This document shows, in pieces, positions 1-64,000 of a stretch of 64,000 nucleotides of DNA. The notes under the pieces are model-generated. The model was not told where the DNA came from and searched no databases. It saw only the letters and a list, made by a program, of their open reading frames with translations. This DNA is from an uncultured Alphaproteobacteria bacterium. GTDB taxonomy: Bacteria; Pseudomonadota; Alphaproteobacteria; Rhizobiales; Kaistiaceae. Made by a program: the position numbers and the translations under genes. Location: positions 84,298 to 148,297 of the forward strand of contig CAVUOD010000010.1 in NCBI GenBank assembly GCA_963743015.1, in the 5' to 3' direction. Numbering within the stretch: position 1 is the stretch's first letter; each line of letters starts with the position of its first letter.

Positions 1-402
1 ATGCGGCTCGGCAACGAGCGCGACCAGGCACTGGTGCGCTCCGCGGTCTCCGATGCCGCCGCCAACCTGCTGGCCTTCGTGCCGTCTCTGGGCACGCGCG
101 AGGTGATCGCCTTCGGCGAAGGCGTGCCGCTGCCCACCCGCCTCGTCCTCAACGAACTGCCGGTCGAGCGCATCCCCAAGGCGGAGGCCGTCGCCAACCT
201 GGCCACCGATTCGACCAGCATCTCCGACGACGCCTTCATCGATGCGGTGATCGAGAAATGGCGCGGTTCGTCAATGACGGCCGGGCTCAAGAACGATCAG
301 CCGGAGAGGGAGAGGGATTCCGTCGCCGAACGGCTGGGCGCCCTGCATTCGGCCTTCGCCAAGGACCCGGTGCGTCCGTCGGTGCTCAAGCGTCCCGGCT
401 AA
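1..402 (+). CDS. C-terminal fragment of a HerA/DUF87-like ATPase (5' end lies outside the window)
   Basis: ORF is open from the window edge. The tail motif LGTREVIAFGEGVPLPTRL resembles the C-terminus of HerA/DUF87 ATPases. Assignment is from recall only. Confidence 0.4.
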   Translation: MRLGNERDQALVRSAVSDAAANLLAFVPSLGTREVIAFGEGVPLPTRLVLNELPVERIPKAEAVANLATDSTSISDDAFIDAVIEKWRGSSMTAGLKNDQPERERDSVAERLGALHSAFAKDPVRPSVLKRPG

Positions 403-436
403 GGCCAATTCAGGGTCACCGCTGCGGAGACATGCG

Positions 437-475
437 GTCATCCTCCGGTCTTCGCTTCGCTCGCCGGAGGATGAC
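437..475. repeat. REP-like hairpin (GTCATCCTCCGG-N15-CCGGAGGATGAC) between convergent genes
   Basis: Perfect 12-bp inverted repeat read directly, at 437-448 and 464-475. The same GGAGGATGAC family recurs at 7086-7190. Confidence 0.7.
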
Positions 476-490
476 GGCTATCGATTTGCC

Positions 491-1423
491 CTAGTCGAAC
501 AGGCTCGAAACCGACTTCTCGCTCGCCGTGCGGGCGATCGCCTCGCCGATCAGCGTCGAGATCGAGGTGACGCGGATATTGGGGGCGGCGGTGACCGCCT
601 CTGTCGCCTGGATCGAATTGGTGATGACCAGCTGCTCGATGCGCGATGCGGTGACGCGCGCCACCGCCCCGCCCGAGAGCACGCCGTGGGTGATGTAGGC
701 GAGCACGGAAGCCGCGCCGGCGTCGATCAGCGCTTCCGCCGCGTTGACCAGCGTGCCGCCGGAATCGACGATGTCGTCGAACAGGATGCAGCGACGGTCG
801 GAGACGTCGCCGATGATGTTCATCACCTCGGCCTCGCCGGGGCGCTCGCGGCGCTTGTCGACGATGGCCAGCGGCGCGTCGATGCGCTTGGCGAGCGCGC
901 GGGCGCGCACCACGCCGCCGACGTCGGGCGACACCACCATGACGTTGCGCACGTCGTGGTGGGCGCGGATGTCGCGCGACATCACGGGAACCGAGAACAG
1001 GTTGTCGGTGGGGATGTCGAAGAAGCCCTGAATCTGGCCGGCATGCAGGTCGAGCGTCATCACCCGGTGAGCGCCGGCCTCGGTGATCAGATTGGCGACC
1101 AGCTTGGCCGAGATCGGCGTGCGGCCGGCGGAGCGGCGATCCTGCCGGGCGTAGCCGAAATAGGGCAGCACCGCGGTGATGCGACGCGCCGAGGAGCGGC
1201 GCAGCGCATCGCAGATGATCAGCAGCTCCATCAGATTGTCGTTGGCCGGGTAGCTCGTCGACTGGATGATGAAGACGTCCTCGCCACGGACGTTTTCCTG
1301 GATCTCGACGAAGATCTCCTGATCGGCGAAGCGCCTGACCAGGCATTTGGCGAGCGGAATCTCCAGATAGGTGGAGATCGCTTCCGCGAGCGGGCGGTTG
1401 GAGTTACCGGCGACGAGTTTCAT
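491..1423 (-). CDS. prs: ribose-phosphate pyrophosphokinase
   Basis: 310-aa ORF. N-terminus [17 protein letters not shown]..., the PRPP-binding DDIVDSGGT loop and [10 protein letters not shown] are all typical of Prs. Confidence 0.95.
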
Positions 1424-1542
1424 GATGCCAGCGTCCCGATGGGGCGTCGCCCCGCCGAATCCGGCAAGACGACAATTGCATGACGCCGCGGCCTTGTAGC
1501 AATGCCGGGCGGGGCGGGCAATGCCCGTTTCGGCGTGTCCGA

Positions 1543-2271
1543 TCAGCGCGGCCGGCGCCCCATGATCGCGCGGGCTGCGGCGACGATTTCGGCGTTGTCG
1601 CGCGCCGTCCGGCCGTCGGGCAGGGTGCTGCCGTCCTCCAGGCCGACGCGGGTTGAATAACGCCCCGCCGCGGCGCGTTCGACGAAGGACCAGACCGTTC
1701 CGTCGAAACCGTGGATCAGCACCGGCTTGGCAATGCCGGCATCGCCGAGCCGCGCCAGCATGGCGTCGGCCAGCGCATGGGCGGCGGTGCGGTCGGTGAT
1801 CGCGATCTCGATCAGGATGCGCAGGCTCGCACTGGCCAGACCGAGCGCAATCAGTCGTTGCGTGTCGGCCATGTCGGCCAGGCCGGCCTCGACCGCGATG
1901 CCGCGACGGGCAAGGCGCTGATAGACGGCCGGCGCGTCCTGTTCGCCGAGATTGACCGAAGCGTAGTCGGGCAGCACATGCCAGCCGTCGATACAGGCAA
2001 GCCGGCGGGTGTCGTCGCCCTCGATCCAGTCGCCGGTGGAGATGCCGATCAGCGTGCCAGGCAGGCGCCGGCGCAGCGCGCGCATGGTTTCGTCCATGAC
2101 CGCCGGCGCCAGGGTTTCGGCGCCGTCGTCGCCGCGCATATGGATGTGGAGTTCGTCGGCGCCGGCGTCGACCGCGTCTACCGAGTTCGCGATGATTTTC
2201 TCCGGGGTCGTCGGCAGGTGCGGGTGGAAGCCTGCAGGGCGGGCCCCGTTCAGACAGGCCTGGACGATCAC
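1543..2271 (-). CDS. 3-keto-5-aminohexanoate cleavage enzyme family protein (BKACE/DUF849)
   Basis: [11 protein letters not shown]...[11 protein letters not shown] motifs. I chose the GTG start at 2271, which makes a GTGA overlap with the pgeF stop. The alternative ATG at 2373 would overlap pgeF by about 100 nt. Confidence 0.7.
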
Positions 2272-3041
2272 GGCGTCAGCACGATCGCCGAAAGCAGCCG
2301 GCCGTAGTCCGGCTCGCCGAGATGGGTCGCCCGCCGGTAGGAATAGAAGCGCTCCGGCTCGGCATAGGTGCACAGATCCATATTGGCTGCCGCCACCCCG
2401 GCTGCCGTGAGCCGGTTCACGGTGTAGCCGGGCAGGTCGAACAGCGCGTGGCTTGCGCGCGGCGAGGGCACGAAGAAGCGGGCATTGGCCGGGTCGGCTT
2501 CGGTGAACCGGGCGACAAGCTCGGGTCCGACTTCGTAGTTCGCCTGCGAAATCGAAGGCCCCAGCACCGCGACGATGCGCTGGCGGCGGGCGCCCAGGGT
2601 CTCCATGGCGGCGATGGCCGCCTCGGCAACGCCGGCCAGTGCCCCCCGCCAGCCGGCATGGGCCGCACCGATCACCCTGGCCGATGCGTCGGCGAAGAGG
2701 ATCGGGCCGCAGTCGGCGGTGCCGATGCCGAGCGCCAGGCCGGGGCGATCGGTGACCACGGCGTCCGCCTTCGGCCCCTTGCCCGGCTCCCAGGCCGTCT
2801 CGACGATCACCGCATCGGTGCCGTGGACCTGATAGGGGGTCGCCAGCCGGTTGGCGTCGACGCCCAATGCGGCCGAGACGCGGGCGCGGTTCTCCAGCAC
2901 AGCCAAGCGCGCGTCCCGCGAGCCGGTGCCGCAGTTGAGGCTGGCATAAACGCCGGTGGAGACACCGCCGGCGCGCGTGAAGAAGCCGTGGGCGATGCCG
3001 GGGAGGGCAGCGAGGCGTGCGTCGGTCAGGTGGGGGACCAT
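2268..3041 (-). CDS. pgeF: peptidoglycan editing factor PgeF / YfiH-family laccase-domain protein
   Basis: The last 257 aa of the 541-aa track ORF carry [30 protein letters not shown] and CTY...FYSYRR motifs. ATG at 3041. Confidence 0.9.
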
Positions 3042-3320
3042 TGCGGCGAATGTCGCCGCGGTGCCCGCGACTGTCAACGGCAACGCGGCGACGGATGGTG
3101 TGTTCGACCGGTGGCGCGATTTCGTCCGGGACGTGTGACGACGCAATCGCGGCTCTGTACGTATTCGATCGCCGCCGTCATAATCGAGCCTTGATGGGCA
3201 AGTACAATTATGGCGTTTTCTAGAATTGTGACAAGTATAAAGTCGGTGTTTTCTGCGCAGTCGCATGACACCACTTCGGTCTTCGCGACCGGGCGGTGCG
3301 AGAAAGAGGAGGATCTCAGC

Positions 3321-3851
3321 ATGCGTACGCCAGTGAAATTCCTGATTTTGCTGGTCGCATTGACGGGCTTCGCCGGGATGGCAAATGCGGCACCCTACGA
3401 GCCCAATATCGATCGGACCGGCGGTGACTACACCAATGTGACCCTGCCCCCCGGGTCTGGTGCCCCGGCGTGCCGTTCGCTGTGCAATGCGGACGGCAAC
3501 TGCAAGGCGTGGACCTACGTCAAGGCCGGTGTCCAGGCGGCGAACCCGCGCTGCTGGTTGAAGAATGTCGTGCCACCGCCGCACGTCAGCAACTGCTGCA
3601 CGTCGGGCACGAAACTCGTTTCTTCGCCCATGGAACACAATGTCGACCGGACCGGTGGCGACTACACCAACGTGACCTTGCCCGCCGGGGCCAATGCCCA
3701 GGCGTGCCGGTCTCTGTGCAATGCTGACGGCAATTGCCGGGCGTGGACCTATGTCAAGGCCGGCGTCCAGGCGGCGAACCCACGCTGCTGGCTGAAGAAC
3801 ATGGTTCCGCCGCCGCACGCCAACAATTGCTGCACCTCGGGCGTCAAGTGA
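3321..3851 (+). CDS. secreted protein with two tandem PAN/Apple-like Cys-rich domains
   Basis: AGGAGG sits 8 nt upstream of the ATG at 3321. Signal peptide MRTPVKFLILLVALTGFAGMANA. Two units of about 78 aa (DRTGGDYTNVTLP...CRSLCNADGNC.AWTYVKAGVQAANPRCWLKN...CCTSG) are nearly identical. Confidence 0.75.
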   Translation: MRTPVKFLILLVALTGFAGMANAAPYEPNIDRTGGDYTNVTLPPGSGAPACRSLCNADGNCKAWTYVKAGVQAANPRCWLKNVVPPPHVSNCCTSGTKLVSSPMEHNVDRTGGDYTNVTLPAGANAQACRSLCNADGNCRAWTYVKAGVQAANPRCWLKNMVPPPHANNCCTSGVK

Positions 3852-3889
3852 AGGAACGGTCGGTGCAATAGGCCGCGGCCCTGCGGCGC

Positions 3890-4964
3890 TCATCCGATCT
3901 TGTCGAAGACCGGCAGCTTGAGGCCGGGCGAGGCGATGGCGAGCACCTTGAACAGCTTGCCCATCGCCTTCGGTCCGGCCAGCCGCTCGATGGCGCTGGC
4001 GATCCGGTCGCGCGTCTTGGTGTCCTTGTCGCGGCCGAGCACCTGCGCGCGCTCGACCAGACCGAGGCGCACCAGGAACTCGCCCTGTCCGATCACCGGA
4101 CGCGGTGCGACGCCGGCTTCGGCCGCGGTACGGGCAAGGGCCGAGAAATCGACGTGACAGGTGACGTCGGCTTCGCCGGGCATGGCGAAGGGGCTCTCGT
4201 ATTTGTGCTGGCGCACCGCCTGCAGCGTATCGCCGATGCCGGGCTTTTCGCTGCCGTAGTCGATGATCAGCGCCGCCCCGTGGTCGCGGGCGAGGCGCTC
4301 GCCGATCAGCGTCATCACCGCCTTGCCGGTCGGCGAGGCTTCGACCACGGCACCCTCGGGCAGGACGACCTCCGCCGGCCGCTGGGACACCGGCGACAGG
4401 CCGAAGGTGAAGGCGTCGTCTTCACCGAGGCCGATGACGCGCTCCGCCCAGATGCCGCCCTGCCACTGGAACTGGCGCACCGGCATGGCGTCGAAGAACT
4501 CGTTGGCGACGAAGATGGTGGGGGCGTGCGGAATGTCGTCGATGCGGGCGTGCCAATGGACGGCGTGGCCGGAGGGCGCCAGCGTCGCCTGCTGGACCTG
4601 TTTCAGCTGCGGGCTCATCTCGACCAGATGAACGCTGGCCGCCTTGAGGAAGGAGGGCTTGACCGCGCCCGGTGCGCAGCATGTCGGCCATCAGCGTGCC
4701 GCGGCCGGGGCCGAGCTCGGCCAGAACGAAGGGGTCGGGCGAACCCAGCATCTCCCACACGCCGATCGTCCACAGGCCGATCAGCTCGCCGAAGATCTGG
4801 CTGATCTCGGGCGCGGTGATGAAGTCGCCGGCGCGGCCGAAGGGGTCGCTCTGCATGTAGTAGCCGTGCTCGGGGTCGGCGAGGCAGGCCGCCATGAAAT
4901 CGGCGACCGTGATCGGCCCGCTGGCGCGGATCTGCGCCTTGAGCTTCTCGGCGAGCGGCGTCAT
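3890..4964 (-). pseudogene. MidA/NDUFAF7-family (DUF185) SAM-dependent methyltransferase, frame broken near 4661-4672
   Basis: The N-terminal part (4422-4964 ORF) reads ...GPGRGTLMADMLRTG. It continues as AVKPSFLKAASVHLVEMSPQLK... in the 3890-4618 frame. One extra base explains the break. An ATGA overlap joins it to the lgt stop. Confidence 0.8.
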
Positions 4965-5816
4965 GCCTTTTCCACCGCGCCTGGCGTGTGCGTCTGGCGG
5001 CGCGCCACGACGATCATCGTGATGACGCCGACGATGATCATCGGCACCGACAGGAGCATGCCCATGGTCAGCCCGCCGGCGAGATAGCCGATCTGGATGT
5101 CGGGCTGGCGGAAGAACTCGGCGAATGTGCGCGCCACGCCATAGCCGGCGACGAAGGCGCCGGCGACGAAGCCGGGCGTCGCCAGCTTGTGGAAACGGTG
5201 GGTCAGCAGGCGCAGCACGAGGAAGAGCACGATGCCTTCCAGGGCCGCCTCGTAGAGCTGGCTGGGATGGCGCGGAATCACGCCGCCGTCAGGTGCGGTG
5301 GGAAAGTATACCGCCCAGGGCAGGTCCGCCGGCCGGCCCCACAATTCGCCGTTCACGAAATTGGCGAGCCGCCCGAAGAACAGGCCGAAGGTCACCGACG
5401 GGGCGATGACGTCGAACAGCGACCACAGCGAAAAGCCGCGCGAGCGGGCGAACAGGATCATCGCCAGCGTGGTGCCGAGGAAGCCGCCGTGGAAGGACAT
5501 GCCGCCGTGCCAGACCTCGAGGATCTGCCAGGGATTGGCGATGTAGACCGGCAGATCGTAGAACAGCACGTAGCCGATGCGTCCGCCGGCGATGATGCCG
5601 ATCGCCGCCCAGACGACGAAATCGTCGATGTCGGCCGGCTTCATCGGCGGTCCGGCCGGGCCCCACAGGCGCTGGATTGGCGACCAGCCGCTTGGCATAC
5701 CACCAGCCGATGAAGATGCCGGCGATATAGGCCAGCGCATACCAGCGGACGGCGAAGGGGCCGATCTGGATGAGCACCGGATCGAAGGCGGGGAAGGGCA
5801 GGGCAAGAAGCGGCAT
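4961..5816 (-). pseudogene. lgt: prolipoprotein diacylglyceryl transferase, frame broken near 5668-5680
   Basis: N-terminus [48 protein letters not shown] joins [18 protein letters not shown]...HGGMSFHGG...HPSQLYEA in the other frame. The junction is consistent with one extra base. Confidence 0.85.
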
Positions 5817-5956
5817 CGGCAATCCCGGATTCGCGCGCAAACTGCGCTGCGACAAGGGCCGGGTCAAGGCAGGCGGGCGGGACAGGCGCCTTGCGGGCGC
5901 CCGCGGCCACGCCCATAGTATAGAGGCGTGCTGCCCGACGAGAGAGCGACCTTGAG

Positions 5957-6295
5957 ATGACCCAGACCTCCAACCGCATGTTCGACGAGATGGCGCGGCT
6001 CATGGGGGACGCGGCGAGCGTCGCCCAGGGCGTGCGGCGCGAGGCGGAAACGGTGTTCCGCAGCCAGATGGAGCGCTTCGTCAACGATCTCGACCTGGTC
6101 AAGCGCGAGGAATTCGACGTGGTGCGCGAGCTGGCCTCGAAGACGGCGGCGGAAAACGAGAAGCTGAAGAAGCGCATCGCCGAGCTGGAAGCCAAGATCG
6201 GCGGCGAGGCTGGCCGAGCCGCAGCGAAGAAACCCCGCCGGGCCGTCGGCCAAATCCGCCGAGGAATAGGCCGTCCACAGAAGTCATACGGCTGA
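5957..6295 (+). CDS. ubiK: accessory factor UbiK / BMFP family coiled-coil protein
   Basis: 112 aa. [24 protein letters not shown]...LVKREEFD...[13 protein letters not shown] is typical of the UbiK/YqiC family. Confidence 0.75.
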
Positions 6296-6326
6296 CATCT
6301 CAACGATTCACGTTGTCCACAAGCAA

Positions 6327-6356
6327 TTGTGGTGCGTGAGAGTCAGGGGCCTATAT
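6327..6356 (+). promoter_or_regulatory. candidate sigma70-type promoter (TTGTGG-N18-CTATAT), with a CCACAA-GCAA-TTGTGG palindrome overlapping the -35
   Basis: Read directly. CTATAT matches the alphaproteobacterial -10 consensus. It lies about 100 nt upstream of the YbjN-like gene. Confidence 0.3.
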
Positions 6357-6453
6357 ACTGATTCTCAACAGAGATTCGCGCGCGCGCCGTCATCCGGGCG
6401 CCGCAATCCCGGTCGCGTAGTCAGGCAATCCTTCCAGCCGCAAGGTTGAATCC

Positions 6454-6954
6454 ATGAGCCTCATCGACATCGAACAGGAACGCCTCTCGAACCCGGTCGA
6501 CGTGATCGAGCAGATCGCGGCGCTCAACGACTGGGCTTTCGAGCGCTCCGGCGATGACGAGTTGACCATCGCCGTCGGCGGTCACTGGTGCGACTACCAC
6601 ATCTCGTTCTCCTGGATGGAGGAGCGCGAGGCGGTGCATCTGGCCTGCTCCTTCGACCTGAAAGTGCCGGAGGCGCGCAAGATCGAGGTCATGCGCCTGC
6701 TGTCGGCGGTCAACGAGCAGATGTGGATCGGCCATTTCGACCTGTGGAGCCAGGAAGGCGTGATCATGTTCCGCCAGGCGCTGCTGCTCTCCGGCGGTGC
6801 CGATCCCAACAACGCCCAGGTCGAGCGCCTGCTGGTCACCGCAATCGAGGCCTGCGAGCGCTACTACCAGGCGTTCCAGTTCGTGGTGTGGGCCGGCAAG
6901 TCGGCGGCCGAAGCGCTGGAGACGGTGCTCTTCGAGACCGCCGGCGAGGCGTAG
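6454..6954 (+). CDS. YbjN domain-containing protein
   Basis: 166 aa. Acidic, chaperone-like sequence pattern (NPVDVIEQIAALNDWAFERSGDDELTIAV...) typical of the YbjN family. Confidence 0.7.
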   Translation: MSLIDIEQERLSNPVDVIEQIAALNDWAFERSGDDELTIAVGGHWCDYHISFSWMEEREAVHLACSFDLKVPEARKIEVMRLLSAVNEQMWIGHFDLWSQEGVIMFRQALLLSGGADPNNAQVERLLVTAIEACERYYQAFQFVVWAGKSAAEALETVLFETAGEA

Positions 6955-7085
6955 AGGCATCGTCTGCGTGTCGTCCCCACGAAAGTGGGGCCCAGTAATC
7001 ACCGAATCTGAGCGTGATCGCTGCGTGCCCGGTCGGGGCCGGGCATGGCAGAGGCTGTTGTTGCGGTAGTGCCTTTCCTTTTTCT

Positions 7086-7190
7086 GTCATCCTCCGGCGA
7101 GGCGTAGCCGAGGCAGGAGGATCGCGCCCCGCATAAGCGGCGCACACCGTTCTTGCCGCATGCCGATCCTCCGCTTGCGCGGAGGATGAC
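7086..7190. repeat. two REP-like hairpins of the GGAGGATGAC family
   Basis: GTCATCCTCC...GGAGGAT at 7086-7132, and ATCCTCCGC-TTGC-GCGGAGGAT at 7166-7187. Same family as the 437-475 hairpin. Confidence 0.6.
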
Positions 7191-7293
7191 GGGTGGGAAT
7201 GAAGTCGTCGTACGCCCACTATTCGGGGCTTGTCTTGCAGCGTTCGTGGCGACTAGGGTCGCGCCTTCGCGCGAACCACGGTCACGGCGCCTC

Positions 7294-8129
7294 ATGTCTC
7301 TCTCCTCCGCCTTCTCCCCGAAATCCCCGCTGGTGCTGGTCGGTGCCGGCAAGATGGGTGCGGCCATGCTGAAGGGCTGGCTCGACGGCGGCCTCGACCG
7401 CAAGGCGGTGGTGGTGATCGATCCGGCGCCGCCGCCGGACAGCGCCGCCTTTCTCGCTGCCGCCGGCATCCGCGAGCGGCCGAGGCCGCCCGCCGGCATC
7501 AAGGCCAGGGTGATCGTCGTGGCGGTCAAGCCGCAGATCATCGGCGACGTCCTGCCGGGCCTCAGCGGTCTGGTCGGACGCGGCACGCGTGACGCTGTCG
7601 ATCGCCGCCGGCACGACGCTGGCCAATCTCGCCGCTGGCATCGGCGAGGGCGCCATCGTGCGCTCCATCCCCAACACGCCGGCGCAGGTCGGCCGCGGCA
7701 TCACCGCGGCGATCGCCAATGGTCGCGTGTCCAGGGCGGGCAGGGGGCTTGTCACCCGCCTGCTGGAAGCGGTCGGCGAGGTCGTCTGGGTCGACAAGGA
7801 AGGTCTCATCAATTCGGTCACCGCGGTTTCCGGTTCCGGTCCGGCCTATGTGTTCTGGATGGTCGAATGTCTGGCCGAGGCGGCGCTCGCCGCCGGGCTC
7901 GACGCGGACAGCGCGGCACGGCTTGCCCGCGCCACGATCACCGGTGCCGGCGAGCTGCTCTACCGGTCCGACCTGCCGGCGGGTGAATTGCGCCGGAACG
8001 TCACCTCGCCCAAGGGCACGCACGGAAGCCGCGCTCAAGGTGCTGATGGCGAAGAAAGACGGCCTGGCGCCGCTGATGAAGAAGGCGGTGGCGGCGGCGA
8101 AAAAGCGCTCGCGGGAGCTTTCCGGCTAA
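7294..8129 (+). pseudogene. proC: pyrroline-5-carboxylate reductase, two frame breaks (near 7572-7585 and near 8021)
   Basis: The protein is spread over three frames: LVLVGAGKMGAAMLKGW...VKPQIIGDVLPGLSGLV, then TLSIAAGTTLANL...NTPAQVGRGITA...SGSGPAYVFWMVE...NVTSPKGT, then TEAALKVLM.... The second break is ACG-C-ACG, one extra C. Confidence 0.85.
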
Positions 8130-8195
8130 GAAGCCTCGCCGTGGCCACGTTCCCGTCCTACATTGTCAAGGACAAGACCATCAAAAGGTGATGCC

Positions 8196-8897
8196 ATGGC
8201 AACCCGACCGAGACGCAAGCAGGCCGCCGGGCGCGGCACCCGCAGCGGCGGCAGCCGGAGCGCAAACGCGGCGAAGCCCGAACCGCGCGAGCGCATCATC
8301 GATGCCTTCATGACGCTTGTCGGCGAGCGCGGCCTGGTGGGGACCGGCCTTGCCGACATTGCCGCGGCCGCCGACGTCTCGCTCGCCGAGCTGCGCGCCG
8401 AATTTCCCGGCAAGCTCGCCATCCTCGCCGCGTTCTCCAAGCGCATCGACGAGGCGGTGCTGGCGCAGGGCCCGGCGGAAGGCGAGGGGGCCAAGGACCG
8501 CCTCTTCGACGTCCTCATGCGCCGCCTCGATGCTCTGGCACCCTACAAGCCGGCGCTGAAGAAGATGGCAAGGACGGCAAGGCGCAGCCCGGGCTTCGCC
8601 GCGGTGCTCTATGGCCTGGCCGGCCGCTCGCAGAGATGGATGCACGCTGCCGCGGGCATTGACCGTGGCGGTGTGCCCGGCGCCATTGCGCGGCGCGGCG
8701 GCGTCCTGGTCTTCGCCGAAACGTTGCGCGTCTGGCTCGACGACGACGATCCGGACCTGGCCAAGACGATGAAGACGCTCGACCGCGGGCTTGGTCGCGG
8801 CGACCGCGCCATGCGCCTGGTGAACGATGTGTGCGGCGTGGTCTGCCGCGTGGCCGGCGCAGCGCGGGGAGCGGCGGAGCAGCGTGCCGCCGGATAG
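8196..8897 (+). CDS. TetR/AcrR family transcriptional regulator
   Basis: HTH region RERIIDAFMTLVGERGLVGTGLADIAAAADVSLAELRAEF. ATG at 8196 follows an AAAAGG Shine-Dalgarno. Confidence 0.8.
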   Translation: MATRPRRKQAAGRGTRSGGSRSANAAKPEPRERIIDAFMTLVGERGLVGTGLADIAAAADVSLAELRAEFPGKLAILAAFSKRIDEAVLAQGPAEGEGAKDRLFDVLMRRLDALAPYKPALKKMARTARRSPGFAAVLYGLAGRSQRWMHAAAGIDRGGVPGAIARRGGVLVFAETLRVWLDDDDPDLAKTMKTLDRGLGRGDRAMRLVNDVCGVVCRVAGAARGAAEQRAAG

Positions 8898-9519
8898 GCC
8901 GGTGGACGGCAATTCCACCGGCATCCAGTCGCGCGTCCCGCCGGGTACGGCGGCGATCATCACGATCTGCGTCTTCATCGCCGCCGTTCAGGAGCTGCAT
9001 CCGGAATGGGTGGGGCTGGCCGAGCGCGATCCGATGGGCATCGCCGCCGGCGAGTGGTGGCGCGTCGTCACCGCGCTCTTCGCCTTCGACGACGGCCCGG
9101 TGCAGAAGCTCGGAACCGTCTTTGCGGTTCTGGCGCTGGGCATCATCGCCGAGCGCAAGATCGGCACCGTCGAGTGGCTGGTCATCGCCTTCGTCTCCGG
9201 ACTTGCCGGTGAGATCGTCGGCCTGTGGTGGCAGCCGGTGGGCGCCAGTTCTTCCGTTGCCGTTGCCGGCCTGCTCGGTGCGACGGCCGTCTGGCTGGCG
9301 TGGCCGAACAAACGTCCCGATGGCGCGCAGGTCGCGCATGTGCCCGGGCCACTCGCCCGCTTCGGCGTGAGCGGAAAGATGCTTCTCTGGCTGGCGCGCA
9401 TCGGCTGGCTGGCCGTCGCGGCACTGGCCATCTATCTGCTCGTCATGCGCGACATCCACGGCCTGGCGATCGTCGCCGGCGCCGCGCTCGCCTTTCTTTT
9501 CCTGCGCCGTTCCGGTTGA
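8884..9519 (+). CDS. rhomboid-family intramembrane serine protease
   Basis: Multi-pass membrane protein with GASSSVAVAGLLG (GxSxxxxG) and a later IHGLAIVAG His motif. The GTG at 8884 overlapping the TetR stop is preferred; the track ATG is at 8827. Confidence 0.6.
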   Translation: MPPDRPVDGNSTGIQSRVPPGTAAIITICVFIAAVQELHPEWVGLAERDPMGIAAGEWWRVVTALFAFDDGPVQKLGTVFAVLALGIIAERKIGTVEWLVIAFVSGLAGEIVGLWWQPVGASSSVAVAGLLGATAVWLAWPNKRPDGAQVAHVPGPLARFGVSGKMLLWLARIGWLAVAALAIYLLVMRDIHGLAIVAGAALAFLFLRRSG

Positions 9520-9574
9520 GGCGTCGCAGCTCGCGTGCTAACCGCCCGCGGTCCAAGAGCGAAAAGGGCGAGAC

Positions 9575-9925
9575 ATGAGCGAGCCGGCGGCAGAGATCAC
9601 ATTCGACGATTTCCTGAAGGTCGACATCCGCGTCGGCACGGTGGTCGAGGCGAGCCCGTTCCCCGAGGCGCGCAAGCCGGCGATCAAGCTGGTGATCGAT
9701 TTCGGTCCGGAGATCGGGCGTCGGAAATCCTCGGCGCAGATCACGCGGCACTACACACCGGAGATGCTCGTCGGTTCCCAGGTCGCGGCGGTGGTCAACT
9801 TTCCGCCGCGCCAGATCGGCAAGTTCATGTCGGAGGTGCTCACCCTCGGCTTCCCCGACGGCGACGGCGAGGTGGTGCTGATCGAACCGAGCCTGCCTGT
9901 GCCCAACGGCGGACGGATGTTCTGA
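9575..9925 (+). CDS. csaA: tRNA-binding protein (CsaA/YgjH type OB fold)
   Basis: 116 aa. [17 protein letters not shown]...[11 protein letters not shown]...SSAQIT...[13 protein letters not shown] is typical. Confidence 0.85.
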
Positions 9926-9949
9926 GGATCAGAATTCGGTAGGACAGCG

Positions 9950-10765
9950 ATGGCCGGCATGCCCGCGAAAAACACGGAAATGGTCGATGGCGTGCCGGTG
10001 CTGTGGTGGGCGCCTGACGCACCTGCCGCAATCCTCATCCACGTTCCGGCGTTCAGCCAGACGAAGGAACAAACCCAACCGGTTCTGGATCGCGCCCTTT
10101 CGCTCGGATTTGCGGCGATTGCAATCGACGCCTATCAGCACGGGGCGCGCGGAACAGAAGACCGCGACGCGCTCACGCGCCGGGTGTTCGCCAATTTTCG
10201 TCGCGAGATGTGGACGATCATCGGCGAAACTGCTCTCGATGTGCCACGGATCGCCGAGTGGGCGCGGGCGAAGTTCGGCGCGAAGCTGCCGGTGCATCTG
10301 ACGGGCCTGTCGATGGGCGGCGATGTCGCCGTCGCCGCTGCGCCGCTCATCGACAATGTCGCCAGCGTGAATGCCGTGGTGGCGACCCCGGACTGGCAGC
10401 GTCCCGGCATGCGCGACATTGCCAGTGGAGAACTCGTGCCACAGGGAACACCGGATGCGAAAGCGCGCCTGTTCTTCGACCGGCTGAATCCGATCGACCA
10501 TCCCGGGCCGTTCCGCAGGCTCCGCGTCCATTTCATCCTCGGCGAACTGGACACGCATGTGCCGCCCGAGGCTGCCCGTCGTTTTCAGGGCATCGTCAAT
10601 GACGGACAGGAACCGGGCCCTGTCAGGATCACCGAGAAGGCAGGTCTCAGGCACCTCGATTTCATAGCGCCGAGTCTGGATCGACGATTTCGATTTCGGC
10701 GCGGGCGGATCGCGCTAGACCGGGATCGTTTCCGTCAGCCCCAGGCCGCCGGGCGGATCGTCTGA
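9950..10765 (+). CDS. alpha/beta hydrolase
   Basis: GLSMGG nucleophile elbow, plus downstream Asp and His positions (ELDTHVP, LRHLDF). Confidence 0.65.
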   Translation: MAGMPAKNTEMVDGVPVLWWAPDAPAAILIHVPAFSQTKEQTQPVLDRALSLGFAAIAIDAYQHGARGTEDRDALTRRVFANFRREMWTIIGETALDVPRIAEWARAKFGAKLPVHLTGLSMGGDVAVAAAPLIDNVASVNAVVATPDWQRPGMRDIASGELVPQGTPDAKARLFFDRLNPIDHPGPFRRLRVHFILGELDTHVPPEAARRFQGIVNDGQEPGPVRITEKAGLRHLDFIAPSLDRRFRFRRGRIALDRDRFRQPQAAGRIV

Positions 10766-10897
10766 AACAATCGGTTACACAGAACCGGCTTCTCTGAAAT
10801 ACGCGAGAGACGCTTGGCCCCTAGGGTCGCGGCCGGAGTTTGTTCCCCGGCGCCGTCCGGCGGATGGGCTCTGCCCGTCACCCACAGAGGAATCCCG

Positions 10898-11182
10898 ATG
10901 TTCAAGACCCGCCTGATCACCGCTGCCTCCGCCGTCGCCCTGTCGCTCGCCATGCTGTCGGCGCCGGCCTTCGCCGCGACCACCATGAAGCATCCCAAGC
11001 CGCCGATCCACAAGATGGTGGTCAAGAAGACGGTCCATCACACCTATGTCAGCGGCACGATCGCAAGCATCGACAAGGCCGCGGACATGATCACGCTGAA
11101 GAACGGCAAGACCTATCGCGTCAGCGCCAAGGCGCTCGCCAAGTTCAAGGTCGGGCAGCACGTCCGCCTGCGCATCGGCTGA
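10898..11182 (+). CDS. DUF1344 domain-containing small secreted protein
   Basis: Signal peptide MFKTRLITAASAVALSLAMLSAPAFA. C-terminal GTIASIDKAADMITLKNGKTYRV...KVGQHVRL pattern. Confidence 0.65.
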   Translation: MFKTRLITAASAVALSLAMLSAPAFAATTMKHPKPPIHKMVVKKTVHHTYVSGTIASIDKAADMITLKNGKTYRVSAKALAKFKVGQHVRLRIG

Positions 11183-11204
11183 TCCCTCCTGCGCCATGCT
11201 CGCT

Positions 11205-11236
11205 GCGGCCGTCCGCGAGGGCGGCCGCTTCTTTTT
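11205..11236 (+). terminator. rho-independent terminator
   Basis: GCGGCCG-N10-CGGCCGC stem followed by TTCTTTTT, 23 nt after the DUF1344 stop. Confidence 0.75.
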
Positions 11237-11297
11237 GACGGGGTGACAAACGCCGGCTCGCGCCGGGCCTTGCCGCAGGTGACGGCGCGTCAATGTC

Positions 11298-12170
11298 CTA
11301 GGCGGGCTTCCAGCGGACGTAGGTTTCGCTGCCCCGCTTGGTCAGTTCGATGCCGGGCAGCGCGCTGACCAGGTCGGTGATCGTGCGGTAGCCGTAGGTC
11401 TTGGCGGCAAAGCCGGGAATGGCGCGCGTCAGCCGGTTGCCGACCGTGCGCATGTGAGCGAGACCGTCGTCGCTCATGGCCGCATCGATCGCGTCCATCA
11501 CCTGCTCGATCGGCAGGTCGACCTTCGTTGCCTTGGTCGGCGGCGGCGTAGCCGGTGCGGCGACCTTCCTGGCCGGCGGCGGCGTCTCCGGTGCGGCGGC
11601 CTTCCTGGCCGGCGCCTTGCGGCGCCGGCGGGGCGGTCGGGCTTCGGCCGGCTCGGTTGCCGCCGGCGCGGCCGGTTTCCGCTCAGCCGGTTGCCGCTGC
11701 TTCGGCTCCGCTTTCCCGGCGGCCAGCAATGTGTCGCACTCGTAGAAACGGTCGAACTCGTCCTTGTAGGCCTTGGGTGCCTTCTTTGCGCCAAATCCGA
11801 AGACCGAGAGCGCACTGGCACGGATGCGCTCGGCCAGAGGCGTGAAGTCGCCGTCGCTGGAGGCGATGCAGATGCCGTCGAGCTGCCGCCCGTTCAGCAT
11901 GTCCATCGCCTCGATGACCAGCTTCATGTCGGTGGCGTTCTTGCCGCGCGTCAGCGGCGACACGTTCACCGCCGTCAGGGCAAAATCGTCGATATGCTTC
12001 ATCCACGACTTCATCTTGCCGCTCTTGAACTGGCCATAGATGCGGCGGATGGCGACGGTGCCGTGCTTCTCGGCCTCGCGCATGATCAGCGGCATGTAGG
12101 CCGCACTGATGTTGTCGCCGTCGATGAGGAGGGCAAGCTTGGTGGCGGCAGTCGCCGCGTTCTGGGTCAT
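11298..12170 (-). CDS. NYN (LabA/DUF88-like) domain protein with a Pro/Ala/Lys-rich linker and a C-terminal OST-HTH/LOTUS-like domain
   Basis: N-terminus LALLIDGDNIS...ICIASSDGDFTPL is the NYN nuclease fold signature. The C-terminus ...LAHMRTVGNRLTRAIPGFAAKTYGYRTITDLV resembles OST-HTH. Confidence 0.75.
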   Translation of the reverse strand: MTQNAATAATKLALLIDGDNISAAYMPLIMREAEKHGTVAIRRIYGQFKSGKMKSWMKHIDDFALTAVNVSPLTRGKNATDMKLVIEAMDMLNGRQLDGICIASSDGDFTPLAERIRASALSVFGFGAKKAPKAYKDEFDRFYECDTLLAAGKAEPKQRQPAERKPAAPAATEPAEARPPRRRRKAPARKAAAPETPPPARKVAAPATPPPTKATKVDLPIEQVMDAIDAAMSDDGLAHMRTVGNRLTRAIPGFAAKTYGYRTITDLVSALPGIELTKRGSETYVRWKPA

Positions 12171-12181
12171 TGCCTCGTCTC

Positions 12182-13561
12182 CTAGGCCGGGATCATGACG
12201 ATCACCCTGAGGCCGCCGAGCGGGCTATCGTCAAGGGTGATGTCGCCGCCGTGGTTGCGGGCGATGTCGCGGGCAATCGACAGGCCGAGGCCGGTGCCGC
12301 TCTCGTCGATGTTGCGCGCATCGTCGAGCCGGTAGAACGGCTTGAACACCGCCTGGCGTTCCTCCGCCGGGATGCCCGGCCCGTCGTCGTCGACGGTCAC
12401 CGTCAGCTTGCCCTCGGCGTGGCTGCCGGTGACCTCGATGCGCTTGCTGTGGCGCGCCGCATTGCCGACGAGATTGTCGATGCAGCGCTTGAAGGCCTGC
12501 GGCCGCACCCGCACCATCGGGTCGCCGGCATAGGAGACCTCGGTCGCATGGCCGGCAAGGCGCGCCTGGCGGCCGATCTCGTCGAGCATGACGGCGATGT
12601 CGGTCGTCACCGTGTCCTCGTCGCTGTCGCCGCGGGCAAAGGCGAGGTAGCCGTCGAGCATACGGTTCATATCGTCGACGTCCTTGCGCAGTTCCTCGGC
12701 GTCCGGCGAGTCCTCGAGCAAAGCGAGCTGCAGGCGGAAGCGGGTGAGGATCGTGCGCAAGTCGTGGCTGACGCCGGCGAGCATGGCGGTGCGCTGGTCG
12801 ATCTGCCGCTCGACGCGCTCCTTCATGTGGTGGAAGGCGATCGTTGCCTGGCGCACCTCGCGGGCGCCGCGCGGCGGAAAGCCGGGCACGGCGCGGCCCT
12901 TGCCGAAAGCGTCGACCGCCGCCGTCAGGCGCAGGATCGGACGGATCTGGTTGCGCAGGAAGATGATGGCGATGGCGAGCAGCACCACCGAGGTCGCCAC
13001 CATCCACCAGATGAAGATGAGCGAATTGGAGACGTAGGCCTGGGCGCGCGGGGCGAAGACGCGCAGCACGTTGTGGTCGAGCTGGATGCGGATCTCGATC
13101 AGGCTCGAGCGGCCGACGGTGTCGATCCAGAACGGCTTGCCGATCTTGCTCGAGATCTCCTGGCTGAGCACCCGGTCGAGCGGCGAGAAGAACGGCTTGG
13201 GGCCGGCCGCCGGCAGCGGCTGGGGCGGCAGCACGGCGATGTTGAGGCCCATGCGCTCATTGGCGATGCGGGTGATGGTCTTGAAGTCGGCATCCTGCGG
13301 ATAGCTGTCGAGGATGTCGACGATGGCGGCGATCTCGCCGACCACGGTGGAGGAGAGCTGGGCGGTGACCAGCTGCCAGTGGCGCTCCATGAAGACGAAG
13401 GCGACCAGCGCCTGGAGCAGCACGGTCGGGGCGATGATGATGATCAGCGCCCGGGCGAACAGGCCCTTGGGCAGGATCGCGTTGATCCCCCGGGTCAGCC
13501 GTCGCCAGCGGGCGCGCAGGCCGCGCGCCGCAGGTGCCGGAGCGTCGACTGTCGTCGCCAT
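12182..13561 (-). CDS. EnvZ-like sensor histidine kinase (possibly CenK-type)
   Basis: Two TM segments, a HAMP region, an H-box LAGVSHDLRTIL, and N/G boxes NLVGNAARH and GTGLGLSIARDIARNHGG. Confidence 0.85.
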   Translation of the reverse strand: MATTVDAPAPAARGLRARWRRLTRGINAILPKGLFARALIIIIAPTVLLQALVAFVFMERHWQLVTAQLSSTVVGEIAAIVDILDSYPQDADFKTITRIANERMGLNIAVLPPQPLPAAGPKPFFSPLDRVLSQEISSKIGKPFWIDTVGRSSLIEIRIQLDHNVLRVFAPRAQAYVSNSLIFIWWMVATSVVLLAIAIIFLRNQIRPILRLTAAVDAFGKGRAVPGFPPRGAREVRQATIAFHHMKERVERQIDQRTAMLAGVSHDLRTILTRFRLQLALLEDSPDAEELRKDVDDMNRMLDGYLAFARGDSDEDTVTTDIAVMLDEIGRQARLAGHATEVSYAGDPMVRVRPQAFKRCIDNLVGNAARHSKRIEVTGSHAEGKLTVTVDDDGPGIPAEERQAVFKPFYRLDDARNIDESGTGLGLSIARDIARNHGGDITLDDSPLGGLRVIVMIPA

Positions 13562-13572
13562 GCGCGGCGCGC

Positions 13573-14301
13573 CTATCCCGTGATGGCCAGCCGGTAGCCG
13601 ATCCCGCGCACGGTCTGCAGATAGAGCGGGTTGGCCGGGTCGGCTTCGATCTTGCGGCGCAGGCGGTTGATCTGCACGTCGACGGTGCGCTCGCCGGCCG
13701 GACCGCTGGTTACCATCAGCTTGTCGCGGCGCACGGTCTCGCCCGGCGTGGCGGCGAAGATCGCCAGGATCTGGCGCTCGCGCTCGGTCAGGTGAACCAC
13801 CTCGCTGCCGCGCTTCAGCTCCAGCTTCTCGCGATGGAAGGTGAACGGGCCGAAGCAGAGCTGCTCGATCAGCGGCCGGTCGGGCGGCGTGGTGCGCTTG
13901 AGGATGGCGTTGATCCTGAGCAGCAGCTCGCGCGGCTCGAAGGGCTTGGGCAGGTAGTCGTCGGCGCCGCTCTCCAGTCCGGCGATGCGGCTTTCGGTCT
14001 CCGAGCGCGCGGTCAGCATCAGCACCGGCACGTCGCTGGTCTCGCGCAGGCTCCTGACCAGCGTCATGCCGTCCTCGCCCGGCATCATCACGTCGACGAT
14101 CAGGAGATCGAAGGCGAGGCCGGCGAGGTGCTGGCGCGCTTCGACCGCGTTGCCGGCGATGGTGACGCGAAAGCCGCGATCGCCGAGATAACGCGAAAGA
14201 AGCGTGCGGATGCGGTTGTCGTCGTCGATGACGAGAATGTGGGGGGCGTCGTCGGCGACCGCGGGTGCAGGGTCGGCTGCTGCTTGGGTTGCTGCTTCCA
14301 T
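13573..14301 (-). CDS. OmpR-family response regulator (CenR/PetR-like)
   Basis: Receiver domain HILVIDDDNRIR...LLIVDVMMPGEDG...LMLTARSE...GADDYLPKPFEPREL, plus a winged-helix C-terminus ...VQTVRGIGYRL. Sits between a MarR gene and the kinase. Confidence 0.85.
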   Translation of the reverse strand: MEAATQAAADPAPAVADDAPHILVIDDDNRIRTLLSRYLGDRGFRVTIAGNAVEARQHLAGLAFDLLIVDVMMPGEDGMTLVRSLRETSDVPVLMLTARSETESRIAGLESGADDYLPKPFEPRELLLRINAILKRTTPPDRPLIEQLCFGPFTFHREKLELKRGSEVVHLTERERQILAIFAATPGETVRRDKLMVTSGPAGERTVDVQINRLRRKIEADPANPLYLQTVRGIGYRLAITG

Positions 14302-14320
14302 GGGCGGTGGCCTTGTCGTC

Positions 14321-14863
14321 TCACCGGTCGATCATGCGCGTGACCTTGTCACGCTCGTCGGGGCTGATCATCAGGCGCAGGAAGCGCTCGGCGCCCTCGC
14401 GTTGCACCGGCGTCAAGTTCTCCAGCGCTGCCGCGATACGCTTCACCTGCGGGTCGCGCAGGCGGGCGGCGAGCGCGCGCCCGGCTTCGGTCGGGAAGAG
14501 CAGGCGCTGGCGGCGGTCGACCGGGCCGGGGCGCTGCTCGATGAAGCCGGTGTCGACGAGCTGCTTGAGCACGCGGCCGAGGCTCTGCTTGGTGATCTTG
14601 AGGATGTCGAGCAGGTCGGCGACGCGGATGCCGGGATGGCGACTGACGAAATGGATGACGCGGTGGTGGGCGCGCCCGAAGCCGAGCGTGAGAAGGGCGG
14701 CGTCGGGATCGGAGATGAAATCGCGATAGGCGAAAAACAGAAGCTCGATGAAGAGGATCTCGGGCTGATCGGCGAGCGACAACGGCGCCACGACCGGCAG
14801 GCGCGAGGCTCCCTTCGGCCGTCGGGCCGGCGTATCGTCCGATTTGAAATTTACGTCAGCCAT
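14321..14863 (-). CDS. MarR family transcriptional regulator (PetP-like position)
   Basis: Winged HTH: VADLLDILKITKQSLGRVLKQLVDTGFIEQRPGPVDRRQRLL. Confidence 0.8.
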   Translation of the reverse strand: MADVNFKSDDTPARRPKGASRLPVVAPLSLADQPEILFIELLFFAYRDFISDPDAALLTLGFGRAHHRVIHFVSRHPGIRVADLLDILKITKQSLGRVLKQLVDTGFIEQRPGPVDRRQRLLFPTEAGRALAARLRDPQVKRIAAALENLTPVQREGAERFLRLMISPDERDKVTRMIDR

Positions 14864-14864
14864 G

Positions 14865-14893
14865 TTGACATATTTTACGCCGATTGGTACTCA
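14865..14893 (+). promoter_or_regulatory. candidate promoter TTGACA-N17-TACTCA, with a GTAC-TCA-GTAC palindrome, in the MarR/ilvE divergent region
   Basis: Read directly. The -10 is weak and the distance to the ilvE ATG is about 180 nt. Confidence 0.25.
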
Positions 14894-15072
14894 GTACAAG
14901 TCGCGGCCAATGACGCGAAGGCGTTCGCCGTCCCGGCGACCTGGACCAGCCGTTCCGCGGCACCATATCGGCGATTCCGGTGTGACGCAAAGAACGTCGC
15001 CCGCTTCGCCGACCCGCCCGATCCAACACAAGTGAGGCATCGCCTGAGGATGCCTCCGGGGAGGAAGACATC

Positions 15073-15972
15073 ATGGCTGCTCAGCCCTTCGACCAACGCG
15101 ACGGCGTCATCTGGATGGATGGCGAATTCGTCAAGTGGGCGGATGCCAAGGTCCACGTCCTGACCCACGCACTGCATTACGGCAGCGCCGTGTTCGAGGG
15201 CGAACGCGCCTATGGCGGAGAGATCTTCGAGCTTACCGCACACACCCAGCGGCTGCACGATTCGGCCAAGATGATCGGTTTCGAAGTTCCCTATTCGGTC
15301 GAGACCATCAACCAGGCCTGCAACGAACTGCTGGTGCGCGAAGGCCTCAAGGACGCCTATGTGCGCCCGATCGCCTATCGCGGCAGCGAGCAGATGGGTG
15401 TCGCCGCCCAGCAGACCAAGATCCACGTCTCGATCGCGGTGTGGGAGTGGCCCTCCTACTTCAAGCCGGAAGAGCGGCTGAAGGGCATCCGCCTCGACAT
15501 CGCCCGCTATCGCCGGCCCGACCCGGCAACCGAGCCGTCCAAGGCGAAGGCCGCCGGCCTCTACATGATCTGCACCATCTCCAAGCACGAAGCGGAGCGG
15601 AAGGGTTATGCCGACGCGCTGATGCTCGACTGGCGCGGCCAGGTCGCCGAGGCGACCGGCGCCAACGTCTTCTTCGTCAAGGACGGCGTCATCCATACGC
15701 CGACACCCGACTGCTTCCTCGACGGCATCACCCGCAAGTCGGTGATCAAGCTGGCCAAGAAGCGCGGCTACGAGGTGGTCGAGCGCGCCATCATGCCCGA
15801 CGAGATGGAAGGCTTCGAGCAGTGCTTCCTGACCGGCACGGCGGCGGAAGTGACACCGGTGTCGGAGATCGGCCCGCACAAGTTCAGCGTCGGCGAGATC
15901 ACCAAGACGCTGATGGAAGACTACGACGCGCTCGTCCGCCCCAAGCAGCGCGCCATGGCCGCCAACGGCTGA
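15073..15972 (+). CDS. ilvE: branched-chain amino acid aminotransferase
   Basis: 299 aa. IWMDGEFVKWADAKVHVLTHALHYGSAVFEGERAY... and ...GITRKSVI...TGTAAEVTPV are class IV aminotransferase motifs. Confidence 0.95.
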   Translation: MAAQPFDQRDGVIWMDGEFVKWADAKVHVLTHALHYGSAVFEGERAYGGEIFELTAHTQRLHDSAKMIGFEVPYSVETINQACNELLVREGLKDAYVRPIAYRGSEQMGVAAQQTKIHVSIAVWEWPSYFKPEERLKGIRLDIARYRRPDPATEPSKAKAAGLYMICTISKHEAERKGYADALMLDWRGQVAEATGANVFFVKDGVIHTPTPDCFLDGITRKSVIKLAKKRGYEVVERAIMPDEMEGFEQCFLTGTAAEVTPVSEIGPHKFSVGEITKTLMEDYDALVRPKQRAMAANG

Positions 15973-15983
15973 GCCTGCATCAC

Positions 15984-16014
15984 GCGCGCGCCGCGGCTTG
16001 CACGCGGCGCGCGC
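15984..16014 (+). terminator. GC-rich hairpin after ilvE (no U-tract)
   Basis: GCGCGCGCCGCG-GCTTGCA-CGCGGCGCGCGC, a perfect 12-bp stem 12 nt after the ilvE stop. Confidence 0.35.
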
Positions 16015-16064
16015 CGTGGCCAAGATATTCCCGCCCGGGATGCCAGTCGGGTGGGAAATCCGTC

Positions 16065-18710
16065 ATGGCGGACATCTTCATCAGCTACACGTCGAGCGAC
16101 CGCGACTGGGCGTTCTGGATTGCCCGTGAGCTCGATGCGCTCGGCCACGTGCCGCATATCCATGAATGGGAGATCAAGGGCGGCGACGACATCTATGCCT
16201 GGATGGAGAGCCGCCACGCCGCCGCCGACCATGTTCTGTGCGTCGTCTCCGACGACTATCTGAAGGCGCCCTATTCGACGCTCGAGCGCAACGCCGCCCT
16301 GTGGCAGGCGGTCGCCAAACGGCCGGGTTTCGTGCTGCTGGTCGCAGTCAAGCCCTGCCGCTTTCCGACGCTCGCCGACCATCTCCGCCGCTGCGAGCTG
16401 TTCGGCGTATCCGAAGAGGAAGCCCGCGAGCGCTTCCGCGCCTTCATGGCGAAGCCGGATGCGTCTCCGACGTCCTACTTTCCCGGCCAGGCGTTCGCCG
16501 TCTCCAACATTCCCATCCGCGTGCCGGCGCACTTCCTCGGCCGCGACGATTCGCTGGCGGCGATCGAGGCGGCCCTCGACCGCTACCAGGGCCGCGTCGC
16601 CATCACGGCGCTCCATGGCTTGCGCGGGGTGGGCAAGACGACGCTCGCCGCCGCCTATGCCGAGCGCCATCGCACAGACTATCGCGCTACCTGGTGGATA
16701 CGGGCGCAGACGGCGGAGGGCATGCGCGCCGATCTGGTCGGCCTCGGCGTTCGCCTCGGCTGGGTCACGGCGGACGAGAAGGAGGAGCCGGCGCTCGCCG
16801 TGGTCATGGAGCGGCTGCGGAACGAAGGCGAGGGACTGCTGCTCATCTACGACAACGCGGTCGATGCCAAGGCGCTGAAGGCCTATCTGCCGGCCGGCGG
16901 CCGGGCGCACGCGCTGGTCACGTCCAATGCGCCGGCCTGGCGCGGCGTCGCCGAACCAGTGGAGATCAGGCTGTGGCCGAAGGAGATCGGCGCCGACTAT
17001 CTGGTTGCGCGTACCGGCCGCGAGGACGAGCGCGCAGCGGCGGCAGCCCTGTCGGACGCGCTCGGCGGCCTGCCGCTGGCGCATGAGCAGGCGGCGGCCT
17101 ATTGCGAACGGCTCGACTTGTCGCTGGCCGAATACCAGAGGCGCTTTGCCGCCTCGCCGGCGAAGTTCCTCGACAACAGCCGCGATGCGCCGAGCGAGTA
17201 CCACGACGGTCTGACCGTGGCGAAGACCTTCGCGCTCGCCATCGAGGAAGCGGCGAAGCTTCATCCCGCCGCCGAGCCGCTGATTGTCCATGCCGCCTTT
17301 CTGGCGCCGGAACCGATCCCGCTGTTCCTGTTTTCAGAGGGGCGCGAGAAGCTCGACGAGCCGCTGGCTTTGGCGCTGGCCGACGACGACGGCCTTGACG
17401 AAGCGATTGCGGCGCTGCGCGCCTTCGCGCTGGTCGACCGCGAAACGATCCCCGATGAGCGCGATCCGTCGATCACCACGGAGTGCGTCCGCCTGCATCG
17501 CCTGGTGCGTCAGGTGGTGGCAGGGCGGCGGGAAGGCGACAGGCGCGAAAATGTTCGGCGTGCGTTGGTGAGGACGTTGGCAGCAGTTTATCCCGAATAC
17601 ATATGGCGCGATCCTGCGACATGGCCACGGGCGCGCCGGCTCGATGGGCTGGCCATCGGGTTGCTTGCTGGTGACGCTGCCCTACCTGACCAGGCAGAGG
17701 ATGCTGCTGCCTCTGCGCTTATCGGCGCCGGAAACTACAAGCAATTTGCCCTCGCAGCTTATGCGCAAGCGCGACCGCTCTATGAGCGCGCGCTGGCGAT
17801 CCGTGAGAAGGTGCTTGGCCCCGAGCATCCCAGCATCGCGAAAAGCCTCAACAGTCTTGCCTTCCTGCTGCGTGACCAGGGCGACCTTGGCGGCGCGCGA
17901 CCGCTGTTGGAACGTGCGCTGGCGATCGACGAAAAGGTGCTCGGCCCCGAGCATCTCTCCACGGCGCTGAGTCTTCACAACCTCGCCAGCCTGCTGCAGG
18001 ATCAGGGCGATCTCGCCGAAGCGCGACCGCTCAATGAGCGCGCGCTGGCGATCTACGAGAAGGCGTTGGGCCCCGAGCATCCCGACACAGCGGCAAGCCT
18101 CAACAACCTCGCCTTCCTGTTGCAGGATCAAGGCAACCTTGCCGACGCGCGACCGCTTCATGAGCGCGCGCTGGCAATTTGGGAGAAGGCGCTCGGCCCC
18201 GAGCATCCACATACGGCGACCAGCCTCAACAACCTTGCCATCCTGCTGCGGAGCCAGGGAGACCTCGCCGGGGCGCGATCGCTTTATGAGCGCGCGCTGG
18301 CGATACGCGAGAAGATGCTTGGCCCCGAGCATCCGGATACGGCGCTCAGCCTCAACAACCTTGCCTTCCTGCTGCGGGCCCAAGACGACCTTGCTCGGGC
18401 GCGACCGCTTTACGAGCGCGCGCTGGCAATTTGGGAGAAGGTGCTCGGCGCCGGGCATCCGCACACCAATCGCGGGCGTGGCAATCTGGCCAGTTTGATG
18501 CTTGCCGCCGATCAGCCGGCGCGGGCTCTCCCACTCGCCGAAGCCGCCCTTACCTCCCATGACAAGGCGCTGGGGGCGGATCACCCGTGGACCAAAGACT
18601 CCGCCCGCATCACTGCCGATGCGCTCGACGCCCTCGGCCGCGGCGATGAGGCGGCGGCGCTGCGCGAGCGCTACGCCCTGCAAGCGGACGAGGCCGGCAA
18701 GGCGACGTGA
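16065..18710 (+). CDS. TIR-NB-ARC-TPR STAND NTPase
   Basis: 881 aa starting at MADIFISYTSSDRDWAFW (TIR_2-like, with a candidate catalytic Glu in APYSTLERNAALW). NB-ARC motifs: Walker A GLRGVGKTTLAAAY, Walker B LLLIYDNA, and GGLPLAHEQAAAY (GLPL). Then about 7 kinesin-light-chain-type 42-aa TPRs. The upstream part of the 1191-aa track ORF overlaps ilvE and was discarded. Confidence 0.9.
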   Translation: MADIFISYTSSDRDWAFWIARELDALGHVPHIHEWEIKGGDDIYAWMESRHAAADHVLCVVSDDYLKAPYSTLERNAALWQAVAKRPGFVLLVAVKPCRFPTLADHLRRCELFGVSEEEARERFRAFMAKPDASPTSYFPGQAFAVSNIPIRVPAHFLGRDDSLAAIEAALDRYQGRVAITALHGLRGVGKTTLAAAYAERHRTDYRATWWIRAQTAEGMRADLVGLGVRLGWVTADEKEEPALAVVMERLRNEGEGLLLIYDNAVDAKALKAYLPAGGRAHALVTSNAPAWRGVAEPVEIRLWPKEIGADYLVARTGREDERAAAAALSDALGGLPLAHEQAAAYCERLDLSLAEYQRRFAASPAKFLDNSRDAPSEYHDGLTVAKTFALAIEEAAKLHPAAEPLIVHAAFLAPEPIPLFLFSEGREKLDEPLALALADDDGLDEAIAALRAFALVDRETIPDERDPSITTECVRLHRLVRQVVAGRREGDRRENVRRALVRTLAAVYPEYIWRDPATWPRARRLDGLAIGLLAGDAALPDQAEDAAASALIGAGNYKQFALAAYAQARPLYERALAIREKVLGPEHPSIAKSLNSLAFLLRDQGDLGGARPLLERALAIDEKVLGPEHLSTALSLHNLASLLQDQGDLAEARPLNERALAIYEKALGPEHPDTAASLNNLAFLLQDQGNLADARPLHERALAIWEKALGPEHPHTATSLNNLAILLRSQGDLAGARSLYERALAIREKMLGPEHPDTALSLNNLAFLLRAQDDLARARPLYERALAIWEKVLGAGHPHTNRGRGNLASLMLAADQPARALPLAEAALTSHDKALGADHPWTKDSARITADALDALGRGDEAAALRERYALQADEAGKAT
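17769..18524 (+). repeat. six tandem 126-bp units encoding 42-aa TPR repeats, inside the STAND gene
   Basis: GCGCGA(C/T)CGCT... unit starts at 17769, 17895, 18021, 18147, 18273 and 18399, an exact 126-bp period. Confidence 0.9.
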
Positions 18711-18736
18711 CGCGTTGTCTCCTGCACCCCCCACAA

Positions 18737-18764
18737 CAAAAAAGCCGCCGGTCTCCCGGCGGCT
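18737..18764 (-). terminator. rho-independent terminator of cspA
   Basis: The minus strand reads AGCCGCCGG-GAGA-CCGGCGGCT followed by TTTTTTG, 46 nt after the cspA stop. Confidence 0.8.
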
Positions 18765-18809
18765 ATCAGAAGTTTCCGAGCGGCGCCTGCGGGTCGCCGC
18801 TGGAAAGTG

Positions 18810-19025
18810 TCAGCCTACAATTTGCAGATCGACTGCCTTGGGCCCTTTGCCTCTCTCGTCCGGCTCGGTGTCGAAGGACACCTTCATGCCGTCCGTCAGG
18901 GGGCCAATGCCGGACCGCTCGACGGCAGTGACATGAACGAACACATCCTTGCCGCCGCCGTCCGGCGTGATGAAGCCGTATCCCTTAGAGGCGTTGAAGA
19001 ACTTGACGGTGCCATTCTGGCGCAT
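18810..19025 (-). CDS. cspA: cold-shock protein, CspA family
   Basis: 71 aa. GTVKFFNASKGYGFITPDGGGKDVFVHV carries the RNP1/RNP2 motifs. Confidence 0.95.
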   Translation of the reverse strand: MRQNGTVKFFNASKGYGFITPDGGGKDVFVHVTAVERSGIGPLTDGMKVSFDTEPDERGKGPKAVDLQIVG

Positions 19026-19285
19026 CGCATGACCTTTTCAGTTCAGTCTCCCGGATGCGGACGGCACGCGGTCCGGCGAGGTGGTCCCCGCCGGGCCTCG
19101 CGTCGCCCACGGACAAACTATGATCCAGTGGGGGGGAGAAAACAACGTCCGGCAGCGCCGCAGCCCCTGCGAGCCGGCTCAAGTGCCTGACGGCACGTGA
19201 TTTTTGTCCGGCGGCCGGACCCCGGCCAAGCGCTCCGCGGCGAAGCCGCGTGCGCCCGGCCGAGTGTTTTTGGCGCGTCTTGCGC

Positions 19286-20563
19286 TTACTTGCTGACCTT
19301 CAGCTTGCCCATCTGAAGGAATTGCATGACCGCCTTTTCAAAGTACGGCTCGGTGATGCCGCGCCTCACCTTGCCCATGAAGTACTTCTCGAACGCGATC
19401 TTGGCGACGTGGACCCATTTGCCTTGCGACGACCAGTTGACGTTGCGCGGCGGGTTCTGCGGCTGGGCAATGAAGGCGACGCCGGTGTCGCCGAAGTCGG
19501 CCAGGCAGATCGCGTTCCAGCTCGCCTCGTGCGAGGTCTCCTTGCCGACGATGGCATCGCGGATGTTGAGCGCGGTTGCCGTCACCATGCTCTCGATCAT
19601 GTAGCCGGTCTTGGGCACGCCCACCGGCACCGGCGTCGGCTCATAGGGCGGAATGGCGATGCACACGCCGACGCCATAGACGTTGGAGTATTTCGGGTTG
19701 CGCTGGTGGTGGTCGACAATGACGAAGCCGCGCGGGTTGACCAGCCCCTCGATGCCGCGCACCGCGGGAATGCCGCGGAAGGCGGGCAGCATCATGGAGT
19801 GCTTGTAGGGCAGCTCGTGCTTCTTCTTCTCGCTGCCGTCCTCATTGAGCTCGAGCACATAGGCCTTGCCGTCCGCGAACTTCTCCACCTTGGCGTTCAC
19901 CACCCACTTGATGGTGCGCTCGCGCAGTGCGCTTTCCATCAGGCCCTTGGTGTCGCCGACGCCGCCCAGGCCGAGATGGCCGATATAGGGCTCCGAGGTG
20001 ACGAAGGTCATCGGCACTTTGTCGCGAATCTTGCGCTGGCGCAGATCGGTATCCATGATCATCGCGAACTCGTAGGCCGGGCCGAAGCAGGAGGCGCCCT
20101 GCACGGCACCGACGACGATCGGGCCGGGGTCGGCGCAGAATTTCTCCCAGGCCTGCGAGCCGCCGGCAGCGTGATCCACGTCGCACACCGAGGTCGTGTT
20201 CTTCTCCGGGCCGAATCCCTCGATCTCGTCGAAGGCGAGCTCGGGACCGGTGGCGATGACCAGATAGTCGTAGGTGATCTCTTCGCCGTTCGACAGCGCG
20301 ATGCGGTTTTCCTCCGGCACCAGCTTCTCCGCCGCGGCATGGACGAAGTCGACCTTGTTGCGCGGCAGCACCGTGGCAAGGTCGATGGTGACCTGTTCCT
20401 TCGTCCGCCATTTCACCGCCACCCACGGATTGGACGGCGTGAACTGGAAGAAGGGCTTGTTGGAAACGACCGTGACCTTGTGGGCCCGGTCGAGGGTAGC
20501 GCGCAGCTCATAGGCGGCTGAAATGCCGCCGATGCCGCCGCCGAGAACGACGATATGCGACAT
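19286..20563 (-). CDS. sqr: sulfide:quinone oxidoreductase (FAD-dependent, NAD(P)/FAD-binding)
   Basis: Start MSHIVVLGGGIGGISAAYEL with AAGGAG upstream. ...VIATGPELAFDEIEG..., conserved Cys residues and the C-terminal amphipathic tail fit the SQR family. Confidence 0.85.
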   Translation of the reverse strand: MSHIVVLGGGIGGISAAYELRATLDRAHKVTVVSNKPFFQFTPSNPWVAVKWRTKEQVTIDLATVLPRNKVDFVHAAAEKLVPEENRIALSNGEEITYDYLVIATGPELAFDEIEGFGPEKNTTSVCDVDHAAGGSQAWEKFCADPGPIVVGAVQGASCFGPAYEFAMIMDTDLRQRKIRDKVPMTFVTSEPYIGHLGLGGVGDTKGLMESALRERTIKWVVNAKVEKFADGKAYVLELNEDGSEKKKHELPYKHSMMLPAFRGIPAVRGIEGLVNPRGFVIVDHHQRNPKYSNVYGVGVCIAIPPYEPTPVPVGVPKTGYMIESMVTATALNIRDAIVGKETSHEASWNAICLADFGDTGVAFIAQPQNPPRNVNWSSQGKWVHVAKIAFEKYFMGKVRRGITEPYFEKAVMQFLQMGKLKVSK

Positions 20564-20596
20564 GGTTGTGGGATCTCCTTGGTTTCCTGTCCCCCT

Positions 20597-20618
20597 TACA
20601 TACAATTTTTTGCATGTA
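20597..20618. promoter_or_regulatory. imperfect palindrome TACATACAA-TTTT-TTGCATGTA upstream of sqr (candidate operator)
   Basis: Read directly. 8 of 9 positions are symmetric. It lies 34 nt upstream of the sqr start in an AT-rich patch. Confidence 0.3.
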
Positions 20619-20912
20619 TTGGAAGCCCCCGCGCTCCGCCGTGGCGAAAATTGACGGTTTCCGCGGGCGAAGCCGACGAAATCACGGTGATCCAGGGCAC
20701 CTTGCACCCAGCCCCGATCATCGATTCCGATGTTAGCCGGGCCAATCGGGGCCGCAATGACATGAGTCAGAAGCGGGCCGCGACAAAAAGGCGGGCACGG
20801 GAGGCAGCAACACGAAGACGTGAGCGGCGCGCCGGAAGGGGCGCCTTCGAACGTTCAAGGCCGTCAGGCAGAATGAAGCGCAAGCCGGATCACGGCCAAT
20901 GGAGGAGAAGGC

Positions 20913-21794
20913 ATGACCCAGGCACCGAAGATCACGCAGGAAATGATCGATCTCTATGACGAGTACACCCATCTGACGCTCGACCGGCGCGGGTTCATGG
21001 CGAAGCTGACCGGCCTTGCCGGCAGCGCGGCCGCGGCGGCGGCGATCGTGCCGTTGATTGCCAGCAACTATGCGCGGGCGGCAGTGGTGGCGCCGGACGA
21101 TCCGCGGCTCGCCGTCAGCGATGTGACCTATGCCGGCGGCGCCGGCAAGGTGAAGGGCTATCTCGCCATGCCGGCGGATCGCGACGACGAGCTTCCCGCC
21201 GTCGTCGTTGTTCACGAGAATCGCGGCCTCAATCCGCACATCAAGGATGTGACCCGGCGTCTGGCGGTGGAGGGCTTCGTCGCGCTGGCCGTCGATCTGC
21301 TGTCGCGTCTCGGCGGTACGCCGGCGAGCGAGGAGGAAGCGGCCAAGATGTTTCAGAACATCGACCGCAGCGGTCTGGTCGTCGATGCGGTCGCGGCGGT
21401 TCCCTATCTCGCCGGGCGCGAGGAGACCAACGGCGCGGTCGGGGCGGTCGGCTTCTGCTTCGGCGGCGGCATCGTCAACCAGATGGCGGTCAACAGCCCG
21501 GACCTGCGCGCCGCCGTCGCCTATTACGGCGCCCAGCCGCGGGCCGAGGACGTGGCCCGGATCAGGGCGAAGCTGATGCTCCATTATGCCGGCCTCGACC
21601 AGCGCATCGATGCGGGCATTCCCGCCTATGTGGCGGCGCTCAAGGCGGCCGGCGTCGACTATCAGCTGTTCATGTATGAAGGCGTCAATCACGCCTTCAA
21701 CAACGACACCTCGGCGGCGCGCTACAACAAGGCGGCGGCGGATCTGGCGTGGGCGCGCACCGTCGCCTTCTTCAAGGAGACTCTGGTCGCGTGA
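20913..21794 (+). CDS. dienelactone hydrolase family protein with a Tat-type signal
   Basis: DRRGFMAKLTGLAGSAAAAAAIV twin-arginine signal. ...VVVVHENRGLNPHIKDV...GFCFGGG...VNHAFNND are DLH motifs. Confidence 0.85.
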   Translation: MTQAPKITQEMIDLYDEYTHLTLDRRGFMAKLTGLAGSAAAAAAIVPLIASNYARAAVVAPDDPRLAVSDVTYAGGAGKVKGYLAMPADRDDELPAVVVVHENRGLNPHIKDVTRRLAVEGFVALAVDLLSRLGGTPASEEEAAKMFQNIDRSGLVVDAVAAVPYLAGREETNGAVGAVGFCFGGGIVNQMAVNSPDLRAAVAYYGAQPRAEDVARIRAKLMLHYAGLDQRIDAGIPAYVAALKAAGVDYQLFMYEGVNHAFNNDTSAARYNKAAADLAWARTVAFFKETLVA

Positions 21795-22000
21795 GGCCGG
21801 CGCGGCGAAGCGTATCGCGCGGTGCGTTTCTCCGCCTTTACCACGCGGATCGCCGTCACTTGCCTCGCCACATTCGTGGCGTAATCTTTGGTGCAGGGGG
21901 GCCGGACGCCCGGCCAGGTGCCGGGCGCGGTCGGCCCAGTTTCTTATTCCTTGGGTGGTTTCTCGCCGGTGCCGATCGGCAATACGAAGAGGAAACGAGG

Positions 22001-22399
22001 ATGAAGCTTCGTTCGCTTGCAACCGCCGCGCTCGGCTTGGGTCTGGTCATGGCCGTGCCCGCCGTCGCGCAGGCCTATACCAACTACACCACCGACTCGG
22101 TCAACTTCCGTGCCGGACCGGGAGTCGGTTACCACAGCTATGGCGCCCTGCCGGCGGGCACGCCGGTCGATGTTCACTATTGTCAGGCCGACTGGTGCCG
22201 GGCGACGTCGTTCCTCGGCACCGGCTGGGTGTCGTCCTACTATCTCGAAGGGGCGCGGCGCATCTATCCGCGGCGCTACTTCCCGCCGGCCTACTATGCG
22301 CCTTATCCCTATTACCGGCCGCATCGCTATTACCGGCCCTATCCCTACTACCGCCGCTACCCGCGGTCGGGCTTCTCCTTTTATTTCGGGTGGCCGTAG
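22001..22399 (+). CDS. secreted SH3b-domain protein with a Tyr/Pro/Arg-rich C-terminal tail
   Basis: Signal peptide MKLRSLATAALGLGLVMAVPAVAQA. SH3_3-like VNFRAGPGVGYHSYGALPAGTPVDVHYCQADWCRA. The tail is YPRRYFPPAYYAPYPYYRPHRYYRPYPYYRRYP. Confidence 0.75.
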   Translation: MKLRSLATAALGLGLVMAVPAVAQAYTNYTTDSVNFRAGPGVGYHSYGALPAGTPVDVHYCQADWCRATSFLGTGWVSSYYLEGARRIYPRRYFPPAYYAPYPYYRPHRYYRPYPYYRRYPRSGFSFYFGWP

Positions 22400-22552
22400 G
22401 CGACGGGTGACGGCGCGCCCGCGTCGCGTGACGCGCGGTCGGTCAGGCAAAGGGGAGCAGCCTGCAAAGCGGCTCCCCTTTTCCGTCGGGTACCCATGTC
22501 GCCGTCGCGTGTCGTTTGGTGCGCGATGCCGGTCGCGACGAGCCGCCGCAAC

Positions 22553-23347
22553 TCACTTGAAGAGCTTCGGCAGCGTCAGCCGCGGCAACTTCAATTTCGG
22601 TCGCGTGAGCTGCTTCATCGTCTCGGTGACCGTCGTCGCGGCACCGCCGACATAGCGCGCGACAATTTTTTTCTCGCCGCGCAGCGCCGGTACCAGCAAA
22701 CGCTGATTGCTGATGAAGGGCAGTGCCGCCTTCAGCGGGATGCCCTTGAAGAAGGTGCCGTCCCACTTGTCGTGCAGCGAGAAGATGCCGTCGATGCTCA
22801 TGGTGAGAAAGCGTCCGATGACGTTGTGCAGGCGGCAGGCAGCGTTCGACGGACACACCTCGACGGCGCCGTTGATCATGGCGATCGCCAACTCGCCGGT
22901 GTTGCCGACATAGACGTCGAAGGCGGTGCCGCGCACGCCGATGGTGGCGGTCGGCGTCTTGATCTCATAGGCGTCATGCCTGGCCTGGCCGGTGATGAAA
23001 CGGAACGAGCCGCGGGTCAGGTCGATCACCACCTTCGAGCCGGAACTCTTTGGATTATATACGAAATTGTCGAGGACCACGGTCGAGCCGGGGCCGATGG
23101 CGAGCTTGGTCCTGTCGCGGAATTCGAACTGGCCGACGCCGGCGGAATTGGTGGTCACGGTCTGGTTGGCGAAGATGTCGTCGCCGCTCTTCAAGACGAC
23201 CGACTGACTATCGAGCGTGCCGGTCACCGACGTCGTGATCGCCGTCGCCTTGCCGATATCGGTTGCGGCCCGGGCGCTGCCGGACAGCGATGCGACGAAG
23301 GCGAGGGCAAGCGCGCATGCGACGCTGCACGATGGTGAGAACGGCAT
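22553..23347 (-). CDS. FecR-domain protein (secreted)
   Basis: Start at MPFSPSCSVACALALAFVASLSGSARA. Core: FANQTVTTNSAGVGQFEFRDRTKLAIGPGSTVVLD...TPTATIGVRGTAFDV. Confidence 0.7.
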   Translation of the reverse strand: MPFSPSCSVACALALAFVASLSGSARAATDIGKATAITTSVTGTLDSQSVVLKSGDDIFANQTVTTNSAGVGQFEFRDRTKLAIGPGSTVVLDNFVYNPKSSGSKVVIDLTRGSFRFITGQARHDAYEIKTPTATIGVRGTAFDVYVGNTGELAIAMINGAVEVCPSNAACRLHNVIGRFLTMSIDGIFSLHDKWDGTFFKGIPLKAALPFISNQRLLVPALRGEKKIVARYVGGAATTVTETMKQLTRPKLKLPRLTLPKLFK

Positions 23348-23541
23348 CGGTCGAAGAAGCCTCTTGACGAAGTAACGCGATCGAAGCCGCGCATGATGCA
23401 CTCCATCGCGACGCCATGCATGCGCAAACGACGGTCGCATAAATTTCGTCGGCATTACGATTAGCGCGTTGTTAACTCGGAACTTGCACTACTATGTTCG
23501 TGTGAGTTGATTCGCGACTCGACACCGAGAGGAGAAGACCA

Positions 23542-23634
23542 TTGGCTAAGAAAGCTGTGAAGAAGGCGGTGAAGAAGCCTGCGAAGAAGGCTGCCAAGAA
23601 GAAGGTCGCGAAGAAGGTCGCGAAGAAGAAGTAG
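23542..23634 (+). CDS. 30-aa Lys/Ala-rich highly basic micro-protein (histone H1-like repeat peptide)
   Basis: Not in the ORF track. GAGGAG lies 7 nt upstream of a TTG at 23542. Translation is (M)AKKAVKKAVKKPAKKAAKKKVAKKVAKKK, ending at TAG 23632-23634. A strong terminator follows at 23733-23761. Confidence 0.55.
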   Translation: MAKKAVKKAVKKPAKKAAKKKVAKKVAKKK

Positions 23635-23732
23635 TACCGATGTCACCGATCACCCGGTGACAACCACGAGCATCCCGCTCGCCGTCGCGGTCACATGACG
23701 GATCGCACGGCGGCGGGGATGTTCCAGTAAAA

Positions 23733-23761
23733 GGGGCATCCATGTGATGCCCCGTTTTTTT
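23733..23761 (+). terminator. rho-independent terminator
   Basis: GGGGCATC-CATGT-GATGCCCC followed by GTTTTTTT. Confidence 0.85.
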
Positions 23762-23829
23762 GTGCTCTCCCATTCGCAACACGCGTCGCGCCGCCGCTGG
23801 TCCTTGCCCGCGGCGAGGTTCGCGCGCGT

Positions 23830-25183
23830 TCACACCATGTGGCGCATGTCGGCGGCGAAGGTCGGGAAGGCGTAGACCATCTCGCCGAATTCCGCAGTGG
23901 CGATGCCGTGGCGCATGGCCAGCGCGAAGACGTGGATCAGCTCCTCGCCGCCGTGGCCGACGATGTGGGCGCCGAGAATCCGTCCGCTGTCGCGCTCGCT
24001 GATCACCTTGGCCCAGGCGGCGGGTTCGGCGAAGGTGCGGGCGGAGAGCCAGTCGTGCATGTCGCTGACCGCGACATGCACGTCGAGGCCGCGGTCGCGG
24101 GCATCCTCTTCGGTCAGGCCGATGCTGGCGATGGCGGGGATCGTGTAGAGGCAGTAGGGGATCGCCGCATAGTCGGGCCGGTGCTTGGGTCCATCGACGA
24201 TGTTGCGGCCGACGAGGCGGCCCTCATAGGTGGCCAGCGGCGAGAGCTGCGGCGTATCGGGCAGGGCGTCGCCGACGATCCACACCGCCTTGTTCGAGGT
24301 CGAGCGCAGATGGTCGTCGTGCAGCAGGCGGCCATGCTCGACCGCGACCTCGCCGGATTCGATGTCGAGCCCTTCGGTGTTGGCGACGCGGCCGGCACCG
24401 TTGACCACCCGGTCGGCATCGACCGTGCGTTCCATGCCGTCCTCCTCGAAGGTCACGCGCAGGCGATCGCCGACCTCAGCGATCGCCTTGACGGCGATGC
24501 TGCCGCGCAGGTCGATGCCGAGGCGGCGCGTCTCGGCGAGGATCTGGTTCGACGGCGTCGGCATCGTGACGCGGCAGGAAGCGTCCGCCGGCCTGCAGGA
24601 TCGTCACCTTGGTTCCGGCGCGGGCATAGACGTGGCCGAACTCGAAGGCGATGACACCGCCGCCGACGAAGACCACGTCGCGCGGCTGCCGGGGCTCGCT
24701 CAGCACCTCGTCGGAGGTGATCATCAGCTCGGCGCCGGGGAAGGCGAGCGGGCGCGGCCGCGATCCGGTGGCGATGACGATGTGCCCGGCCTCGTAGATT
24801 TGGCCGCCGGCGCGAACCGCGTTGGGCGTGACGAAGTGGCCGTGGGCACGCACCAGATGCACGCCGCGCTTCTCGAGTGCCGCGGTGAGGGCGCCCGGTA
24901 TGTGGGCGATGATCTGCTTCTCGCGCGCGATCAGTTCCGCCCAGTCGAGCCGTGCCGGCCCGACCGCGATATGGTGGGCGCCGGCATGGGCGATCGTGTC
25001 GAGGGCGTGGGCGGCGGCGACCAGCACCTTCTTCGGCGTGCAGCCGCGGTTGGAGCAGGTGCCGCCCAGTTCGGCCGGCTCGAGCAGTGCCACCTTGAGG
25101 CCGGCATGGCGCGTCGGCACCGTTACCCCCATGCCGCCATTGCCGCCGCCGATGATCACGACGTCGTAACTGTGGTTGGCCAT
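23830..25183 (-). pseudogene. FAD-dependent pyridine nucleotide-disulfide oxidoreductase (glutathione reductase / dihydrolipoamide dehydrogenase-like), frame broken near 24541-24553
   Basis: N-terminus YDVVIIGGGNGGMG...LGGTCSNRGCTPKK (redox CxxxxC) ...VVFVGGGVIAFEF...DADAVE joins QILAETRRLGIDL...GDA...HIVGHGGEELIH. The junction GAA-C-CAG fits one extra C. Confidence 0.85.
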
Positions 25184-25340
25184 GTTGCGCCCTCCCGTTT
25201 GCGTTCCAGGCAGGATAGGGGAGCGGCGTTCACAGGGCGACGGGTGGCGCTGCACGATTCCGTCACGCGGTGTTGATGCAGATCAGCGTGCTGTCAGGTG
25301 TATCCAGGTCTAAGCGGGTGGGCGCGACAGCTGGAGAGGT

Positions 25341-25961
25341 ATGGCCATGCACGGTTTCCTTCGTTCCGCCGCTTTGTCGGCTGCCTTCATCCTCGCTTCG
25401 AGCGTCCTGGCCGCAGCGGCGCCGACGACCGTGACCGTGCGGCTCCTCGACAGTTCGATGATGGGCCAGGGCGGCGGTCCGGGCGGCAATGGCTTTGGCA
25501 TGGGGCAAGGCCAGGGCCGCGGCTTCGGCATGATGGGCGGCGGCATGATGGGCGGCGGTCGCGGCATGGGGCAAGGCTACGGCCGCGGTGGTATGGGCCA
25601 GGGCATGGGGCAAGGCTATGGCCGCGGCGGCATGGGCCAGGGCATGATGGCGATCCGCGCCGACAAGGGCACGGTCGAAGCCGGCAAGGTCACCTTCGAC
25701 GTCACCAACTGGTCGCGCAAGCTGATCCACGAAATGCTGGTGGTCTCGGTCAAGAACGCCGATGTCCAGCTCCCCTACGACAGCGACGACCAGCGCATCG
25801 TCGAGGACAAGATCAAATCGCTCGGCGAGACCGAGGAGATGCAGCCCGGCGCCTCCAAGGATCTGACCCTCGATCTCAAGCCCGGCACCTATCTGCTGGT
25901 CTGCAACCTGCCCGGCCACTATGCCGCCGGCATGTGGACGGTGCTGACGGTCACCCAGTAG
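25341..25961 (+). CDS. cupredoxin-like copper-binding protein with an N-terminal Met/Gly-rich repeat region
   Basis: Signal peptide, then repeats GQGGGPGGNGFGMGQGQGRGFGMMGGGMMGGGRGMGQGYGRGGMGQGMGQGYGRGGMGQGMM. C-terminal type-1 Cu ligand pattern: IHEM...CNLPGHYAAGM. Confidence 0.8.
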   Translation: MAMHGFLRSAALSAAFILASSVLAAAAPTTVTVRLLDSSMMGQGGGPGGNGFGMGQGQGRGFGMMGGGMMGGGRGMGQGYGRGGMGQGMGQGYGRGGMGQGMMAIRADKGTVEAGKVTFDVTNWSRKLIHEMLVVSVKNADVQLPYDSDDQRIVEDKIKSLGETEEMQPGASKDLTLDLKPGTYLLVCNLPGHYAAGMWTVLTVTQ

Positions 25962-26047
25962 GCGCAGTTTCCGCTTCGGCAGTGCCCACGGCGGCGGCCC
26001 CATGAGGCCGCCGCTTTCTTCTCGCGCGTGGCGCTGCGCTGCCGGTC

Positions 26048-26518
26048 CTAGCGGATCGGCATGTAGATCTCGGTGAGGAGGTCGGCCGCGGGCGTCTTGT
26101 CCGGATCGCTGACATAGACCTCCCAGGCGGTCGCCGGCACCGGCAAGCCGATCCTCTTCAAATGGGCTTCCAGTTTGCCGTAGGTCTCGCCGAGCTTCGG
26201 ATACGGCCCGTGATGCACCGCCTTAAGGGCCTTGCCTGACGGCGTCTGCCCGGCATGGACCTCGCCGGTTGCCTTGGTGGTGTCGCAGCATGCAACCGGG
26301 AAGCCGAGGTCGATTGTCATCGTGCCGGCGCCTTGGTCCCGGTCGTGATAGACCGCGACGGGCGGGCCGGCGGGCCTGACGCCGCTCCTGCCGAGAAAGG
26401 CGCCGATCGCGCCGAAGGCTTCTTCCATGGTCGCCGCAATGTCATTCGGGGCCATGCTGGCGGAGCGGGTGACGTAGAGCATCGGCCGGGTTTCGGCCTC
26501 GATCGTCTCTATGAGCAT
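26048..26518 (-). CDS. GyrI-like / AraC effector-binding domain protein
   Basis: 156 aa from MLIETIEAETRPMLYV... to ...WEVYVSDPDKTPAADLLTEIYMPIR, typical of the GyrI-like small-molecule-binding fold. Confidence 0.65.
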   Translation of the reverse strand: MLIETIEAETRPMLYVTRSASMAPNDIAATMEEAFGAIGAFLGRSGVRPAGPPVAVYHDRDQGAGTMTIDLGFPVACCDTTKATGEVHAGQTPSGKALKAVHHGPYPKLGETYGKLEAHLKRIGLPVPATAWEVYVSDPDKTPAADLLTEIYMPIR

Positions 26519-26794
26519 GGCGCACACTCCCCCTGTGCGTTCGCTTGCCTCTGGCATGTGAGAAGAGCCGCCGCCTTGCGCAAAATGGCCTGATGCCGCA
26601 CCCCGCCGCGCTCCCGGGGGCGGGTGCCGCCGTCCGCGTGTTGCTGCGGCAACCTTGAGCTGCGGCGATCGGCCTGCCATCATTAGCGGGGGCATGTTTT
26701 CGATGAGATTCTTCCTGCCTTATGCGTTGCAACGCAAAGCGGTTGCGAAACCGATCGCCGCGTTGCCGCGGCCGGCCCAGCCAGCGGGTCAGCC

Positions 26795-27397
26795 ATGAGC
26801 GAGCGTCAGACGGCCGGACAGATCGTGCCTTACGCGCTTCTGGTGGGGGCGATCACGGGCCTGCTGACGGTCTTCCTGCCGCTTCCCATGGAGACCCTTC
26901 CGGCGGATCCGCGGGCCGCCGGCTACATCATTCACGCGCCCGTTCTCGCTCCCCTGGGCGCGCCGATCTATTTCGGCCTGGGGCTGATGTTCCTGCTCAA
27001 TGCGATGGACAGGCTGTCGACCCCCGGGGCCCTGCCGATACTGGCCGGGGTGTTCGTCGGCTGGCTGCTCGCCATCAACCTCTATCTGCGCATCGGCGAC
27101 GCGATACCGCCTCCCCAAGGGGAGGGCGATGTGGCGACGCTGAGAGCGATCCTCGGCATCGCCATAGGCGCGGTGTGCGGCGCCGCCGGTGCCGCGTTCA
27201 CATGGCTCGGTGCGGCCGTTTCGGTGCGCAGGCTGATGCGCTTCGACGCGTTCCTGGCGGTGACGGCGACCGGTCTGGTGGTCGGCGGCATCCTGGTCTT
27301 TTCGGATCTGATGCACACGCCCTGGAAGCTCTTCTGTTCCTGGCAGGCCGCGGTTGCGGCAGCGACCGTCTGGGCCAATTCGCGCATGCGGATCTGA
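26795..27397 (+). CDS. hypothetical integral membrane protein
   Basis: 200 aa with about 5-6 hydrophobic helices. No family recognised. Confidence 0.5.
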   Translation: MSERQTAGQIVPYALLVGAITGLLTVFLPLPMETLPADPRAAGYIIHAPVLAPLGAPIYFGLGLMFLLNAMDRLSTPGALPILAGVFVGWLLAINLYLRIGDAIPPPQGEGDVATLRAILGIAIGAVCGAAGAAFTWLGAAVSVRRLMRFDAFLAVTATGLVVGGILVFSDLMHTPWKLFCSWQAAVAAATVWANSRMRI

Positions 27398-27421
27398 GCC
27401 GCGCGCGGCCGGCCCCGGCGC

Positions 27422-27727
27422 TCAGAGTTCCAGCGGTTCGCCGGTCACCTCATAGGCCAGGATGTCCCGTTCCAGGGTGCCGCCGGCCGCTTCCCGCGCA
27501 TCGGCCCAGACCTTGATGTGCGGCGCCTTGGCATGGGCCTCGATCGCTTCCCAGCTCTGCCAGCGTTCGACGATGCGGATGAGCCCCGGGTCGAGCACGT
27601 CCTCGCCATAGGCATAGAGCAGGCAGCCCGGCTCCTTGCGGGTTCCTTCCAGCGCCACGCGCATGAACGGCCTGAGCTCATCCATCTTTTCCGGCCTTAC
27701 CCGGATATGTCCGCTGACGATGATCAC
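27422..27727 (-). CDS. antibiotic biosynthesis monooxygenase (ABM) family protein / putative quinol monooxygenase
   Basis: 101 aa. IIVSGHIRVRPEKMDEL...EPGCLLYAYGEDV...IVERWQSWEAIEAH is the ferredoxin-like ABM pattern. Confidence 0.75.
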   Translation of the reverse strand: MIIVSGHIRVRPEKMDELRPFMRVALEGTRKEPGCLLYAYGEDVLDPGLIRIVERWQSWEAIEAHAKAPHIKVWADAREAAGGTLERDILAYEVTGEPLEL

Positions 27728-27910
27728 GCTGAGCCTCCTTCAAGCGATTGTTGCCTGCCTTTCGGCCATATGCACCGCGCGGCGGGCAGAGCGCAAATGC
27801 CTTTGCCCGAGATTTCGGCAGACGGCCGGCGTAGGGCAGCGGTCTTGCGGCCGTATCAGGACCATTGCCGGTTCGCCCTCGCGGACCGGCGCATGTCTGG
27901 AGAGTTCCCG

Positions 27911-28354
27911 ATGAAGACTGCTTCCGTCGCGGCTGCCGCCGCCTTTGCCGTGGCCGCCGCCTTGCCGGCGGCCGCCAGTGCCGCCAATGCGGTGACCACC
28001 ACCAGCGTCAACATGCGCGCCGGCCCCAGCGTCTCCTTCCCGTCGGTGGCGCAGCTTCCGGACGGGGCCCCTGTGCAGATCTACGGCTGCGTCAACGACG
28101 GGTCGTGGTGCGACACGGCCTGGACGAACCAGCGCGGCTGGGTCGCTGGCGCCTATCTCAGCACGATCTATCGCGGTGCGCCCGTCTCGGTTGCCGTCTA
28201 CGGGCAGCGGCTCGGCTATCCGGTGGTTGTCTACGACCAGAGCGCCTATTGGGGCCGCTATTATGTCGGGCGCCCGTGGTATGCCCAGCGGCACGTCTAT
28301 CTCGGGCCCAATCACCAATGTTTCCGCGGTCGATTTGCAACCGCCTGCCGCTGA
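27911..28354 (+). CDS. secreted SH3b-domain protein (paralogue of 22001-22399)
   Basis: Signal peptide MKTASVAAAAAFAVAAALPAAASA. VNMRAGPSVSFPSVAQLPDGAPVQIYGCVNDGSWCDTAW. Tyr-rich tail. Confidence 0.75.
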   Translation: MKTASVAAAAAFAVAAALPAAASAANAVTTTSVNMRAGPSVSFPSVAQLPDGAPVQIYGCVNDGSWCDTAWTNQRGWVAGAYLSTIYRGAPVSVAVYGQRLGYPVVVYDQSAYWGRYYVGRPWYAQRHVYLGPNHQCFRGRFATACR

Positions 28355-28569
28355 ACGCGCCCGCGTAGGGTAACCGCCTCACGGCCGTGAAAGGGCAGAG
28401 GCCGGATTCGTCCGGCCCCGACGCTGTCGTCATCCCCGCGAGTATCCGGGCGTGTTCGGCCTTCGCCTCTGGTCCACCCGCCCCCCGTTTGGACCATGCC
28501 GGACACGCCAGGGCGGATGACACGTTGCGACGCCGCCCCAGAAGGCGAGGGGCGGCGGAGCAGCGCATT

Positions 28570-28725
28570 TCAGGCGTGGCCGAAGAGCAGCGCGAGCGCC
28601 ATCCCTGCCGCCAGGACCACAAACGAAACGAGCGTCATGATGGCGATCGACGGTGCCGGCGCCGCGCCGCCGTGGCCCATCGCGCCGCCGTGATGGCCGC
28701 CCATCGCCGCGCCGCTTCCCATCAT
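28570..28725 (-). CDS. 51-aa His/Met/Gly-rich tail-anchored micro-protein (candidate metal-binding peptide)
   Basis: Not in the ORF track. Its ATG at 28725-28723 overlaps the DUF4396 TGA at 28724-28722 as an ATGA. Translation is MMGSGAAMGGHHGGAMGHGGAAPAPSIAIMTLVSFVVLAAGMALALLFGHA. Confidence 0.55.
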   Translation of the reverse strand: MMGSGAAMGGHHGGAMGHGGAAPAPSIAIMTLVSFVVLAAGMALALLFGHA

Positions 28726-29522
28726 GCCGTGGTCATGGGAGGCGTGGTCGGGGAGGCGTGGTCGGGGGCGCCGCCGTCATAGACGATGTGCGCCTGAACG
28801 TCGCCCGGCCGGCGCACGGTCATCATGCCGTGCTTGAGGTGATTGGCGACCAGCCACCAGTTCATCGGATAGGCGACGACGAAGCCGGCCATCAGCGCCA
28901 GCGACATGCGGAACCAGAAGAGCGGCCGGGCGGGATCGTGGGCCGCCGTGTCGCCGGCAAAGGCGATCGCCATCACCGGCCACATGCCGCCCATCAGGCA
29001 GTTCATCGACAGCAATTCGGGAATGAAGGTGGACTTGAGCGAGGCGCCGTAGGAGCCGGCCATGCCGCGCATGAACAGCGCCTGGAAGATGGTCCAGCCG
29101 AAACCGAAGCCGAGGACATATTCGAGCCCCATCTCGACGATCATGGGCAGCGCGACCAGCGCGCCGATGACGGCGCCGACGAGGATGCCGATGCCGTCGC
29201 CGGCGACGCAATGCATGGTCGAGCCGAGCACCTGGCGCCAGCGCGCGGCGACATACTGCTCGTGCAGGCCGGGAAGGGGCTCGCGGCAGCCGAGCACATA
29301 GAAGAAGGCGCCGAACGGCCCCGAAAACAGCGTGATCAGCACGAAGCCGACCTTCATCACCGGGTGTTCCGGCGTCGAGCGGATGTCAATCGCAACGAAG
29401 GCGACCGCGAGCGCGGTCAGGATGAACCAGAGAAGCATGACGCCGTCGATCATCATGGCCGCCGCCTTTCCCATGTGATTGCCGTGCGCGGCCGAGGCTA
29501 ACACAGGATGGCGCGGCATCAC
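28722..29522 (-). CDS. DUF4396 domain-containing membrane protein
   Basis: Polytopic. ...FSGPFGAFFYVLGCRE...HCVAGDGIGILVG...GFGFGWTIFQALFM...YPMNWWLV. The start could instead be the internal ATG at 29474. Confidence 0.7.
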   Translation of the reverse strand: MMPRHPVLASAAHGNHMGKAAAMMIDGVMLLWFILTALAVAFVAIDIRSTPEHPVMKVGFVLITLFSGPFGAFFYVLGCREPLPGLHEQYVAARWRQVLGSTMHCVAGDGIGILVGAVIGALVALPMIVEMGLEYVLGFGFGWTIFQALFMRGMAGSYGASLKSTFIPELLSMNCLMGGMWPVMAIAFAGDTAAHDPARPLFWFRMSLALMAGFVVAYPMNWWLVANHLKHGMMTVRRPGDVQAHIVYDGGAPDHASPTTPPMTTA

Positions 29523-29611
29523 GCCCCTCGCGCCCCGGCCTTTGCCGTTCTCCGGCCCGCCCTATCTTCCGCCCGGTAGCGAATGCGAAGCAGCGGACCG
29601 GTGGAGCCAGC

Positions 29612-31955
29612 ATGGACGGAGAAGCATTCGGTGGGCCGGGGATCGCGCCGACCTGGGCATCGAGCGACAAGGACTTCGTCACCACGGCGCTCGCCAATGC
29701 GCGCCTGTGGGCGACCATCGGCCACGGCATCGTCAACGAGATCTACTGGCCGTCGACCGGCCGCCCCGAAACCCGCGATATCGGCTTCTATCTCATCGGC
29801 ACGCGACCGCTGGGTCGATCTCAAGCGCGTCAGCCGCTATTCGCTGTCCAAGCCGAAGCCGACCATCCCGCTGCTCTCCGTCGTCCATAAGGGCGAGGAC
29901 TACCAGCTCACCGTCGAGTTCCTGCCCGATCCGTGGCGCGACGTGCTGCTTATGCGCTACGCGCTGGAGGGGCCGTACCGGCTCGGCATCATCGCCGCGC
30001 CGCATCTCGGCTCCACCGGCCACGACAATACCGCCTGGGTCGGCGACGGCGCGCTCTATGCCGGCATTGCCGACCGTGGCCTGTGTGTCGTCGCCGACGT
30101 GCCGATGAGCGATCTCAGCGCCGGCTATGTCGGCGCCTCCGACGGCTGGCAGGATCTTGCCCAGCATGGCCGCCTGACCTGGACCTTCGGCCGGGCAACG
30201 CGCGGCAATGTCGCCCTGTCGGCATCGCTTGCCGATGCGACGGGCGTGATCGCCGTCGGCTTCGGGCCCGATGCGGAGAGCGCGCGCCGGCTGGCGCGTG
30301 CGGCGCTGGCGGAGGGCTATCAGCCGATCCGGCGCGAATTCATCCTTGGCTGGGAGCGCTGGGGCGCCGGCCTGATCATCCCGTCACCCGATCCGGGCCT
30401 CGAGGAGGAGGCGCTGATGTCGGCGACCGTGCTCAAGATGCACGAGGACCGCGCCTATCCGGGCGCGGTGGTCGCCAGCATGAGCACGCCATGGGGCAAC
30501 AGCACCAACACGCTTGGCGGCTATCATCTGGTGTGGCCGCGCGATGCGGCGATGGCCGCCTTCGCACTGATCGCGGTCAACGCGGTCGACGACGCCCGCC
30601 GCATCCTCGCCCATGCGATGGCCGCGCAGGAGCCCGACGGCCACTGGCAGCAGAACTATTTTCCCAACGGCGAGCCGTTCTGGACCGGCATCCAGCTCGA
30701 CGAGACCGCCTTTCCGGTCCTGCTCGCTGCAAAGCTCCGCGAAATCGGCAGCGATGAAATGCCGGGCGTCAGCGAGATGGTGCGCGGTGCGGCCGCCTCC
30801 ATCGCGCGCAACGGGCCGGCCAGCGAGCAGGACCGCTGGGAGGAAAATCCGGGGATCAGCGCCTTCACCATCGCAACGGCCATCGCGGCGCTCATCGCCG
30901 CGGCGCCATGGCTGGACGAGGCGGCGCGCGACTACGCGCTGGATCTTGCCGACGACTGGAACGAGCGGGTGGAGGAGTGGTGCTATGTGGTCGGCACGCC
31001 GATGGCGAGCCAGGCCGGCGTCGCCGGCTACTATGTGCGCATCGCCCCGCCGCACAAGGATGGCGGCGTGACGGGCCGCGTCGTGCTCAGGAACCGCAAC
31101 GGCGAGACCATCGAGGCAAGCTGCCTCGTCGCCATGGACTTCTCCTGGCTGGTGCGCCTCGGCCTGCGCAAGGCCACCGACAGGCGCGTCGCCGACACCG
31201 TCGCGGTCGTCGACCGGGTGCTGAAGGTGGAGACGCCGTCGGGCGCGGTCTATCGGCGCTACAATGACGACGGCTATGGCGAATACGATGACGGCCGCCC
31301 CTATGACGGCGCCGGGGTCGGCCGCGCCTGGCCGCTGCTTGCCGGCGAGCGCGGCCATCTCGCTCTTCAGGCGGGCGAGGACCCCATCGCCTATCTCAAC
31401 ACCATGCATCGCTGCGCCAGCCCCGGCGGGCTGTTGCCCGAGCAGGTGTGGGACGCCGCGCCGATCCCCCAGCGTTTCCTGTTCCCCGGCCGCCCGTCGG
31501 GCAGCGCCATGCCGCTCCTGTGGTCGCATGCCGAGTTTCTCAAGCTGCTCATTGCCCGCCACGAGAAGCGCCCGGTCGAGCTGCTCGAATCCGTGCGCAA
31601 GCGCTATGGCCGCCGCGTGCCCAAGGCGAAGAACACGCGCTGGCGCAACGAGACTCCGGCAGCCCATGTCGAGGTGGGGCGGACGCTCCTGATCGAGGAC
31701 CGCCGCCCCTTCACCCTGCATTTCGGCTTCGATGGCTGGCAGGACATTGCCGAGCGTCCGGCGGTGCCGCTGCCCTTCGGCCTGTGGGGCGTCGCCATCG
31801 GCCCGGAGCTTTGCGCCGGCCGCGCGCAACTGGACTTCACCCGCCGCTATGGCGTGAGCTGGGAGGGGCAGGACCACAAGGTGGCCATCGTCGCGCGGCC
31901 CAAGCCGCAGACGCTGGTCCATCGTCGCACCGGCGATCGGGCATCGGTGGGGTAA
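29612..31955 (+). pseudogene. glucoamylase (glucan 1,4-alpha-glucosidase), GH15 family, frame broken near 29797-29805
   Basis: MDGEAFGGPGIAPTWASSDKDFVTTAL...NEIYWPSTGRPETRDIGFYLIG joins RDRWVDLKRV.... GH15 catalytic region: YHLVWPRDAA...DRWEENPG...LPEQVWD. Confidence 0.85.
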
Positions 31956-31968
31956 GCCCTCGCGCTCG

Positions 31969-32007
31969 CCCCTCACCCTGTCCCTCTCCCGGAGGGAGAG
32001 GGGACGA
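31969..32007. repeat. 39-nt repeat copy 1 (CCCCTCACCCTGTCCCTCTCCCGGAGGGAGAGGGGACGA), with an internal hairpin
   Basis: Exact 39-nt identity with 32499-32537. Contains the CCCTCTCCC-GGA-GGGAGAGGG hairpin. Confidence 0.9.
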
Positions 32008-32090
32008 TGGGGCAGCGTCAACGCAGAACTCAAGTCCGGCGATGGCCGCAACGTAGGGGTTCGTTGGCGGCAGAGCGTCAGCCCCATGGT

Positions 32091-32128
32091 CCCCTCGCCC
32101 CCTTGGGGGAGAGGGACAGGGTGAGGGG
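32091..32128. repeat. inverted copy of the same repeat family (CCCCTCGCCCCCTTGGGGGAGAGGGACAGGGTGAGGGG)
   Basis: Its reverse complement matches CCCCTCACCCTGTCCCTCTCCCCC.... It abuts the DUF559 stop. Confidence 0.85.
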
Positions 32129-32129
32129 C

Positions 32130-32477
32130 TTAATCGTCGATCGTGCCGTCGAGGATTCTGAGCAGATCCAGCAGCACGCCATCGGTGTTGCCAAGGACTT
32201 CATGGTTCCAATAGCGGACGACACGGTAACCGCGCGCTGCCAGATCGCGATCGCGGAGCACATCGTGCCGGTTGCCGCTGTGCTGGCCGCCGTCGATTTC
32301 GACGACGAGCATGGCGTGTACACAGAGGAAGTCGACGACCCAAGGACCGATCGGCACCTGCCGGCGGAACTTGTGATCACCGAGACGGCGGTCCCTCAGG
32401 ACATGCCACATCCTTAGTTCCGCGTCGGTGGACCGTCGGCGCAAGCTGCGCGCCTTGGCAATGGCAACTCGCCTCAT
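32130..32477 (-). CDS. DUF559 endonuclease-domain protein (Vsr-like fold)
   Basis: 115 aa. ARSLRRRSTDAELRMWHVLRDRRLGDHKFRRQVPIGPWVVDFLC...LVVEIDGGQH...D..RD..L...GYRVVRYWNHEV is the canonical DUF559 pattern. Confidence 0.9.
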   Translation of the reverse strand: MRRVAIAKARSLRRRSTDAELRMWHVLRDRRLGDHKFRRQVPIGPWVVDFLCVHAMLVVEIDGGQHSGNRHDVLRDRDLAARGYRVVRYWNHEVLGNTDGVLLDLLRILDGTIDD

Positions 32478-32498
32478 GGCCGGCGATCATTGCACGGT

Positions 32499-32537
32499 CC
32501 CCTCACCCTGTCCCTCTCCCGGAGGGAGAGGGGACGA
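32499..32537. repeat. 39-nt repeat copy 2 (identical to 31969-32007)
   Basis: Exact match read directly, 22 nt upstream of the DUF559 start codon. Confidence 0.9.
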
Positions 32538-32573
32538 CACTTCAAGATGCCCGGAGGGACTACAACGACGCGC

Positions 32574-33473
32574 TCATGGGAACGCCTTCATCTGGAAGGC
32601 GGTGCGCTCGACCTTGTTGTTGACCGGCGGGATCGTGCGGATAAAGGCGACGACCGCGTCGATGTCCTCCGGCGTCATGTTCTTGAACCAGGGGAAGGGC
32701 ATCGGCGGCGACAGGTGCTGGCCGGTCGGGGTGACGCCCTTGATGAGCGCGTCCTTGATCTGCTGATCGGTCCACTTGCCGATGCCGGTCTCGGGATCGG
32801 AGGTGATGTTGGGCGTGCGCACCACCATGCCGGGGGCCAGCGTGATCTCCATGCCGCCGGCGCCGAGCTTGCTCATGTCGGGCCCCTTGGGTCCCATCGG
32901 CGTATGGCATTCGAAGCAATGCGCCTGGGCGGTCACGATATAGCGGCCATAGGCCACCTTGTCGGTCTTCGGCGGGGCCGGCAGGCCTTTCGCCGGGGGC
33001 ATCGCCTGTTGCGGGATCTTCCAGGTCGATTCCGCCACGGCGTTGTGGACCGGCTCCAGCGTCCGCAGATAGGCGACGACGGCCTTCACGTCGTCGTCCG
33101 ACAGGTTGTTGTAGGTGGGCACCGGCATCGGCGGGAAGATGATGCGGCCCTCATCGTCGACGCCCTCGCGGATCGCCTTGATGATCTGCGCGTCCGTCCA
33201 GTTGCCGATGCCGGTCTCCTTGTCCGGCGTGATGTTGGCCGCATAGACGTCAAAGGCGGGGTCGACGAGATGGAAGCCGCCGGCGAATTCCTTGCCGGGC
33301 TCGATTGAAAAGTCCTTGGCGCGTGTGCCGTGGCAGTTGGAGCAAGCCATCGGACCGTTGACCAGATAGTCGCCGCGTTTGACCAGCGCGTCCTGGTCCT
33401 GGGCTCCGGCCGGCGGGCCGAAGGCAATCATCAGGGCCGCGGCGGCGGCCAAGCAAAAGAAACCCTTCGTCAC
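32574..33473 (-). CDS. dihaem c-type cytochrome
   Basis: Two CxxCH motifs (CSNCH, CFECH) and repeated ITPDKETGIGNWTD / ITSDPETGIGKWTD modules. GTG start at 33473 sits 7 nt after GGGGGAGG. Signal peptide present. Confidence 0.8.
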   Translation of the reverse strand: MTKGFFCLAAAAALMIAFGPPAGAQDQDALVKRGDYLVNGPMACSNCHGTRAKDFSIEPGKEFAGGFHLVDPAFDVYAANITPDKETGIGNWTDAQIIKAIREGVDDEGRIIFPPMPVPTYNNLSDDDVKAVVAYLRTLEPVHNAVAESTWKIPQQAMPPAKGLPAPPKTDKVAYGRYIVTAQAHCFECHTPMGPKGPDMSKLGAGGMEITLAPGMVVRTPNITSDPETGIGKWTDQQIKDALIKGVTPTGQHLSPPMPFPWFKNMTPEDIDAVVAFIRTIPPVNNKVERTAFQMKAFP

Positions 33474-33933
33474 GAAAGTTCCTCCCCCTTTTCGCCGCTC
33501 GACGGAGATGCCGGGAGCGCGAAGCCACTTCCCTACATTGGGATCATACCAGAGAAGCAAGTTTTGCACATCTGTATGCAGGCAAGCTGTCGATCCCAGG
33601 CGTGCGTTCCGCGAAGAAATCAAGAAAACGGAATAACATATGGCGTTTAAATGAAATTGTTGTTTTCAACCACCGTGGTATTCGCTCAACTTCTTGTTGA
33701 GTGTGGCGACATTCCGCAAAAATAGGCGCCAGTCAATGAACCTCGGCACTCGCCTTTAGCTGTTTCGTTCGCCATAGTCCGGCGATGCTGCCGCGCAAGT
33801 CCGAAATCCCCGCAGTGCCGCAAGAGCCGTGGAACGCCGAAGGCGCGACGGGGACGATGAACGGGCGCCCGGTCAGGATGTCCTGCCATGCCTTCATGGG
33901 CGGCGGGCCGTTTGACCGGCGACGCCGCTCTGC

Positions 33934-35139
33934 ATGACCGCCGACATCTCCGCCGCACCCGCCCCGGGCTTCTGGCGCGACATCACCCTGGCGCACGTCG
34001 CCAATGCCACGGTCGGGTTCCTGTTCGCGGCCTCCGGCCCGCTGGCGATCATCCTGGCGACCGGCAGAAGCGGCGGCCTGTCGGAGGTCGAGATCGCCTC
34101 CTGGGTGTTCGGCTCGCTCGCCTTCAACGGCGCGCTCAGCATCGGCTTCTGCCTCGTCTGGCGTCAGCCGCTGGTCTTCTTCTGGACCATTCCCGGCACC
34201 GTGCTGGTCGGCCCCGCCCTCGGCCACCTCACTTTCCCCGAGGTGGTCGGCGCCTACATCGCCACCGGCCTGCTGATGCTGGTGCTGGGCGCGTTCGGCC
34301 TGGTGCGGCGCGCCATGGCGCTGGTGCCGATGCCGATCGTCATGGGCATGGTGGCGGGCGTGTTCCTGCAGTTCGGTCTCGACTGGATACGTGCCCTCCA
34401 GGCCGACCCATTGATTGCCGGCACCATGACCGTCGCCTTCCTGCTGGCGAGCGCCGCCCCGCTGCTGGCAGCACGCGTGCCGCCCTTGCTCATCGCGCTG
34501 GTTGCCGGCGCTGCAGTGATCTGGGCCGCCGGCAGTTTCGCGCCCGGGTCGGAAGCGACCGGCATCATCGCCGCGCCGGCGCTGCAGCTGCCAAAGGTCT
34601 CGTGGACTGCGATGGCCGAACTGGTCGTGCCGCTCGCCATCACCGTGCTGGTGGTGCAGAACGGGCAGGGCGTCGCCGTGCTGAGTGCCGCCGGCCACGA
34701 CGCGCCGGTCAACGCCATCGCGGTCGGCTGCGGCGCCGTTTCGATCGTCTCGGCCTTCGTCGGCGCGGTGTCGACCTGCCTCACCGGACCGGTCAATGCC
34801 ATCATCGCCGCGGGCGAGCGGCGCACGCAGTACACGGCGGGCGTCGTGGTCGGCCTGCTCGCCATCCTGTTCGGGCTGTTTGCGCCACTGGTGACGTGGT
34901 TGATGCTGGCTGCCCCGCGGGCCTTCATCGCCACGCTGGCGGGCCTCGCCATGCTGCGCGTGTTGCACGCGGCGTTCACCATCTCCTTCCGCGGTCCGTT
35001 CGCGCTGGGGGCGCTGGTGACATTCCTGGTGACGGTGGCCGGCATCCCGATTCTCGACATCGGCGCACCGTTCTGGGCGCTGATCGCCGGCTCCGCCGTC
35101 TCGCTGCTGCTGGAGCGCGGCGATTGGCAGGCGCGGTGA
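33934..35139 (+). CDS. benE: benzoate/H+ symporter BenE family transporter
   Basis: 401 aa, about 12 TM helices. ...VANATVGFLFAASGPLAIIL... and ...VVQNGQGVAVL... are typical of BenE. Confidence 0.8.
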   Translation: MTADISAAPAPGFWRDITLAHVANATVGFLFAASGPLAIILATGRSGGLSEVEIASWVFGSLAFNGALSIGFCLVWRQPLVFFWTIPGTVLVGPALGHLTFPEVVGAYIATGLLMLVLGAFGLVRRAMALVPMPIVMGMVAGVFLQFGLDWIRALQADPLIAGTMTVAFLLASAAPLLAARVPPLLIALVAGAAVIWAAGSFAPGSEATGIIAAPALQLPKVSWTAMAELVVPLAITVLVVQNGQGVAVLSAAGHDAPVNAIAVGCGAVSIVSAFVGAVSTCLTGPVNAIIAAGERRTQYTAGVVVGLLAILFGLFAPLVTWLMLAAPRAFIATLAGLAMLRVLHAAFTISFRGPFALGALVTFLVTVAGIPILDIGAPFWALIAGSAVSLLLERGDWQAR

Positions 35140-35265
35140 TAGGGCGAGGGAGCTCGATTGGAGTCCCGGCGCTGACCGGCTCCTGACATCCCCCTGTCAA
35201 CAAGTCGCTCGCGCGCCTCGCCGCGACCACTCGCCTTTGACCAATTCATCCCCCATATTCGGGCC

Positions 35266-38026
35266 ATGCCACCACGCAAATCCGGATTCTCAGAAGCGCC
35301 CCCGGCGAACTACAAGTCATCGCGCGGCACCTCCATGGGCGGGCTGGGCTCGGCCAAGGAGCGCGCCGCCGTCGGCCTCAACCCGGTGGCCGGCCTCGAT
35401 GTCGACCTGGAGGATGTCGGCGGCCTGCCGCAGAACGCCGTCACCGCCACGGTCGAGGCGCTGTCGGCGCTGATCGAGAGCGGCCGGCCGGAGTTCCGCG
35501 ACAAGACCTGGGTGCCGCACCGGCCGCCGCGGCCGGAGAAGTCGGAAGGCGGCGTGCCGCTGAAGATCGTCTCGGAGCTGACGCCGAAGGGCGACCAGCC
35601 GACGGCGATCGCCGAGCTGGTCGCCGGCATCGAAGGCCAGGAGCGCGACCAGGTGCTGCTCGGCGTCACCGGCTCGGGCAAGACCTACACCATGGCCAAG
35701 GTGATCGAGGCGACGCAGCGCCCGGCGCTCGATCCTGGCGCCCAACAAGACGCTCGCCGCCCAGCTCTATGGCGAGTTCAAGTCGTTCTTCCCGGAAAAC
35801 GCGGTCGAGTATTTCGTCTCCTATTACGACTACTACCAGCCGGAGGCCTACGTCCCGCGCACCGACACCTATATCGAGAAGGAATCCTCCATCAACGAGC
35901 AGATCGACCGCATGCGCCACTCGGCGACGCGCTCGCTGCTCGAACGCGACGACGTCATCATCGTCGCCTCGGTGTCGTGCATCTACGGCATCGGCTCGGT
36001 CGAGACCTATACGGCGATGACCTTCGCGCTCACCGTCGGCGAGCGCATCGACCAGCGCCAGCTTCTCGCCGATCTGGTGGCGCTGCACTACAAGCGCGCC
36101 GACGCCGATTTCCGCCGCGGCACCTTCCGCGTGCGCGGCGACACCGTCGACCTGTTCCCGGCCCATCTCGAAGACCGCGCCTGGCGCGTCGCACTGTTCG
36201 GCGACGAGATCGAATCGATCACCGAGTTCGATCCGCTGACCGGCCAGAAGGCCGGCAACCTCAAACAGGTCAAGGTCTACGCCAATTCGCACTATGTCAC
36301 GCCGCGGCCGACGCTGGCCCAGGCGGTGAAGAGCATCAAGGAGGAGCTCAAGCTGCGCCTCGAAGAGCTGACCCATGCCGGGCGCCTGCTCGAAGCGCAG
36401 CGGCTGGAGCAGCGCTGCCGCTTCGACATCGAGATGATCGAGGCGACCGGCTCCTGCGCCGGCATCGAGAACTATTCGCGCTATCTCACCGGCCGCAAGC
36501 CGGGCGAGCCGCCGCCGACGCTCTTCGAATATCTGCCCGACAACGCGCTGGTCTTCGTCGACGAGAGCCATGTCACGGTGCCGCAGATCGGCGGCATGTA
36601 TCGCGGCGATTTTCGCCGCAAGGCGACGCTCGCCGAATACGGCTTCCGCTTGCCGTCCTGCATGGACAACCGGCCGCTGCGCTTCGAGGAATGGGACCTC
36701 ATGCGCCCGCAGACGACCTATGTCTCGGCGACGCCGAGCGGCTGGGAGATGGAGCGCACGGGGGGCGTCTTCGCCGAGCAGGTGATCCGCCCGACCGGCC
36801 TCATCGACCCGCCGGTCGAGGTGCGCCCCGCCAAGGCCCAGGTCGACGATGTCCTCGGCGAAATCCGCGAGACGGCGCTCAAGGGCTACCGCACGCTGGT
36901 CACCGTGCTCACCAAGCGCATGGCCGAGGATCTCACCGAATATCTCCACGAGCAGGGCGTGCGCGTGCGCTACATGCATTCCGACGTCGAGACGCTGGAG
37001 CGCATCGAGATCATCCGCGACCTCAGGCTCGGCGCCTTCGACGTGCTGGTCGGCATCAACCTCTTGCGCGAGGGTCTGGACATTCCCGAATGCGCGCTGG
37101 TCGCCATCCTCGATGCCGACAAGGAAGGCTTCCTGCGCTCGGAAACCTCGCTCGTCCAGACCATCGGGCGCGCCGCGCGCAATGTCGACAGCAAGGTCAT
37201 CCTCTACGCCGACCGGATCACCGGCTCGATGGAGCGGGCGATGGCCGAGACCGCCCGCCGACGCGAGAAGCAGATGGAATACAATGCCGCCAACGGCATC
37301 ACCCCGGAGAGCATCAAGAAGCAGATCGGCGATATCATGTCGTCGGTCTACGAGCGCGACCATGTCATCGTGCCGACCGGCCTGGCGGAAGAAGGCGCCG
37401 TCATCGGCCACAATTTCAAGGCGACGCTGGCCGACCTCGAGAAGCGCATGCGCGATGCCGCCGCCGACCTCGAATTCGAGGAGGCGGCGCGGCTGCGCGA
37501 CGAGATCAAGCGGCTGGAGCAGATGGAGCTCGCCGTCGCCGACGACCCGCTCGCCCGCAATCCGGGGGACCAATCGCCCGCTTCGCAACGGGGCTCCACC
37601 TCTCCCATGGGGAGAGGTCGGCGCGCAGCGCCGGGTGAGGGGGTACGACGCGGCGAGGATACCTCAACCGCCGAGGCAGACTCCCCTCCCTCCCGCGAAG
37701 CGGCGAGGGTGGCCGGCGAAGCCGGACGGGTGGGGGGCTCGCGCGCCCGCAAGAATTCCTTGGACGAGATGACAGTCCGCCGCACCGAGATCCCGGTCCA
37801 GGGCGAGCGCCCGAAGAAGCCGTCGATTGACTATATGGGCCCCGGCACCGACCGCGAGACGCCGATGCCCCAAACATCAACGTCGAAGACGCGCCCGCAC
37901 GCGCCCTCGCTCAAAGAGACGCACGAATACGACTTCATCCCGGCGCCGCAGGACAAGCGCCCATCCCCGCGCTCCTTCGGCGGCAAGCCCGGCAGCCCGG
38001 TCGGGCGGGGAAAGCGGAGACGGTAG
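35266..38026 (+). pseudogene. uvrB: excinuclease ABC subunit B with a long C-terminal extension, frame broken at about 35731
   Basis: ...[23 protein letters not shown] joins [40 protein letters not shown]... after removing one G in GCGCTC-G-ATCCTG. Helicase motifs and the UVR domain ([16 protein letters not shown]) are present. Confidence 0.9.
37590..37645. repeat. copy of the CCTCTCC/GGAGAGG...GGGTGAGGGG repeat family, embedded in-frame in the uvrB tail
   Basis: CCTCTCC-CATGG-GGAGAGG hairpin at 37599-37617, followed by CCGGGTGAGGGGG. Translated as ...[16 protein letters not shown].... Confidence 0.6.
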
Positions 38027-38051
38027 CACCCTGTCAGACATCGGTCCGATC

Positions 38052-38255
38052 ATGGACTCGCCGCTGGGCTGGGCGGTCGTCATCCTTGTGCTGGGATGGC
38101 CGGTGCTGCTCGCCGGCGGCATTGTCGGGCTGATCATCGGCTGGCTGATCCTGCGCAGGACGCGGCCCTGGCTCGGGTCGATCGTCGGCATGCTGGCCGG
38201 CCTGGTCCTCGGCGTGATCGGCTTCTTCGCTTATGCTGGTTTGATCGCGCCGTAG
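38052..38255 (+). CDS. 67-aa two-helix membrane protein
   Basis: MDSPLGWAVVILVLGWPVLLAGGIVGLIIGWLILRRTRPWLGSIVGMLAGLVLGVIGFFAYAGLIAP. Immediately downstream of uvrB. Confidence 0.45.
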   Translation: MDSPLGWAVVILVLGWPVLLAGGIVGLIIGWLILRRTRPWLGSIVGMLAGLVLGVIGFFAYAGLIAP

Positions 38256-38294
38256 CAGGCTCGACAGCCCGGTCGGCCGCGGCAAGAGGAGACG

Positions 38295-38654
38295 GTGACG
38301 GCAATGCGTCTTGTGATGATTGCGGTTCTTGCGAGCGTGGCGCTGGCGCCATCGGCCTTTGCGGCCCCCGCCTCGACGGCGACCTGCGACGCCGACCTCG
38401 CCGCCGTCGATGCCAGCTTCGCCGAGACGCAGGCGCGGCTCGACAAGGCGGCGAGCGCCGATCAGGCGGAGAAGTGCGCCGCGATCCGCCATCATGTCGA
38501 GGTGATGGCGAACGGCATCGCCGTGTTCCGGCGTTGCCTGCCGGAGGGTCACGACAGGCAAGAGAATATCGGCCAGCTCGCCGGGTCGATTGCCGATTTC
38601 CTCGGCATCAACGATTCGCTCGGCTGCCCGCCGATCGATCCGCCGAAGGATTAG
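38295..38654 (+). CDS. secreted hypothetical protein (4 Cys)
   Basis: Signal peptide MTAMRLVMIAVLASVALAPSAFA. No family recognised. Confidence 0.5.
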   Translation: MTAMRLVMIAVLASVALAPSAFAAPASTATCDADLAAVDASFAETQARLDKAASADQAEKCAAIRHHVEVMANGIAVFRRCLPEGHDRQENIGQLAGSIADFLGINDSLGCPPIDPPKD

Positions 38655-38818
38655 GCCGGTCGCACCCTCGGGTGGCGTTTGGCACGCTTTGCCGCTGGCC
38701 TCGCCGGTTCCTGTGGAGGGGGCGCGGTTCTGCGCCGCCCTCAGGCCATGGTCGCGACAGCACTTGTTGCCTGGCAAGAGCGGGCGGGCATGCGCGCTGC
38801 GGCTGCGGCGCGACCGCC

Positions 38819-39499
38819 TCATCCCTCCTTGCGCACCACCGCGATGTTCAGCGTGGTGCGTTTCTCGAAGCCGATCGTCTCGTAGAGCGTGATGGCCGGC
38901 CTGTTGGTCGTATAGGCGTGGAGATAGGGCGTCTCGCCGCGCGCCAAGATCCGGTGCGTGACGAAGACGGAGAGCAGGCGGGCGAGGCCCCGGCCGCGAA
39001 AATCCGGATGCGAGCAGACGCCGGAGAGTTCGGCAAAGCCCACCTGCTTCATGCGCTCGCCGGCCATGGCGGCGATGCGGCCGTCGATGCGGATGCCGTA
39101 GAATTCGCCGAGCGCCCGGGCGCCGCGGGTGAAGGGGCCGGGCTTGGTGAGCAAAGCGAGAGCCAGCATCTCCTCCGCATCGGCGCCGTTCAGCGGTTCG
39201 ATGCGCGCGTCGGCAACCGGCTCCGGCGGGCGCGTCAGCACCATCTGCACGACGGCGGCTGTGGTGGTGACGGCAAGGCCCGGCGGCAGGGCGATGGGCC
39301 CGGCCTCGGCAAGCAGCATGTCCTCGCCGGGGCGGGGCAGGGCGGCGAGCGCGGCGAGGCTCTGCGGGCGGTCGTCGCTGGCCGCGGCGAAGGGAATGAT
39401 GTCGGACCGGTAGCGGCGGGCGAGCGGGCCGCCTTCGGCCAGTGCGGCATGCGGGCCGTTCAATGCGTTCCATGCGGGACGGTCGAGCACATGGGTCAT
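38819..39499 (-). CDS. GNAT family N-acetyltransferase
   Basis: 226 aa from MTHVLDRPAW. Acetyl-CoA motif ...VCSHPDFRGRGLARLL...YETIGFE. An ATGA overlap joins it to the upstream MarR gene. Confidence 0.8.
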   Translation of the reverse strand: MTHVLDRPAWNALNGPHAALAEGGPLARRYRSDIIPFAAASDDRPQSLAALAALPRPGEDMLLAEAGPIALPPGLAVTTTAAVVQMVLTRPPEPVADARIEPLNGADAEEMLALALLTKPGPFTRGARALGEFYGIRIDGRIAAMAGERMKQVGFAELSGVCSHPDFRGRGLARLLSVFVTHRILARGETPYLHAYTTNRPAITLYETIGFEKRTTLNIAVVRKEG

Positions 39500-39990
39500 G
39501 TCTTCCTCCGCCGAGCATTGCCCACTCGTTGATCGAGCGGGCGTTCGGTCAGTCGGTCCTCGATTGCCGCGAGCTGGTCGAGCAGGGGGCCGGAGAGGCC
39601 GCCACAGAGATCGGCCACCGCCGCCTCGACCTTCGGCCACACATCCTGCTTGCCGAAGTCGACCTCGCGCTGGCCCTTGGCCGTCAGCGAAACGACCCGT
39701 TGGCGCTGGTCGTTGCGGCCGGGCCGCGCCTTGGCCATGCCGATCTTGACGAGTTGCGCGACCACGCGGGTGGCGCCCGGCTGGGTGATGCCCACCGCTT
39801 CGGCCAGTTCGCCGATGGTCAGCGGCCCCAGCCGGTCGAGGGCCGCGAGGAAGGGGTATTGGCTGGAATGCAGCGTCACCCCGTGCGCCGCCGCGACGCG
39901 GGTGGCATCGCCCTGCAGGCGCTCGGCAATGCGCTTGAAGCGGGTGCCCAGCATGAGGAACCCCATTGCGCGAACGATATCCTCGGCCAT
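39496..39990 (-). CDS. MarR family transcriptional regulator
   Basis: ...LGPLTIGELAEAVGITQPGATRVVAQLVKIGMAKARPGRNDQRQRVVSLTAKG. The start may be 39990 or 40008. Confidence 0.8.
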   Translation of the reverse strand: MAEDIVRAMGFLMLGTRFKRIAERLQGDATRVAAAHGVTLHSSQYPFLAALDRLGPLTIGELAEAVGITQPGATRVVAQLVKIGMAKARPGRNDQRQRVVSLTAKGQREVDFGKQDVWPKVEAAVADLCGGLSGPLLDQLAAIEDRLTERPLDQRVGNARRRKT

Positions 39991-40109
39991 CGATCCACCC
40001 CAATTCATTCAGTAGTTATATAACTAAGCATATAACATGAAATGGAACGCTTGTCGAGGGCTTGCGAGGACGGACGGTGCAGTGGGGTGCCGGTCGCTGC
40101 CGGTCCGGC

Positions 40110-41051
40110 TCAGATCGCCCGGCGGCGCGCGGCGCGGCCGGCAAAGAGCAGGCCGTACATGCCGATGGCGATGGCCACCATGGCGAGCACCTGATGCAGC
40201 GCGATCGCCACGCCGGTGAAGACGAGCGCGATCAGCATGGTCACCGCCGGCGTCGGCACCTCGATCGAGGCGGCCAGCGATACGTCGATGTTGCGGATGG
40301 CCTGGAACCAGAAGATCAGCTCGACGTAGTAGGCGATCCCCATGATGGCGGCGGCCCGCTGCAGGCCGGGGTCGGTGAGGCCGGCGATGAGCGCGCGCGG
40401 CTCGCCGATGGCGAGCGCCAGCGCCAGCAGGAAGACGCCGGATATGAGCAGGCGCGAAAGGGTCACCTGGTTCGGCGTCAGCGTCGTGCGGTCGAGCACC
40501 TGCGTCTTGAGCAGCAGATGCGCCGCCGCCCAGAGCAGCGGAACGCCGAGCGCGAAGACCGACCACCAGGAAATATCGGTGATCAGGAAGGTGCCGTTGG
40601 TGGTCAGATAGACGAGCGCGACGATCATCAGCGCGGTGAAGCCGAGTTCGGGGAACGTCTTGCGCTTGCCGAGGAAGAGCGCCTCGCCGAGCATGGCGAA
40701 GATTGGCGTGCCCTGCGAGGCGATGGCCAGGCTCACCGGTCCGGTCTTCTGGGCGGCCACCACATACATGTAGGTGGCCAGGCCGAACATGATGCTCGTC
40801 CCGAGTGCCGCGGCGATCGTCCATGGCCGCCGGCTGCCGGTGCCGGCCGCCTCGAAGAGGCCGCGTCGGCCACGGGCGCGCTCCATGAGGAACAGCGGCA
40901 GGGCCGCGAGGATCTGCCAGACGGTGAGCCAGACGGTGAAGGTCAGCCCGTCGACGTTGGCCGGTCGCGCGCTGGCCAGTACGGGCAGGACGCCGAGAAT
41001 GCCGAGGCAGGCGAAGGCCGAGATGATGCCGAGGCGGGGATTGAGGGCCAT
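40110..41051 (-). CDS. DMT superfamily (EamA-like) transporter
   Basis: 313 aa, about 10 TM helices in a duplicated EamA arrangement. Confidence 0.75.
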   Translation of the reverse strand: MALNPRLGIISAFACLGILGVLPVLASARPANVDGLTFTVWLTVWQILAALPLFLMERARGRRGLFEAAGTGSRRPWTIAAALGTSIMFGLATYMYVVAAQKTGPVSLAIASQGTPIFAMLGEALFLGKRKTFPELGFTALMIVALVYLTTNGTFLITDISWWSVFALGVPLLWAAAHLLLKTQVLDRTTLTPNQVTLSRLLISGVFLLALALAIGEPRALIAGLTDPGLQRAAAIMGIAYYVELIFWFQAIRNIDVSLAASIEVPTPAVTMLIALVFTGVAIALHQVLAMVAIAIGMYGLLFAGRAARRRAI

Positions 41052-41340
41052 GCGGCCGCCTCACTCAGGGGAGGAATGCGGGAAGAAGCTTTAGCGCCGG
41101 GAACGGCAGGGGGCAAAGCAAGAGTGTCGCACGCCTTGCCGCGCTGACGATGAATGCGCGGTTCCCTGATGACGCTCTCCATTCTCCCCCTCGCCCACCA
41201 CGGAGGAGAGGACCACCAAACACAGGCCATGCCGGGAAACGGTCAAGCGCCGGTCCCGCCGGTTCGCGCATCAGGGGGATCGACGGGTCGCCGGGATCGC
41301 ACCGGTTGTGGAGGTGGCGGAGTCGCGGGCGCCGCCGGCG

Positions 41341-41595
41341 TCAGCGGCGGCCGGTCCGCACCAGACGCGGAATGTCGCTGCGCGCAATGCCGAGGTCGCG
41401 CAAGACGGCGTCATCCGCATCGGCGAGCCAGTGAATGTCCTGCTGGTCGCGCCAATGGCGGGCGATCGCCAGGCCGAGCCTGGCGACCAGCCACAGCGCT
41501 TCTCCGGCGGCACGGTGCATGTCCTTGACGATGGCTGGCACTGCAGCCGGCGCGAGATCGCGGGCGTTGCCGTGGCTGAGGGTGATGTATGCCAT
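41341..41595 (-). CDS. DUF1127 domain-containing protein
   Basis: 84 aa. The C-terminus LADADDAVLRDLGIARSDIPRLV matches the DUF1127 signature. Confidence 0.75.
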   Translation of the reverse strand: MAYITLSHGNARDLAPAAVPAIVKDMHRAAGEALWLVARLGLAIARHWRDQQDIHWLADADDAVLRDLGIARSDIPRLVRTGRR

Positions 41596-41918
41596 GTGGC
41601 TCTCCGTCGTCGACGGTGGCGAGAACGTGACGGACCGTCAGGCAAGCTGGCGTCGGCGCCGGCGGCCTTCTTGTCCGGCGCCACCACGCCCATGCGCGCA
41701 CGTCCGCACGGTAAGATCCGACCGGACCAGCGGGCGCCCAGCGCGCACGAATCAGATCATATGGCGTCCAGGTAAACCGATCGTTGCAGCGGGGGCGGCC
41801 GTTAACGCATGGCGAGGGGCCACCGGCCCCTGTCATGGGCGGGGCCCTTGGCCCTCCGGCTCGACCGGAGGATCATCCCGGCCTTCCATTTGGGGGCTTT
41901 GCGCTCTATGCGGCGCCC

Positions 41919-42236
41919 TCACTCCCCCACATGCACTGCCAGCCACACGGTCGGCTGGCTCGCATCGGTCCAGGTGACGCGGTGGCGTTTGTGGGCGGGG
42001 AGGAAGACGTAGTCGCCGGGTGAAAGGCGCATCTCCGCCGCGCCCTCGACGGCAAGGCCGGCGCCGCCCGAGAGCAGGATTACCCATTCGTCATGGGCCT
42101 GGTCGTACCAGAAGCCGGGCGGCGAGGCCTGACCGGTCGAGACGATGCGCTCGATGCGCAGGCCCGGCTGGCTGAAGAGGTCGGTCAGCTCTTCCTCGGC
42201 GGCAGCGGCGGGCAGGTCGGCGAAGATGTTGGGCAT
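41919..42236 (-). CDS. cupin domain-containing protein
   Basis: 105 aa from MPNIFADLP. ...DEWVILLSGGAGL...PGDYVFLPAHKRHRV is a cupin beta-barrel motif. Confidence 0.75.
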   Translation of the reverse strand: MPNIFADLPAAAAEEELTDLFSQPGLRIERIVSTGQASPPGFWYDQAHDEWVILLSGGAGLAVEGAAEMRLSPGDYVFLPAHKRHRVTWTDASQPTVWLAVHVGE

Positions 42237-42323
42237 TGGGCTTTTCCTCGTCATTCCGACACGCAATTCGTCGTGGCCGGGCTGAACCAATGCGTCCAGC
42301 AAGCGCGGCAGTGGCTGTCGCTC

Positions 42324-42475
42324 CCTCTCCCCTTGCGGGAGAGGGCTGCTTTTCTTGGCAAGCGACAAGCGAGCCTAGAAAAGCAGGGTGAGGGGTCATG
42401 GCAAGGCAGCAGTTTCGGGTGCCGGGCACAATGCCCACGCCCCCCTCTCTATCTCTCCCCCGCAAGCGGGGAGAG
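42324..42475. repeat. two further copies of the CCCTCTCC/GGAGAGGG hairpin repeat family
   Basis: CCCTCTCCC-CTTGC-GGGAGAGGG at 42324-42345, and CTCTCCCCCGC-AA-GCGGGGAGAG at 42453-42475. Confidence 0.7.
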
Positions 42476-42568
42476 GACCATTGCGGCGAAGCTGTTGCTG
42501 GAGCGGGCGCGGCGCCCGCCGCTCCTGGCCGGCCGCCCTTCGGCCCGAATCGGGCTTATGATGGCCGC

Positions 42569-43153
42569 ATGACCGCCTATGTTGCCCTGCTGCGCGCCGT
42601 CAATGTCGGCGGGCGCGGCGTGAAAATGGCCGCCTTGCGCGACCTGTTCGCCGATCTCGGCTTTGCCGGTGCGCGCACCCATCTGCAGAGCGGCAATGTC
42701 ATCTTCACCGCCCATGGCGAGCGCGCCCAGATCGCCGCCACCATCGAGGCCGGCATCGTCGACCGCTTCGGCTTCCATTCCGAAACCATGCTGCGCAGCG
42801 CCGCCGAGCTGCAGCGGCTCACCGGCCGCAATCCGTTCCCGGAGATGGCGGCGGCCGATCCCAGCCATCTTGTGGTGATGTTCCTTGCCGGCCTGCCGAC
42901 GGCGGAGGACCGCGCGGCGCTGCGCATGGAATGGGACGGGCCGGAGACCTGGGCTGCGGTCGGGGCGGACCTGTTCATCTGCTATCCCAAGGGCATCGGG
43001 CGATCGAAGCTGAAGCTCAAGCTCAAGACGTCGGGCACGGGACGCAACTGGACCGTGGTCCAGGCGCTCGCCGCCCTGGCGGCGGAGGCCGCCAATGGAA
43101 GCAAGCCGGCGGAGGCCGCCAATGGAAGCAAGCCGGCGGAGGCCGCCGACTGA
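42569..43153 (+). CDS. DUF1697 domain-containing protein
   Basis: MTAYVALLRAVNVGGRGVKMAALRDLFADLGF...THLQSGNVIF is the DUF1697 N-terminal signature. The C-terminus carries the AANGSKPAE repeat. Confidence 0.8.
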   Translation: MTAYVALLRAVNVGGRGVKMAALRDLFADLGFAGARTHLQSGNVIFTAHGERAQIAATIEAGIVDRFGFHSETMLRSAAELQRLTGRNPFPEMAAADPSHLVVMFLAGLPTAEDRAALRMEWDGPETWAAVGADLFICYPKGIGRSKLKLKLKTSGTGRNWTVVQALAALAAEAANGSKPAEAANGSKPAEAAD

Positions 43154-43164
43154 AGCAAGCCGGC
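43084..43164 (+). repeat. 27-bp tandem repeat, 3 copies (GGAGGCCGCCAATGGAAGCAAGCCGGC), spanning the DUF1697 stop
   Basis: Copies at 43084, 43111 and 43138. The third carries AAT-to-GAC and GGA-to-TGA changes, the latter creating the stop codon. Confidence 0.85.
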
Positions 43165-43295
43165 GGAGCCGGGTTGTCGCCTGATCTTGCCCTGAATCGC
43201 GTCTGAGCTAGGTCAATTCACAGCCGTCCGCGGCGCGGTTAGTATTCCGGTGAGCCGGTGCATGCGTGCGCCGCGTGCATGAAGGAGGACGTCTG

Positions 43296-43448
43296 ATGTC
43301 TAAGGGACGCGACAGACCATCTCACGAAAAGAAGAAACCGAAATCGGACAAGAACAAGAAGAACAAGCATCAGCCGTTCGGCGGCAAGACGCCGTCGGCG
43401 GTGATGGCGACCATGCATCCGGATGAGGCAAAGAAGCCGCAGCAGTAA
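43296..43448 (+). CDS. 50-aa basic hypothetical protein
   Basis: GAAGGAGG lies 7 nt upstream of the ATG at 43296. MSKGRDRPSHEKKKPKSDKNKKNKHQPFGGKTPSAVMATMHPDEAKKPQQ. Confidence 0.5.
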   Translation: MSKGRDRPSHEKKKPKSDKNKKNKHQPFGGKTPSAVMATMHPDEAKKPQQ

Positions 43449-43509
43449 TTCGGCATCTGCCGCGGGCGGCAATCGGGTCGCCCGCCGAGCCGCATTGGGG
43501 GGGAAGATC

Positions 43510-44292
43510 ATGATCCGCGTCGGCATCGGCGGGTGGACCTATGCGCCGTGGCGCGGGGCCTTCTATCCGGACGGGCTCAAGCAGGCCGACGAGCTGAAAT
43601 ACGCGGCAAGCAAGCTCACCTCCATCGAGATCAACGGCACCTTCTATCGCACCCAGTCGGCGGCAAGCTTCGCCAAGTGGCGCGACGAGACACCCGACGG
43701 TTTCGTCTTCGCGGTGAAGGGCCACCGCGCCGTCGTCAACAAGAAGGTCCTGGCCGAGGCCGGCGAGCCGCTCGCCTGGTTCCTCAAGTCGGGCATCACC
43801 GAACTGGGCGACAAGCTCGGTCCGCTGCTCTGGCAGTTCGCGCCCTACAAGAAATTCGACGCGGACGATTTCGGCGCCTTCCTGGCGCTGCTGCCCGGGG
43901 AAGCCGATGGCGTCAAGCTGCGTCACGTGGTCGAGGTGCGCTCGAAAACCTTCCTGGTGCCGGAGTTCGTGGCGCTCTTGCGCAAGCACAATGTCGCCGT
44001 CGCCTGTGCCGATTCCAACGACTATCCGGCGATTGCCGATGTCACTGCCGATTTCGTCTATGCCCGCCTGCAAAAGACCGAAGAGGCCAATGCGGCCGGC
44101 TATGCCCCGGCCGAGCTCGATGCCTGGGCGGCGCGGGCCAGGAGCTGGGCCGCGGGGGGCGAGGTGGACGATTTGCCGCGCTTCGGCGCCAAGCCTGCTG
44201 CGAAGAAGAAACGCGACGTCTTCGTCTACATGATCGCCGGCGCCAAGGTCCGCAATCCAGCCGCCGCAACGGCTTTGATCGCGCGTCTCTAG
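43510..44292 (+). CDS. DUF72 domain-containing protein
   Basis: MIRVGIGGWTYAPWRGAFYP...LTSIEINGTFYR...FVFAVKGHR is the DUF72 signature. Confidence 0.85.
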   Translation: MIRVGIGGWTYAPWRGAFYPDGLKQADELKYAASKLTSIEINGTFYRTQSAASFAKWRDETPDGFVFAVKGHRAVVNKKVLAEAGEPLAWFLKSGITELGDKLGPLLWQFAPYKKFDADDFGAFLALLPGEADGVKLRHVVEVRSKTFLVPEFVALLRKHNVAVACADSNDYPAIADVTADFVYARLQKTEEANAAGYAPAELDAWAARARSWAAGGEVDDLPRFGAKPAAKKKRDVFVYMIAGAKVRNPAAATALIARL

Positions 44293-44482
44293 CCGCTTCC
44301 CATCCCCTGATTGCGGCCCGTCACGGCCGTTAACCGACGGTCACGCAGGGTGATCGGCCGGCCGCATTCGTGCCCCATTTCGCAGCGCACATCGCCCTCG
44401 CCGCCGCGGAGGGGTCCACAGGGCGGCAGTGCTGGGAGGGACATGCCAAGGATGCGGTTCAACAACAAACGGAAGCCACAGA

Positions 44483-44881
44483 GTGAAAGTAAGCAAGTCA
44501 CGCATTTTTGCGTTCGGGGCAGCCGTCGCGGCGTTTGTCGCGGTGGCAGGTCTTCAGTCGAGTGAAGCGTTAGCCGCCCAGTGCGGCAAGGCGTCCTGGT
44601 ACAGCACCGGCACCAAAACGGCGAGCGGCGAAAGGATGAACGCCAATGCGCTCGCCGCCGCCCATCGCAGCCTTCCCTTCGGAACCCGTGTCAGGGTCGA
44701 CAATCTCGCCAATGGCCGTTCGGTGGTCGTGCGCATCAACGATCGCGGTCCCTTCATCCGCGGCCGGGTGATCGACCTCACCCGCGGTGCGGCAGCGCAG
44801 ATCGGCATGATCGGCTCGGGCACCGCCGCGGTGCGGGTCACCGTGGTCAGCGGCAGCAAACACCTGCAGGGCTGCTCGTAG
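44483..44881 (+). CDS. rlpA: septal ring lytic transglycosylase RlpA-family protein (DPBB domain)
   Basis: ...[57 protein letters not shown]. The GTG start at 44483 gives a signal peptide; the track ATG is at 44429. Confidence 0.8.
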
Positions 44882-44895
44882 TCTTCGGGCAAGCC

Positions 44896-45981
44896 TCAGG
44901 CGAAATCGTCCAGCCGGTCGAATGCCGCTGACTTGATCAGTGCCACGACCGGCTGGCCAACCGCGATGTCGAGCGCCTTGGCCGCATCGCGCGTGATGCG
45001 CGCCACCAGCATCTGACCGCCGACATCGAGCTGCACCTCGACCGCGGCACCGGGGCCGATGGCGATGTCGGTCACCGTCGCGGCGAGGCGATTGCGGATC
45101 GACAAGAGGCCGGGGTCACCCACCGCCAGTGCCACCTCGCGCGCGCGCACGCGCAGGCGCACCGTGCTGCCCGGCGAGCGGTCGATCGCCGGCGTCCACA
45201 TGCGCCCGGCCGGATGATCGAGGATCGTCATGCCGCTCTGCGCATCGTGCGCGATGACCTCGGCCGTCAGCACCATGCTCGCTTCGAAGCGCCCGGTATG
45301 GGGACGCAGGTCGAGCCGGCCGAAGACGTCGTTCACCGTGCCGCTGGCGATCACCTTGCCGTCGGCGAGCAACACCAGCGTGTCGGCCAGCCGCGTCACC
45401 TCGTCGACGCTGTGGCTGACATAGACGATGGGCAGCTTCATCTCGTCGCGCAGGCGCTCGACATAGGGCAGGATCTCCTCCTTGCGCGCCGGGTCGAGCG
45501 AGGCCAGCGGCTCGTCCATGATCAGCAGGCGCGGGCTCTGCAGCAAAGCGCGGCCGATGGCGACGCGCTGCTTCTCGCCACCGGAGAGGCCGGCCGGGCG
45601 GCGCTGCAGGAGGTCGCCGATGCCGAGCAGTTCGACGATCTGGTCGAACGAGCCCCAGCGCTGCCGGCGCGGCGTGCGGCGGCGGCCATACATCAGGTTG
45701 CCGTGCACCGAGTAGTGCGGAAACAGCCGGCCTTCCTGGAAGACATAGCCGATGCCGCGCTTGCGCACCGGCACATCGACGTGCCCGCCGGCATCGAACA
45801 GCACCGCATCGTCGAGGCGGATCGATCCCCGGTCGGGACGCACAAGCCCGGCGATGGCGTTGGTGAGCGTCGACTTGCCGGCGCCGGAACGACCGAAGAG
45901 GGCGGTGACGCCGCCGCTGCTGGCAAAGCGCGCGCTCAGGGTGAAATCGCCCAGCGCCTTTTCGATGTCGACGGTGAGCAT
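44896..45981 (-). CDS. modC: molybdate ABC transporter ATP-binding protein
   Basis: Walker A GRSGAGKST, signature LSGGEKQRV, Walker B LLIMDEP, and a C-terminal TOBE/Mop domain. Confidence 0.9.
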   Translation of the reverse strand: MLTVDIEKALGDFTLSARFASSGGVTALFGRSGAGKSTLTNAIAGLVRPDRGSIRLDDAVLFDAGGHVDVPVRKRGIGYVFQEGRLFPHYSVHGNLMYGRRRTPRRQRWGSFDQIVELLGIGDLLQRRPAGLSGGEKQRVAIGRALLQSPRLLIMDEPLASLDPARKEEILPYVERLRDEMKLPIVYVSHSVDEVTRLADTLVLLADGKVIASGTVNDVFGRLDLRPHTGRFEASMVLTAEVIAHDAQSGMTILDHPAGRMWTPAIDRSPGSTVRLRVRAREVALAVGDPGLLSIRNRLAATVTDIAIGPGAAVEVQLDVGGQMLVARITRDAAKALDIAVGQPVVALIKSAAFDRLDDFA

Positions 45982-45984
45982 GGG

Positions 45985-46680
45985 TCAGGCCGCCGTGCGG
46001 CGGGCGACGCGGCGTGCCAGCGTCTCGGAGACGAGCAGCGCGGCGAAGGCGACGACGATGGCAATCAGCGTCAGGCGCAGCGCCGGCAGCTCGCCGCCGG
46101 GCACCTGGGCATTGGTGTAGATCGCCAGCGGCACGGTCTGGGTGATGCCGGGAATGTTGCCGACAAAGGTGATGGTGGCGCCGAACTCGCCGAGCGCGCG
46201 GGCGAAGGAGAGCACCGTGCCGGCGACGATGCCGGGAGCGGCAAGCGGCAGGGTCACGGTCACCAGCACGCCGATGCGGCGGGCGCCGAGCGTTGCCGCG
46301 GCGGCGCCAAGCCGCGGGTCGATCGCCTCGATCGACAGGCGGATGGCGCGCACCATCAGCGGAAAGCCCATGATCGCCGCGGCCAGCGCCGCGCCGGTCC
46401 AGTTGAAGGCGAAGACGATGCCGAAGGCATGCTGGAGGAAGGCGCCGATCGGCCCCTTGGTGCCGAAGGCGAGCAGCAGCAGATAGCCGGTGACCACCGG
46501 CGGCACGACCAGCGGCAGATGGACGATGCCGTCGATGAGCGAGCGGCCGACGAAACGGCCGCGGGCGAGCAGCCAGGCGACTGCGATGCCGAAGGGCAGG
46601 CTGGCCAGCGCCGCCACTGCCGCCACGCGCAGGCTCAGTTCGATGGCGGACCATTCCTGCGGGGTCAGCGGGTCGAGCAT
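45985..46680 (-). CDS. modB: molybdate ABC transporter permease
   Basis: 231 aa. EAA-loop region ...AARTLGA-like GAAAATLGARRIGV..., typical of ModB, in operon position between modA and modC. Confidence 0.9.
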   Translation of the reverse strand: MLDPLTPQEWSAIELSLRVAAVAALASLPFGIAVAWLLARGRFVGRSLIDGIVHLPLVVPPVVTGYLLLLAFGTKGPIGAFLQHAFGIVFAFNWTGAALAAAIMGFPLMVRAIRLSIEAIDPRLGAAAATLGARRIGVLVTVTLPLAAPGIVAGTVLSFARALGEFGATITFVGNIPGITQTVPLAIYTNAQVPGGELPALRLTLIAIVVAFAALLVSETLARRVARRTAA

Positions 46681-46692
46681 GAAGTCCTTATC

Positions 46693-47475
46693 TCATGAGC
46701 CCGGCGCCACGATGGTGAAGCCCTGCTTGCGATAGGCCGGCGCGGCCGCGTCCGAGCCGAGAAAATCGAAGAAGGCCTTGGCGTCCGGATTGGTCGAACT
46801 GGCGGTCACGGCTACAGGATAGAGGATCGGCTTGTGGCTGTCGGCGGGAAACACGCCGATCACCTTGACCGCCGGCTCGGCGGCGGCATCGGTGGCGTAG
46901 ACGATGCCGGCCGGTGCTTCGCCGCGGGCGACGAAGGCGAGCGCCAGGCGCACGTTCTCCGACTGCACCACGCGGCCCGCGATGCTGTCCCACACGCCGA
47001 GGCTCTCCAGCGATGCCTTGCCGTATCTGCCGGCCGGTACCGAATCGACATTGGCCATGGCCAGGCGTCCGTCGGGGCCGAGCAGGCCGGCGAGGTCCAT
47101 GCCCGGCGCGATCGTGATCTTCGCCGTCGAATCCTTCGGCGCGACCAGGACGATCTCATTGCCGAGCAGGGTGCGCCGCGTCTCCGGCTTCACCAGCTTG
47201 TGCTCAACGGCATAGTCCATCCAGGCCATGTCGGCGGAAAAGAAGATGTCGGCCGGGGCGCCCTGTTCGATCTGCCGGGCGAGCGTCGCGGTGCCGGCAT
47301 AGCTGATGGCGACGGTCTTGCCGGTCTTGGCATGATAGGCCGCGGCGACATCGTCGAGCGCATTCTTCAGGCTGGCCGCGGCGAAGACCACCGGCTCGGC
47401 GGCAGAGGCGGGCAGGGCGACGGCGAACACCGGTGCGGCAAGGACGGCGGCAAGAAGCAGGCGACCGAAGATCAT
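46693..47475 (-). CDS. modA: molybdate ABC transporter substrate-binding protein
   Basis: Signal peptide MIFGRLLLAAVLAAPVFAVALPASA. ...VFAAASLKNALDD...SYAGTATLARQIEQGAPADIFFSAD. Confidence 0.9.
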   Translation of the reverse strand: MIFGRLLLAAVLAAPVFAVALPASAAEPVVFAAASLKNALDDVAAAYHAKTGKTVAISYAGTATLARQIEQGAPADIFFSADMAWMDYAVEHKLVKPETRRTLLGNEIVLVAPKDSTAKITIAPGMDLAGLLGPDGRLAMANVDSVPAGRYGKASLESLGVWDSIAGRVVQSENVRLALAFVARGEAPAGIVYATDAAAEPAVKVIGVFPADSHKPILYPVAVTASSTNPDAKAFFDFLGSDAAAPAYRKQGFTIVAPGS

Positions 47476-47483
47476 GGCTCCCT

Positions 47484-47507
47484 CGATATGTTCAGCCAGA
47501 CATATCG
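47484..47507. promoter_or_regulatory. candidate Mo-box / ModE operator: perfect palindrome CGATATGT-N8-ACATATCG
   Basis: Read directly in the 60-nt gap between the modE-like stop and the modA start. Confidence 0.5.
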
Positions 47508-47535
47508 CATATGTCACCACGGAGCGGCGGACGAA

Positions 47536-47967
47536 TCAATCGTCCTTGCGGGGGCGGCCGCGCTTGGGGCGCGGCGGCAGAGGGGCGGGCGCCGGCTCGC
47601 CGCTGTCCGCTTTCAGATAACGGCGAAGGTCGGCGATGCCGGCGGCGATCGCCTTGCCGGCGTCCGCCTCCATCTCGCGATAACGCGTCAGCACCTGACG
47701 GCCGAGCGGCGTCAGCTGGGTGCTGCCGCCGCCGCCGGTGCCGCCCTTGATCGTCTCGACCAGCGGTGTGGCGAAGGCGGCGTTCATTTCCTGCACCAGC
47801 ACCCAGCTGCGCTTGTAGCTCATGCCGGAGTGCTTGGCCGCGGCGGTCAGCGATGCGGTCTGGTTGATCGCGTCGAGAAGGTCGGCCTTGCCCGGACCGA
47901 TCGCGACGCCGGGTCTCAGCACTATGCGGAAGCGCAAGCCCTCGGTGCGGTGGGCAGATTGCGGCAA
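47536..47967 (-). CDS. modE: ModE-like molybdenum-dependent transcriptional regulator (N-terminal wHTH domain only)
   Basis: LRFRIVLRPGVAIGPGKADLLDAINQTASLTAAAKHSGMSYKRSWVLVQEMNAAF..PLVE...GGTGGGGSTQLTPLG. The start is uncertain: TTG at 47967 versus the track start at 48102. Confidence 0.7.
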   Translation of the reverse strand: MPQSAHRTEGLRFRIVLRPGVAIGPGKADLLDAINQTASLTAAAKHSGMSYKRSWVLVQEMNAAFATPLVETIKGGTGGGGSTQLTPLGRQVLTRYREMEADAGKAIAAGIADLRRYLKADSGEPAPAPLPPRPKRGRPRKDD

Positions 47968-48139
47968 GTGCGGGCTCCTGAACTGACAAGTATGCGCAAT
48001 CTTGAATAGAAAAACGGTTGTGGGAAGAGCGCATGCCCGGTCGGATTGCCGCACCGCCAGAAGCACAGGCAATGCAAAGCGTCGGGGCCATGTCATTGTC
48101 ATCTAGGGCCGTATTGTCGCGCGGTGTAGTATCTCCCCG

Positions 48140-48793
48140 ATGACAGCCGATTCCACGCCAGCGCCCGCCGGCGACGGGCCGGACGTGACGCATCCTGCCA
48201 GCGATGCGCCGGATAGCGCGCAGTCCGCCAGGCGGCGGGGGGCGGCGTTCTGGCTGAAATGGGGCGCTGCCGGCGCGGTGGCGCTGGTCGTGGCGGCCTT
48301 CCTTGGCGCCTATGTCCTGCCGCGCGAGCCCGAGGTCACCCGGTCGATCGACGTCGCGGTGCCGCGCGCCGCGGTCTTCCCGCTGGTTGCCGACCTGCGT
48401 CATCTGCCCGACTGGCTGCCACAGCTTGCCGGCGATCCGGAGACCGTCATCACCTTCACCGGTCCGCTCGACGGCGTCGGACAGACGCTGACCTGGGAGA
48501 GCAAGCTGCCGGCGGTCGGCGCGGGCGTCGAGAAGATCACGGCGATCGACCCGGACAGTGCCGTCGAGATGAGCGTTGCCCGCGCCGGTCAGCCAGCGAC
48601 TGTGGCGTGGTTCCGTCTGACGGAGAAGGGCGCGAACGCGACCACCGTCGTGTGGGGCTATCGCGAGGATGTCGGCTTCAACCCGGTCAGCCGCTATCGG
48701 GGTCTGGGGCTCGACGGGATCGTCGGGCCTGATTACGAGCAGGGCCTCAAGCGCCTCAAGGCCTATGCCGAGGCGCAGCCGAAGAGCGAATAG
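48140..48793 (+). CDS. SRPBCC family (polyketide cyclase/dehydrase-like) protein with an N-terminal TM anchor
   Basis: ...ITRSIDVAVPRAAVFPLVADLRHLPDWLPQ...VEKITAIDPDSAVEMSV... pattern. Confidence 0.65.
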   Translation: MTADSTPAPAGDGPDVTHPASDAPDSAQSARRRGAAFWLKWGAAGAVALVVAAFLGAYVLPREPEVTRSIDVAVPRAAVFPLVADLRHLPDWLPQLAGDPETVITFTGPLDGVGQTLTWESKLPAVGAGVEKITAIDPDSAVEMSVARAGQPATVAWFRLTEKGANATTVVWGYREDVGFNPVSRYRGLGLDGIVGPDYEQGLKRLKAYAEAQPKSE

Positions 48794-48861
48794 CGCGGCC
48801 AAGCTCTCCGCGGTCGTTGGCTGTCGATCGGCACGCGCACCCGTGGTTGCTTCGTCGTTTG

Positions 48862-48890
48862 AAGGCCGGACGCCATCGGCGTCCGGCCTT
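48862..48890. terminator. bidirectional 13-bp GC hairpin between convergent genes
   Basis: AAGGCCGGACGCC-ATC-GGCGTCCGGCCTT. It lies between the SRPBCC stop (48793) and the rsr stop (48896). Confidence 0.6.
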
Positions 48891-48895
48891 CCTGT

Positions 48896-50223
48896 TCAGT
48901 CGAGGGCGCCTTCCTGGGCGGCGATCCAGGTGATCACCGCCTCGGAGAAGCCGTTGACGCGCCGCCACGGACCGTTGCCGACGCCATGCTGGTAGGAGGC
49001 GACGTTGATCATGTATCCCGCGCCCTTGGGTGCGGGCACCTGATCGTGCGCCTGTTCGTCGGTGAAGACGATGAGGCGCGTCCCCTTCCTGTCGATCTCC
49101 GTCACTGCCTTGCCAAGCCAGGTCCCGCTATGCGGCTGGCTCGCGACGATCGCGTCACGCAGCGCGAAACCGCGGCGGGGCGGAATCTTCACCACCCTGT
49201 CGGAGAAGGTGAAGATCTCGACCTTGTCGCAGATTTCGCGGGCAAGGATCGCCAGACCGCAGGCGGCTTCCAGCCGCATCATGTAGGACTGGGCGGAGAG
49301 CGGCCAGTCCATCGAGGCCGACACGTCGATCAGCAGCCGCGTGCGTCCCTTCAGCCGCACATGGCTCTCGATCGACTTCAGCATTGCCGAATTCGAGCTC
49401 GGGCTCGAGGTCCGGCGCATGGCGTGCCGCCGCGATGAAGCGGAAAGGCAGGATGCGATCGGTGCGCATCGCCGAAAGCGCGCCGGCGATGGTCTCGTGC
49501 TCCACCCCGGCAGTCTGCATGAGGCGCAGATTGCGGAGCAAGGCGAGGCCACCCAGCTTGTTCTCGGCGATCAGACGCTCGAAGGTCGCGCGCTTGTCCT
49601 TGCCGGACGAGAGCTGGACCTCCCAGGTGTCGGGCGCCGGAAGCGTGCCATCGACGAGCTGCTTCCAGACCTTCTCCTGGGCCGCATCCTGCGGCTTGGC
49701 ATGGGTCAGGAACAGAACGTCCCTGATCCGCACCGCGCCGTCGCGGTCATACTTGGCGAGCTGATAGGCGTCGAACTTGGTCAGCGCCTTCGCCAGGCCC
49801 TTCTTCGCCTGGGCGGAGACGGGCTGGCGCTTGCGCTGCTGCATCGGCCCCAGCGCCTCGGCCCAGTAGATGGCGAGGAACTGGGTCAGCTCGTCCGGCC
49901 GCTGGATGATGCGCTCCAGCGTGTCGGCGACGAGGCCGCGATGGGCGGGGCTGCGCGCCATCTCGCGGACGATCAAGCAGCGGCGCATGGCGCAGCTTCA
50001 TGGCCTCGCGGGCCTCCACGGCGAGTGCCGCGACCTCGGCAGGCTCGACCTGCGGGACGAGCTTTGCCATCCGCTCGGCGATGGACACGCCGTCCTCATA
50101 GAACTGGTCCTCCCACAGGAGGCAGTTCATCAGCGTGCGCTTCAGCTCCTCGGCGGGCGTGAAGCGCCTGGCCCGCGCCCCCTCATGGGTGCGGGGGCGG
50201 AACAGCTTGTTGATGTTGGCCAT
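48896..50223 (-). pseudogene. rsr: TROVE + vWA domain protein (Ro60 orthologue, Rsr-like), two frame breaks (near 49974 and near 49390)
   Basis: GAGGAGG lies upstream of the ATG at 50223. MANINKLFRPRTHEGARA...LLWEDQFYEDG...AMKLRHAPLL, then IVREMARSPAHRG...LPFRFIAAARHAPDLEPELE, then AMLKSIE...LLIDVSASM (vWA MIDAS DxSxS)...IVFTDEQ. Both junctions fit one extra base. Confidence 0.8.
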
Positions 50224-50274
50224 GGAAACCTCCTCAGGAACAGCCATGAGTTTTCTAAGGTACGCACCGTAGAA

Positions 50275-50422
50275 CGGCGGGGAACGGACGACGCTGAACT
50301 GCCCGAAGGCTTTGACTGAGCTACGGCCTTGCGGCCGGCGGGATTTGAACCACGCGACCTCCTTGGCGCTCGTCGCGCCTCGGCGCTCCACCCGAAGTAT
50401 CAGACATCTTCACCACCGCCGC
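50275..50422 (-). ncRNA. Y-RNA-like module A (partial tRNA-like domain)
   Basis: The minus strand reads GCGGCGG-UGGUGAAG-AUGUCUG... A T-arm-like GCG(U)GG-UUCAAAU-CCCGC follows, then a CGGCC-GCAA-GGCCG hairpin and UAGCUCAGU. The module closes with ...CGUUCCCC-GCCG pairing back to its 5' end. Its 3' end is about 50 nt upstream of the rsr ATG. Confidence 0.55.
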
Positions 50423-50452
50423 ACCATCCCGCTCACGCGGGATGGGACGATT

Positions 50453-50597
50453 GCCGGGGAACGATCGAGACCGTACTGCCCCCTCGCGGGGGCTTCACAT
50501 GCTCTGCCACTGAGCTACGGAAGGCCTGGGCCTGTCCGGGAGGAATCGAACCTCCGACCCTGTGATTACCGAAGCAACGGTGCTCTTCACCACCGGC
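50453..50597 (-). ncRNA. Y-RNA-like module B with a circularly permuted tRNA-like (YrlA-type) domain
   Basis: 5' GCCGG-UGGUGAAG-GAG(C)ACCG. Then UCACA/UGUGA stem, AGGGUC, T-arm GGAGG-UUCGAUU-CCUCC and a closed acceptor-like hairpin. Then UA and D-arm GCUC-AGUGGCA-GAGC. 3' CGGUCUC...CGUUCCCC-GGC. Confidence 0.7.
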
Positions 50598-50606
50598 AAA
50601 GGGAAA

Positions 50607-50773
50607 CGCATGATCCGGGAACAGGCGATGCTGAGCTGCCGTCCCGAGGACGGCTGGTGCTCTGCCACTGAGCTACGGGCGCACAAGAGATTTGGCGCGC
50701 CCGGCGGGATTCGAACCCGCGACCGACCCGGTCTAACAGCCGAAGTAACAGACATCTTCACCACGGTCATGCG
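50607..50773 (-). ncRNA. Y-RNA-like module C with a circularly permuted tRNA-like (YrlA-type) domain
   Basis: 5' ...GUGGUGAAG-GAUG(U)CUG. T-arm GCGGG-UUCGAAU-CCCGC, then a 7-bp CGGGCGC/GCGCCCG acceptor-like stem. Then UA and D-arm GCUC-AGUGGCA-GAGC, identical to module B. 3' CAGCAUC...UGUUCCC. Confidence 0.7.
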
Positions 50774-50782
50774 TATGGGATT

Positions 50783-50866
50783 GGCGGGGAATGGTCGAGT
50801 TCTGTGTGCACGGCATTGCTGCCGTGCGCTTCACCCAAAGAAGTAACAGAGCTCATCACCACCGCC
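50783..50866 (-). ncRNA. Y-RNA-like module D (no tRNA-like domain, YrlB-like)
   Basis: GGCGG-UGGUGAUG-GAGCUCUGU, then two apical hairpins, then ACAGAACUC...AUUCCCC-GCC. Same closing architecture as the other modules. Confidence 0.6.
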
Positions 50867-50875
50867 AAAGAGGGA

Positions 50876-51042
50876 CGCTGGGGAACGGGCGATCACGGAA
50901 GTCCAGCCATCCGCTGCGCGAGCTTTCCCCGAGAGGAAGACCGGACCCGCGTCACGCTCGCCTTTCGCGAGGCAAGCTCCACGGCACGCATCGGCGCTGG
51001 CTCGATGTCGGAGCGAAGGATCCGTCATCTTCACCACCAGCG
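50876..51042 (-). ncRNA. Y-RNA-like module E (long apical region)
   Basis: CGCUGG-UGGUGAAG-GAU(G)ACGGA, then about 110 nt of hairpins, then UCCGU(G)AUC...CGUUCCCC-AGCG. Confidence 0.6.
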
Positions 51043-51048
51043 TATGGG

Positions 51049-51129
51049 TTTCCAGGGGAACGGTCGGCGGCCGGTTGGCCAAAGGCCTTCGGGGGCAGCG
51101 AAGTAACCGAACGCCTTCACCACCTGGAA
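51049..51129 (-). ncRNA. Y-RNA-like module F (short)
   Basis: UUCCAGG-UGGUGAAG-GCGUUCGGUU, then CUUCG/CGAAG and GGCC/GGCC hairpins, then AACCGGCCGC...CGUUCCCC-UGGAA. Confidence 0.6.
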
Positions 51130-51385
51130 CCTGGCGCCTCGAAAATTCCGAGGCTCAATTGCCAAAACGAAATAGCGTCGCGGCGCTCTCGGCCTATGGC
51201 GCGCCGCCAAGCGGACCAGAGTTCGCCCCGCCATCGGTGTCCGGCTCTCGCCTCGTTCCCTCCGACGGGCCCCGCGCTTCGGATGCATGACGCGGAGAGG
51301 CGCCAGCAATCCCGGAATCCGGGTCTTCCGCCCCGGCTTGCGCCGGGCCTCGTTCACAATGGGGGCTCCGGATGGGGCGGATATG

Positions 51386-51419
51386 AAAAACCCCTCCGGA
51401 GCACTCGGCTCGGGAGGGG
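51386..51419 (-). terminator. rho-independent terminator
   Basis: The minus strand reads CCCCUCC-N15-GGAGGGG followed by UUUUU. Confidence 0.75.
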
Positions 51420-51575
51420 TCCGATAACGGACGCTGCGGTTCGTTCAGAGCGAACCGCCTCCATGAGCCGGGCAAGCATCGGCAAATGGCCGCGCGCCAT
51501 TCAGCGATGTCAGTTTGATCGAATATCCGCGTTCCATCGTCTGGCTCATCTGCTGCGGACACCTGTCCGCGAAGG
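51420..51575 (-). ncRNA. candidate structured sRNA, about 190 nt including the terminator at 51386-51419
   Basis: No credible ORF. Possible promoter CTTGAC-N17-GTACAT at 51611-51583. The minus strand carries serial perfect hairpins: GCGGAC/GUCCGC, AAUGGC/GCCAUU, GCGGUUCG/CGAACCGC and GUCC/GGAC. A long-range AUGAGCC/GGCUCAU pairing is also possible. Confidence 0.35.
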
Positions 51576-51740
51576 GCGGTGCATGTACTCTTCACTTGTC
51601 CTGGCGTCAAGCACCAAGAAATTCTGTCTCCGCGTCGGCCCGACAAGTCGTGGGGTACGACGAGCCGGTGGCGAGCCGCCGCGCCTTCGGCGCTTGCCAC
51701 TCACGTCGTGGTGCCGACGGCTGCCCGAGCCCGAAGGCTG

Positions 51741-51917
51741 CTAGCCGATCCCCGGGAAGGATGGCCAGGCGAGCATCGGGTGGTTGAACAGCTGGGTGCT
51801 GCCGTTGAAGGCGATCAGGGCCAGCATGAAGGCGGCATAGACGGCGATCCACAGGACGAATTCGCCGGTGCCGGCGTCGTGTTTGGCCTGGGCTTGGCTG
51901 CGAGCGATACTGCGCAT
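51741..51917 (-). CDS. 58-aa single-TM membrane protein
   Basis: GGAGGGAAG Shine-Dalgarno before the ATG at 51917. MRSIARSQAQAKHDAGTGEFVLWIAVYAAFMLALIAFNGSTQLFNHPMLAWPSFPGIG. Confidence 0.5.
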   Translation of the reverse strand: MRSIARSQAQAKHDAGTGEFVLWIAVYAAFMLALIAFNGSTQLFNHPMLAWPSFPGIG

Positions 51918-52047
51918 GGGTCTTCCCTCCCTGTCTGGGAGACTCCAAGGTGGGGGGCGATGACGGCACTCGTCGGACCGCAATGGGGCCATTACGGGCA
52001 GTTGTGCGGGCCGAATTGTGGCAACCGGGCCGGTCGGCCGGCCTTGC

Positions 52048-52671
52048 CTATGTCTTCGGCCGCCAGTCCATGCCGACATGGGCGGGCTCGGCGGCAACCC
52101 GCTTCAGCCAGGTGCTGATCGCCGGATAGGCGGAGAGGTCGAAGCCGCCGTCACCGGCGACGTGCGTATAGGCATAAAGGGCGATGTCGGCGACCGAATA
52201 GGTGTTGCCGGCGAGCCAGTCATGCTGCGTCAGCGCGTGTTCCATGACGGAGAGGGCCCGATTGCCGCGCTTGTGCCAGTCGGCAAGCTGCTCCGGCGTC
52301 GCCTTGCCGATACGGTCGGGATAGATCTTCAGCCAGGAGCGCGCCACGGCGATCACCGGTTCGTGGTCGTATTGCTCGAAGAACAGCCACTGATGGACCA
52401 GCGCCCGCTCAAAGCGATCGGCGGGCAGGAAGCGCGTGCCCTCGGCGAGGTAGAGCAGCATGGCGTTTGATTCCGACAGAATGCGTCCGTCGGGAAGCAC
52501 CAGCAGCGGCACGCGGCCGTTGGGGTTGAGCGCCAGGAATTCCGGCGTGCGCGTCGCGCCCTTTGACGGGTCGGTTTCGACCAGGCGGAAGGGCAAGCCG
52601 AGCTGGTGCATGAGCAGCCGCGGCTTGTAGCAGTTGCCCGAGGACTGCATCGAATAAAGCGTGTAGGTCAT
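52048..52671 (-). CDS. glutathione S-transferase family protein
   Basis: 207 aa. N-terminal thioredoxin-like fold with SGNCYKPRLL...NPNGRVPLLVL...ESNAMLLYL, and a helical C-domain. Confidence 0.85.
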   Translation of the reverse strand: MTYTLYSMQSSGNCYKPRLLMHQLGLPFRLVETDPSKGATRTPEFLALNPNGRVPLLVLPDGRILSESNAMLLYLAEGTRFLPADRFERALVHQWLFFEQYDHEPVIAVARSWLKIYPDRIGKATPEQLADWHKRGNRALSVMEHALTQHDWLAGNTYSVADIALYAYTHVAGDGGFDLSAYPAISTWLKRVAAEPAHVGMDWRPKT

Positions 52672-52787
52672 CCGTTCTCTCTGCTCGTCTCACGAAGAAT
52701 TGGCTGGCTGGTGACCGCCGTCCAATTCCAATCGGTGGTCGACATATAAGCTGAATCGATCGAACGACGGAACGAACGGAGATCAAA

Positions 52788-53297
52788 ATGGACGGCGAGC
52801 AGTTGAAGGCGGTACAGGCGCCCCTCAAGCAGCGTTATCGCGACGATCCGCAGGCGGCTGTGGTGACGCTGCACGCCCGCGGCGCCATCGGCGACGGGGT
52901 GACCTGCTCGGTCGAGACGGGACAGGCGCTGGCCCGCGCCGGCCTGCATCCGGCAAGCGGCGGAGAGGCAATGGTCAACGTCTGCTCCGGCGACATGCTG
53001 CTGCAGGCGCTGGTCGCCTGTGCTGGCGTCACGCTCAATGCCGTGGCCACCTCGCTCGGCCTGCCGGTCACCGATGCGCGACTGCATGCCGAAGGCGATC
53101 TCGATTTCCGCGGCACGCTCGGCGTCTCCAAGGAGGCGCCGGTCGGTTTCAGCGATATCCGCCTGACGATCGAACTGGAGGGCGATCTCAGCGACGAGCA
53201 GATCGCCACGCTCGTCAAGCTCACCGAGCGCTATTGCGTCGTCTATCAGACACTGAAGGGCGCGCCGCCGCTGTCGCTCAGCGCCACGCGCGCCTGA
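52788..53297 (+). CDS. OsmC family peroxiredoxin-like protein
   Basis: 169 aa. ...PGDMLLQALVACAGVT... and ...LVKLTERYCVVYQTL carry the two conserved Cys regions of OsmC/Ohr. Confidence 0.8.
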   Translation: MDGEQLKAVQAPLKQRYRDDPQAAVVTLHARGAIGDGVTCSVETGQALARAGLHPASGGEAMVNVCSGDMLLQALVACAGVTLNAVATSLGLPVTDARLHAEGDLDFRGTLGVSKEAPVGFSDIRLTIELEGDLSDEQIATLVKLTERYCVVYQTLKGAPPLSLSATRA

Positions 53298-53379
53298 AGC
53301 GACAGGCGATGGTGGCATGACGCCACGCCGCCAGTCCTTGTCGGCGACCGGTGGCAGGTCGATCTCCGCGCGGATGCGC

Positions 53380-54615
53380 TCAGGCTTCGGCCAGGTGCTG
53401 TCTCCGGTTGCTCTCCGCCAGGTCGACCGCGGCGCGGCGTACGATCAGCGTGTAGAGCGCCAGCATCGCCATCAGGCCGATCGGCAGACCGGTGAGGTGC
53501 ATGATCGAACGCGTGACCAGCGGTGCCGTCCAGGCAAAGGCGAGGGCACTGATCTCGTAGTCGTGGAAGCCGTTGGCGATGCCGTGGCGCAGCAGGAAGG
53601 CGCCGGCGACGGCCAGCGCGACGAGGTCGTAATCGAGGACATAGGGTGTGGCCAGCAGGCTGGCGGTGACCAGCGCCGCCGCCTTCAGATCGAAGCTTGC
53701 CCGGCTTCGCCACAGCCAGACGAGACTGGCGGCGAGCGCCACGGCGAGCACCAGTTGCGCGGCATAGGCCGTGTCGACGGTGCCGCCCCACATGCGCACC
53801 GCCGAGAACAGGCTCTGGATCTTCTGCCAGCCGGTCCCGCCCTGTTCGAGCACGACGGTGCGGGTGAACTGTTCGGAGCCGGCGAAGGCGGTCCATATGC
53901 CGACGCCGAACAGCGCGACGGTGGCCGCGCATGCGGCAAGCACGGTCGCTGCCGCGGCGAGGAAGGTGCGCCAGCGCAGCGTGGCGATCAGCACCAGGGG
54001 GATCATCACGCCGAATTGCGGCTTGTAGGCGAGCAGTCCGATGAGGATGCCGGCGATCCACGGCCGCCGGTCGAGGATGAGCAGCGCGCCGCCGATCAGG
54101 CAGGCGGTGAGGAACCCGTTCTGGCCGTGGCCGAGATTGACGAAGACGGCCGGGAAGGCGGCGGCGATAAGCAGCGTCTGCGGCCGCGGCAGGAGCGCGC
54201 GCATGGTGGCGAGATAGGCGGCAAGCGTCGCCACCATGTAGACGAGCAGCGCCCAGGCATAGGGCAGCAGCGCCAGCAGCGCCGCCACCATCAGGAAGAG
54301 CGGCGGGTAGTGCCAGCCATAGAAGGGCACGGTGCGCCCGCCGAAGACTGCGATCTCGGCGGCGTGCTGGCTCGCGGGGTCGTAGACGTCGGGCGCGGCG
54401 CCGGCCCAGACCTGCGTGCCGGCGGCATAGACATTGGTGAAATCGGTCCCGATCGGGCTGCCGACCCGGTCGATCAGGTCGTTCGACAGCGCGATCCAGA
54501 CGACGCTGACCAGCACCACGAGGGCGAGCACGATCAGCGGATAGACGCGCCGGCGTTCGGCCGTCAGCCAGTCGCCGCTGCGGATGTGCTGCCAGATGGA
54601 CGCCATCCCCGCCAA
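53380..54615 (-). CDS. glycosyltransferase family 87 (DUF2029) membrane protein
   Basis: 411 aa, polytopic. ...GTDFTNVYAAG...YDP......FYGWHYPPLFL... is typical of the DUF2029/GT87 mannosyltransferase-like family. Confidence 0.75.
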   Translation of the reverse strand: MAGMASIWQHIRSGDWLTAERRRVYPLIVLALVVLVSVVWIALSNDLIDRVGSPIGTDFTNVYAAGTQVWAGAAPDVYDPASQHAAEIAVFGGRTVPFYGWHYPPLFLMVAALLALLPYAWALLVYMVATLAAYLATMRALLPRPQTLLIAAAFPAVFVNLGHGQNGFLTACLIGGALLILDRRPWIAGILIGLLAYKPQFGVMIPLVLIATLRWRTFLAAAATVLAACAATVALFGVGIWTAFAGSEQFTRTVVLEQGGTGWQKIQSLFSAVRMWGGTVDTAYAAQLVLAVALAASLVWLWRSRASFDLKAAALVTASLLATPYVLDYDLVALAVAGAFLLRHGIANGFHDYEISALAFAWTAPLVTRSIMHLTGLPIGLMAMLALYTLIVRRAAVDLAESNRRQHLAEA

Positions 54616-54782
54616 TCGCCCGTTCCTGTTCCCGGAAAACTGGCCTGGCAGGCTAGCCGAGCGGCTTTAATGCCGCCTTAAGCACCACGCTGCGCCGGTC
54701 GCCGGGCGGCGCCGGCGCGCGGGTGACGCAGCGGCGCCAAAACCCCACGGTTTCGCTTGAGATTCATGGCGGCCGGGCCTAG

Positions 54783-56027
<1,245 letters not shown>

Positions 56028-56268
56028 CAGAAATGCACCATCGTGGGCCGGCCGCGCGCCGGCCCTCGGGGCTCCCGCAAAACAAGAATTGGCCGGCTGG
56101 CGGTCGCCCCCGCGGACGCGCGCCTTGGCAGATCTGCACAGGCACGTGATGCAATTGCCACAGTCGCGGCACGAAAGCCGGGGTGCTTCGTTAAGTCCTC
56201 TGCGCGGGGTCCGCAAAAGCGGCGACAACAGACGACTGACGGAATTCTGGTTGCGGGGAACGCCATTC

Positions 56269-57132
56269 ATGAAACGGATACGGACGATCGCGCTGTCGGT
56301 GAGCTGTCTGATGACGCTGGCGGCAGTGGGCAGCGCCGATGCCGGTGGGTATTTCGACGTTTACAATCCCTTGGCGACGCCGGGCAGCCTGCCGGCGGTG
56401 TCGCAGCTGAACGGGAAGGTGAGCGTCTTCGGCGGCAACCAGGAAGGCAGCGGCCAGAGCGGCGGCATGTTTGGCGTCGTCGGCTCGCTTTCGGTGCCGA
56501 TGGGCTTCGCCTATGGGCTGCAGATCGATGGCGCAGCGGGTTCCGGCGATGGGGCGGCCTTTTACGGCATCGGCGGACACCTGTTCTGGCGCGATCCGGC
56601 CAGGGGCCTCATCGGCCTCTATACCAGCTATCTCAATTGGGACGTCACCAGCGGTGCGACCAGCGGCTTCGACATCGGCAAGTTCGGCGTCGAAGGTGCC
56701 GCCTATCTCGGACGCTTCTCGCTCGAAGGGCTGGCGGCCTATCAGTTCGGTTCGGCGAGCGGATTCAACGGCAAGGCGGTGATTGCGTACTATCCGATCG
56801 ACAATCTGCGTCTCGACGCCGGCATCCGCCATGTCGAAGGTCCCGGCACGATGGGTCTGGTCGATGTCGAATGGCGGCCGCATGAAAATTCGGGCCTGTC
56901 GCTCTTCGCCTCCGGTGCGTTCGGTGAGAACAGCTTCAGCCAGGTTCTCGGCGGCGCGCGCTATTACTTCGGCGATTCCCGCAAGTCGCTCATCGACCGT
57001 CACCGCCAGGACGATCCCGCACCGGATTTCGGCGGCGATCTGTCGATCGGCAGCAGCTGCCTGTCGCCCAACGTGATGCTGAACGGCGTCTGTAGCGCAC
57101 CGGTGGTGACCCACCACCAAGTCGAGAAGTAG
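56269..57132 (+). CDS. secreted, probably outer-membrane beta-barrel protein (paralogue 1)
   Basis: Signal peptide MKRIRTIALSVSCLMTLAAVGSADA. Alternating beta-strand pattern ...GLQIDGAAGSG...FYGIGGHLFWRDP...FGVEGAAYLGRFSLEGLAAYQFG.... About half the residues are identical to 59211-60095. Confidence 0.6.
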   Translation: MKRIRTIALSVSCLMTLAAVGSADAGGYFDVYNPLATPGSLPAVSQLNGKVSVFGGNQEGSGQSGGMFGVVGSLSVPMGFAYGLQIDGAAGSGDGAAFYGIGGHLFWRDPARGLIGLYTSYLNWDVTSGATSGFDIGKFGVEGAAYLGRFSLEGLAAYQFGSASGFNGKAVIAYYPIDNLRLDAGIRHVEGPGTMGLVDVEWRPHENSGLSLFASGAFGENSFSQVLGGARYYFGDSRKSLIDRHRQDDPAPDFGGDLSIGSSCLSPNVMLNGVCSAPVVTHHQVEK

Positions 57133-57249
57133 TGGTGCGTCTGGAGGGATCGGCGCACTTGCCTGCAAGGGCCGGCCGCGCGCCGACGCCACGTTGCGCT
57201 AATCCATCGGCAGGCGCCGCGGCCAAAGCCGCCGCGGCGCCGCCGGTGC

Positions 57250-57975
57250 TCACCCCGAAACGCTGAACAGCGAGGCGAGTTCCGCCATGCGCAGGCGGAG
57301 TTCGATGTCGCGGAAGCCGACGAAGGCGTCGGCGATCCAGCGGTGGAGCATGGTCCGCCGGTTCGACGGGTTCGCGGCATAGTCGCCGAAGCAAAAGCGC
57401 GGCCGCATGACGATGCCGTGGAGCGCCGCCGGCAGCAGGGCGATGCGTACCGGCAGTGCACTCTCTTCCGGCAGAGGCGGCAGCGAGGCGCCGACCGGGA
57501 AGAGCATGTCGTTGACGACCGGCACGACGGTCATGCCGGGGAAGCGCCGGATGAGATTGCGGTGGGCGGCGATGGCGTGGGCATGGTTCTCGACGACGAA
57601 GAGCGCCGCGGTGTCGATGCGCCTGGCGCGGGCGCTGTCGACGAAGGCGGTGGTTTCGGCGCTGTCGAAGAACGGATCGAAGAAGGCCGGCGCCAGGTCG
57701 ATGACCTTGGGCCGGCCGTCGGCAAGGATCAGCCGGTCGAACAGGGCCATCTCGCCGCGCGTGTCGGCAACGCTCGCGGCAAGGGTGTGGCGCGGCTGGT
57801 AGGCGGAGAGCAGCGGATCGCCGGGATTGGCGTCGAAGGCAAGCGGCGCGCGGTCGTCGGCGACGAAATAATCGACCAGCAGGCGGGCGATCAGCGTGCG
57901 CCCGACGCGCGGCCGCGGCGAGCACACGATGAAGACGGGCGTGCGCCGCAATGCCCCGCCGGGATGGCGGGACAT
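57250..57975 (-). CDS. ParA/MinD-fold protein with a degenerate Walker A
   Basis: VFIVCSPRPRVGRTLIARLLVDYF occupies the P-loop position but lacks the GKT/S lysine. Collinear with the upstream ATPase (...VIDLAPAFF..., ...FVVENH...). Confidence 0.55.
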   Translation of the reverse strand: MSRHPGGALRRTPVFIVCSPRPRVGRTLIARLLVDYFVADDRAPLAFDANPGDPLLSAYQPRHTLAASVADTRGEMALFDRLILADGRPKVIDLAPAFFDPFFDSAETTAFVDSARARRIDTAALFVVENHAHAIAAHRNLIRRFPGMTVVPVVNDMLFPVGASLPPLPEESALPVRIALLPAALHGIVMRPRFCFGDYAANPSNRRTMLHRWIADAFVGFRDIELRLRMAELASLFSVSG

Positions 57976-58023
57976 CGCGTCGCCTGGTGGTGCCCCCAGC
58001 TTCGGCGAGCATCGCCGGCGCCG

Positions 58024-58911
58024 TCAGGCGGCCTTCTGCCTCTGGCGCACGAGATCGGCCAGCCCGACGCGGTCGTATTCCGCCCACACGCTCTGCAGCC
58101 AGTGGCGGACATAGCCGCGCAGGACGAAGGAATAGGTCGCAGGACTTCCGTCGGAGGCCTGGTTGGCGACGAAGGTGGTGAACGGGATTGCGGTCAGCTC
58201 GACCCGCTCGCAGGCCATTTCGTTCAGCCGCGGCACGGAGATTTCCCGCAAGCCCTTGATCTTCTTGAAGTAGCCGTCATAGGTCGCCGGGTCCCACTCG
58301 AAGAACGTCGTGTTGTTGATGAAGTTCTTGACGAGGAAGTGGTGCGCCCCGTTGAGCTGGTCGGCGGTGTCGCTGATCTCCTCCAGCGACGAGATCGAGG
58401 GCCCGAGAATGTGGAAGACGGCGAAATTGAAGTCGCCCTGGCGGGCGGCGTAGAGGAAGCCGATGTCCTCCAGCGCCTTGAGGGTGGTCGACAGCAGCCC
58501 GGCGCGCACGTCGATGAGCGTCACCTCGGCGGCGTTGATGGTGTCGAAGATCTTCATCTGGTCGGCGGCCGAGGTCACGTCGACAACGTCGGTGACGTCG
58601 GGATGGAAGCGCTTGAGCGTGCCTTTCGGCGCCTCGGTGTCGAAGGCGCGCAGCGGGATGTCCTGCGCCGTCAGATAGTCGAGCAAGGTGCGGGTGACCG
58701 TCGTCTTGCCGACGCCGCCCTTGTCGGCGCCGACCAGGATGATGGTCGGCATGACCGCCACCTTGTCGGCTGCCGGCCTCGCCGGCGCCTGGCTGCGGGC
58801 CGGCGGCTTGTCGGCCGGCTGGTCCTTGGCTGGCGTGGCGTCCTTGGCAGGCGACAGGTCCTTGGCCGCCGGCTGATCCTTGACCGGCGTCTTGTCTGGT
58901 GTGTTGAGCAT
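58024..58911 (-). CDS. ParA/MinD/TraL-like P-loop ATPase with an N-terminal PAKD-repeat low-complexity region
   Basis: Deviant Walker A ILVGADKGGVGKTTV and Walker B-like TLIDVRAG. The N-terminus is KTPVKDQPAAKDLSPAKDATPAKDQPADKPPA. Confidence 0.7.
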   Translation of the reverse strand: MLNTPDKTPVKDQPAAKDLSPAKDATPAKDQPADKPPARSQAPARPAADKVAVMPTIILVGADKGGVGKTTVTRTLLDYLTAQDIPLRAFDTEAPKGTLKRFHPDVTDVVDVTSAADQMKIFDTINAAEVTLIDVRAGLLSTTLKALEDIGFLYAARQGDFNFAVFHILGPSISSLEEISDTADQLNGAHHFLVKNFINNTTFFEWDPATYDGYFKKIKGLREISVPRLNEMACERVELTAIPFTTFVANQASDGSPATYSFVLRGYVRHWLQSVWAEYDRVGLADLVRQRQKAA

Positions 58912-59210
58912 TCCCCGTCCTCGGCTTGGCTACGCCCCCCAAGCCGGCCCGCAGCAGCCATCCTCCGCCACAATCGTGGCAGAACGGTAGCAAAGCGGCC
59001 GCGCACCGGCACGGCGCGATTAAGGCGAGTCGCGGCGGGCAGTTCCGATCGTTTCTTCGGGTAGCGACTGAAGCAATCGGAACGTGTTGGCGTGATCCCC
59101 GGGCAACATCTTTTGTCATTGTTGAAAATGCGTAGGAAGCAGATTTACGCCGGCTAACAATTGGAGTGGAGTTGGAACAATAAGAATCAGCGGCGAGGAG
59201 GCCCTCGGCG

Positions 59211-60095
59211 ATGCGGATGCGAGCATGGTTGCTGTCCACGACGTGCCTGTGTGCGCTCGTGGCTGGAGGTGGCGTGCGGGCTGAGGGCCTGCCGTACGGT
59301 TACGGCGGTCTGCCGGATTACGGCCGACCGGCAGTGTCGGCGCCGAACGGCAAGGTCTCGGTCTTCGGCGGCAAGATGGATCCCTCGCTATTCGGCGTCA
59401 CCGGCGCGTTCACTGTGCCGCTCGGCCACAGTTTCGGGTTGCAGGTCGACGGCATGGTTGGCTCGGGCAGAGGGGCCGCTTTCTATGGCTTCGGCGGGCA
59501 TGCCTTCTGGCGCGATCCGGCCAAGGGCCTGCTCGGCATCTATGGCAGCCACGTCAACTGGGAAGCGAGCACAGTCAATGCGTCTGCTCCCGGCGGCGCC
59601 GTGACCGACGTGCTGGGCGCCGACGTCAACAAGTTCGGCGTCGAGGGGGCGGCCTATCTCGGCCGGTGGTCGCTTGAAGGGCTCGCTGGATACCAGTTCG
59701 GCAGCTATACCGGCTTCACCGGCAAGGTGATGCTGGCTGTCTATCCGACCGACAATTTCCGCCTTGACGGCGGGTTCCGCTATCTCAACGGCGTTGGCGC
59801 CATCGGCATGGTCGATGCCGAGTGGCAGCCGCACCAGGGTACGGGCCTGACCGTCTTCGCTTCGGGGTCGCTCGGCGAAAACGACTACAGCCAGGTGCTT
59901 GGCGGGGTGCGGTACTACTTCGGCGATACCGGCAAGTCGCTTATTCGGCGTCATCGCGAGGACGATCCGGGCGTGCCTATGCCCGACGATCTGATCACCT
60001 CGACGGGTGGCACGCATTGCCCGACGGGCACGGTTGCGTACACGCCGATTGACGGCGCAACCATCTGCACTGCGGCCGTCCCCAGCCCTCGCTGA
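59211..60095 (+). CDS. secreted, probably outer-membrane beta-barrel protein (paralogue 2)
   Basis: Signal peptide MRMRAWLLSTTCLCALVAGGGVRA. It shares GKVSVFGG, GLQVDG, FYGFGGHAFWRDPAKGLLGIY, FGVEGAAYLGRWSLEGLAGYQFG and VLGGVRYYFGD with 56269-57132. Confidence 0.6.
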   Translation: MRMRAWLLSTTCLCALVAGGGVRAEGLPYGYGGLPDYGRPAVSAPNGKVSVFGGKMDPSLFGVTGAFTVPLGHSFGLQVDGMVGSGRGAAFYGFGGHAFWRDPAKGLLGIYGSHVNWEASTVNASAPGGAVTDVLGADVNKFGVEGAAYLGRWSLEGLAGYQFGSYTGFTGKVMLAVYPTDNFRLDGGFRYLNGVGAIGMVDAEWQPHQGTGLTVFASGSLGENDYSQVLGGVRYYFGDTGKSLIRRHREDDPGVPMPDDLITSTGGTHCPTGTVAYTPIDGATICTAAVPSPR

Positions 60096-60120
60096 GCGCC
60101 GCGCTCACCTGACCGGCGTG

Positions 60121-60300
60121 CTACAGGCGGGGTGCCAGTCGGTCAGGATACCAGGCTGACGCAATCCTCGAACTTGCCCGAGGGGGAGCGTTCGACGTCT
60201 GGTCCGGGCGCCTGGGGACGTAGCGCAGTTCGATCCGGTCGACGGCGCCGCCATCTGTCAAAGCGAACGCTAGCCCATTGACGGGGCCGTCTCCGGCGGT
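60121..60300 (-). pseudogene. remnant homologous to the C-terminus of the adjacent adenylate-forming enzyme
   Basis: ...AVDRIELRYVPRRPDQTSN... parallels ...ALDRIELRYVRRRADQTND... of the neighbouring gene. The 25-nt string ACGTAGCGCAGTTCGATCCGGTCGA occurs exactly in both. Confidence 0.5.
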
Positions 60301-60317
60301 CCGGTGCGCTTGCCGGT

Positions 60318-61625
60318 TCAAGCGTCTTCGGGCAAGCCGACGACTTCCGGAAATTTCCCCGAGGGCAGGCGGTCGATGCGGTCGACCGCGGTGATGTCGA
60401 CCGACAGCGACGAGTGCAGCGTGCGTCGCAGATAATTTGTCAGGCCCGCAAGGTCGTTCGTCTGGTCGGCGCGTCTCCGCACGTAGCGCAGTTCGATCCG
60501 GTCGAGCGCGGTCTGAATCAACTGGCATTGGACATGCGGGACGAAGCGGTCGATCGCCACGGAGGGCACCATCGGGGTGATACGTGTGCCGTCCGCGAAG
60601 CGGAAGATGTCAATGGCGCGGCCGAGGATGCGCTCCATGATCGGCAGTGTCCGCCCGCAGCCGCATGGCTCTGCGGCGAGCGCACCGAGATCGCCGGTGT
60701 CATAGCGGATGAAGGGCATGGCGTAGTTGTAGAAGGGCGTTGCCACGATGCGGCCCGCGGTGCCATCGGCCACCACGTTTCCATCGTCGTTGACGATCTC
60801 GACCAGGACGAGGTCGCTGGCGATGTGATGCTTGCCGGAATATGGGCAGGTGCCTGAGACGTGCCCGACTTCTGTCAGCCCGTACTGATCCAGCGGAGCG
60901 TGGCCGAGGGTGTGCTTGAGTTCGGCGCGGAGATCGGTCGAGACCATTTCGCCGACGCTCATTACGGCATCGACCTGGATTTGTGGCCCGTCTTCCGCCG
61001 CGACACGCCCGATCTCGCGCAGGTTGGTCGGGTAGCTCCACAGGATGTCGGGGGCGGTGCGGCGAAGCCATTCCACCTGCTGGTGGACCGGTGTCGAGAG
61101 AGCCAGAGTTGCTATTGGACTGTCGGGGTAGGCAATGCGCCAGCCCGTGGCGCGGTGTCCGTGCGGATAGGCGGCCTCAGGCCTGCGGTCGCTGCGAATG
61201 ACAGCCACCAGTGCCGTCGGGTCGAGGCTGTGCCAGGTGAAGAAGCGCTCGTTGGCGCAAGCCGAAGCAATGCGCTGGAGATCGTTGGACAGATGCTGGA
61301 AGGCGCGTCCGGTCGATCCGGAGCTGGCTGCCGTCATGGACCTCGCCGGCAACCGCCGGCAGGCGCGTGGCGCGCAGTGCCTCGCTGTTCTCCTGCGCTT
61401 CCGCGCGCGTCAGGACCGGGATTTCCGTCCAGCGGTCCCAGTCGATGCTATCGTCGGCGCGGAAGACCGGCGCCAGCCGGTCGGCATAGAAGGCGCGTCT
61501 CGGCTGCGGGCATGGCGCAAGAGCCGGTCGAGCAGGCGGCGCTGATAGGCTGCCATGCGGTCGGGCCCTAGGTGCTGGGTTTCATCGAGTGCGGCGAGGA
61601 ACCTGGTAACTGCCGGATCGACCAA
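60318..61625 (-). pseudogene. phenylacetate-CoA ligase / F390-synthetase-like adenylate-forming enzyme, frame breaks near 61503-61517 and near 61334-61338
   Basis: MVDPAVTRFL...YQRRLLDRLLRHAR, then (SETP)FYADRLAPVFRADDSIDWDRWTEIPVLTRAEAQEN...AGEVH, then TAASSGSTGRAFQ (AMP-binding motif)...TPFYNYAMPFIRYDTGD. The first and last segments are in the same frame; the middle segment is offset. Confidence 0.75.
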
Positions 61626-61641
61626 GGCGTTCTGCCCGCAC

Positions 61642-62175
61642 TCACGCCCAGGGCGTCGACAGCCGCAGCAGTTCGCGGAAGCGTTCGGCGGCTGCCTCGG
61701 GGTTGCGTTGCAGGGCAGCGGCGGCGTTTTCGGCCACCGCCGGTGCCAGCGGCTCGCAGATGTCGGCGCCGGTCAGCGCCGTCGCCCTGACGATGTAGAG
61801 AGAGGCGCCGGTGGCCAGCGCCGTCACCTCGTTGGGATAGCGCAGCACAACGTCGGTCATCGGGTCGGAGACGTCGCGCATCATGGCCGAGTAGCTGACG
61901 ACGCGCAGGCTGGCGAGGCATTCGACCAGATCGGCGCACAGCCGCACGAAACGCCGGTGGCCGTTCTCGCCGTTGTCCTTGTCCTGCAGCCTGGCGATCC
62001 AGTTGTTGTAGGCGCGCCAGCGGCCGGCGACGTTGATGTGGACCCTGAGGGTGAAGCGGTCGGCGATGGCGGTCGCCACGGTGTCGATATAGCGGTCGAA
62101 GGTCTGGCGATCGGCCAGTTCGGCCAGGCGCCAGACGCGCTCGTTGCCGGGGCGGTCGGTTGCCTCAAAGGCCAT
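61642..62175 (-). CDS. hypothetical protein (177 aa)
   Basis: Coding-like codon usage. Overlaps the upstream small ORF by 11 nt and lies 17 nt from the ligase-like gene. No family recognised. Confidence 0.5.
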   Translation of the reverse strand: MAFEATDRPGNERVWRLAELADRQTFDRYIDTVATAIADRFTLRVHINVAGRWRAYNNWIARLQDKDNGENGHRRFVRLCADLVECLASLRVVSYSAMMRDVSDPMTDVVLRYPNEVTALATGASLYIVRATALTGADICEPLAPAVAENAAAALQRNPEAAAERFRELLRLSTPWA

Positions 62176-62359
62176 GGCCGAAAAGCTTTCGCACGGCGCG
62201 CCGGATCAGGTCGTTCTGCTGGATGGGGGAGACGGATACGGCATCGGCGAAGACGGACGCGTCGATGTCGGCGAGCCGCTGGCGCGCCGAATTGATCTGG
62301 TCCTCTGCCGGTTCCGGTGCTAATGCAACCGTAAGTCGAACGTCGTCAGTGGAAGACAT
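62165..62359 (-). CDS. hypothetical small acidic protein (64 aa)
   Basis: MSSTDDVRLTVALAPEPAEDQINSARQRLADIDASVFADAVSVSPIQQNDLIRRAVRKLFGHGL. The Shine-Dalgarno is weak. It is the first gene of a putative three-gene unit. Confidence 0.35.
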   Translation of the reverse strand: MSSTDDVRLTVALAPEPAEDQINSARQRLADIDASVFADAVSVSPIQQNDLIRRAVRKLFGHGL

Positions 62360-62426
62360 TACGCCGCCTGTCTTCACCAAGTCTATGTCATGATATGGCA
62401 CTGTCGGCCGGCGACTCAAGGTTGTC

Positions 62427-63047
62427 ATGTATAAATTTCTGAATGTCTTAGTCGTTTTTCTTGTTTTTGCTAGGATTTCCGCGGCATTGGCGGCGGAGTC
62501 CATTATCGGCAGCGTGGTCCGCTGTGAGGGCACCTGTGTCGGCATCAGCGATGGATCGCGCGAATCATTGGCTGGCGGGACGGTTGTGCGGCTGATGGAG
62601 ACGGTGACCACCGGCGATGGTGGCCGCCTCGAACTCCGCTTCGCGGACGACACCCGCCTGATGGTTGGCGAGAAGGCCGAAGTCCTGCTCGACGCGTTCG
62701 TCTTCGATCGCTACGGTGCCAACCGCTTCCACGCGGCGATCACCGGGCCCTTCCGCTACATCTCAGGACCGCTCGGCGCCGGCGCCACACGCGATGCGGG
62801 CATTTCCATGCCCTTGGCGCTGATCGGCGTGCGCGGCACCGACTTCTGGGGCGGCACGATCAATGGCGTGACCGGAGTCGTCGTTCTGGACGGCTCCGTC
62901 TCGGTCACCACCGCCGGCGGTACGGTCATCCTGTCGGCCCCGGGGGAGGGCACCAACCTGTCGACGCACGATGCGCCGCCGAGCCCGGTCAGGCAGTGGT
63001 CGGACGACCGCATCGCCGGAGCCATCGGTTCGGTCAGCTTCCACTGA
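62427..63047 (+). CDS. FecR-domain protein (secreted)
   Basis: Signal peptide MYKFLNVLVVFLVFARISAALA. ...GGTVVRLMETVTTGDGGRLELRFADDTRLMVGEKAEVLLD...LIGVRGTDFW. The gene start is lower in GC. Confidence 0.7.
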   Translation: MYKFLNVLVVFLVFARISAALAAESIIGSVVRCEGTCVGISDGSRESLAGGTVVRLMETVTTGDGGRLELRFADDTRLMVGEKAEVLLDAFVFDRYGANRFHAAITGPFRYISGPLGAGATRDAGISMPLALIGVRGTDFWGGTINGVTGVVVLDGSVSVTTAGGTVILSAPGEGTNLSTHDAPPSPVRQWSDDRIAGAIGSVSFH

Positions 63048-63069
63048 TGCGGTGAAGGGAAAGGCGGGC

Positions 63070-64000
63070 CTACAGCCAGCCGCGGCGCTTGAAATAGAAG
63101 AAGGGCACCAGCGCCGAGACGATCATGGCGCCGATCACCAGCGGATAGGCGAAGGGCCAGTTCAGCTCCGGCATGAAATGGAAGTTCATGCCGTAGAACG
63201 TGCCGATCAGGGTGGGCGGGAAGAAGAAGGTCGACAGCACGGTCAGCACGCGGATCACCTCGTTCTGCTCCACCGAGATGAGGCCGAGGGTGGCGTCGAG
63301 CAGGAAGTTGATCTTGTTCGACAGGAAGGTGACGTGGTCCTCGAGCGAGCGGATGTCGCGGGCGGCCAGCTTCATGCGGGCGCGGTTGTTGCCCTTGGCG
63401 TTGATGCTCGGCGCCGCCAGGCCGGCATACTGGATCAGGCGTTCGAGCGAGGCGAGACTTCTCACGGGCCTTTGCCGCCAGGTCGCCCTGCACGCCGATC
63501 GCCGCGATCAGCTCGGAGAGCTCGCGGCCCTCGTGCGCCGGGTCGCGGCGGCGGGCGAAGACATCCTGGTTGATGCGGTCGACGTCGCCGCTGATGCGTT
63601 CCAGAACGTCGGCGGCGCGGTCGATGATCGCCTCGATCAGGCCGAGGAAGACCGCCGGCGCCGACGAGCAGCCGCTGCCCGGCTTGGAGGCGCGCGTCAG
63701 AAAGTGACGGAGCGCGCGCAGATCGTTGTAGCGCAGCGTGATGATGCGGTCGCCGGCCATGGCGATGGTGAAGGGCGCCAGTTCCGGCGTGCCGGCATCG
63801 ACGCCGGTCATCACCGTCGCGGTCATGAAGGTGGCGCCGTCCTCGGTATAGAGGCGGCTGGAGAACTCGATCTCCTGGGCCTCTTCGCGGGTCGGCACCG
63901 GTGCGCCGAGAAAGCGCTCGGCGGCGCGGTTCTCCTCCGGCGTCGGCTGAGACAGGTCGATCCAGCCGGTCGCCGGCGGCGCCTCGCCGCCTTCCGCTGC
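63070..64000 (-). pseudogene. corA: magnesium/cobalt transporter CorA (5' end beyond the window), frame broken near 63458-63462
   Basis: ...WIDLSQPTPEENRAAERFLGAPVPTREEAQEIEFSSRLY...GVQGDLAAKARE joins SLASLERLIQYAG...TVLSTFFFPPTLIGTFYGMNF (GMN motif). The junction GAG-A-AGT fits one extra A. Confidence 0.85.

What the first reader, a model, noticed from the sequence alone, without database searches (positions are those of the whole stretch)
16065..18710. Solitary TIR-NB-ARC-TPR STAND protein wedged between ilvE and cspA
An intact 881-aa ORF combines three parts. The N-terminal TIR domain (DIFISYTSSDRDWAFW...) has a candidate catalytic Glu in YSTLERNAALW. The central NB-ARC NTPase has plant-R-protein-like motifs: GVGKTTLA, LLLIYDNA and GGLPLAHEQAAAY. 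The C-terminus has about seven near-identical 42-aa TPRs encoded by exact 126-bp tandem units. This is the domain logic of plant TNL receptors and of bacterial STAND/Avs-type and TIR-effector antiphage sensors. It sits alone between two housekeeping genes, flanked by a 12-bp GC hairpin (15984-16014) and the cspA terminator. It has escaped the frame breaks that pepper its neighbours. The highly similar TPR DNA repeats could mediate rapid expansion or contraction of the sensor domain.
Basis: partly seen in the sequence, partly recalled or inferred. Interest (0 to 1): 0.65.

Follow-up and report, generated by a model that had tools for sequence, protein, structure and literature searches.

The report
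Solitary bacterial TIR–NB-ARC–TPR sensor gene
This is an intact, horizontally acquired bacterial gene for an NLR-like switch protein (a TIR enzyme head, an NB-ARC ATPase core and a TPR sensor tail), most likely a one-gene infection sensor that destroys NAD+, and it belongs to a large, already catalogued family rather than being a new kind of system.

Summary
The 881-aa ORF at 16065-18710 (+) is real and intact. Pfam, AlphaFold2/Foldseek and profile searches show three parts. Residues 1-130 form a TIR domain with an invariant Glu74. Residues ~155-560 form an NB-ARC/AP-ATPase STAND core; its best structural matches are NRC4, Apaf-1, CED-4 and RPP1, and its best sequence-profile match is AfsR. 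Residues 569-862 hold seven 42-aa kinesin-light-chain-type TPRs.

Synteny shows the gene is accessory. In 80 related Hyphomicrobiales loci the HK-RR-MarR-ilvE block is conserved and none carries this gene. In the closest relative ilvE abuts cspA, and window 15969-18729 (gene plus 96 bp upstream and 19 bp downstream) is the only unshared segment.

The family is large: 2,638 clusters at 50% identity with E<=1e-30. TPR number varies from 4 to 12, repeat positions 5/12/22/25/32/35/36 are hypervariable, and N-terminal modules are swapped on the same chassis.

The repeats are 72-82% identical, not exact. The flanking genes are intact. NCBI's model names the protein 'FxSxx-COOH system TPR protein', but that system is absent here.

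Verdict: a new member of a known kind. The defence function by NAD+ depletion is inferred, not shown.

The parts
15969..18729 (+). Lineage-specific segment: the gene plus 96 bp upstream and 19 bp downstream. It is absent from the closest relative, which has an unrelated 191-bp ilvE-cspA spacer.
   Evidence: blastn against L001: homology ends at 15968 and resumes at 18730. Synteny map of 80 loci.
15984..16014 (+). Perfect 12-bp GC hairpin with a 7-nt loop, 12 nt after the ilvE stop codon. Probably the ilvE transcript end; it has no T-tract.
   Evidence: Sequence. RNA fold of 15965-16070: -63.6 kcal/mol, z = -3.7. The arm is not a repeated element in the window.
16028..16057 (+). Second leader hairpin (11 bp, 2 G-U pairs). 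Its 3' arm holds the purine-rich GGGTGGGAA 8-16 nt upstream of the ATG, so it may limit translation. This is an inference.
   Evidence: strand folding; sequence.
16065..18710 (+). Intact CDS of 881 aa: a TIR-NB-ARC-TPR STAND protein.
16065..16454 (+). TIR domain (residues 1-130). A disordered linker follows at residues ~131-154.
   Evidence: Pfam TIR_2 residues 4-121, E 4e-20. AF2 model pLDDT 86.9. Foldseek hits to MyD88, SPARTA TIR-APAZ, AbTIR and SARM1 TIRs, TM 0.6-0.75.
16284..16286 (+). Codon of Glu74, the candidate catalytic glutamate at the start of helix alpha-C.
   Evidence: Invariant in 116 homologues and in TIR-bearing relatives down to 36% identity. Pairs with the Glu of AbTIR 'WTNYELDG'.
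16527..17744 (+). NB-ARC / AP-ATPase module (residues ~155-560): NBD, helical domain, winged helix and helical extension.
   Evidence: Foldseek: NRC4, NRC3, Apaf-1, CED-4, RPP1, E 3e-12 to 1e-10. Profile against PDB: AfsR 2.6e-16, Apaf-1 1.7e-9, NRC4, Roq1. NCBIfam NF040586 scores 409 bits over residues 155-526.
16617..16643 (+). Walker A / P-loop GLRGVGKTT (residues 185-193).
   Evidence: G185, R187, G188, G190 and K191 are invariant. Aligned to the P-loops of AfsR and Apaf-1.
16836..16859 (+). Walker B LLLIYDNA (residues 258-265). Asp263 is followed by an invariant Asn264 instead of a second acidic residue, as in AfsR (LLDNA).
17064..17081 (+). GLPL motif GGLPLA (residues 334-339).
   Evidence: L336, P337, L338 and A339 are invariant. 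Aligned to AfsR 'GFLPLA' and Apaf-1 'GSPLV'.
17493..17501 (+). LHR (residues 477-479), the MHD-like histidine of the winged-helix domain.
   Evidence: H478 is invariant. A weak alignment pairs 'IRLHRLVR' with AfsR 'YRFHDLVR'.
17769..18650 (+). Seven 42-aa (126-bp) kinesin-light-chain-type TPR units. Units 1-5 are similar to one another, unit 6 is half-degenerate and unit 7 is divergent. This is the presumed sensor.
   Evidence: TRF period 126, 78% matches, 0 indels. Identity matrices. Pfam TPR_10 x7 and TPR_12. KLC1/2 TPR structures, E 2e-41.
18743..18764 (-). Intrinsic terminator of cspA (9-bp stem plus T-run on the minus strand), 33 bp after the stop codon of the TIR gene. It is shared with the relative L001, so it is not part of the insertion.

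Best explanation
The gene encodes a single-polypeptide STAND (NLR-like) sensor of the NB-ARC/AP-ATPase clade. The window's lineage acquired it horizontally as an accessory gene.

Likely mechanism, step by step:
1. At rest the NB-ARC core holds the protein monomeric and ADP-bound. This is inferred from Apaf-1, plant NLR and Avs precedents.
2. The C-terminal array of KLC-type TPRs binds a trigger, most plausibly a conserved phage protein. Its hypervariable positions form the specificity surface. This is inferred.
3. Nucleotide exchange drives oligomerisation. This is inferred; an intact P-loop, GLPL motif and MHD-like His are shown.
4. Oligomerisation brings the N-terminal TIR domains together. 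They assemble the composite active site around Glu74 and cleave NAD+. The result is growth arrest or death of the infected cell (abortive infection). The TIR fold and the invariant Glu are shown; the activity is inferred.

No partner gene is needed, so the gene works alone.
For: Architecture:
- TIR_2 and TPR_10/12 are above Pfam thresholds.
- A confident AF2 model of residues 1-560 (pLDDT 85.8) matches NRC4, NRC3, Apaf-1, CED-4 and the TIR-NLR RPP1 over up to 545 columns.
- The NBD-only profile finds only NB-ARC proteins at the top of the PDB list: AfsR 2.6e-16, Apaf-1 1.7e-9, NRC4, Roq1.
- The TIR model matches NAD+-cleaving TIRs: SPARTA, AbTIR, SARM1.

Catalytic competence:
- Glu74, the P-loop Lys, the Walker B Asp, GLPL and His478 are invariant in 116 homologues.
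- Glu74 is kept down to 36% identity and aligns with the AbTIR Glu.

Accessory status:
- The gene is absent from all 80 syntenic loci, with a clean indel against the closest relative.
- GC3 is 0.80 against 0.85-0.94 in the longer neighbours; the 71-aa cspA is 0.78.
- Homologues sit on a Methylobacterium plasmid and in mobile elements.

Conflict-system signatures in the family:
- TPR number ranges from 4 to 12.
- Seven hypervariable repeat positions sit on an almost invariant scaffold.
- The same NBD-TPR chassis (55-76% identity) carries swapped heads: TIR, nucleotide cyclase, DUF4062 or wHTH. DUF4062 is reported to be a TIR-like NADase (bioRxiv 10.64898/2026.05.01.722283, abstract).
- Homologues neighbour caspase-like, SLATT, CHAT, other TIR, GIY-YIG and Abi genes.

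Precedent:
- TPR-sensor STANDs (Avs1-24) sense phage proteins and kill through their N-terminal effectors (PMC13581612).
- A plant TIR-NBARC-TPR protein causes cell death that needs its catalytic Glu and P-loop (PMC9806590).
Against: - No experiment exists for this subfamily.
- PADLOC finds no Avs or other STAND defence model. It gives only weak TIR-level hits, the best being bSEFIR at 1e-9.
- The gene lies among housekeeping genes, not in a defence island.
- No homologue was found in 50,697 phage records.
- STAND clades switch between defence and non-defence roles (PMC13581612). The same chassis with a wHTH head is presumably a regulator.
- The Walker B motif lacks the second acidic residue (DN), so ATP hydrolysis may be slow or absent.
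- The sensor is short (~320 aa) and very regular, unlike the large irregular Avs sensors.
Confidence: 0.55

Rival explanations
1. The TIR domain is a signal generator rather than a killer. After activation it makes a cyclic-ADPR-type or other NAD-derived messenger, and this switches on an effector encoded elsewhere in the genome. That would resemble Thoeris, or the SLATT pore proteins seen beside some homologues.
For: - In two Methylobacterium loci the homologue is directly preceded by a SLATT_1/DUF4231 gene.
- In L085 a Nuc_deoxyrib_tr-family gene starts at the homologue's last base (8514), so the two appear co-transcribed.
- Many bacterial TIRs produce cADPR isomers (PMC10022894, abstract).
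Against: - In the window, and in L081, L082 and L084, there is no such partner; the neighbours differ in every locus.
- The inserted segment in the window holds this gene only.
- No ThsA-like or SLATT gene lies among the ten nearest genes.
Confidence: 0.17
2. It is a non-immune STAND switch, for example a stress-, nutrient- or self/non-self-triggered regulator of dormancy or programmed cell death. In that case the TPRs would bind a host protein or peptide rather than a phage protein.
For: - The closest solved relative of the ATPase core is the transcription regulator AfsR.
- Sister proteins carry wHTH, XRE-HTH or cyclase heads.
- The housekeeping context has no defence genes.
- KLC-type TPRs bind short host peptides in eukaryotes (my own knowledge).
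- Aravind's group placed related TIR-AP-ATPase-TPR proteins in peptide-linked conflict systems (PMC7159879).
Against: - The gene is dispensable and patchy: it is absent in the closest relative and in 80 syntenic loci.
- The sensor positions are hypervariable.
- Homologues occur on plasmids and mobile elements.
- These are signatures of arms-race genes, not of conserved physiology.
Confidence: 0.18
3. It is the FxsT component of an FxSxx-COOH peptide / radical-SAM / vWA-MoxR (VMAP) ternary conflict system, as NCBI's naming rule would label it.
For: - NCBIfam NF040586 'FxSxx-COOH system TPR protein' scores 409 bits against a cut-off of 300.
- RefSeq names plasmid homologues 'fxsT'.
- Kaur et al. 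describe a TIR + AP-ATPase + TPR gene downstream of FxSxx-type systems (PMC7159879).
Against: - No ORF in the 64-kb window ends in FxSxx. The only credible CxxxCxxC-containing ORF (GC3 0.84) is 30 kb away and 224 aa long.
- The ten nearest genes are HK, RR, MarR, ilvE, cspA, Pyr_redox_2, DLH, FecR, NYN-LOTUS and the C-terminal fragment of a second, frameshifted Pyr_redox_2 gene.
- The insertion holds one gene.
- None of the seven homologue loci examined shows radical-SAM, vWA or MoxR genes.
Confidence: 0.03
4. It is an inactive relic: a recently acquired gene that is not expressed or no longer functional.
For: - No sigma-70-like promoter was found.
- The start region is buried in a stable hairpin.
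- At least one other gene in the window is frameshifted.
Against: - The 2,646-bp ORF is intact and keeps every family-invariant residue.
- A consensus sigma-70 scan is uninformative in a 67% GC alphaproteobacterium.
- Tight translational control is expected for a toxic effector (inference).
Confidence: 0.05

Closest known systems
Bacterial TIR + AP-ATPase (NB-ARC) + TPR proteins, named 'FxsT' by NCBIfam NF040586 (Kaur, Burroughs, Iyer & Aravind 2020, PMC7159879; earlier AP-ATPase/STAND surveys by Koonin, Aravind and Leipe, cited from my own knowledge)
   Same: The three-part architecture is the same. The HMM match is above the curated cut-off (409 vs 300 bits). RefSeq uses this name for 67%-identical homologues.
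   Different: The FxSxx-COOH peptide, the radical-SAM/SPASM maturase and the vWA-MoxR partners that define the system are absent. The gene stands alone in an alphaproteobacterium, whereas the described systems are actinobacterial operons.
Avs / AVAST antiviral STAND families (Avs1-24; Gao et al. 2022; PMC13581612)
   Same: It is a single polypeptide with an N-terminal death effector, a STAND NTPase and a C-terminal TPR-like sensor. N-terminal effectors are swapped on a conserved chassis. Distribution is patchy and horizontally transferred.
   Different: No PADLOC Avs model matches. The NTPase belongs to the NB-ARC/AP-ATPase clade. The sensor is a short (~320 aa), highly regular array of 42-aa KLC-type repeats rather than a large irregular solenoid. 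No trigger is known.
Plant TNPs (TIR-NBARC-TPR, formerly XTNX; Johanndrees et al. 2022, PMC9806590)
   Same: The domain order is identical. Walker A, Walker B, GLPL and MHD-type motifs are present. Maize TNP-IIa kills cells through its catalytic Glu and P-loop. That paper already records bacterial TIR-NB-TPR proteins.
   Different: According to that paper the similarity lies in the NB domain only; TNP TIRs group away from bacterial TIRs. Orthology was not tested here.
Plant TIR-NLR resistosomes (RPP1, ROQ1, WRR4A)
   Same: RPP1 aligns structurally over 545 columns spanning TIR plus NB-ARC. Roq1 and ADR2/WRR4A are hit by the NBD profile. Both use oligomerisation-dependent TIR NADase logic.
   Different: The plant proteins use an LRR plus a post-LRR sensor instead of TPRs, and they signal through EDS1, which bacteria lack. 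Sequence identity is 13-18%.
AfsR (Streptomyces SARP-NB-ARC-TPR regulator; PDB 8k60, 8jke)
   Same: It is the closest solved relative of the ATPase core by sequence profile (E 2.6e-16). It shares the Walker B 'LLDNA' form and GxLPLA, and it has a C-terminal TPR region.
   Different: Its N-terminal module is a DNA-binding SARP domain and it is a transcription activator, not a TIR enzyme.
Fungal NLRs with TPR/ANK/WD repeats of high internal conservation (Dyrka et al. 2014, PMC4986451)
   Same: Both have an NB-ARC core, KLC-like 42-aa TPRs (the Podospora TPR structure 4y6c is hit at 8.5e-23), variable repeat number and hypervariable positions on an invariant scaffold.
   Different: Fungal repeats are often >85-90% identical and undergo concerted evolution (my own knowledge). 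Here the units are 72-82% identical, and within-protein similarity does not exceed between-protein similarity.

Membership tests
NB-ARC / AP-ATPase clade of STAND NTPases | Walker A P-loop GxxGxGK[T/S] | tested here: met
   GLRGVGKTT at residues 185-193. G185, G188, G190 and K191 are invariant in 116 homologues. Aligned to the AfsR and Apaf-1 P-loops.
NB-ARC / AP-ATPase clade of STAND NTPases | Walker B hhhhDD/E with two acidic residues | tested here: inconclusive
   The motif is LLLIYDNA. Asp263 is present but the second position is an invariant Asn264. AfsR, an accepted NB-ARC protein, has the same LLDNA form.
NB-ARC / AP-ATPase clade of STAND NTPases | GLPL motif in the helical domain | tested here: met
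   GGLPLA at residues 334-339, with L336, P337, L338 and A339 invariant. Aligned to AfsR GFLPLA and Apaf-1 GSPLV.
NB-ARC / AP-ATPase clade of STAND NTPases | MHD-type histidine in the winged-helix domain | tested here: inconclusive
   In LHR (residues 477-479) H478 is invariant. It lies at the strand/helix junction of the predicted winged helix. The only residue-level alignment, to AfsR 'FHD', is a sub-threshold segment.
NB-ARC / AP-ATPase clade of STAND NTPases | NBD - helical domain - winged-helix fold like Apaf-1/CED-4/plant NLRs | tested here: met
   Foldseek probability 1.00 with E 3e-12 to 1e-9 for NRC4, NRC3, Apaf-1, CED-4, RPP1 and ZAR1. NACHT (NOD2) and ORC/Cdc6 score far weaker.
NB-ARC / AP-ATPase clade of STAND NTPases | Pfam PF00931 NB-ARC at or above the gathering score | tested here: not met
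   The score is 16.8 bits against a cut-off of 23.5, over the P-loop region only. Several 63-67%-identical homologues do carry a precomputed PF00931 hit. A family profile finds NB-ARC structures at 1e-16 to 1e-7.
Enzymatic (NAD+-cleaving) TIR domains | TIR fold and Pfam TIR_2 match | tested here: met
   TIR_2 scores 72.9 bits against a cut-off of 28. The AF2 model has pLDDT 86.9. Foldseek TM is 0.6-0.75 to MyD88, SPARTA, AbTIR and SARM1 TIRs.
Enzymatic (NAD+-cleaving) TIR domains | Catalytic glutamate at the start of helix alpha-C | tested here: met
   Glu74 lies in helix 69-84. It is invariant in 116 homologues and in relatives down to 36% identity. It pairs with the Glu of AbTIR 'WTNYELDG'. 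That this residue is AbTIR's catalytic E208 is from my own knowledge. No residue-level structural superposition was available.
Enzymatic (NAD+-cleaving) TIR domains | NAD+ hydrolase or cyclase activity | not testable with these tools
   This needs a biochemical assay.
FxSxx-COOH system (FxsT) | Match to NF040586 above the curated cut-off | tested here: met
   409.4 bits against 300, over residues 155-526.
FxSxx-COOH system (FxsT) | Adjacent precursor peptide ending in FxSxx-COOH | tested here: not met
   No ORF of 30 aa or more in any frame of the 64-kb window ends in F-x-S-x-x.
FxSxx-COOH system (FxsT) | Adjacent radical-SAM/SPASM maturase, metallopeptidase and vWA-MoxR-VMAP genes | tested here: not met
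   The ten nearest genes have other identities. The only credible CxxxCxxC ORF (GC3 0.84) is 30 kb away and 224 aa long. The inserted segment holds one gene.
Avs / AVAST | Match to an Avs NTPase/sensor model | tested here: not met
   PADLOC-DB v2 returns only weak TIR-level hits (bSEFIR 1e-9, Aga TIR, PDC-S66) and a P-loop hit (VakA). Avs7-24 post-date that library.
Avs / AVAST | Effector-STAND-TPR-like sensor in one polypeptide, with effector swapping | tested here: met
Avs / AVAST | Activation by a phage protein and protection from phage | not testable with these tools
   This needs phage challenge or a trigger screen.
Thoeris-like TIR signalling | Adjacent effector gene that reads the TIR product (ThsA or similar) | tested here: not met
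   The neighbours are ilvE and cspA. No PADLOC defence hit of note is found in the ten nearest genes.

The most novel reading that the evidence does not exclude
This subfamily may be a distinct, untested class of bacterial NLR. It has an NB-ARC core of the AfsR type, with a DN Walker B. Its sensor is short and built from interchangeable 42-aa KLC-type TPR modules with seven hypervariable positions. The family is expanded into thousands of variants in soil Hyphomicrobiales. Together these could form a diversifying receptor repertoire, like fungal NLRs, that recognises short peptide epitopes rather than whole protein folds. The gene also spreads as a bare, gene-sized cassette with no integrase, transposase or target duplication, so it may move by an uncharacterised route, for example flank-homology replacement after transformation.
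Probability: 0.2. Interest if true: 0.55.

Novelty: new member of a known kind. Interest (0 to 1): 0.3.

Why it matters
The locus is a clean natural example of an NLR-type gene gained as a single unit between two housekeeping genes, and an 'empty site' is available in a close relative. That makes it a convenient candidate for cloning. The subfamily (TIR + AfsR-like NB-ARC + regular KLC-type TPRs) is abundant in soil alphaproteobacteria, but I found no experimental work on it. Its short sensor falls below the 400-aa limit used in the 2026 STAND sensor survey (PMC13581612). Identifying its trigger would extend the bacterial pattern-recognition catalogue. It would also bear on the origin of plant TIR-NBARC-TPR (TNP) proteins. 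In practical terms, the automatic RefSeq name 'FxSxx-COOH system TPR protein (fxsT)' is misleading for solitary members such as this one.

Tried and rejected
- Exact-sequence look-up of the protein in public assemblies found nothing on record. The best non-self homologue is only 69-75% identical over the full length. No true orthologue exists to compare TPR copy number at this locus.
- Whole-protein and single-domain phmmer against PDB gave only TPR hits and sub-threshold TIR/Apaf-1 hits. Family profiles and structure prediction were needed.
- I looked for a mobile-element signature around the gene. There are no flanking direct repeats or terminal inverted repeats. The hairpin arm is not a dispersed repeat. 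Flanks are not conserved among four homologue loci. There is no paralogue in the window.
- In L081 the homologue lies 5 kb from an ilvE-MarR-RR-HK block. I rejected this as a shared hot-spot because the adjacent Pyr_redox_2 gene is not the window's orthologue and the genome is distant (ilvE 59% identical).
- Phage genomes gave no tblastn match.
- Rfam on 14800-19400 gave only a sub-threshold cspA thermoregulator match over the cspA mRNA (28 vs 78 bits).
- The FxSxx-COOH system was rejected.
- Concerted evolution or recent unequal crossing-over of the repeats is not supported.
- The PADLOC hits of the neighbours are generic domain matches in genes that are syntenic in relatives lacking the TIR gene (RR to PD-T4-6, cspA to CSD_V).

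Full report
**1. The observation**

The ORF exists as described. The ATG is at 16065, the stop is at 18708-18710, and the product is 881 aa. The same frame stays open upstream to 15135, through ilvE. However, all 116 aligned homologues start MADIF(I/V)SY, so 16065 is the true start.

Pfam gives TIR_2 over residues 4-121 (E 4e-20). It also gives TPR_10 in seven stretches (E 4e-86), TPR_12, and a sub-threshold AAA_16 hit at the P-loop. The quoted motifs are present.

The 12-bp/7-nt hairpin at 15984-16014 is exact. It folds well beyond shuffled controls (z = -3.7). The cspA terminator is at 18764..18743 on the minus strand.

Two descriptive claims fail.
- The 126-bp period is exact and has no indels, but the sequence is not exact. 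Units 1-5 share 72-82% DNA identity and 71-79% protein identity. Unit 6 shares ~60-68% DNA identity and unit 7 ~46%. The longest in-register identical run is 28 nt.
- The flanking genes are intact. HK, RR, MarR, ilvE, cspA, a Pyr_redox_2 oxidoreductase and a dienelactone hydrolase all give complete domain matches. I confirmed one frame break about 5 kb away. A Pyr_redox_2 gene is split between 24476-25282(-), which holds profile positions 1-184, and 23830-24603(-), which holds positions 185-291 plus the dimerisation domain.

**2. What the protein is**

The Pfam NB-ARC model scores only 16.8 bits on this protein against a cut-off of 23.5. I therefore tested the central module in three other ways.
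- An AlphaFold2 model of residues 1-560, built on 116 homologues, has pLDDT 85.8. Its best PDB matches are the plant NLRs NRC4 and NRC3, Apaf-1, CED-4 and the TIR-NLR RPP1. The RPP1 alignment spans 545 columns, covering TIR plus NB-ARC. E-values range from 3e-12 to 1e-10. ORC/Cdc6 and NOD2 score far lower.
- A profile of the ATPase region alone (21 sequences down to 35% identity) finds AfsR (2.6e-16), Apaf-1 (1.7e-9), NRC4, Roq1, NRC1/3 and WRR4A in the PDB.
- The printed alignments pair the P-loop, Walker B and GLPL motifs with those of AfsR and Apaf-1.

The family's Walker B is hhhhDN, with Asn264 invariant, exactly as in AfsR. An invariant His478 (LHR) occupies the MHD-like place in the predicted winged helix.

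The separate TIR model has pLDDT 86.9. It matches MyD88, SPARTA TIR-APAZ, AbTIR and SARM1 TIR domains with TM 0.6-0.75. Glu74 opens helix alpha-C and is invariant in 116 homologues. It is kept in TIR-bearing relatives down to 36% identity. It pairs with the Glu of AbTIR 'WTNYELDG'; that this is AbTIR's catalytic residue is from my own knowledge.

The C-terminal repeats are kinesin-light-chain-type TPRs. They hit KLC1/2 at 2e-41 and a Podospora KLC-like TPR at 8.5e-23.

**3. Genomic status**

A scan of 185,579 species-representative genomes with IlvE returned 80 Hyphomicrobiales loci. The HK-RR-MarR-ilvE block is conserved in nearly all of them. None has a homologue of this gene within 10 kb.

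The closest relative, MAG MFD02416.bin.2.231, has neighbours 87-94% identical in protein. Its order is ilvE-cspA-oxidoreductase. DNA homology with the window stops at 15968 and resumes at 18730. Only a 191-bp unrelated spacer lies between those points in the relative. Two more distant relatives (L047, L078) also have ilvE next to cspA. Parsimony therefore favours a gain of 15969-18729 in the window's lineage.

The segment carries one gene. It has no integrase, no transposase, no flanking direct repeats and no paralogue in the window. GC3 of the gene is 0.80, and 0.76 in the TPR part. The longer neighbours have 0.85-0.94; the 71-aa cspA has 0.78. None of the ten nearest genes is a defence gene.

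**4. The family**

Full-length homologues number in the hundreds at 60-75% identity, and none is closer than that. They come mostly from soil metagenomes and Xanthobacteraceae/Methylobacterium. A search of 1.84 billion cluster representatives with residues 1-560 finds 2,638 clusters at E<=1e-30 and 11,635 at E<=1e-10.

Many relatives keep the NBD-TPR chassis at 55-76% identity but carry a different N-terminal module:
- an adenylate/guanylate cyclase;
- DUF4062, recently reported as a TIR-like NADase (bioRxiv 10.64898/2026.05.01.722283);
- an OmpR-type wHTH;
- unassigned helical domains.

Among 116 TIR-bearing members, the number of 42-aa units ranges from 4 to 12, and 797 of 815 unit spacings are exactly 42 residues. 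Across 841 units the scaffold is almost invariant. Positions 5, 12, 22, 25, 32, 35 and 36 exceed 2.5 bits of entropy, and the same positions differ among the window's own units. Units within a protein are no more alike than units from different proteins (0.63 vs 0.61). The array is therefore modular and diversified but is not undergoing concerted evolution.

Homologue neighbourhoods all differ, and several are conflict- or mobile-element-like:
- two caspase-like proteins (L084);
- an IS21/serine-recombinase island with GIY-YIG, a small TIR gene and an overlapping Nuc_deoxyrib_tr gene (L085);
- a tandem paralogue plus TIR and CHAT-TPR genes (L086);
- a recurrent NBD-TPR / SLATT(DUF4231) / TIR-NBD-TPR cassette on Methylobacterium plasmid pVL1_5, beside Abi and BrnT genes.

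No phage genome carries a homologue.

**5. Mechanism**

Shown:
- an intact tripartite STAND protein;
- conserved nucleotide-binding motifs;
- a TIR fold with an invariant Glu at the catalytic position;
- accessory, horizontally mobile distribution;
- a diversifying sensor and swapped effector heads.

Inferred from Apaf-1, plant TNL resistosomes, Avs proteins and a maize TNP: trigger binding to the TPR array releases autoinhibition, nucleotide exchange drives oligomerisation, the clustered TIR domains cleave NAD+, and the cell stops growing or dies. I put this at about 0.55.

The main rivals are these.
- The TIR makes a messenger for a trans-encoded effector (0.17). SLATT and Nuc_deoxyrib_tr neighbours in some loci support this. 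The solitary state here argues against it.
- The protein is a non-immune regulated-death or stress switch (0.18).
- It is a member of the FxSxx-COOH system (0.03).
- It is a silent relic (0.05).

**6. Comparison with the known**

The architecture has been described repeatedly. Kaur et al. [quoted passage not shown] This is the source of NCBIfam NF040586, which this protein passes, and of the RefSeq name 'fxsT' on homologues. Johanndrees et al. 2022 note bacterial TIR-NB-TPR proteins as counterparts of plant TNPs. The 2026 STAND survey includes the AP-ATPase clade among its 589 clades.

The defining partners of the FxSxx-COOH system are absent here, so the name does not describe this gene. No PADLOC Avs model matches. 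This is therefore a new member of a known kind, not a new kind.

**7. Verdict**

The finding is real and its core reading is correct, but it is unsurprising to specialists. Its value lies in three things: the clean empty-site comparison, the evidence for a modular hypervariable KLC-TPR sensor family that has not been tested experimentally, and the annotation caveat. Interest is 0.3.

Noticed in passing
window 23830-25282 (-): A Pyr_redox_2 / Pyr_redox_dim oxidoreductase gene (lipoamide-dehydrogenase or glutathione-reductase type) is split by a frameshift. ORF 24476-25282 holds profile positions 1-184. The overlapping ORF 23830-24603, in another frame, holds positions 185-291 plus the dimerisation domain. 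It could be a real pseudogene or an assembly error; the closest relatives are long-read MAGs.
   Followed up: partly
window 16019-16069 (+): The leader of the TIR gene forms a second stable hairpin (11-bp stem at 16028-16057). Its 3' arm contains the only purine-rich, SD-like stretch (GGGTGGGAA), and its outer stem reaches the ATG. This may provide translational damping of a toxic protein. The whole 106-nt leader folds with z = -3.7 against shuffles.
   Followed up: partly
L083 1-6482 and L087 5481-11808 (Methylobacterium sp. SyP6R contig; M. indicum plasmid pVL1_5): A conserved three-gene cassette: an NBD-TPR protein without a TIR head (divergent strand), a SLATT_1/DUF4231 gene, and the TIR-NB-ARC-TPR homologue. 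RefSeq names both large genes 'fxsT' although no FxSxx-COOH system is present. The plasmid also carries Abi, BrnT and recombinase genes.
   Followed up: partly
L085 8514-9041: A Nuc_deoxyrib_tr-family gene (nucleoside 2-deoxyribosyltransferase-like, 175 aa) starts at the last base of the TIR-STAND homologue (8514), so the two appear co-transcribed. The locus lies inside an IS21/serine-recombinase island that also has GIY-YIG and a 144-aa TIR_2 gene.
   Followed up: no
L086 8631-10302: A second copy (80% and 69% identical in two pieces, possibly frameshifted) lies in tandem right after the TIR-STAND homologue. A 316-aa TIR_2 protein and a CHAT-TPR protein lie nearby. This is local paralogue expansion of the family.
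   Followed up: no
window 11298-12224 (-): A 308-aa protein with an NYN ribonuclease domain plus an OST-HTH/LOTUS domain lies next to the EnvZ/OmpR-type two-component pair. It has no PADLOC match.
   Followed up: no
window 15921-17291 (-) and 17682-18734 (-): Long antisense ORFs (456 and 350 aa) overlap the TIR gene. They are typical high-GC artefacts and not evidence of genes. The 1,191-aa 'ORF' from 15135 is likewise a read-through of the ilvE region in another frame.
   Followed up: yes
window 44896-47535 (-): An intact molybdate-type ABC transporter operon: an SBP_bac_11 binding protein, a BPD_transp_1 permease and an ABC_tran+TOBE ATPase. The three genes abut one another in the same frame.
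   Followed up: no
window 18737-19047 (-): The Rfam cspA thermoregulator model (RF01766) matches the cspA transcript region, but far below the gathering score (28 vs 78 bits, E 1.7e-4).
   Followed up: no
L082 7099-11386: In this MAG the TIR-STAND homologue sits between a 107-aa ABC_tran fragment and a 231-aa ABC_tran gene of a branched-chain amino-acid-type transporter operon. This may be another single-gene insertion that truncated a neighbour.
   Followed up: no

What the first reader, a model, noticed from the sequence alone, without database searches (positions are those of the whole stretch)
48896..51129. Ro60 (Rsr-like) gene preceded by six tandem Y-RNA-like modules, three carrying permuted tRNA-like domains
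The 855 nt upstream of the TROVE+vWA gene, on the same strand, has no credible ORF. It resolves into six consecutive units that share one architecture. Each unit has a 5' closing-stem strand and then the conserved box UGGUGA(A/U)G (plus-strand CTTCACCAC six times, once as CATCACCAC). A second helix with a single bulged or mismatched base follows, then a variable apical region. The complementary strand of the second helix comes next, then a conserved (C/A)(G/U)UUCCCC box, then the 3' closing-stem strand. GG(U)GAA can pair with UUCCC leaving a bulged U, which is the type of conserved bulged helix that Ro60 proteins bind in Y RNAs. In modules B and C, and partly in A, the apical region is a circularly permuted tRNA. 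It reads anticodon-stem 3' strand, variable loop, perfect T-arm (GGAGG-UUCGAUU-CCUCC or GCGGG-UUCGAAU-CCCGC), an acceptor-like stem closed by a loop, UA, D-arm GCUC-AGUGGCA-GAGC, then the anticodon-stem 5' strand. That is the YrlA tRNA-mimic layout described for Salmonella and other bacteria. As far as I recall, described loci carry only a few Y RNAs. Six head-to-tail modules ending about 50 nt before the rsr start codon would be an unusually large array, and may be co-transcribed. Mixed tRNA-like and non-tRNA-like modules suggest diversified tethering partners.
Basis: partly seen in the sequence, partly recalled or inferred. Interest (0 to 1): 0.85.

Follow-up and report, generated by a model that had tools for sequence, protein, structure and literature searches.

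The report
Six-unit Y RNA array before Ro60
A bacterial homologue of the Ro60 RNA-surveillance protein is preceded by six tightly packed, structurally related small-RNA genes (Y RNAs, two to three of them tRNA mimics); such arrays prove to be the rule in a large group of soil and water Alphaproteobacteria, which extends a known system rather than founding a new one.

Summary
On the minus strand, 51129-50274, six head-to-tail modules (80-169 nt, spacers 6-28 nt) each have a 7-10 bp closing stem, the box UGGUGA(A/U)G, a second helix, a variable apex, and (G/A)UUCC before the closing strand. They end 50 nt before a 441-codon TROVE+vWA (Ro60-like) gene, which carries two +1 frameshifts. The helices covary strongly across 346 such modules found upstream of 81 orthologous genes. 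M4 and M5 have the complete YrlA layout (T arm, closed acceptor-like stem, UA, D arm). M6 has a degenerate but conserved version, and M1-M3 have none. Rfam's YrlA model matches only the tRNA-like cores, below its gathering score. Six is not exceptional in this clade: the mode is 4, the range is 1-8, and 13 of 81 loci have 6 or more. It still exceeds any bacterial Y RNA locus I could find described. I read this as a new variant of the known Ro60/Y RNA system. Upstream I found two further conserved elements. One is a promoter with a ~30-34-codon leader ORF and a terminator, built like a ribosome-sensing attenuator. The other is a ~170-nt structured RNA with no Rfam match. In many relatives rtcB follows the Ro60 gene.

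The parts
51582..51610 (-). Conserved sigma-70-type promoter of the leader: -35 TTGACG at 51610-51605, a 17-nt spacer, and -10 TACATG at 51587-51582.
   Evidence: TTGAC lies 195-216 nt upstream of the conserved terminator in 65 of 66 loci, against 9% of background windows. A conserved (T/C)A(T) -10-like hexamer follows at +23. The E. coli-consensus scanner does not report it.
51445..51549 (-). Leader ORF of 34 codons (MSQTMERGYSIKLTSLNGARPFADACPAHGGGSL). A second, universally conserved ATG lies at 51537. The stop codon sits in the loop of a hairpin.
   Evidence: An ORF of about 24-34 codons (longer where an upstream in-frame ATG is counted), ending 26-32 nt before the terminator, is kept in 64 of 67 loci although its sequence diverges. 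It has no Pfam or NCBIfam family.
51386..51419 (-). Intrinsic terminator: CCCCUCCCGAGC, a loop, GCUCCGGAGGGG and a U5 run. It is proposed to be regions 3:4 of an attenuator. The ORF's 3' end, GGCUCAUGGAGG, would be region 2, and the SD/start region region 1.
   Evidence: The terminator scan finds it. Its sequence is conserved upstream of the array in 67 of 82 loci. Duplex energies have medians of -21.4 (1:2) against -15.8 kcal/mol for shuffles, and -19.7 (2:3) against -12.9; 54 of 56 loci are better than their shuffles for 2:3. Only about 50 nt, with no promoter-like sequence, separate it from the first module in Hyphomonadaceae.
51136..51349 (-). Element E: a conserved multi-hairpin RNA (core 51349-51177, plus a hairpin at 51154-51136) between the terminator and the first module. 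Its role is unknown.
   Evidence: It is conserved at 70-76% identity in Bradyrhizobium, Rhizomicrobium and Roseiarcus loci. RNAalifold on 25 sequences gives 42 pairs, 21 of them with compensatory changes. It has no Rfam match even at E<=5. It is absent in Hyphomonadaceae.
51050..51129 (-). Module M1 (80 nt): a short Y-like RNA with no tRNA-like domain.
   Evidence: Closing stem UUCCAGG/CCUGGAA, box UGGUGAAG and 3' box CGUUCC. Fold z-score -2.2. Similar apical sequence is found only in two Roseiarcus loci.
50875..51043 (-). Module M2 (169 nt): a long Y-like RNA with no T or D arm.
   Evidence: Closing stem ACGCUGG/CCAGCGU and box UGGUGAAG. Fold z-score -2.0. A ~50-nt apical segment is shared with 5 loci.
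50781..50868 (-). Module M3 (88 nt): a short Y-like RNA with the variant box UGGUGAUG.
   Evidence: Closing stem UUGGCGG/CCGCCAA. The box change A->U is matched by G->A in the 3' box (CAUUCC). Fold z-score -4.4.
50607..50773 (-). Module M4 (167 nt): a complete YrlA-type module with T arm, closed acceptor-like stem, UA and D arm.
   Evidence: Rfam YrlA scores 36.5 bits (E 5e-6 in a 1.3-kb search) over model positions 27-81. T and D arms are present. ARAGORN's 'tRNA-???' at 50693-50770 is this module. Fold z-score -3.9. The type is found in 69 loci.
50451..50599 (-). Module M5 (149 nt): a complete YrlA-type module.
   Evidence: Rfam YrlA scores 30.9 bits over model positions 23-89. RNAalifold on 20 orthologues recovers the closing stem, helix 2, T arm, acceptor-like stem and D arm. 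Fold z-score -3.0. The type is found in 51 loci.
50274..50422 (-). Module M6 (149 nt): a Y-like module with a degenerate T arm and D arm. It ends 50 nt before the start codon.
   Evidence: Rfam YrlA scores 17.6 bits over the full model length, and the tRNA model 20.5 bits. The type is conserved as such in 33 loci and is 91% identical in L081. Fold z-score is only -1.1.
48896..50223 (-). Ro60-like gene (TROVE plus vWA with a DVSAS MIDAS motif), 441 codons, interrupted by two +1 frameshifts (an extra T near 49975 and near 49391). Shine-Dalgarno GAGGAGG at 50235-50229.
   Evidence: The repaired product is 92% identical to the intact protein P0001. The best PDB match is 9kop/9l5y at E 5e-26. The 13 best Foldseek matches are all Ro60.

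Best explanation
The region is the non-coding half of a Ro60/Y RNA locus.

Six Y RNA genes lie head to tail on the strand of a short (441-aa) Ro60 homologue. They are most likely transcribed with it as one precursor and cut into separate RNAs of about 80-170 nt.

Each RNA closes its 5' and 3' ends into a stem. Next to that stem lies the invariant bulged helix formed by UGGUGAAG and GUUCC. This corresponds in position, and nearly in sequence, to the GNCGAAN0-1G Ro60-binding motif of YrlA RNAs, and I infer that it docks the RNA on the outer face of the Ro60 ring.

The variable apex is the effector end. In M4 and M5 it is a circularly permuted tRNA mimic. In M6 it is a conserved divergent version. 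In M1-M3 it consists of unrelated hairpins. Different Y RNAs could therefore couple the same Ro60 to different partners, or gate its cavity differently.

Shown here: the architecture, the covariation, the linkage to the gene in more than 80 genomes, and the Ro60 nature of the protein. Inferred: binding, processing, tethering and co-transcription.
For: Architecture and motif enrichment in the window.

Conservation. 346 modules lie upstream of the orthologous gene in 81 loci, on the same strand. The box is about 19-fold enriched there.

Covariation.
- On 60 diverse modules, 86.7% of cells are paired against 69.9% in shuffles (0 of 500 reach it). The covariation score is 0.462 against 0.141, and slid registers give 40-60%.
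- Helix-2 pair (9,-8) is paired in 91% against 43% for shuffles, with all six pair types. This helix was not used to select modules.
- Real closing arms find a partner of <= -9 kcal/mol in 91% of cases, against 20% with swapped arms.

tRNA-like domains. A T arm precedes a D arm in 123 of 123 modules that have both. There are local YrlA matches for M4 and M5. The consensus fold of M5 orthologues shows every YrlA element.

Module types M4, M5 and M6 are each conserved across genera.

Protein: TROVE at 70 bits, phage Ro60 at E 5e-26, and Foldseek top 13 all Ro60.

Gene packing. Spacers are 6-28 nt and there is no internal terminator.

Precedents in the literature.
- YrlA lies within 4 kb of the Ro60 gene on the same strand.
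- M. smegmatis YrlA and YrlB are processed from one precursor upstream of rsr.
- The GNCGAAN0-1G motif is proposed as the Rsr contact (PMC4201824).
- The YrlA module layout is described in 10.1101/312249.

The RNA ligase gene rtcB follows the gene in 28 of 75 relatives, as in the Salmonella rsr-yrlBA-rtcBA operon.
Against: - No module reaches Rfam's YrlA gathering score, here or in 13 related loci.
- The box is GGUGAAG and not GNCGAAG.
- M6 alone does not fold better than shuffles (z -1.1).
- There are no expression, processing or binding data.
- The Ro60 gene of this window has two frameshifts and no rtcB next to it, so this copy might be inactive.
- Modules were found with a rule that requires a closing stem, which inflates the closing-stem statistics. 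Helix 2 and the swapped-arm control are free of that bias.
Confidence: 0.8

Rival explanations
1. The modules are not released as stable Y RNAs. They act in cis as a long structured 5' leader of the Ro60 mRNA, for example as a set of Ro60 binding sites for autoregulation or mRNA stabilisation.
For: The array ends 50 nt before the start codon, with no promoter or terminator detected between them. The only conserved promoter I found lies upstream of the leader ORF.
Against: M. smegmatis Y RNAs in the same position are processed from a precursor and are bound by Rsr (PMC4201824). Each module is an autonomous closed stem, and distinct apex types are conserved. Complete tRNA-like domains are hard to explain as leader structure.
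Confidence: 0.1
2. In this particular genome the locus is decaying. The Ro60 gene is a pseudogene and the array is a non-functional remnant.
For: There are two +1 frameshifts in the gene. No rtcB or kptA lies downstream, unlike many relatives. The closest relative, L081, has already lost or degraded modules.
Against: Both frameshifts are a single extra T next to a T. An unrelated oxidoreductase gene in the same window is also split by a frameshift, which points to assembly indel errors. Apart from the frameshifts the protein is 92% identical to an intact homologue over its full length. All six closing stems are intact.
Confidence: 0.15
3. The region is a degenerate tRNA gene cluster or a family of tRNA-derived repeats, and its position next to a TROVE gene is a coincidence.
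For: ARAGORN calls a pseudo-tRNA in M4, and the Rfam tRNA model gives weak matches. One relative (L035) has six real tRNA genes just upstream of its array.
Against: The order is always T arm before D arm, with a closed acceptor stem (123 of 123). Half of the modules have no tRNA-like part yet share the box and stems. Linkage to the gene holds in 81 loci across orders, and also in a phage and a Deinococcus plasmid.
Confidence: 0.02

Closest known systems
Salmonella Typhimurium rsr-yrlB-yrlA-rtcB-rtcA operon (YrlA and YrlB; Chen et al. 2013, 2014; PMC4201824; structure in 10.1101/312249)
   Same: - The Ro60 homologue and its Y RNAs are on one strand.
- One class of Y RNA has a Ro60-binding stem plus a permuted tRNA mimic: T arm, closed acceptor stem, UA, D arm.
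- A second class lacks a complete tRNA-like domain.
- It is linked to the RtcB RNA ligase, as are 28 of 75 relatives of this locus.
   Different: - Salmonella has two Y RNAs placed after rsr. Here there are six placed before it.
- The box is GGUGAAG and not GNCGAAG.
- The protein is a short 441-aa subfamily, far below NCBIfam's Rsr equivalog cut-off (18.6 against 900 bits).
- No RtcR or sigma-54 regulator is adjacent. A leader ORF with a terminator lies upstream instead.
Mycobacterium smegmatis YrlA and YrlB upstream of rsr (PMC4201824)
   Same: The Y RNAs lie upstream of the Ro60 gene on the same strand and are processed from a single precursor. One is a full tRNA mimic and the other has only a T arm. 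This resembles the mix seen here of complete, T-arm-only and arm-less modules.
   Different: M. smegmatis has two RNAs and not four to eight. Its YrlA has a 7-bp acceptor stem that RNase P cleaves. M4 here also has a 7-bp closed stem, but cleavage is untested.
Deinococcus radiodurans Yrn1/Yrn2 with Rsr and PNPase (the RYPER complex)
   Same: Several small RNAs are encoded upstream of rsr (four were seen, of which Yrn1 and Yrn2 are called Y RNAs). The working model is taken from this system: the Y RNA tethers Ro60 to an effector.
   Different: Those RNAs are metazoan-like Y RNAs with a different box. The protein is the long Rsr type, and PDB 2nvo matches this protein only at E 0.0045 by sequence. 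A Deinococcus gobiensis plasmid does carry the short type, with two UGGUGAAG modules.
Thermus phage phiLo Ro60 with Yrl1 and Yrl2 (PMC12135203; PDB 9KOP, 9L5Y)
   Same: It is the closest solved protein (E 5e-26; best Foldseek match). Two Y-like RNAs lie upstream of the gene and were identified by a CGAA motif. Homologues with 40-52% identity occur in Brevundimonas, Caulobacter (CcrColossus), Xanthomonas, Ralstonia and Rhizobium phages.
   Different: That locus is on a phage and has two RNAs. The phage loci I examined have 0-2 modules with this box. The present locus is chromosomal, lying among a GST gene, modABC and other housekeeping genes.
Ribosome-dependent transcription attenuators with leader peptides (for example trpL of Sinorhizobium; PMC6614838). 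This comparison concerns the upstream element only.
   Same: It has a promoter, a short ORF, a four-region alternative pairing and an intrinsic terminator directly upstream of the regulated genes.
   Different: There is no run of codons for one amino acid. The regulated unit would be non-coding Y RNAs plus an RNA-surveillance or repair gene. Nothing has been tested experimentally.

Membership tests
Ro60 / TROVE proteins | TROVE domain above Pfam's gathering score | tested here: met
   PF05731 scores 70.1 bits against a cut-off of 23 on the frameshift-repaired protein. Intact homologues carry the same annotation.
Ro60 / TROVE proteins | C-terminal von Willebrand A domain with a MIDAS motif | tested here: inconclusive
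   vWA_Ro60 and VWA_2 each score 18.5 bits, below their cut-offs of 27.7 and 27. A DxSxS motif (DVSAS) is present, and the model's C-terminal alpha/beta domain matches vWA structures.
Ro60 / TROVE proteins | Overall Ro60 fold (HEAT-repeat ring plus vWA) | tested here: met
   The AlphaFold2 model of the 92%-identical P0001 has mean pLDDT 78. Its 13 best Foldseek matches in the PDB are all Ro60 structures from phage phiLo, D. radiodurans, Xenopus and human (E 4.5e-18 to 3.9e-9). TM-scores are only 0.4-0.5.
Rsr (NCBIfam equivalog NF041674) | Score above the equivalog cut-off | tested here: not met
   It scores 18.6 bits against a cut-off of 900. I therefore call it a Ro60 homologue of a distinct short subfamily and not Rsr in the strict sense.
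Ro60 / TROVE proteins | Intact reading frame in this window | tested here: not met
   There are two +1 frameshifts, near 49975 and 49391. They are probably assembly errors, because another gene in the window is also frameshifted.
YrlA (Rfam RF02553) | Covariance-model score at or above the gathering score (69 bits) | tested here: not met
   M4 scores 36.5, M5 30.9 and M6 17.6 bits. The M4 and M5 matches cover only the tRNA-like core (model positions 23-89 at most), while the weak M6 match spans the full model. There are no hits in 13 related loci.
YrlA (as defined by Chen et al. 2014 and Wang et al. 2018) | Effector module in the order T stem-loop, closed acceptor-like stem-loop, UA, D stem-loop, joined to the Ro60 stem by an anticodon-like stem | tested here: met
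   This is met for M4 and M5, partly met for M6, and not met for M1-M3.
YrlA (as defined by Chen et al. 2014) | GNCGAAN0-1G motif near the 5' end | tested here: inconclusive
   All modules have GGUGA(A/U)G at the equivalent place. This differs from the motif by U for C at its third position, and M3 also has U for the second A of GAA. The box is TGGTGAAG in 311 of 346 modules.
YrlA (as defined by Chen et al. 2014) | Encoded within 4 kb of the Ro60 gene on the same strand | tested here: met
   The array lies 50-906 nt upstream on the same strand. The same holds in 81 related loci.
Y RNAs in general | 5' and 3' ends pair into a stem that carries a conserved bulged helix | tested here: met
   The closing stem plus GG:CC, a bulged U and GA:UU is 94.5% paired, with 7 of 11 pairs changing on both sides.
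Y RNAs in general | Bound by Ro60 in the cell and expressed as a discrete small RNA | not testable with these tools
   This needs RIP-seq, Northern blots or gel shifts.

The most novel reading that the evidence does not exclude
The array is one part of a larger self-contained operon, ordered as follows:

1. a conserved promoter;
2. a leader ORF of about 24-34 codons whose 3' end can pair either with its own start region or with the 5' arm of an invariant terminator;
3. in Hyphomicrobiales, an unclassified ~170-nt structured RNA;
4. four to eight Y RNAs of several conserved types;
5. the Ro60 gene, often followed by rtcB.

On this reading, ribosome stalling on the leader would open the terminator. 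That would switch on a whole repertoire of Y RNAs together with Ro60 and the RNA ligase. The RNA-surveillance and repair module would then be induced directly by translational distress. This would replace the RtcR/sigma-54 control known from enterobacteria, and each Y RNA type would direct Ro60 to a different partner.
Probability: 0.3. Interest if true: 0.8.

Novelty: new variant of a known kind. Interest (0 to 1): 0.6.

Why it matters
Bacterial Y RNAs have been studied in only a few species, each with two characterised Y RNAs. What their tRNA-like ends bind, and why a cell needs more than one, are open questions.

This clade is very abundant in soil and freshwater. Its Ro60 homologue returned at least 8,000 database matches (the scoring cap), and the best 120 are all 78-92% identical 441-aa proteins. 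It carries four to eight Y RNAs of several conserved types next to one Ro60 gene. The clade includes cultivable, genetically tractable Bradyrhizobium strains. It therefore offers a natural panel for asking which apex recruits which partner.

The arrays are invisible to the current Rfam model, so they go unannotated.

If the upstream leader ORF and terminator prove to be an attenuator, they would show a second, RtcR-independent way of switching on the Ro60/RtcB RNA-repair module.

Tried and rejected
- **Rfam at gathering thresholds.** It found nothing in the window or in 13 related loci apart from real tRNAs. The relaxed search gave only partial YrlA matches.
- **Tandem Repeats Finder.** It found nothing, so the modules are not sequence repeats.
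- **Alternative hairpin GAAG:CUUC within the 5' half.** Rejected, because CUUC does not change when the box does.
- **GGAAC...CGAU in element E as an EcfG/ECF promoter.** Rejected, because the spacer varies from about 17 to 31 nt and forms a variable-length hairpin.
- **A sigma-54 promoter at TGGCAA near 51165.** The spacing is wrong by my reading of the sequence. I did not pursue it.
- **E. coli-type promoter scans.** They found nothing anywhere, including at the conserved TTGAC promoter.
- **Families for the leader peptide.** Pfam and NCBIfam gave none.
- **Exact-pattern scan of IMG/VR for the box.** Most hits are therefore probably chance, and it says little about phage arrays.
- **Plasmid search.** It found no rhizobial plasmid copy.
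- **Reviews.** The 2019 and 2020 Ro60/Y RNA reviews (PMC6542706, PMC10870794) are not held, so I could not check their statements on Y RNA numbers. The supplementary tables of Chen et al. 2014 are not held either.


Full report
**What is in the sequence**

Read on the minus strand, 51129-50274 holds six consecutive units:

| Module | Coordinates | Length |
|---|---|---|
| M1 | 51129-51050 | 80 nt |
| M2 | 51043-50875 | 169 nt |
| M3 | 50868-50781 | 88 nt |
| M4 | 50773-50607 | 167 nt |
| M5 | 50599-50451 | 149 nt |
| M6 | 50422-50274 | 149 nt |

The spacers between them are 6, 6, 7, 7 and 28 nt.

Each unit is built in the same order:
- a 7-bp closing strand (10 bp with one bulge in M4);
- the box UGGUGAAG (UGGUGAUG in M3);
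- a helix of about 8 bp with one bulged or mismatched base, whose first pair uses the last G of the box;
- the motif (U/A)UNCUUC(G);
- a variable apex;
- the return strand of the helix;
- G-N-Y-Y-R-UUCC;
- the return closing strand.

GGTGGTGAWG occurs six times in the 64-kb window against 0.15 expected. The 3' box on its own is not enriched. Tandem Repeats Finder sees nothing, so the units share architecture and not sequence. All six minimum-energy folds contain the closing stem. Z-scores against dinucleotide shuffles run from -4.4 (M3) to -1.1 (M6).

**The gene**

The array ends 50 nt before an ATG at 50223, which is preceded by GAGGAGG. The reading frame is broken twice. Each break is a single extra T beside a T, near 49975 and 49391.

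Removing them gives 441 residues, the same length as the homologues and 92% identical to the best one.

- Pfam TROVE scores 70 bits. The vWA models score below their cut-offs, but a DVSAS MIDAS motif is present.
- The closest solved protein by sequence is Ro60 of Thermus phage phiLo (E 5e-26 over residues 11-435). D. radiodurans Rsr matches only at E 0.0045.
- NCBIfam's Rsr equivalog is missed by a wide margin, 18.6 against 900 bits.
- An AlphaFold2 model of the 92%-identical homologue (pLDDT 78) has only Ro60 structures as its 13 best PDB matches.

The protein is therefore a Ro60 homologue of a short subfamily. That subfamily also occurs at 40-58% identity in jumbo phages of Brevundimonas and Caulobacter (including CcrColossus), in Xanthomonas, Ralstonia and Rhizobium phages, and on a Deinococcus gobiensis plasmid.

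A pyridine-nucleotide-disulphide oxidoreductase gene at 23830-25282 is also split by a frameshift. I therefore think the frameshifts are more likely assembly errors than decay, but I cannot decide this.

**Related loci**

A scan of one genome per species returned 80 loci with a 71-81% identical gene. They come from Bradyrhizobium, Rhizomicrobium, Bauldia, Roseiarcus, Hyphomonadaceae and relatives. One further metagenomic contig (L081) carries the 92% homologue.

I searched with this rule: the box, then UUCC within 300 nt, then a closing duplex of at most -6 kcal/mol. It finds 346 modules in the 2 kb upstream of the gene, on its strand. The box is TGGTGAAG in 311 of them.

Arrays hold 1 to 8 modules. 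The mode is 4 (38 loci), 27 of 81 loci have 5 or more, and 13 have 6 or more. The box is about 19 times denser upstream of the gene than elsewhere in the same loci.

Six is thus ordinary for the clade. Array composition changes quickly. The closest relative keeps orthologues of M4, M5 and M6 and one degraded unit, and its M5 orthologue has lost the whole tRNA-like domain.

**Is the structure real?**

I joined the first 28 and last 31 nt of each module, which aligns without gaps.

- On 60 diverse modules, 86.7% of cells form standard pairs against 69.9% in shuffles (0 of 500 reach it). The covariation score is 0.462 against 0.141. Sliding the 3' partners gives 40-60%.
- The closing-stem figures are inflated, because a closing stem was required to call a module. 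Real 5' arms find a partner of -9 kcal/mol or better in 91% of cases, against 20% when arms are swapped between modules.
- Helix 2 played no part in the selection and still covaries. Its third pair is paired in 91% of 320 distinct modules against 43% in shuffles, using all six pair types.
- The GG:CC and G.U/A-U pairs between the two boxes never vary, so they give no evidence for or against the pairing.
- The A opposite G next to them is the position that changes on both sides in M3 (A to U with G to A). That is a single case.
- A competing GAAG:CUUC hairpin is not supported.

**tRNA-like domains**

Of 339 modules, 123 have both a T arm and a D arm, and the T arm comes first in all 123. A further 75 have a T arm only, 10 a D arm only, and 131 have neither.

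In the window, M4 and M5 are complete: T arm, a closed stem of 7 bp or so, UA, then D arm GCUC-AGUGGCA-GAGC. That is the layout published for YrlA. RNAalifold on 20 orthologues of M5 recovers each element, with compensatory changes in the T and acceptor-like stems.

Rfam's YrlA model aligns to these cores at 36.5 and 30.9 bits, and to M6 at 17.6 bits, against a gathering score of 69. It finds nothing at gathering level in 13 related loci. ARAGORN's odd tRNA at 50693-50770 is M4.

M6 has a T stem with an inserted base and a broken D stem. This version is conserved in 33 loci, while M5-type and M4-type apices are found in 51 and 69 loci. M2's apex recurs in 5 loci and M1's in 2, and M3's has no real match (one 18-nt hit in a single locus). 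So several distinct Y RNA types are old and maintained, and others turn over.

**How it most likely works**

What follows is inference from published systems.

- Ro60 contacts mainly the 5' strand of the conserved helix in the Y RNA stem, and the other end of the Y RNA binds an effector (PMC4201824; 10.1101/312249).
- Here the invariant UGGUGAAG/GUUCC helix sits where GNCGAAN0-1G sits in YrlA. It is the obvious candidate for the Ro60 contact.
- The tight packing, the absence of any terminator-like site between 51386 and the gene, and the M. smegmatis precedent of two Y RNAs processed from one precursor upstream of rsr all favour one transcript that is cut into individual RNAs.
- In 28 of 75 relatives rtcB follows the gene on the same strand. 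In L081 a Tpt1/KptA gene does. In this window neither is present. This ties the locus to RNA repair, as in Salmonella.

Two more conserved non-coding elements precede the array.

*Leader ORF and terminator.*
- A TTGAC -35 and a (T/C)AT-type -10 are found in 65 of 66 loci at a fixed distance from a nearly invariant intrinsic terminator (window 51419-51386). TTGAC occurs in 9% of background windows.
- Between them lies an ORF of about 24-34 codons (window 51549-51445). It is retained in 64 of 67 loci, and its stop codon is always 26-32 nt before the terminator, in the loop of a hairpin.
- The ORF's 3' end (GGCUCAUGGGAG, or CUCGCGGAGG in Hyphomonadaceae) can pair with the start region. There the two clades differ on both strands (CAUGAGCC/GGCUCAUG against CGAGAAAG/CUUUCUCG).
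- It can alternatively pair with the terminator's 5' arm. Both duplexes are 5-7 kcal/mol better than shuffles, in 42 and 54 of 56 loci.
- In Hyphomonadaceae only about 50 nt, with no promoter-like sequence, separate the terminator from the first module.

This is the anatomy of a ribosome-dependent attenuator. I propose, but have not shown, that it controls the array and the gene. I found no paper describing it.

*Element E.* In Hyphomicrobiales-type loci, including this window (core 51349-51177), a structured RNA of roughly 170-200 nt lies between the terminator and the first module. RNAalifold gives 42 pairs, 21 with compensatory changes, and invariant junction sequences. It has no Rfam match. 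I cannot say what it does.

**Comparison with what is known, and novelty**

The kind is known: YrlA-like RNAs next to Ro60 genes in more than 250 species, with further Y RNAs that lack a full tRNA-like domain. New here, as far as the searchable literature goes:
- arrays of four to eight;
- the distinct box;
- the conserved set of module types;
- the fact that the whole clade escapes the curated model.

I could not read the 2019 and 2020 reviews or the 2014 supplementary tables. A prior mention of multi-copy loci cannot be excluded. Chen et al. report 355 YrlAs in 276 genomes, so loci with more than one tRNA-like YrlA were already seen.

I file the locus as a new variant of a known kind. Interest is moderate to fairly high, mainly because it gives a tractable system for asking what different Y RNA apices do, and because of the possible attenuator.

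Noticed in passing
window 51610-51386 (-): A conserved promoter, a leader ORF (34 codons in the window) and a near-invariant intrinsic terminator lie directly upstream of the array. The alternative pairings 1:2, 2:3 and 3:4 are typical of a ribosome-dependent attenuator. The ORF is kept in 64 of 67 related loci with its stop codon 26-32 nt before the terminator.
   Followed up: partly
window 51349-51136 (-); alignment A1: A conserved multi-hairpin RNA of about 170-200 nt lies between the terminator and the first Y module. It has 21 pairs with compensatory changes in 25 sequences and no Rfam match. It is present in Bradyrhizobium, Rhizomicrobium and Roseiarcus-type loci and absent in Hyphomonadaceae.
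   Followed up: partly
window 23830-25282 (-): A pyridine-nucleotide-disulphide oxidoreductase gene is split into two overlapping ORFs by a frameshift (Pyr_redox_2 positions 1-184 and 185-291). This suggests indel errors in the assembly and bears on the two frameshifts in the Ro60 gene.
   Followed up: partly
L081 5400-5960 (closest relative, 92% identical Ro60): The array there has only three intact modules and one degraded unit. The orthologue of M5 has lost its entire T arm, acceptor stem and D arm (about 55 nt) but keeps the Ro60 stem. Array content therefore changes between close relatives.
   Followed up: partly
L086 9435-10598; L087 9397-10602; L081 7454-8038: The RNA ligase gene rtcB directly follows the Ro60 gene on the same strand in 28 of 75 related loci, in two RtcB types about 31% identical to each other. 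In L081 an RNA 2'-phosphotransferase (Tpt1/KptA) gene follows instead. The window has neither: an SRPBCC gene on the other strand and modABC follow.
   Followed up: partly
L035 269-1808: A Roseiarcus genome has six genuine tRNA genes (Rfam tRNA 40-55 bits) on the same strand just upstream of its Y RNA array.
   Followed up: no
L083 (Xanthomonas phage MET23-P3) about 633 nt upstream of its gene; L085 (Deinococcus gobiensis plasmid P2) 237 and 160 nt upstream: The same signature, UGGUGAAG then 6-8 nt then GGUUNCUUC, occurs upstream of the short-type Ro60 gene in a 43-kb phage and on a Deinococcus plasmid. Caulobacter and Brevundimonas jumbo phages have a different box but four to six T-loop motifs within 1 kb upstream.
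   Followed up: partly
window 50450-50423 (-): The only long spacer in the array, between M5 and M6, holds a hairpin CCCAUCCCGC-GUGA-GCGGGAUGG with no U run. It is conserved in L081. It could be a processing signal.
   Followed up: no
window 48890-48862 (-): A strong GC hairpin, AAGGCCGGACGCC-GAUG-GCGUCCGGCCUU, lies 6 nt after the Ro60 stop codon with no U run. It lies between convergent genes and may terminate both.
   Followed up: no
window 51916-51740 (-): A 58-codon ORF with a hydrophobic stretch (MRSIARSQ...FVLWIAVYAAFMLALIAF...) lies between the GST gene and the leader promoter. I did not examine it.
   Followed up: no
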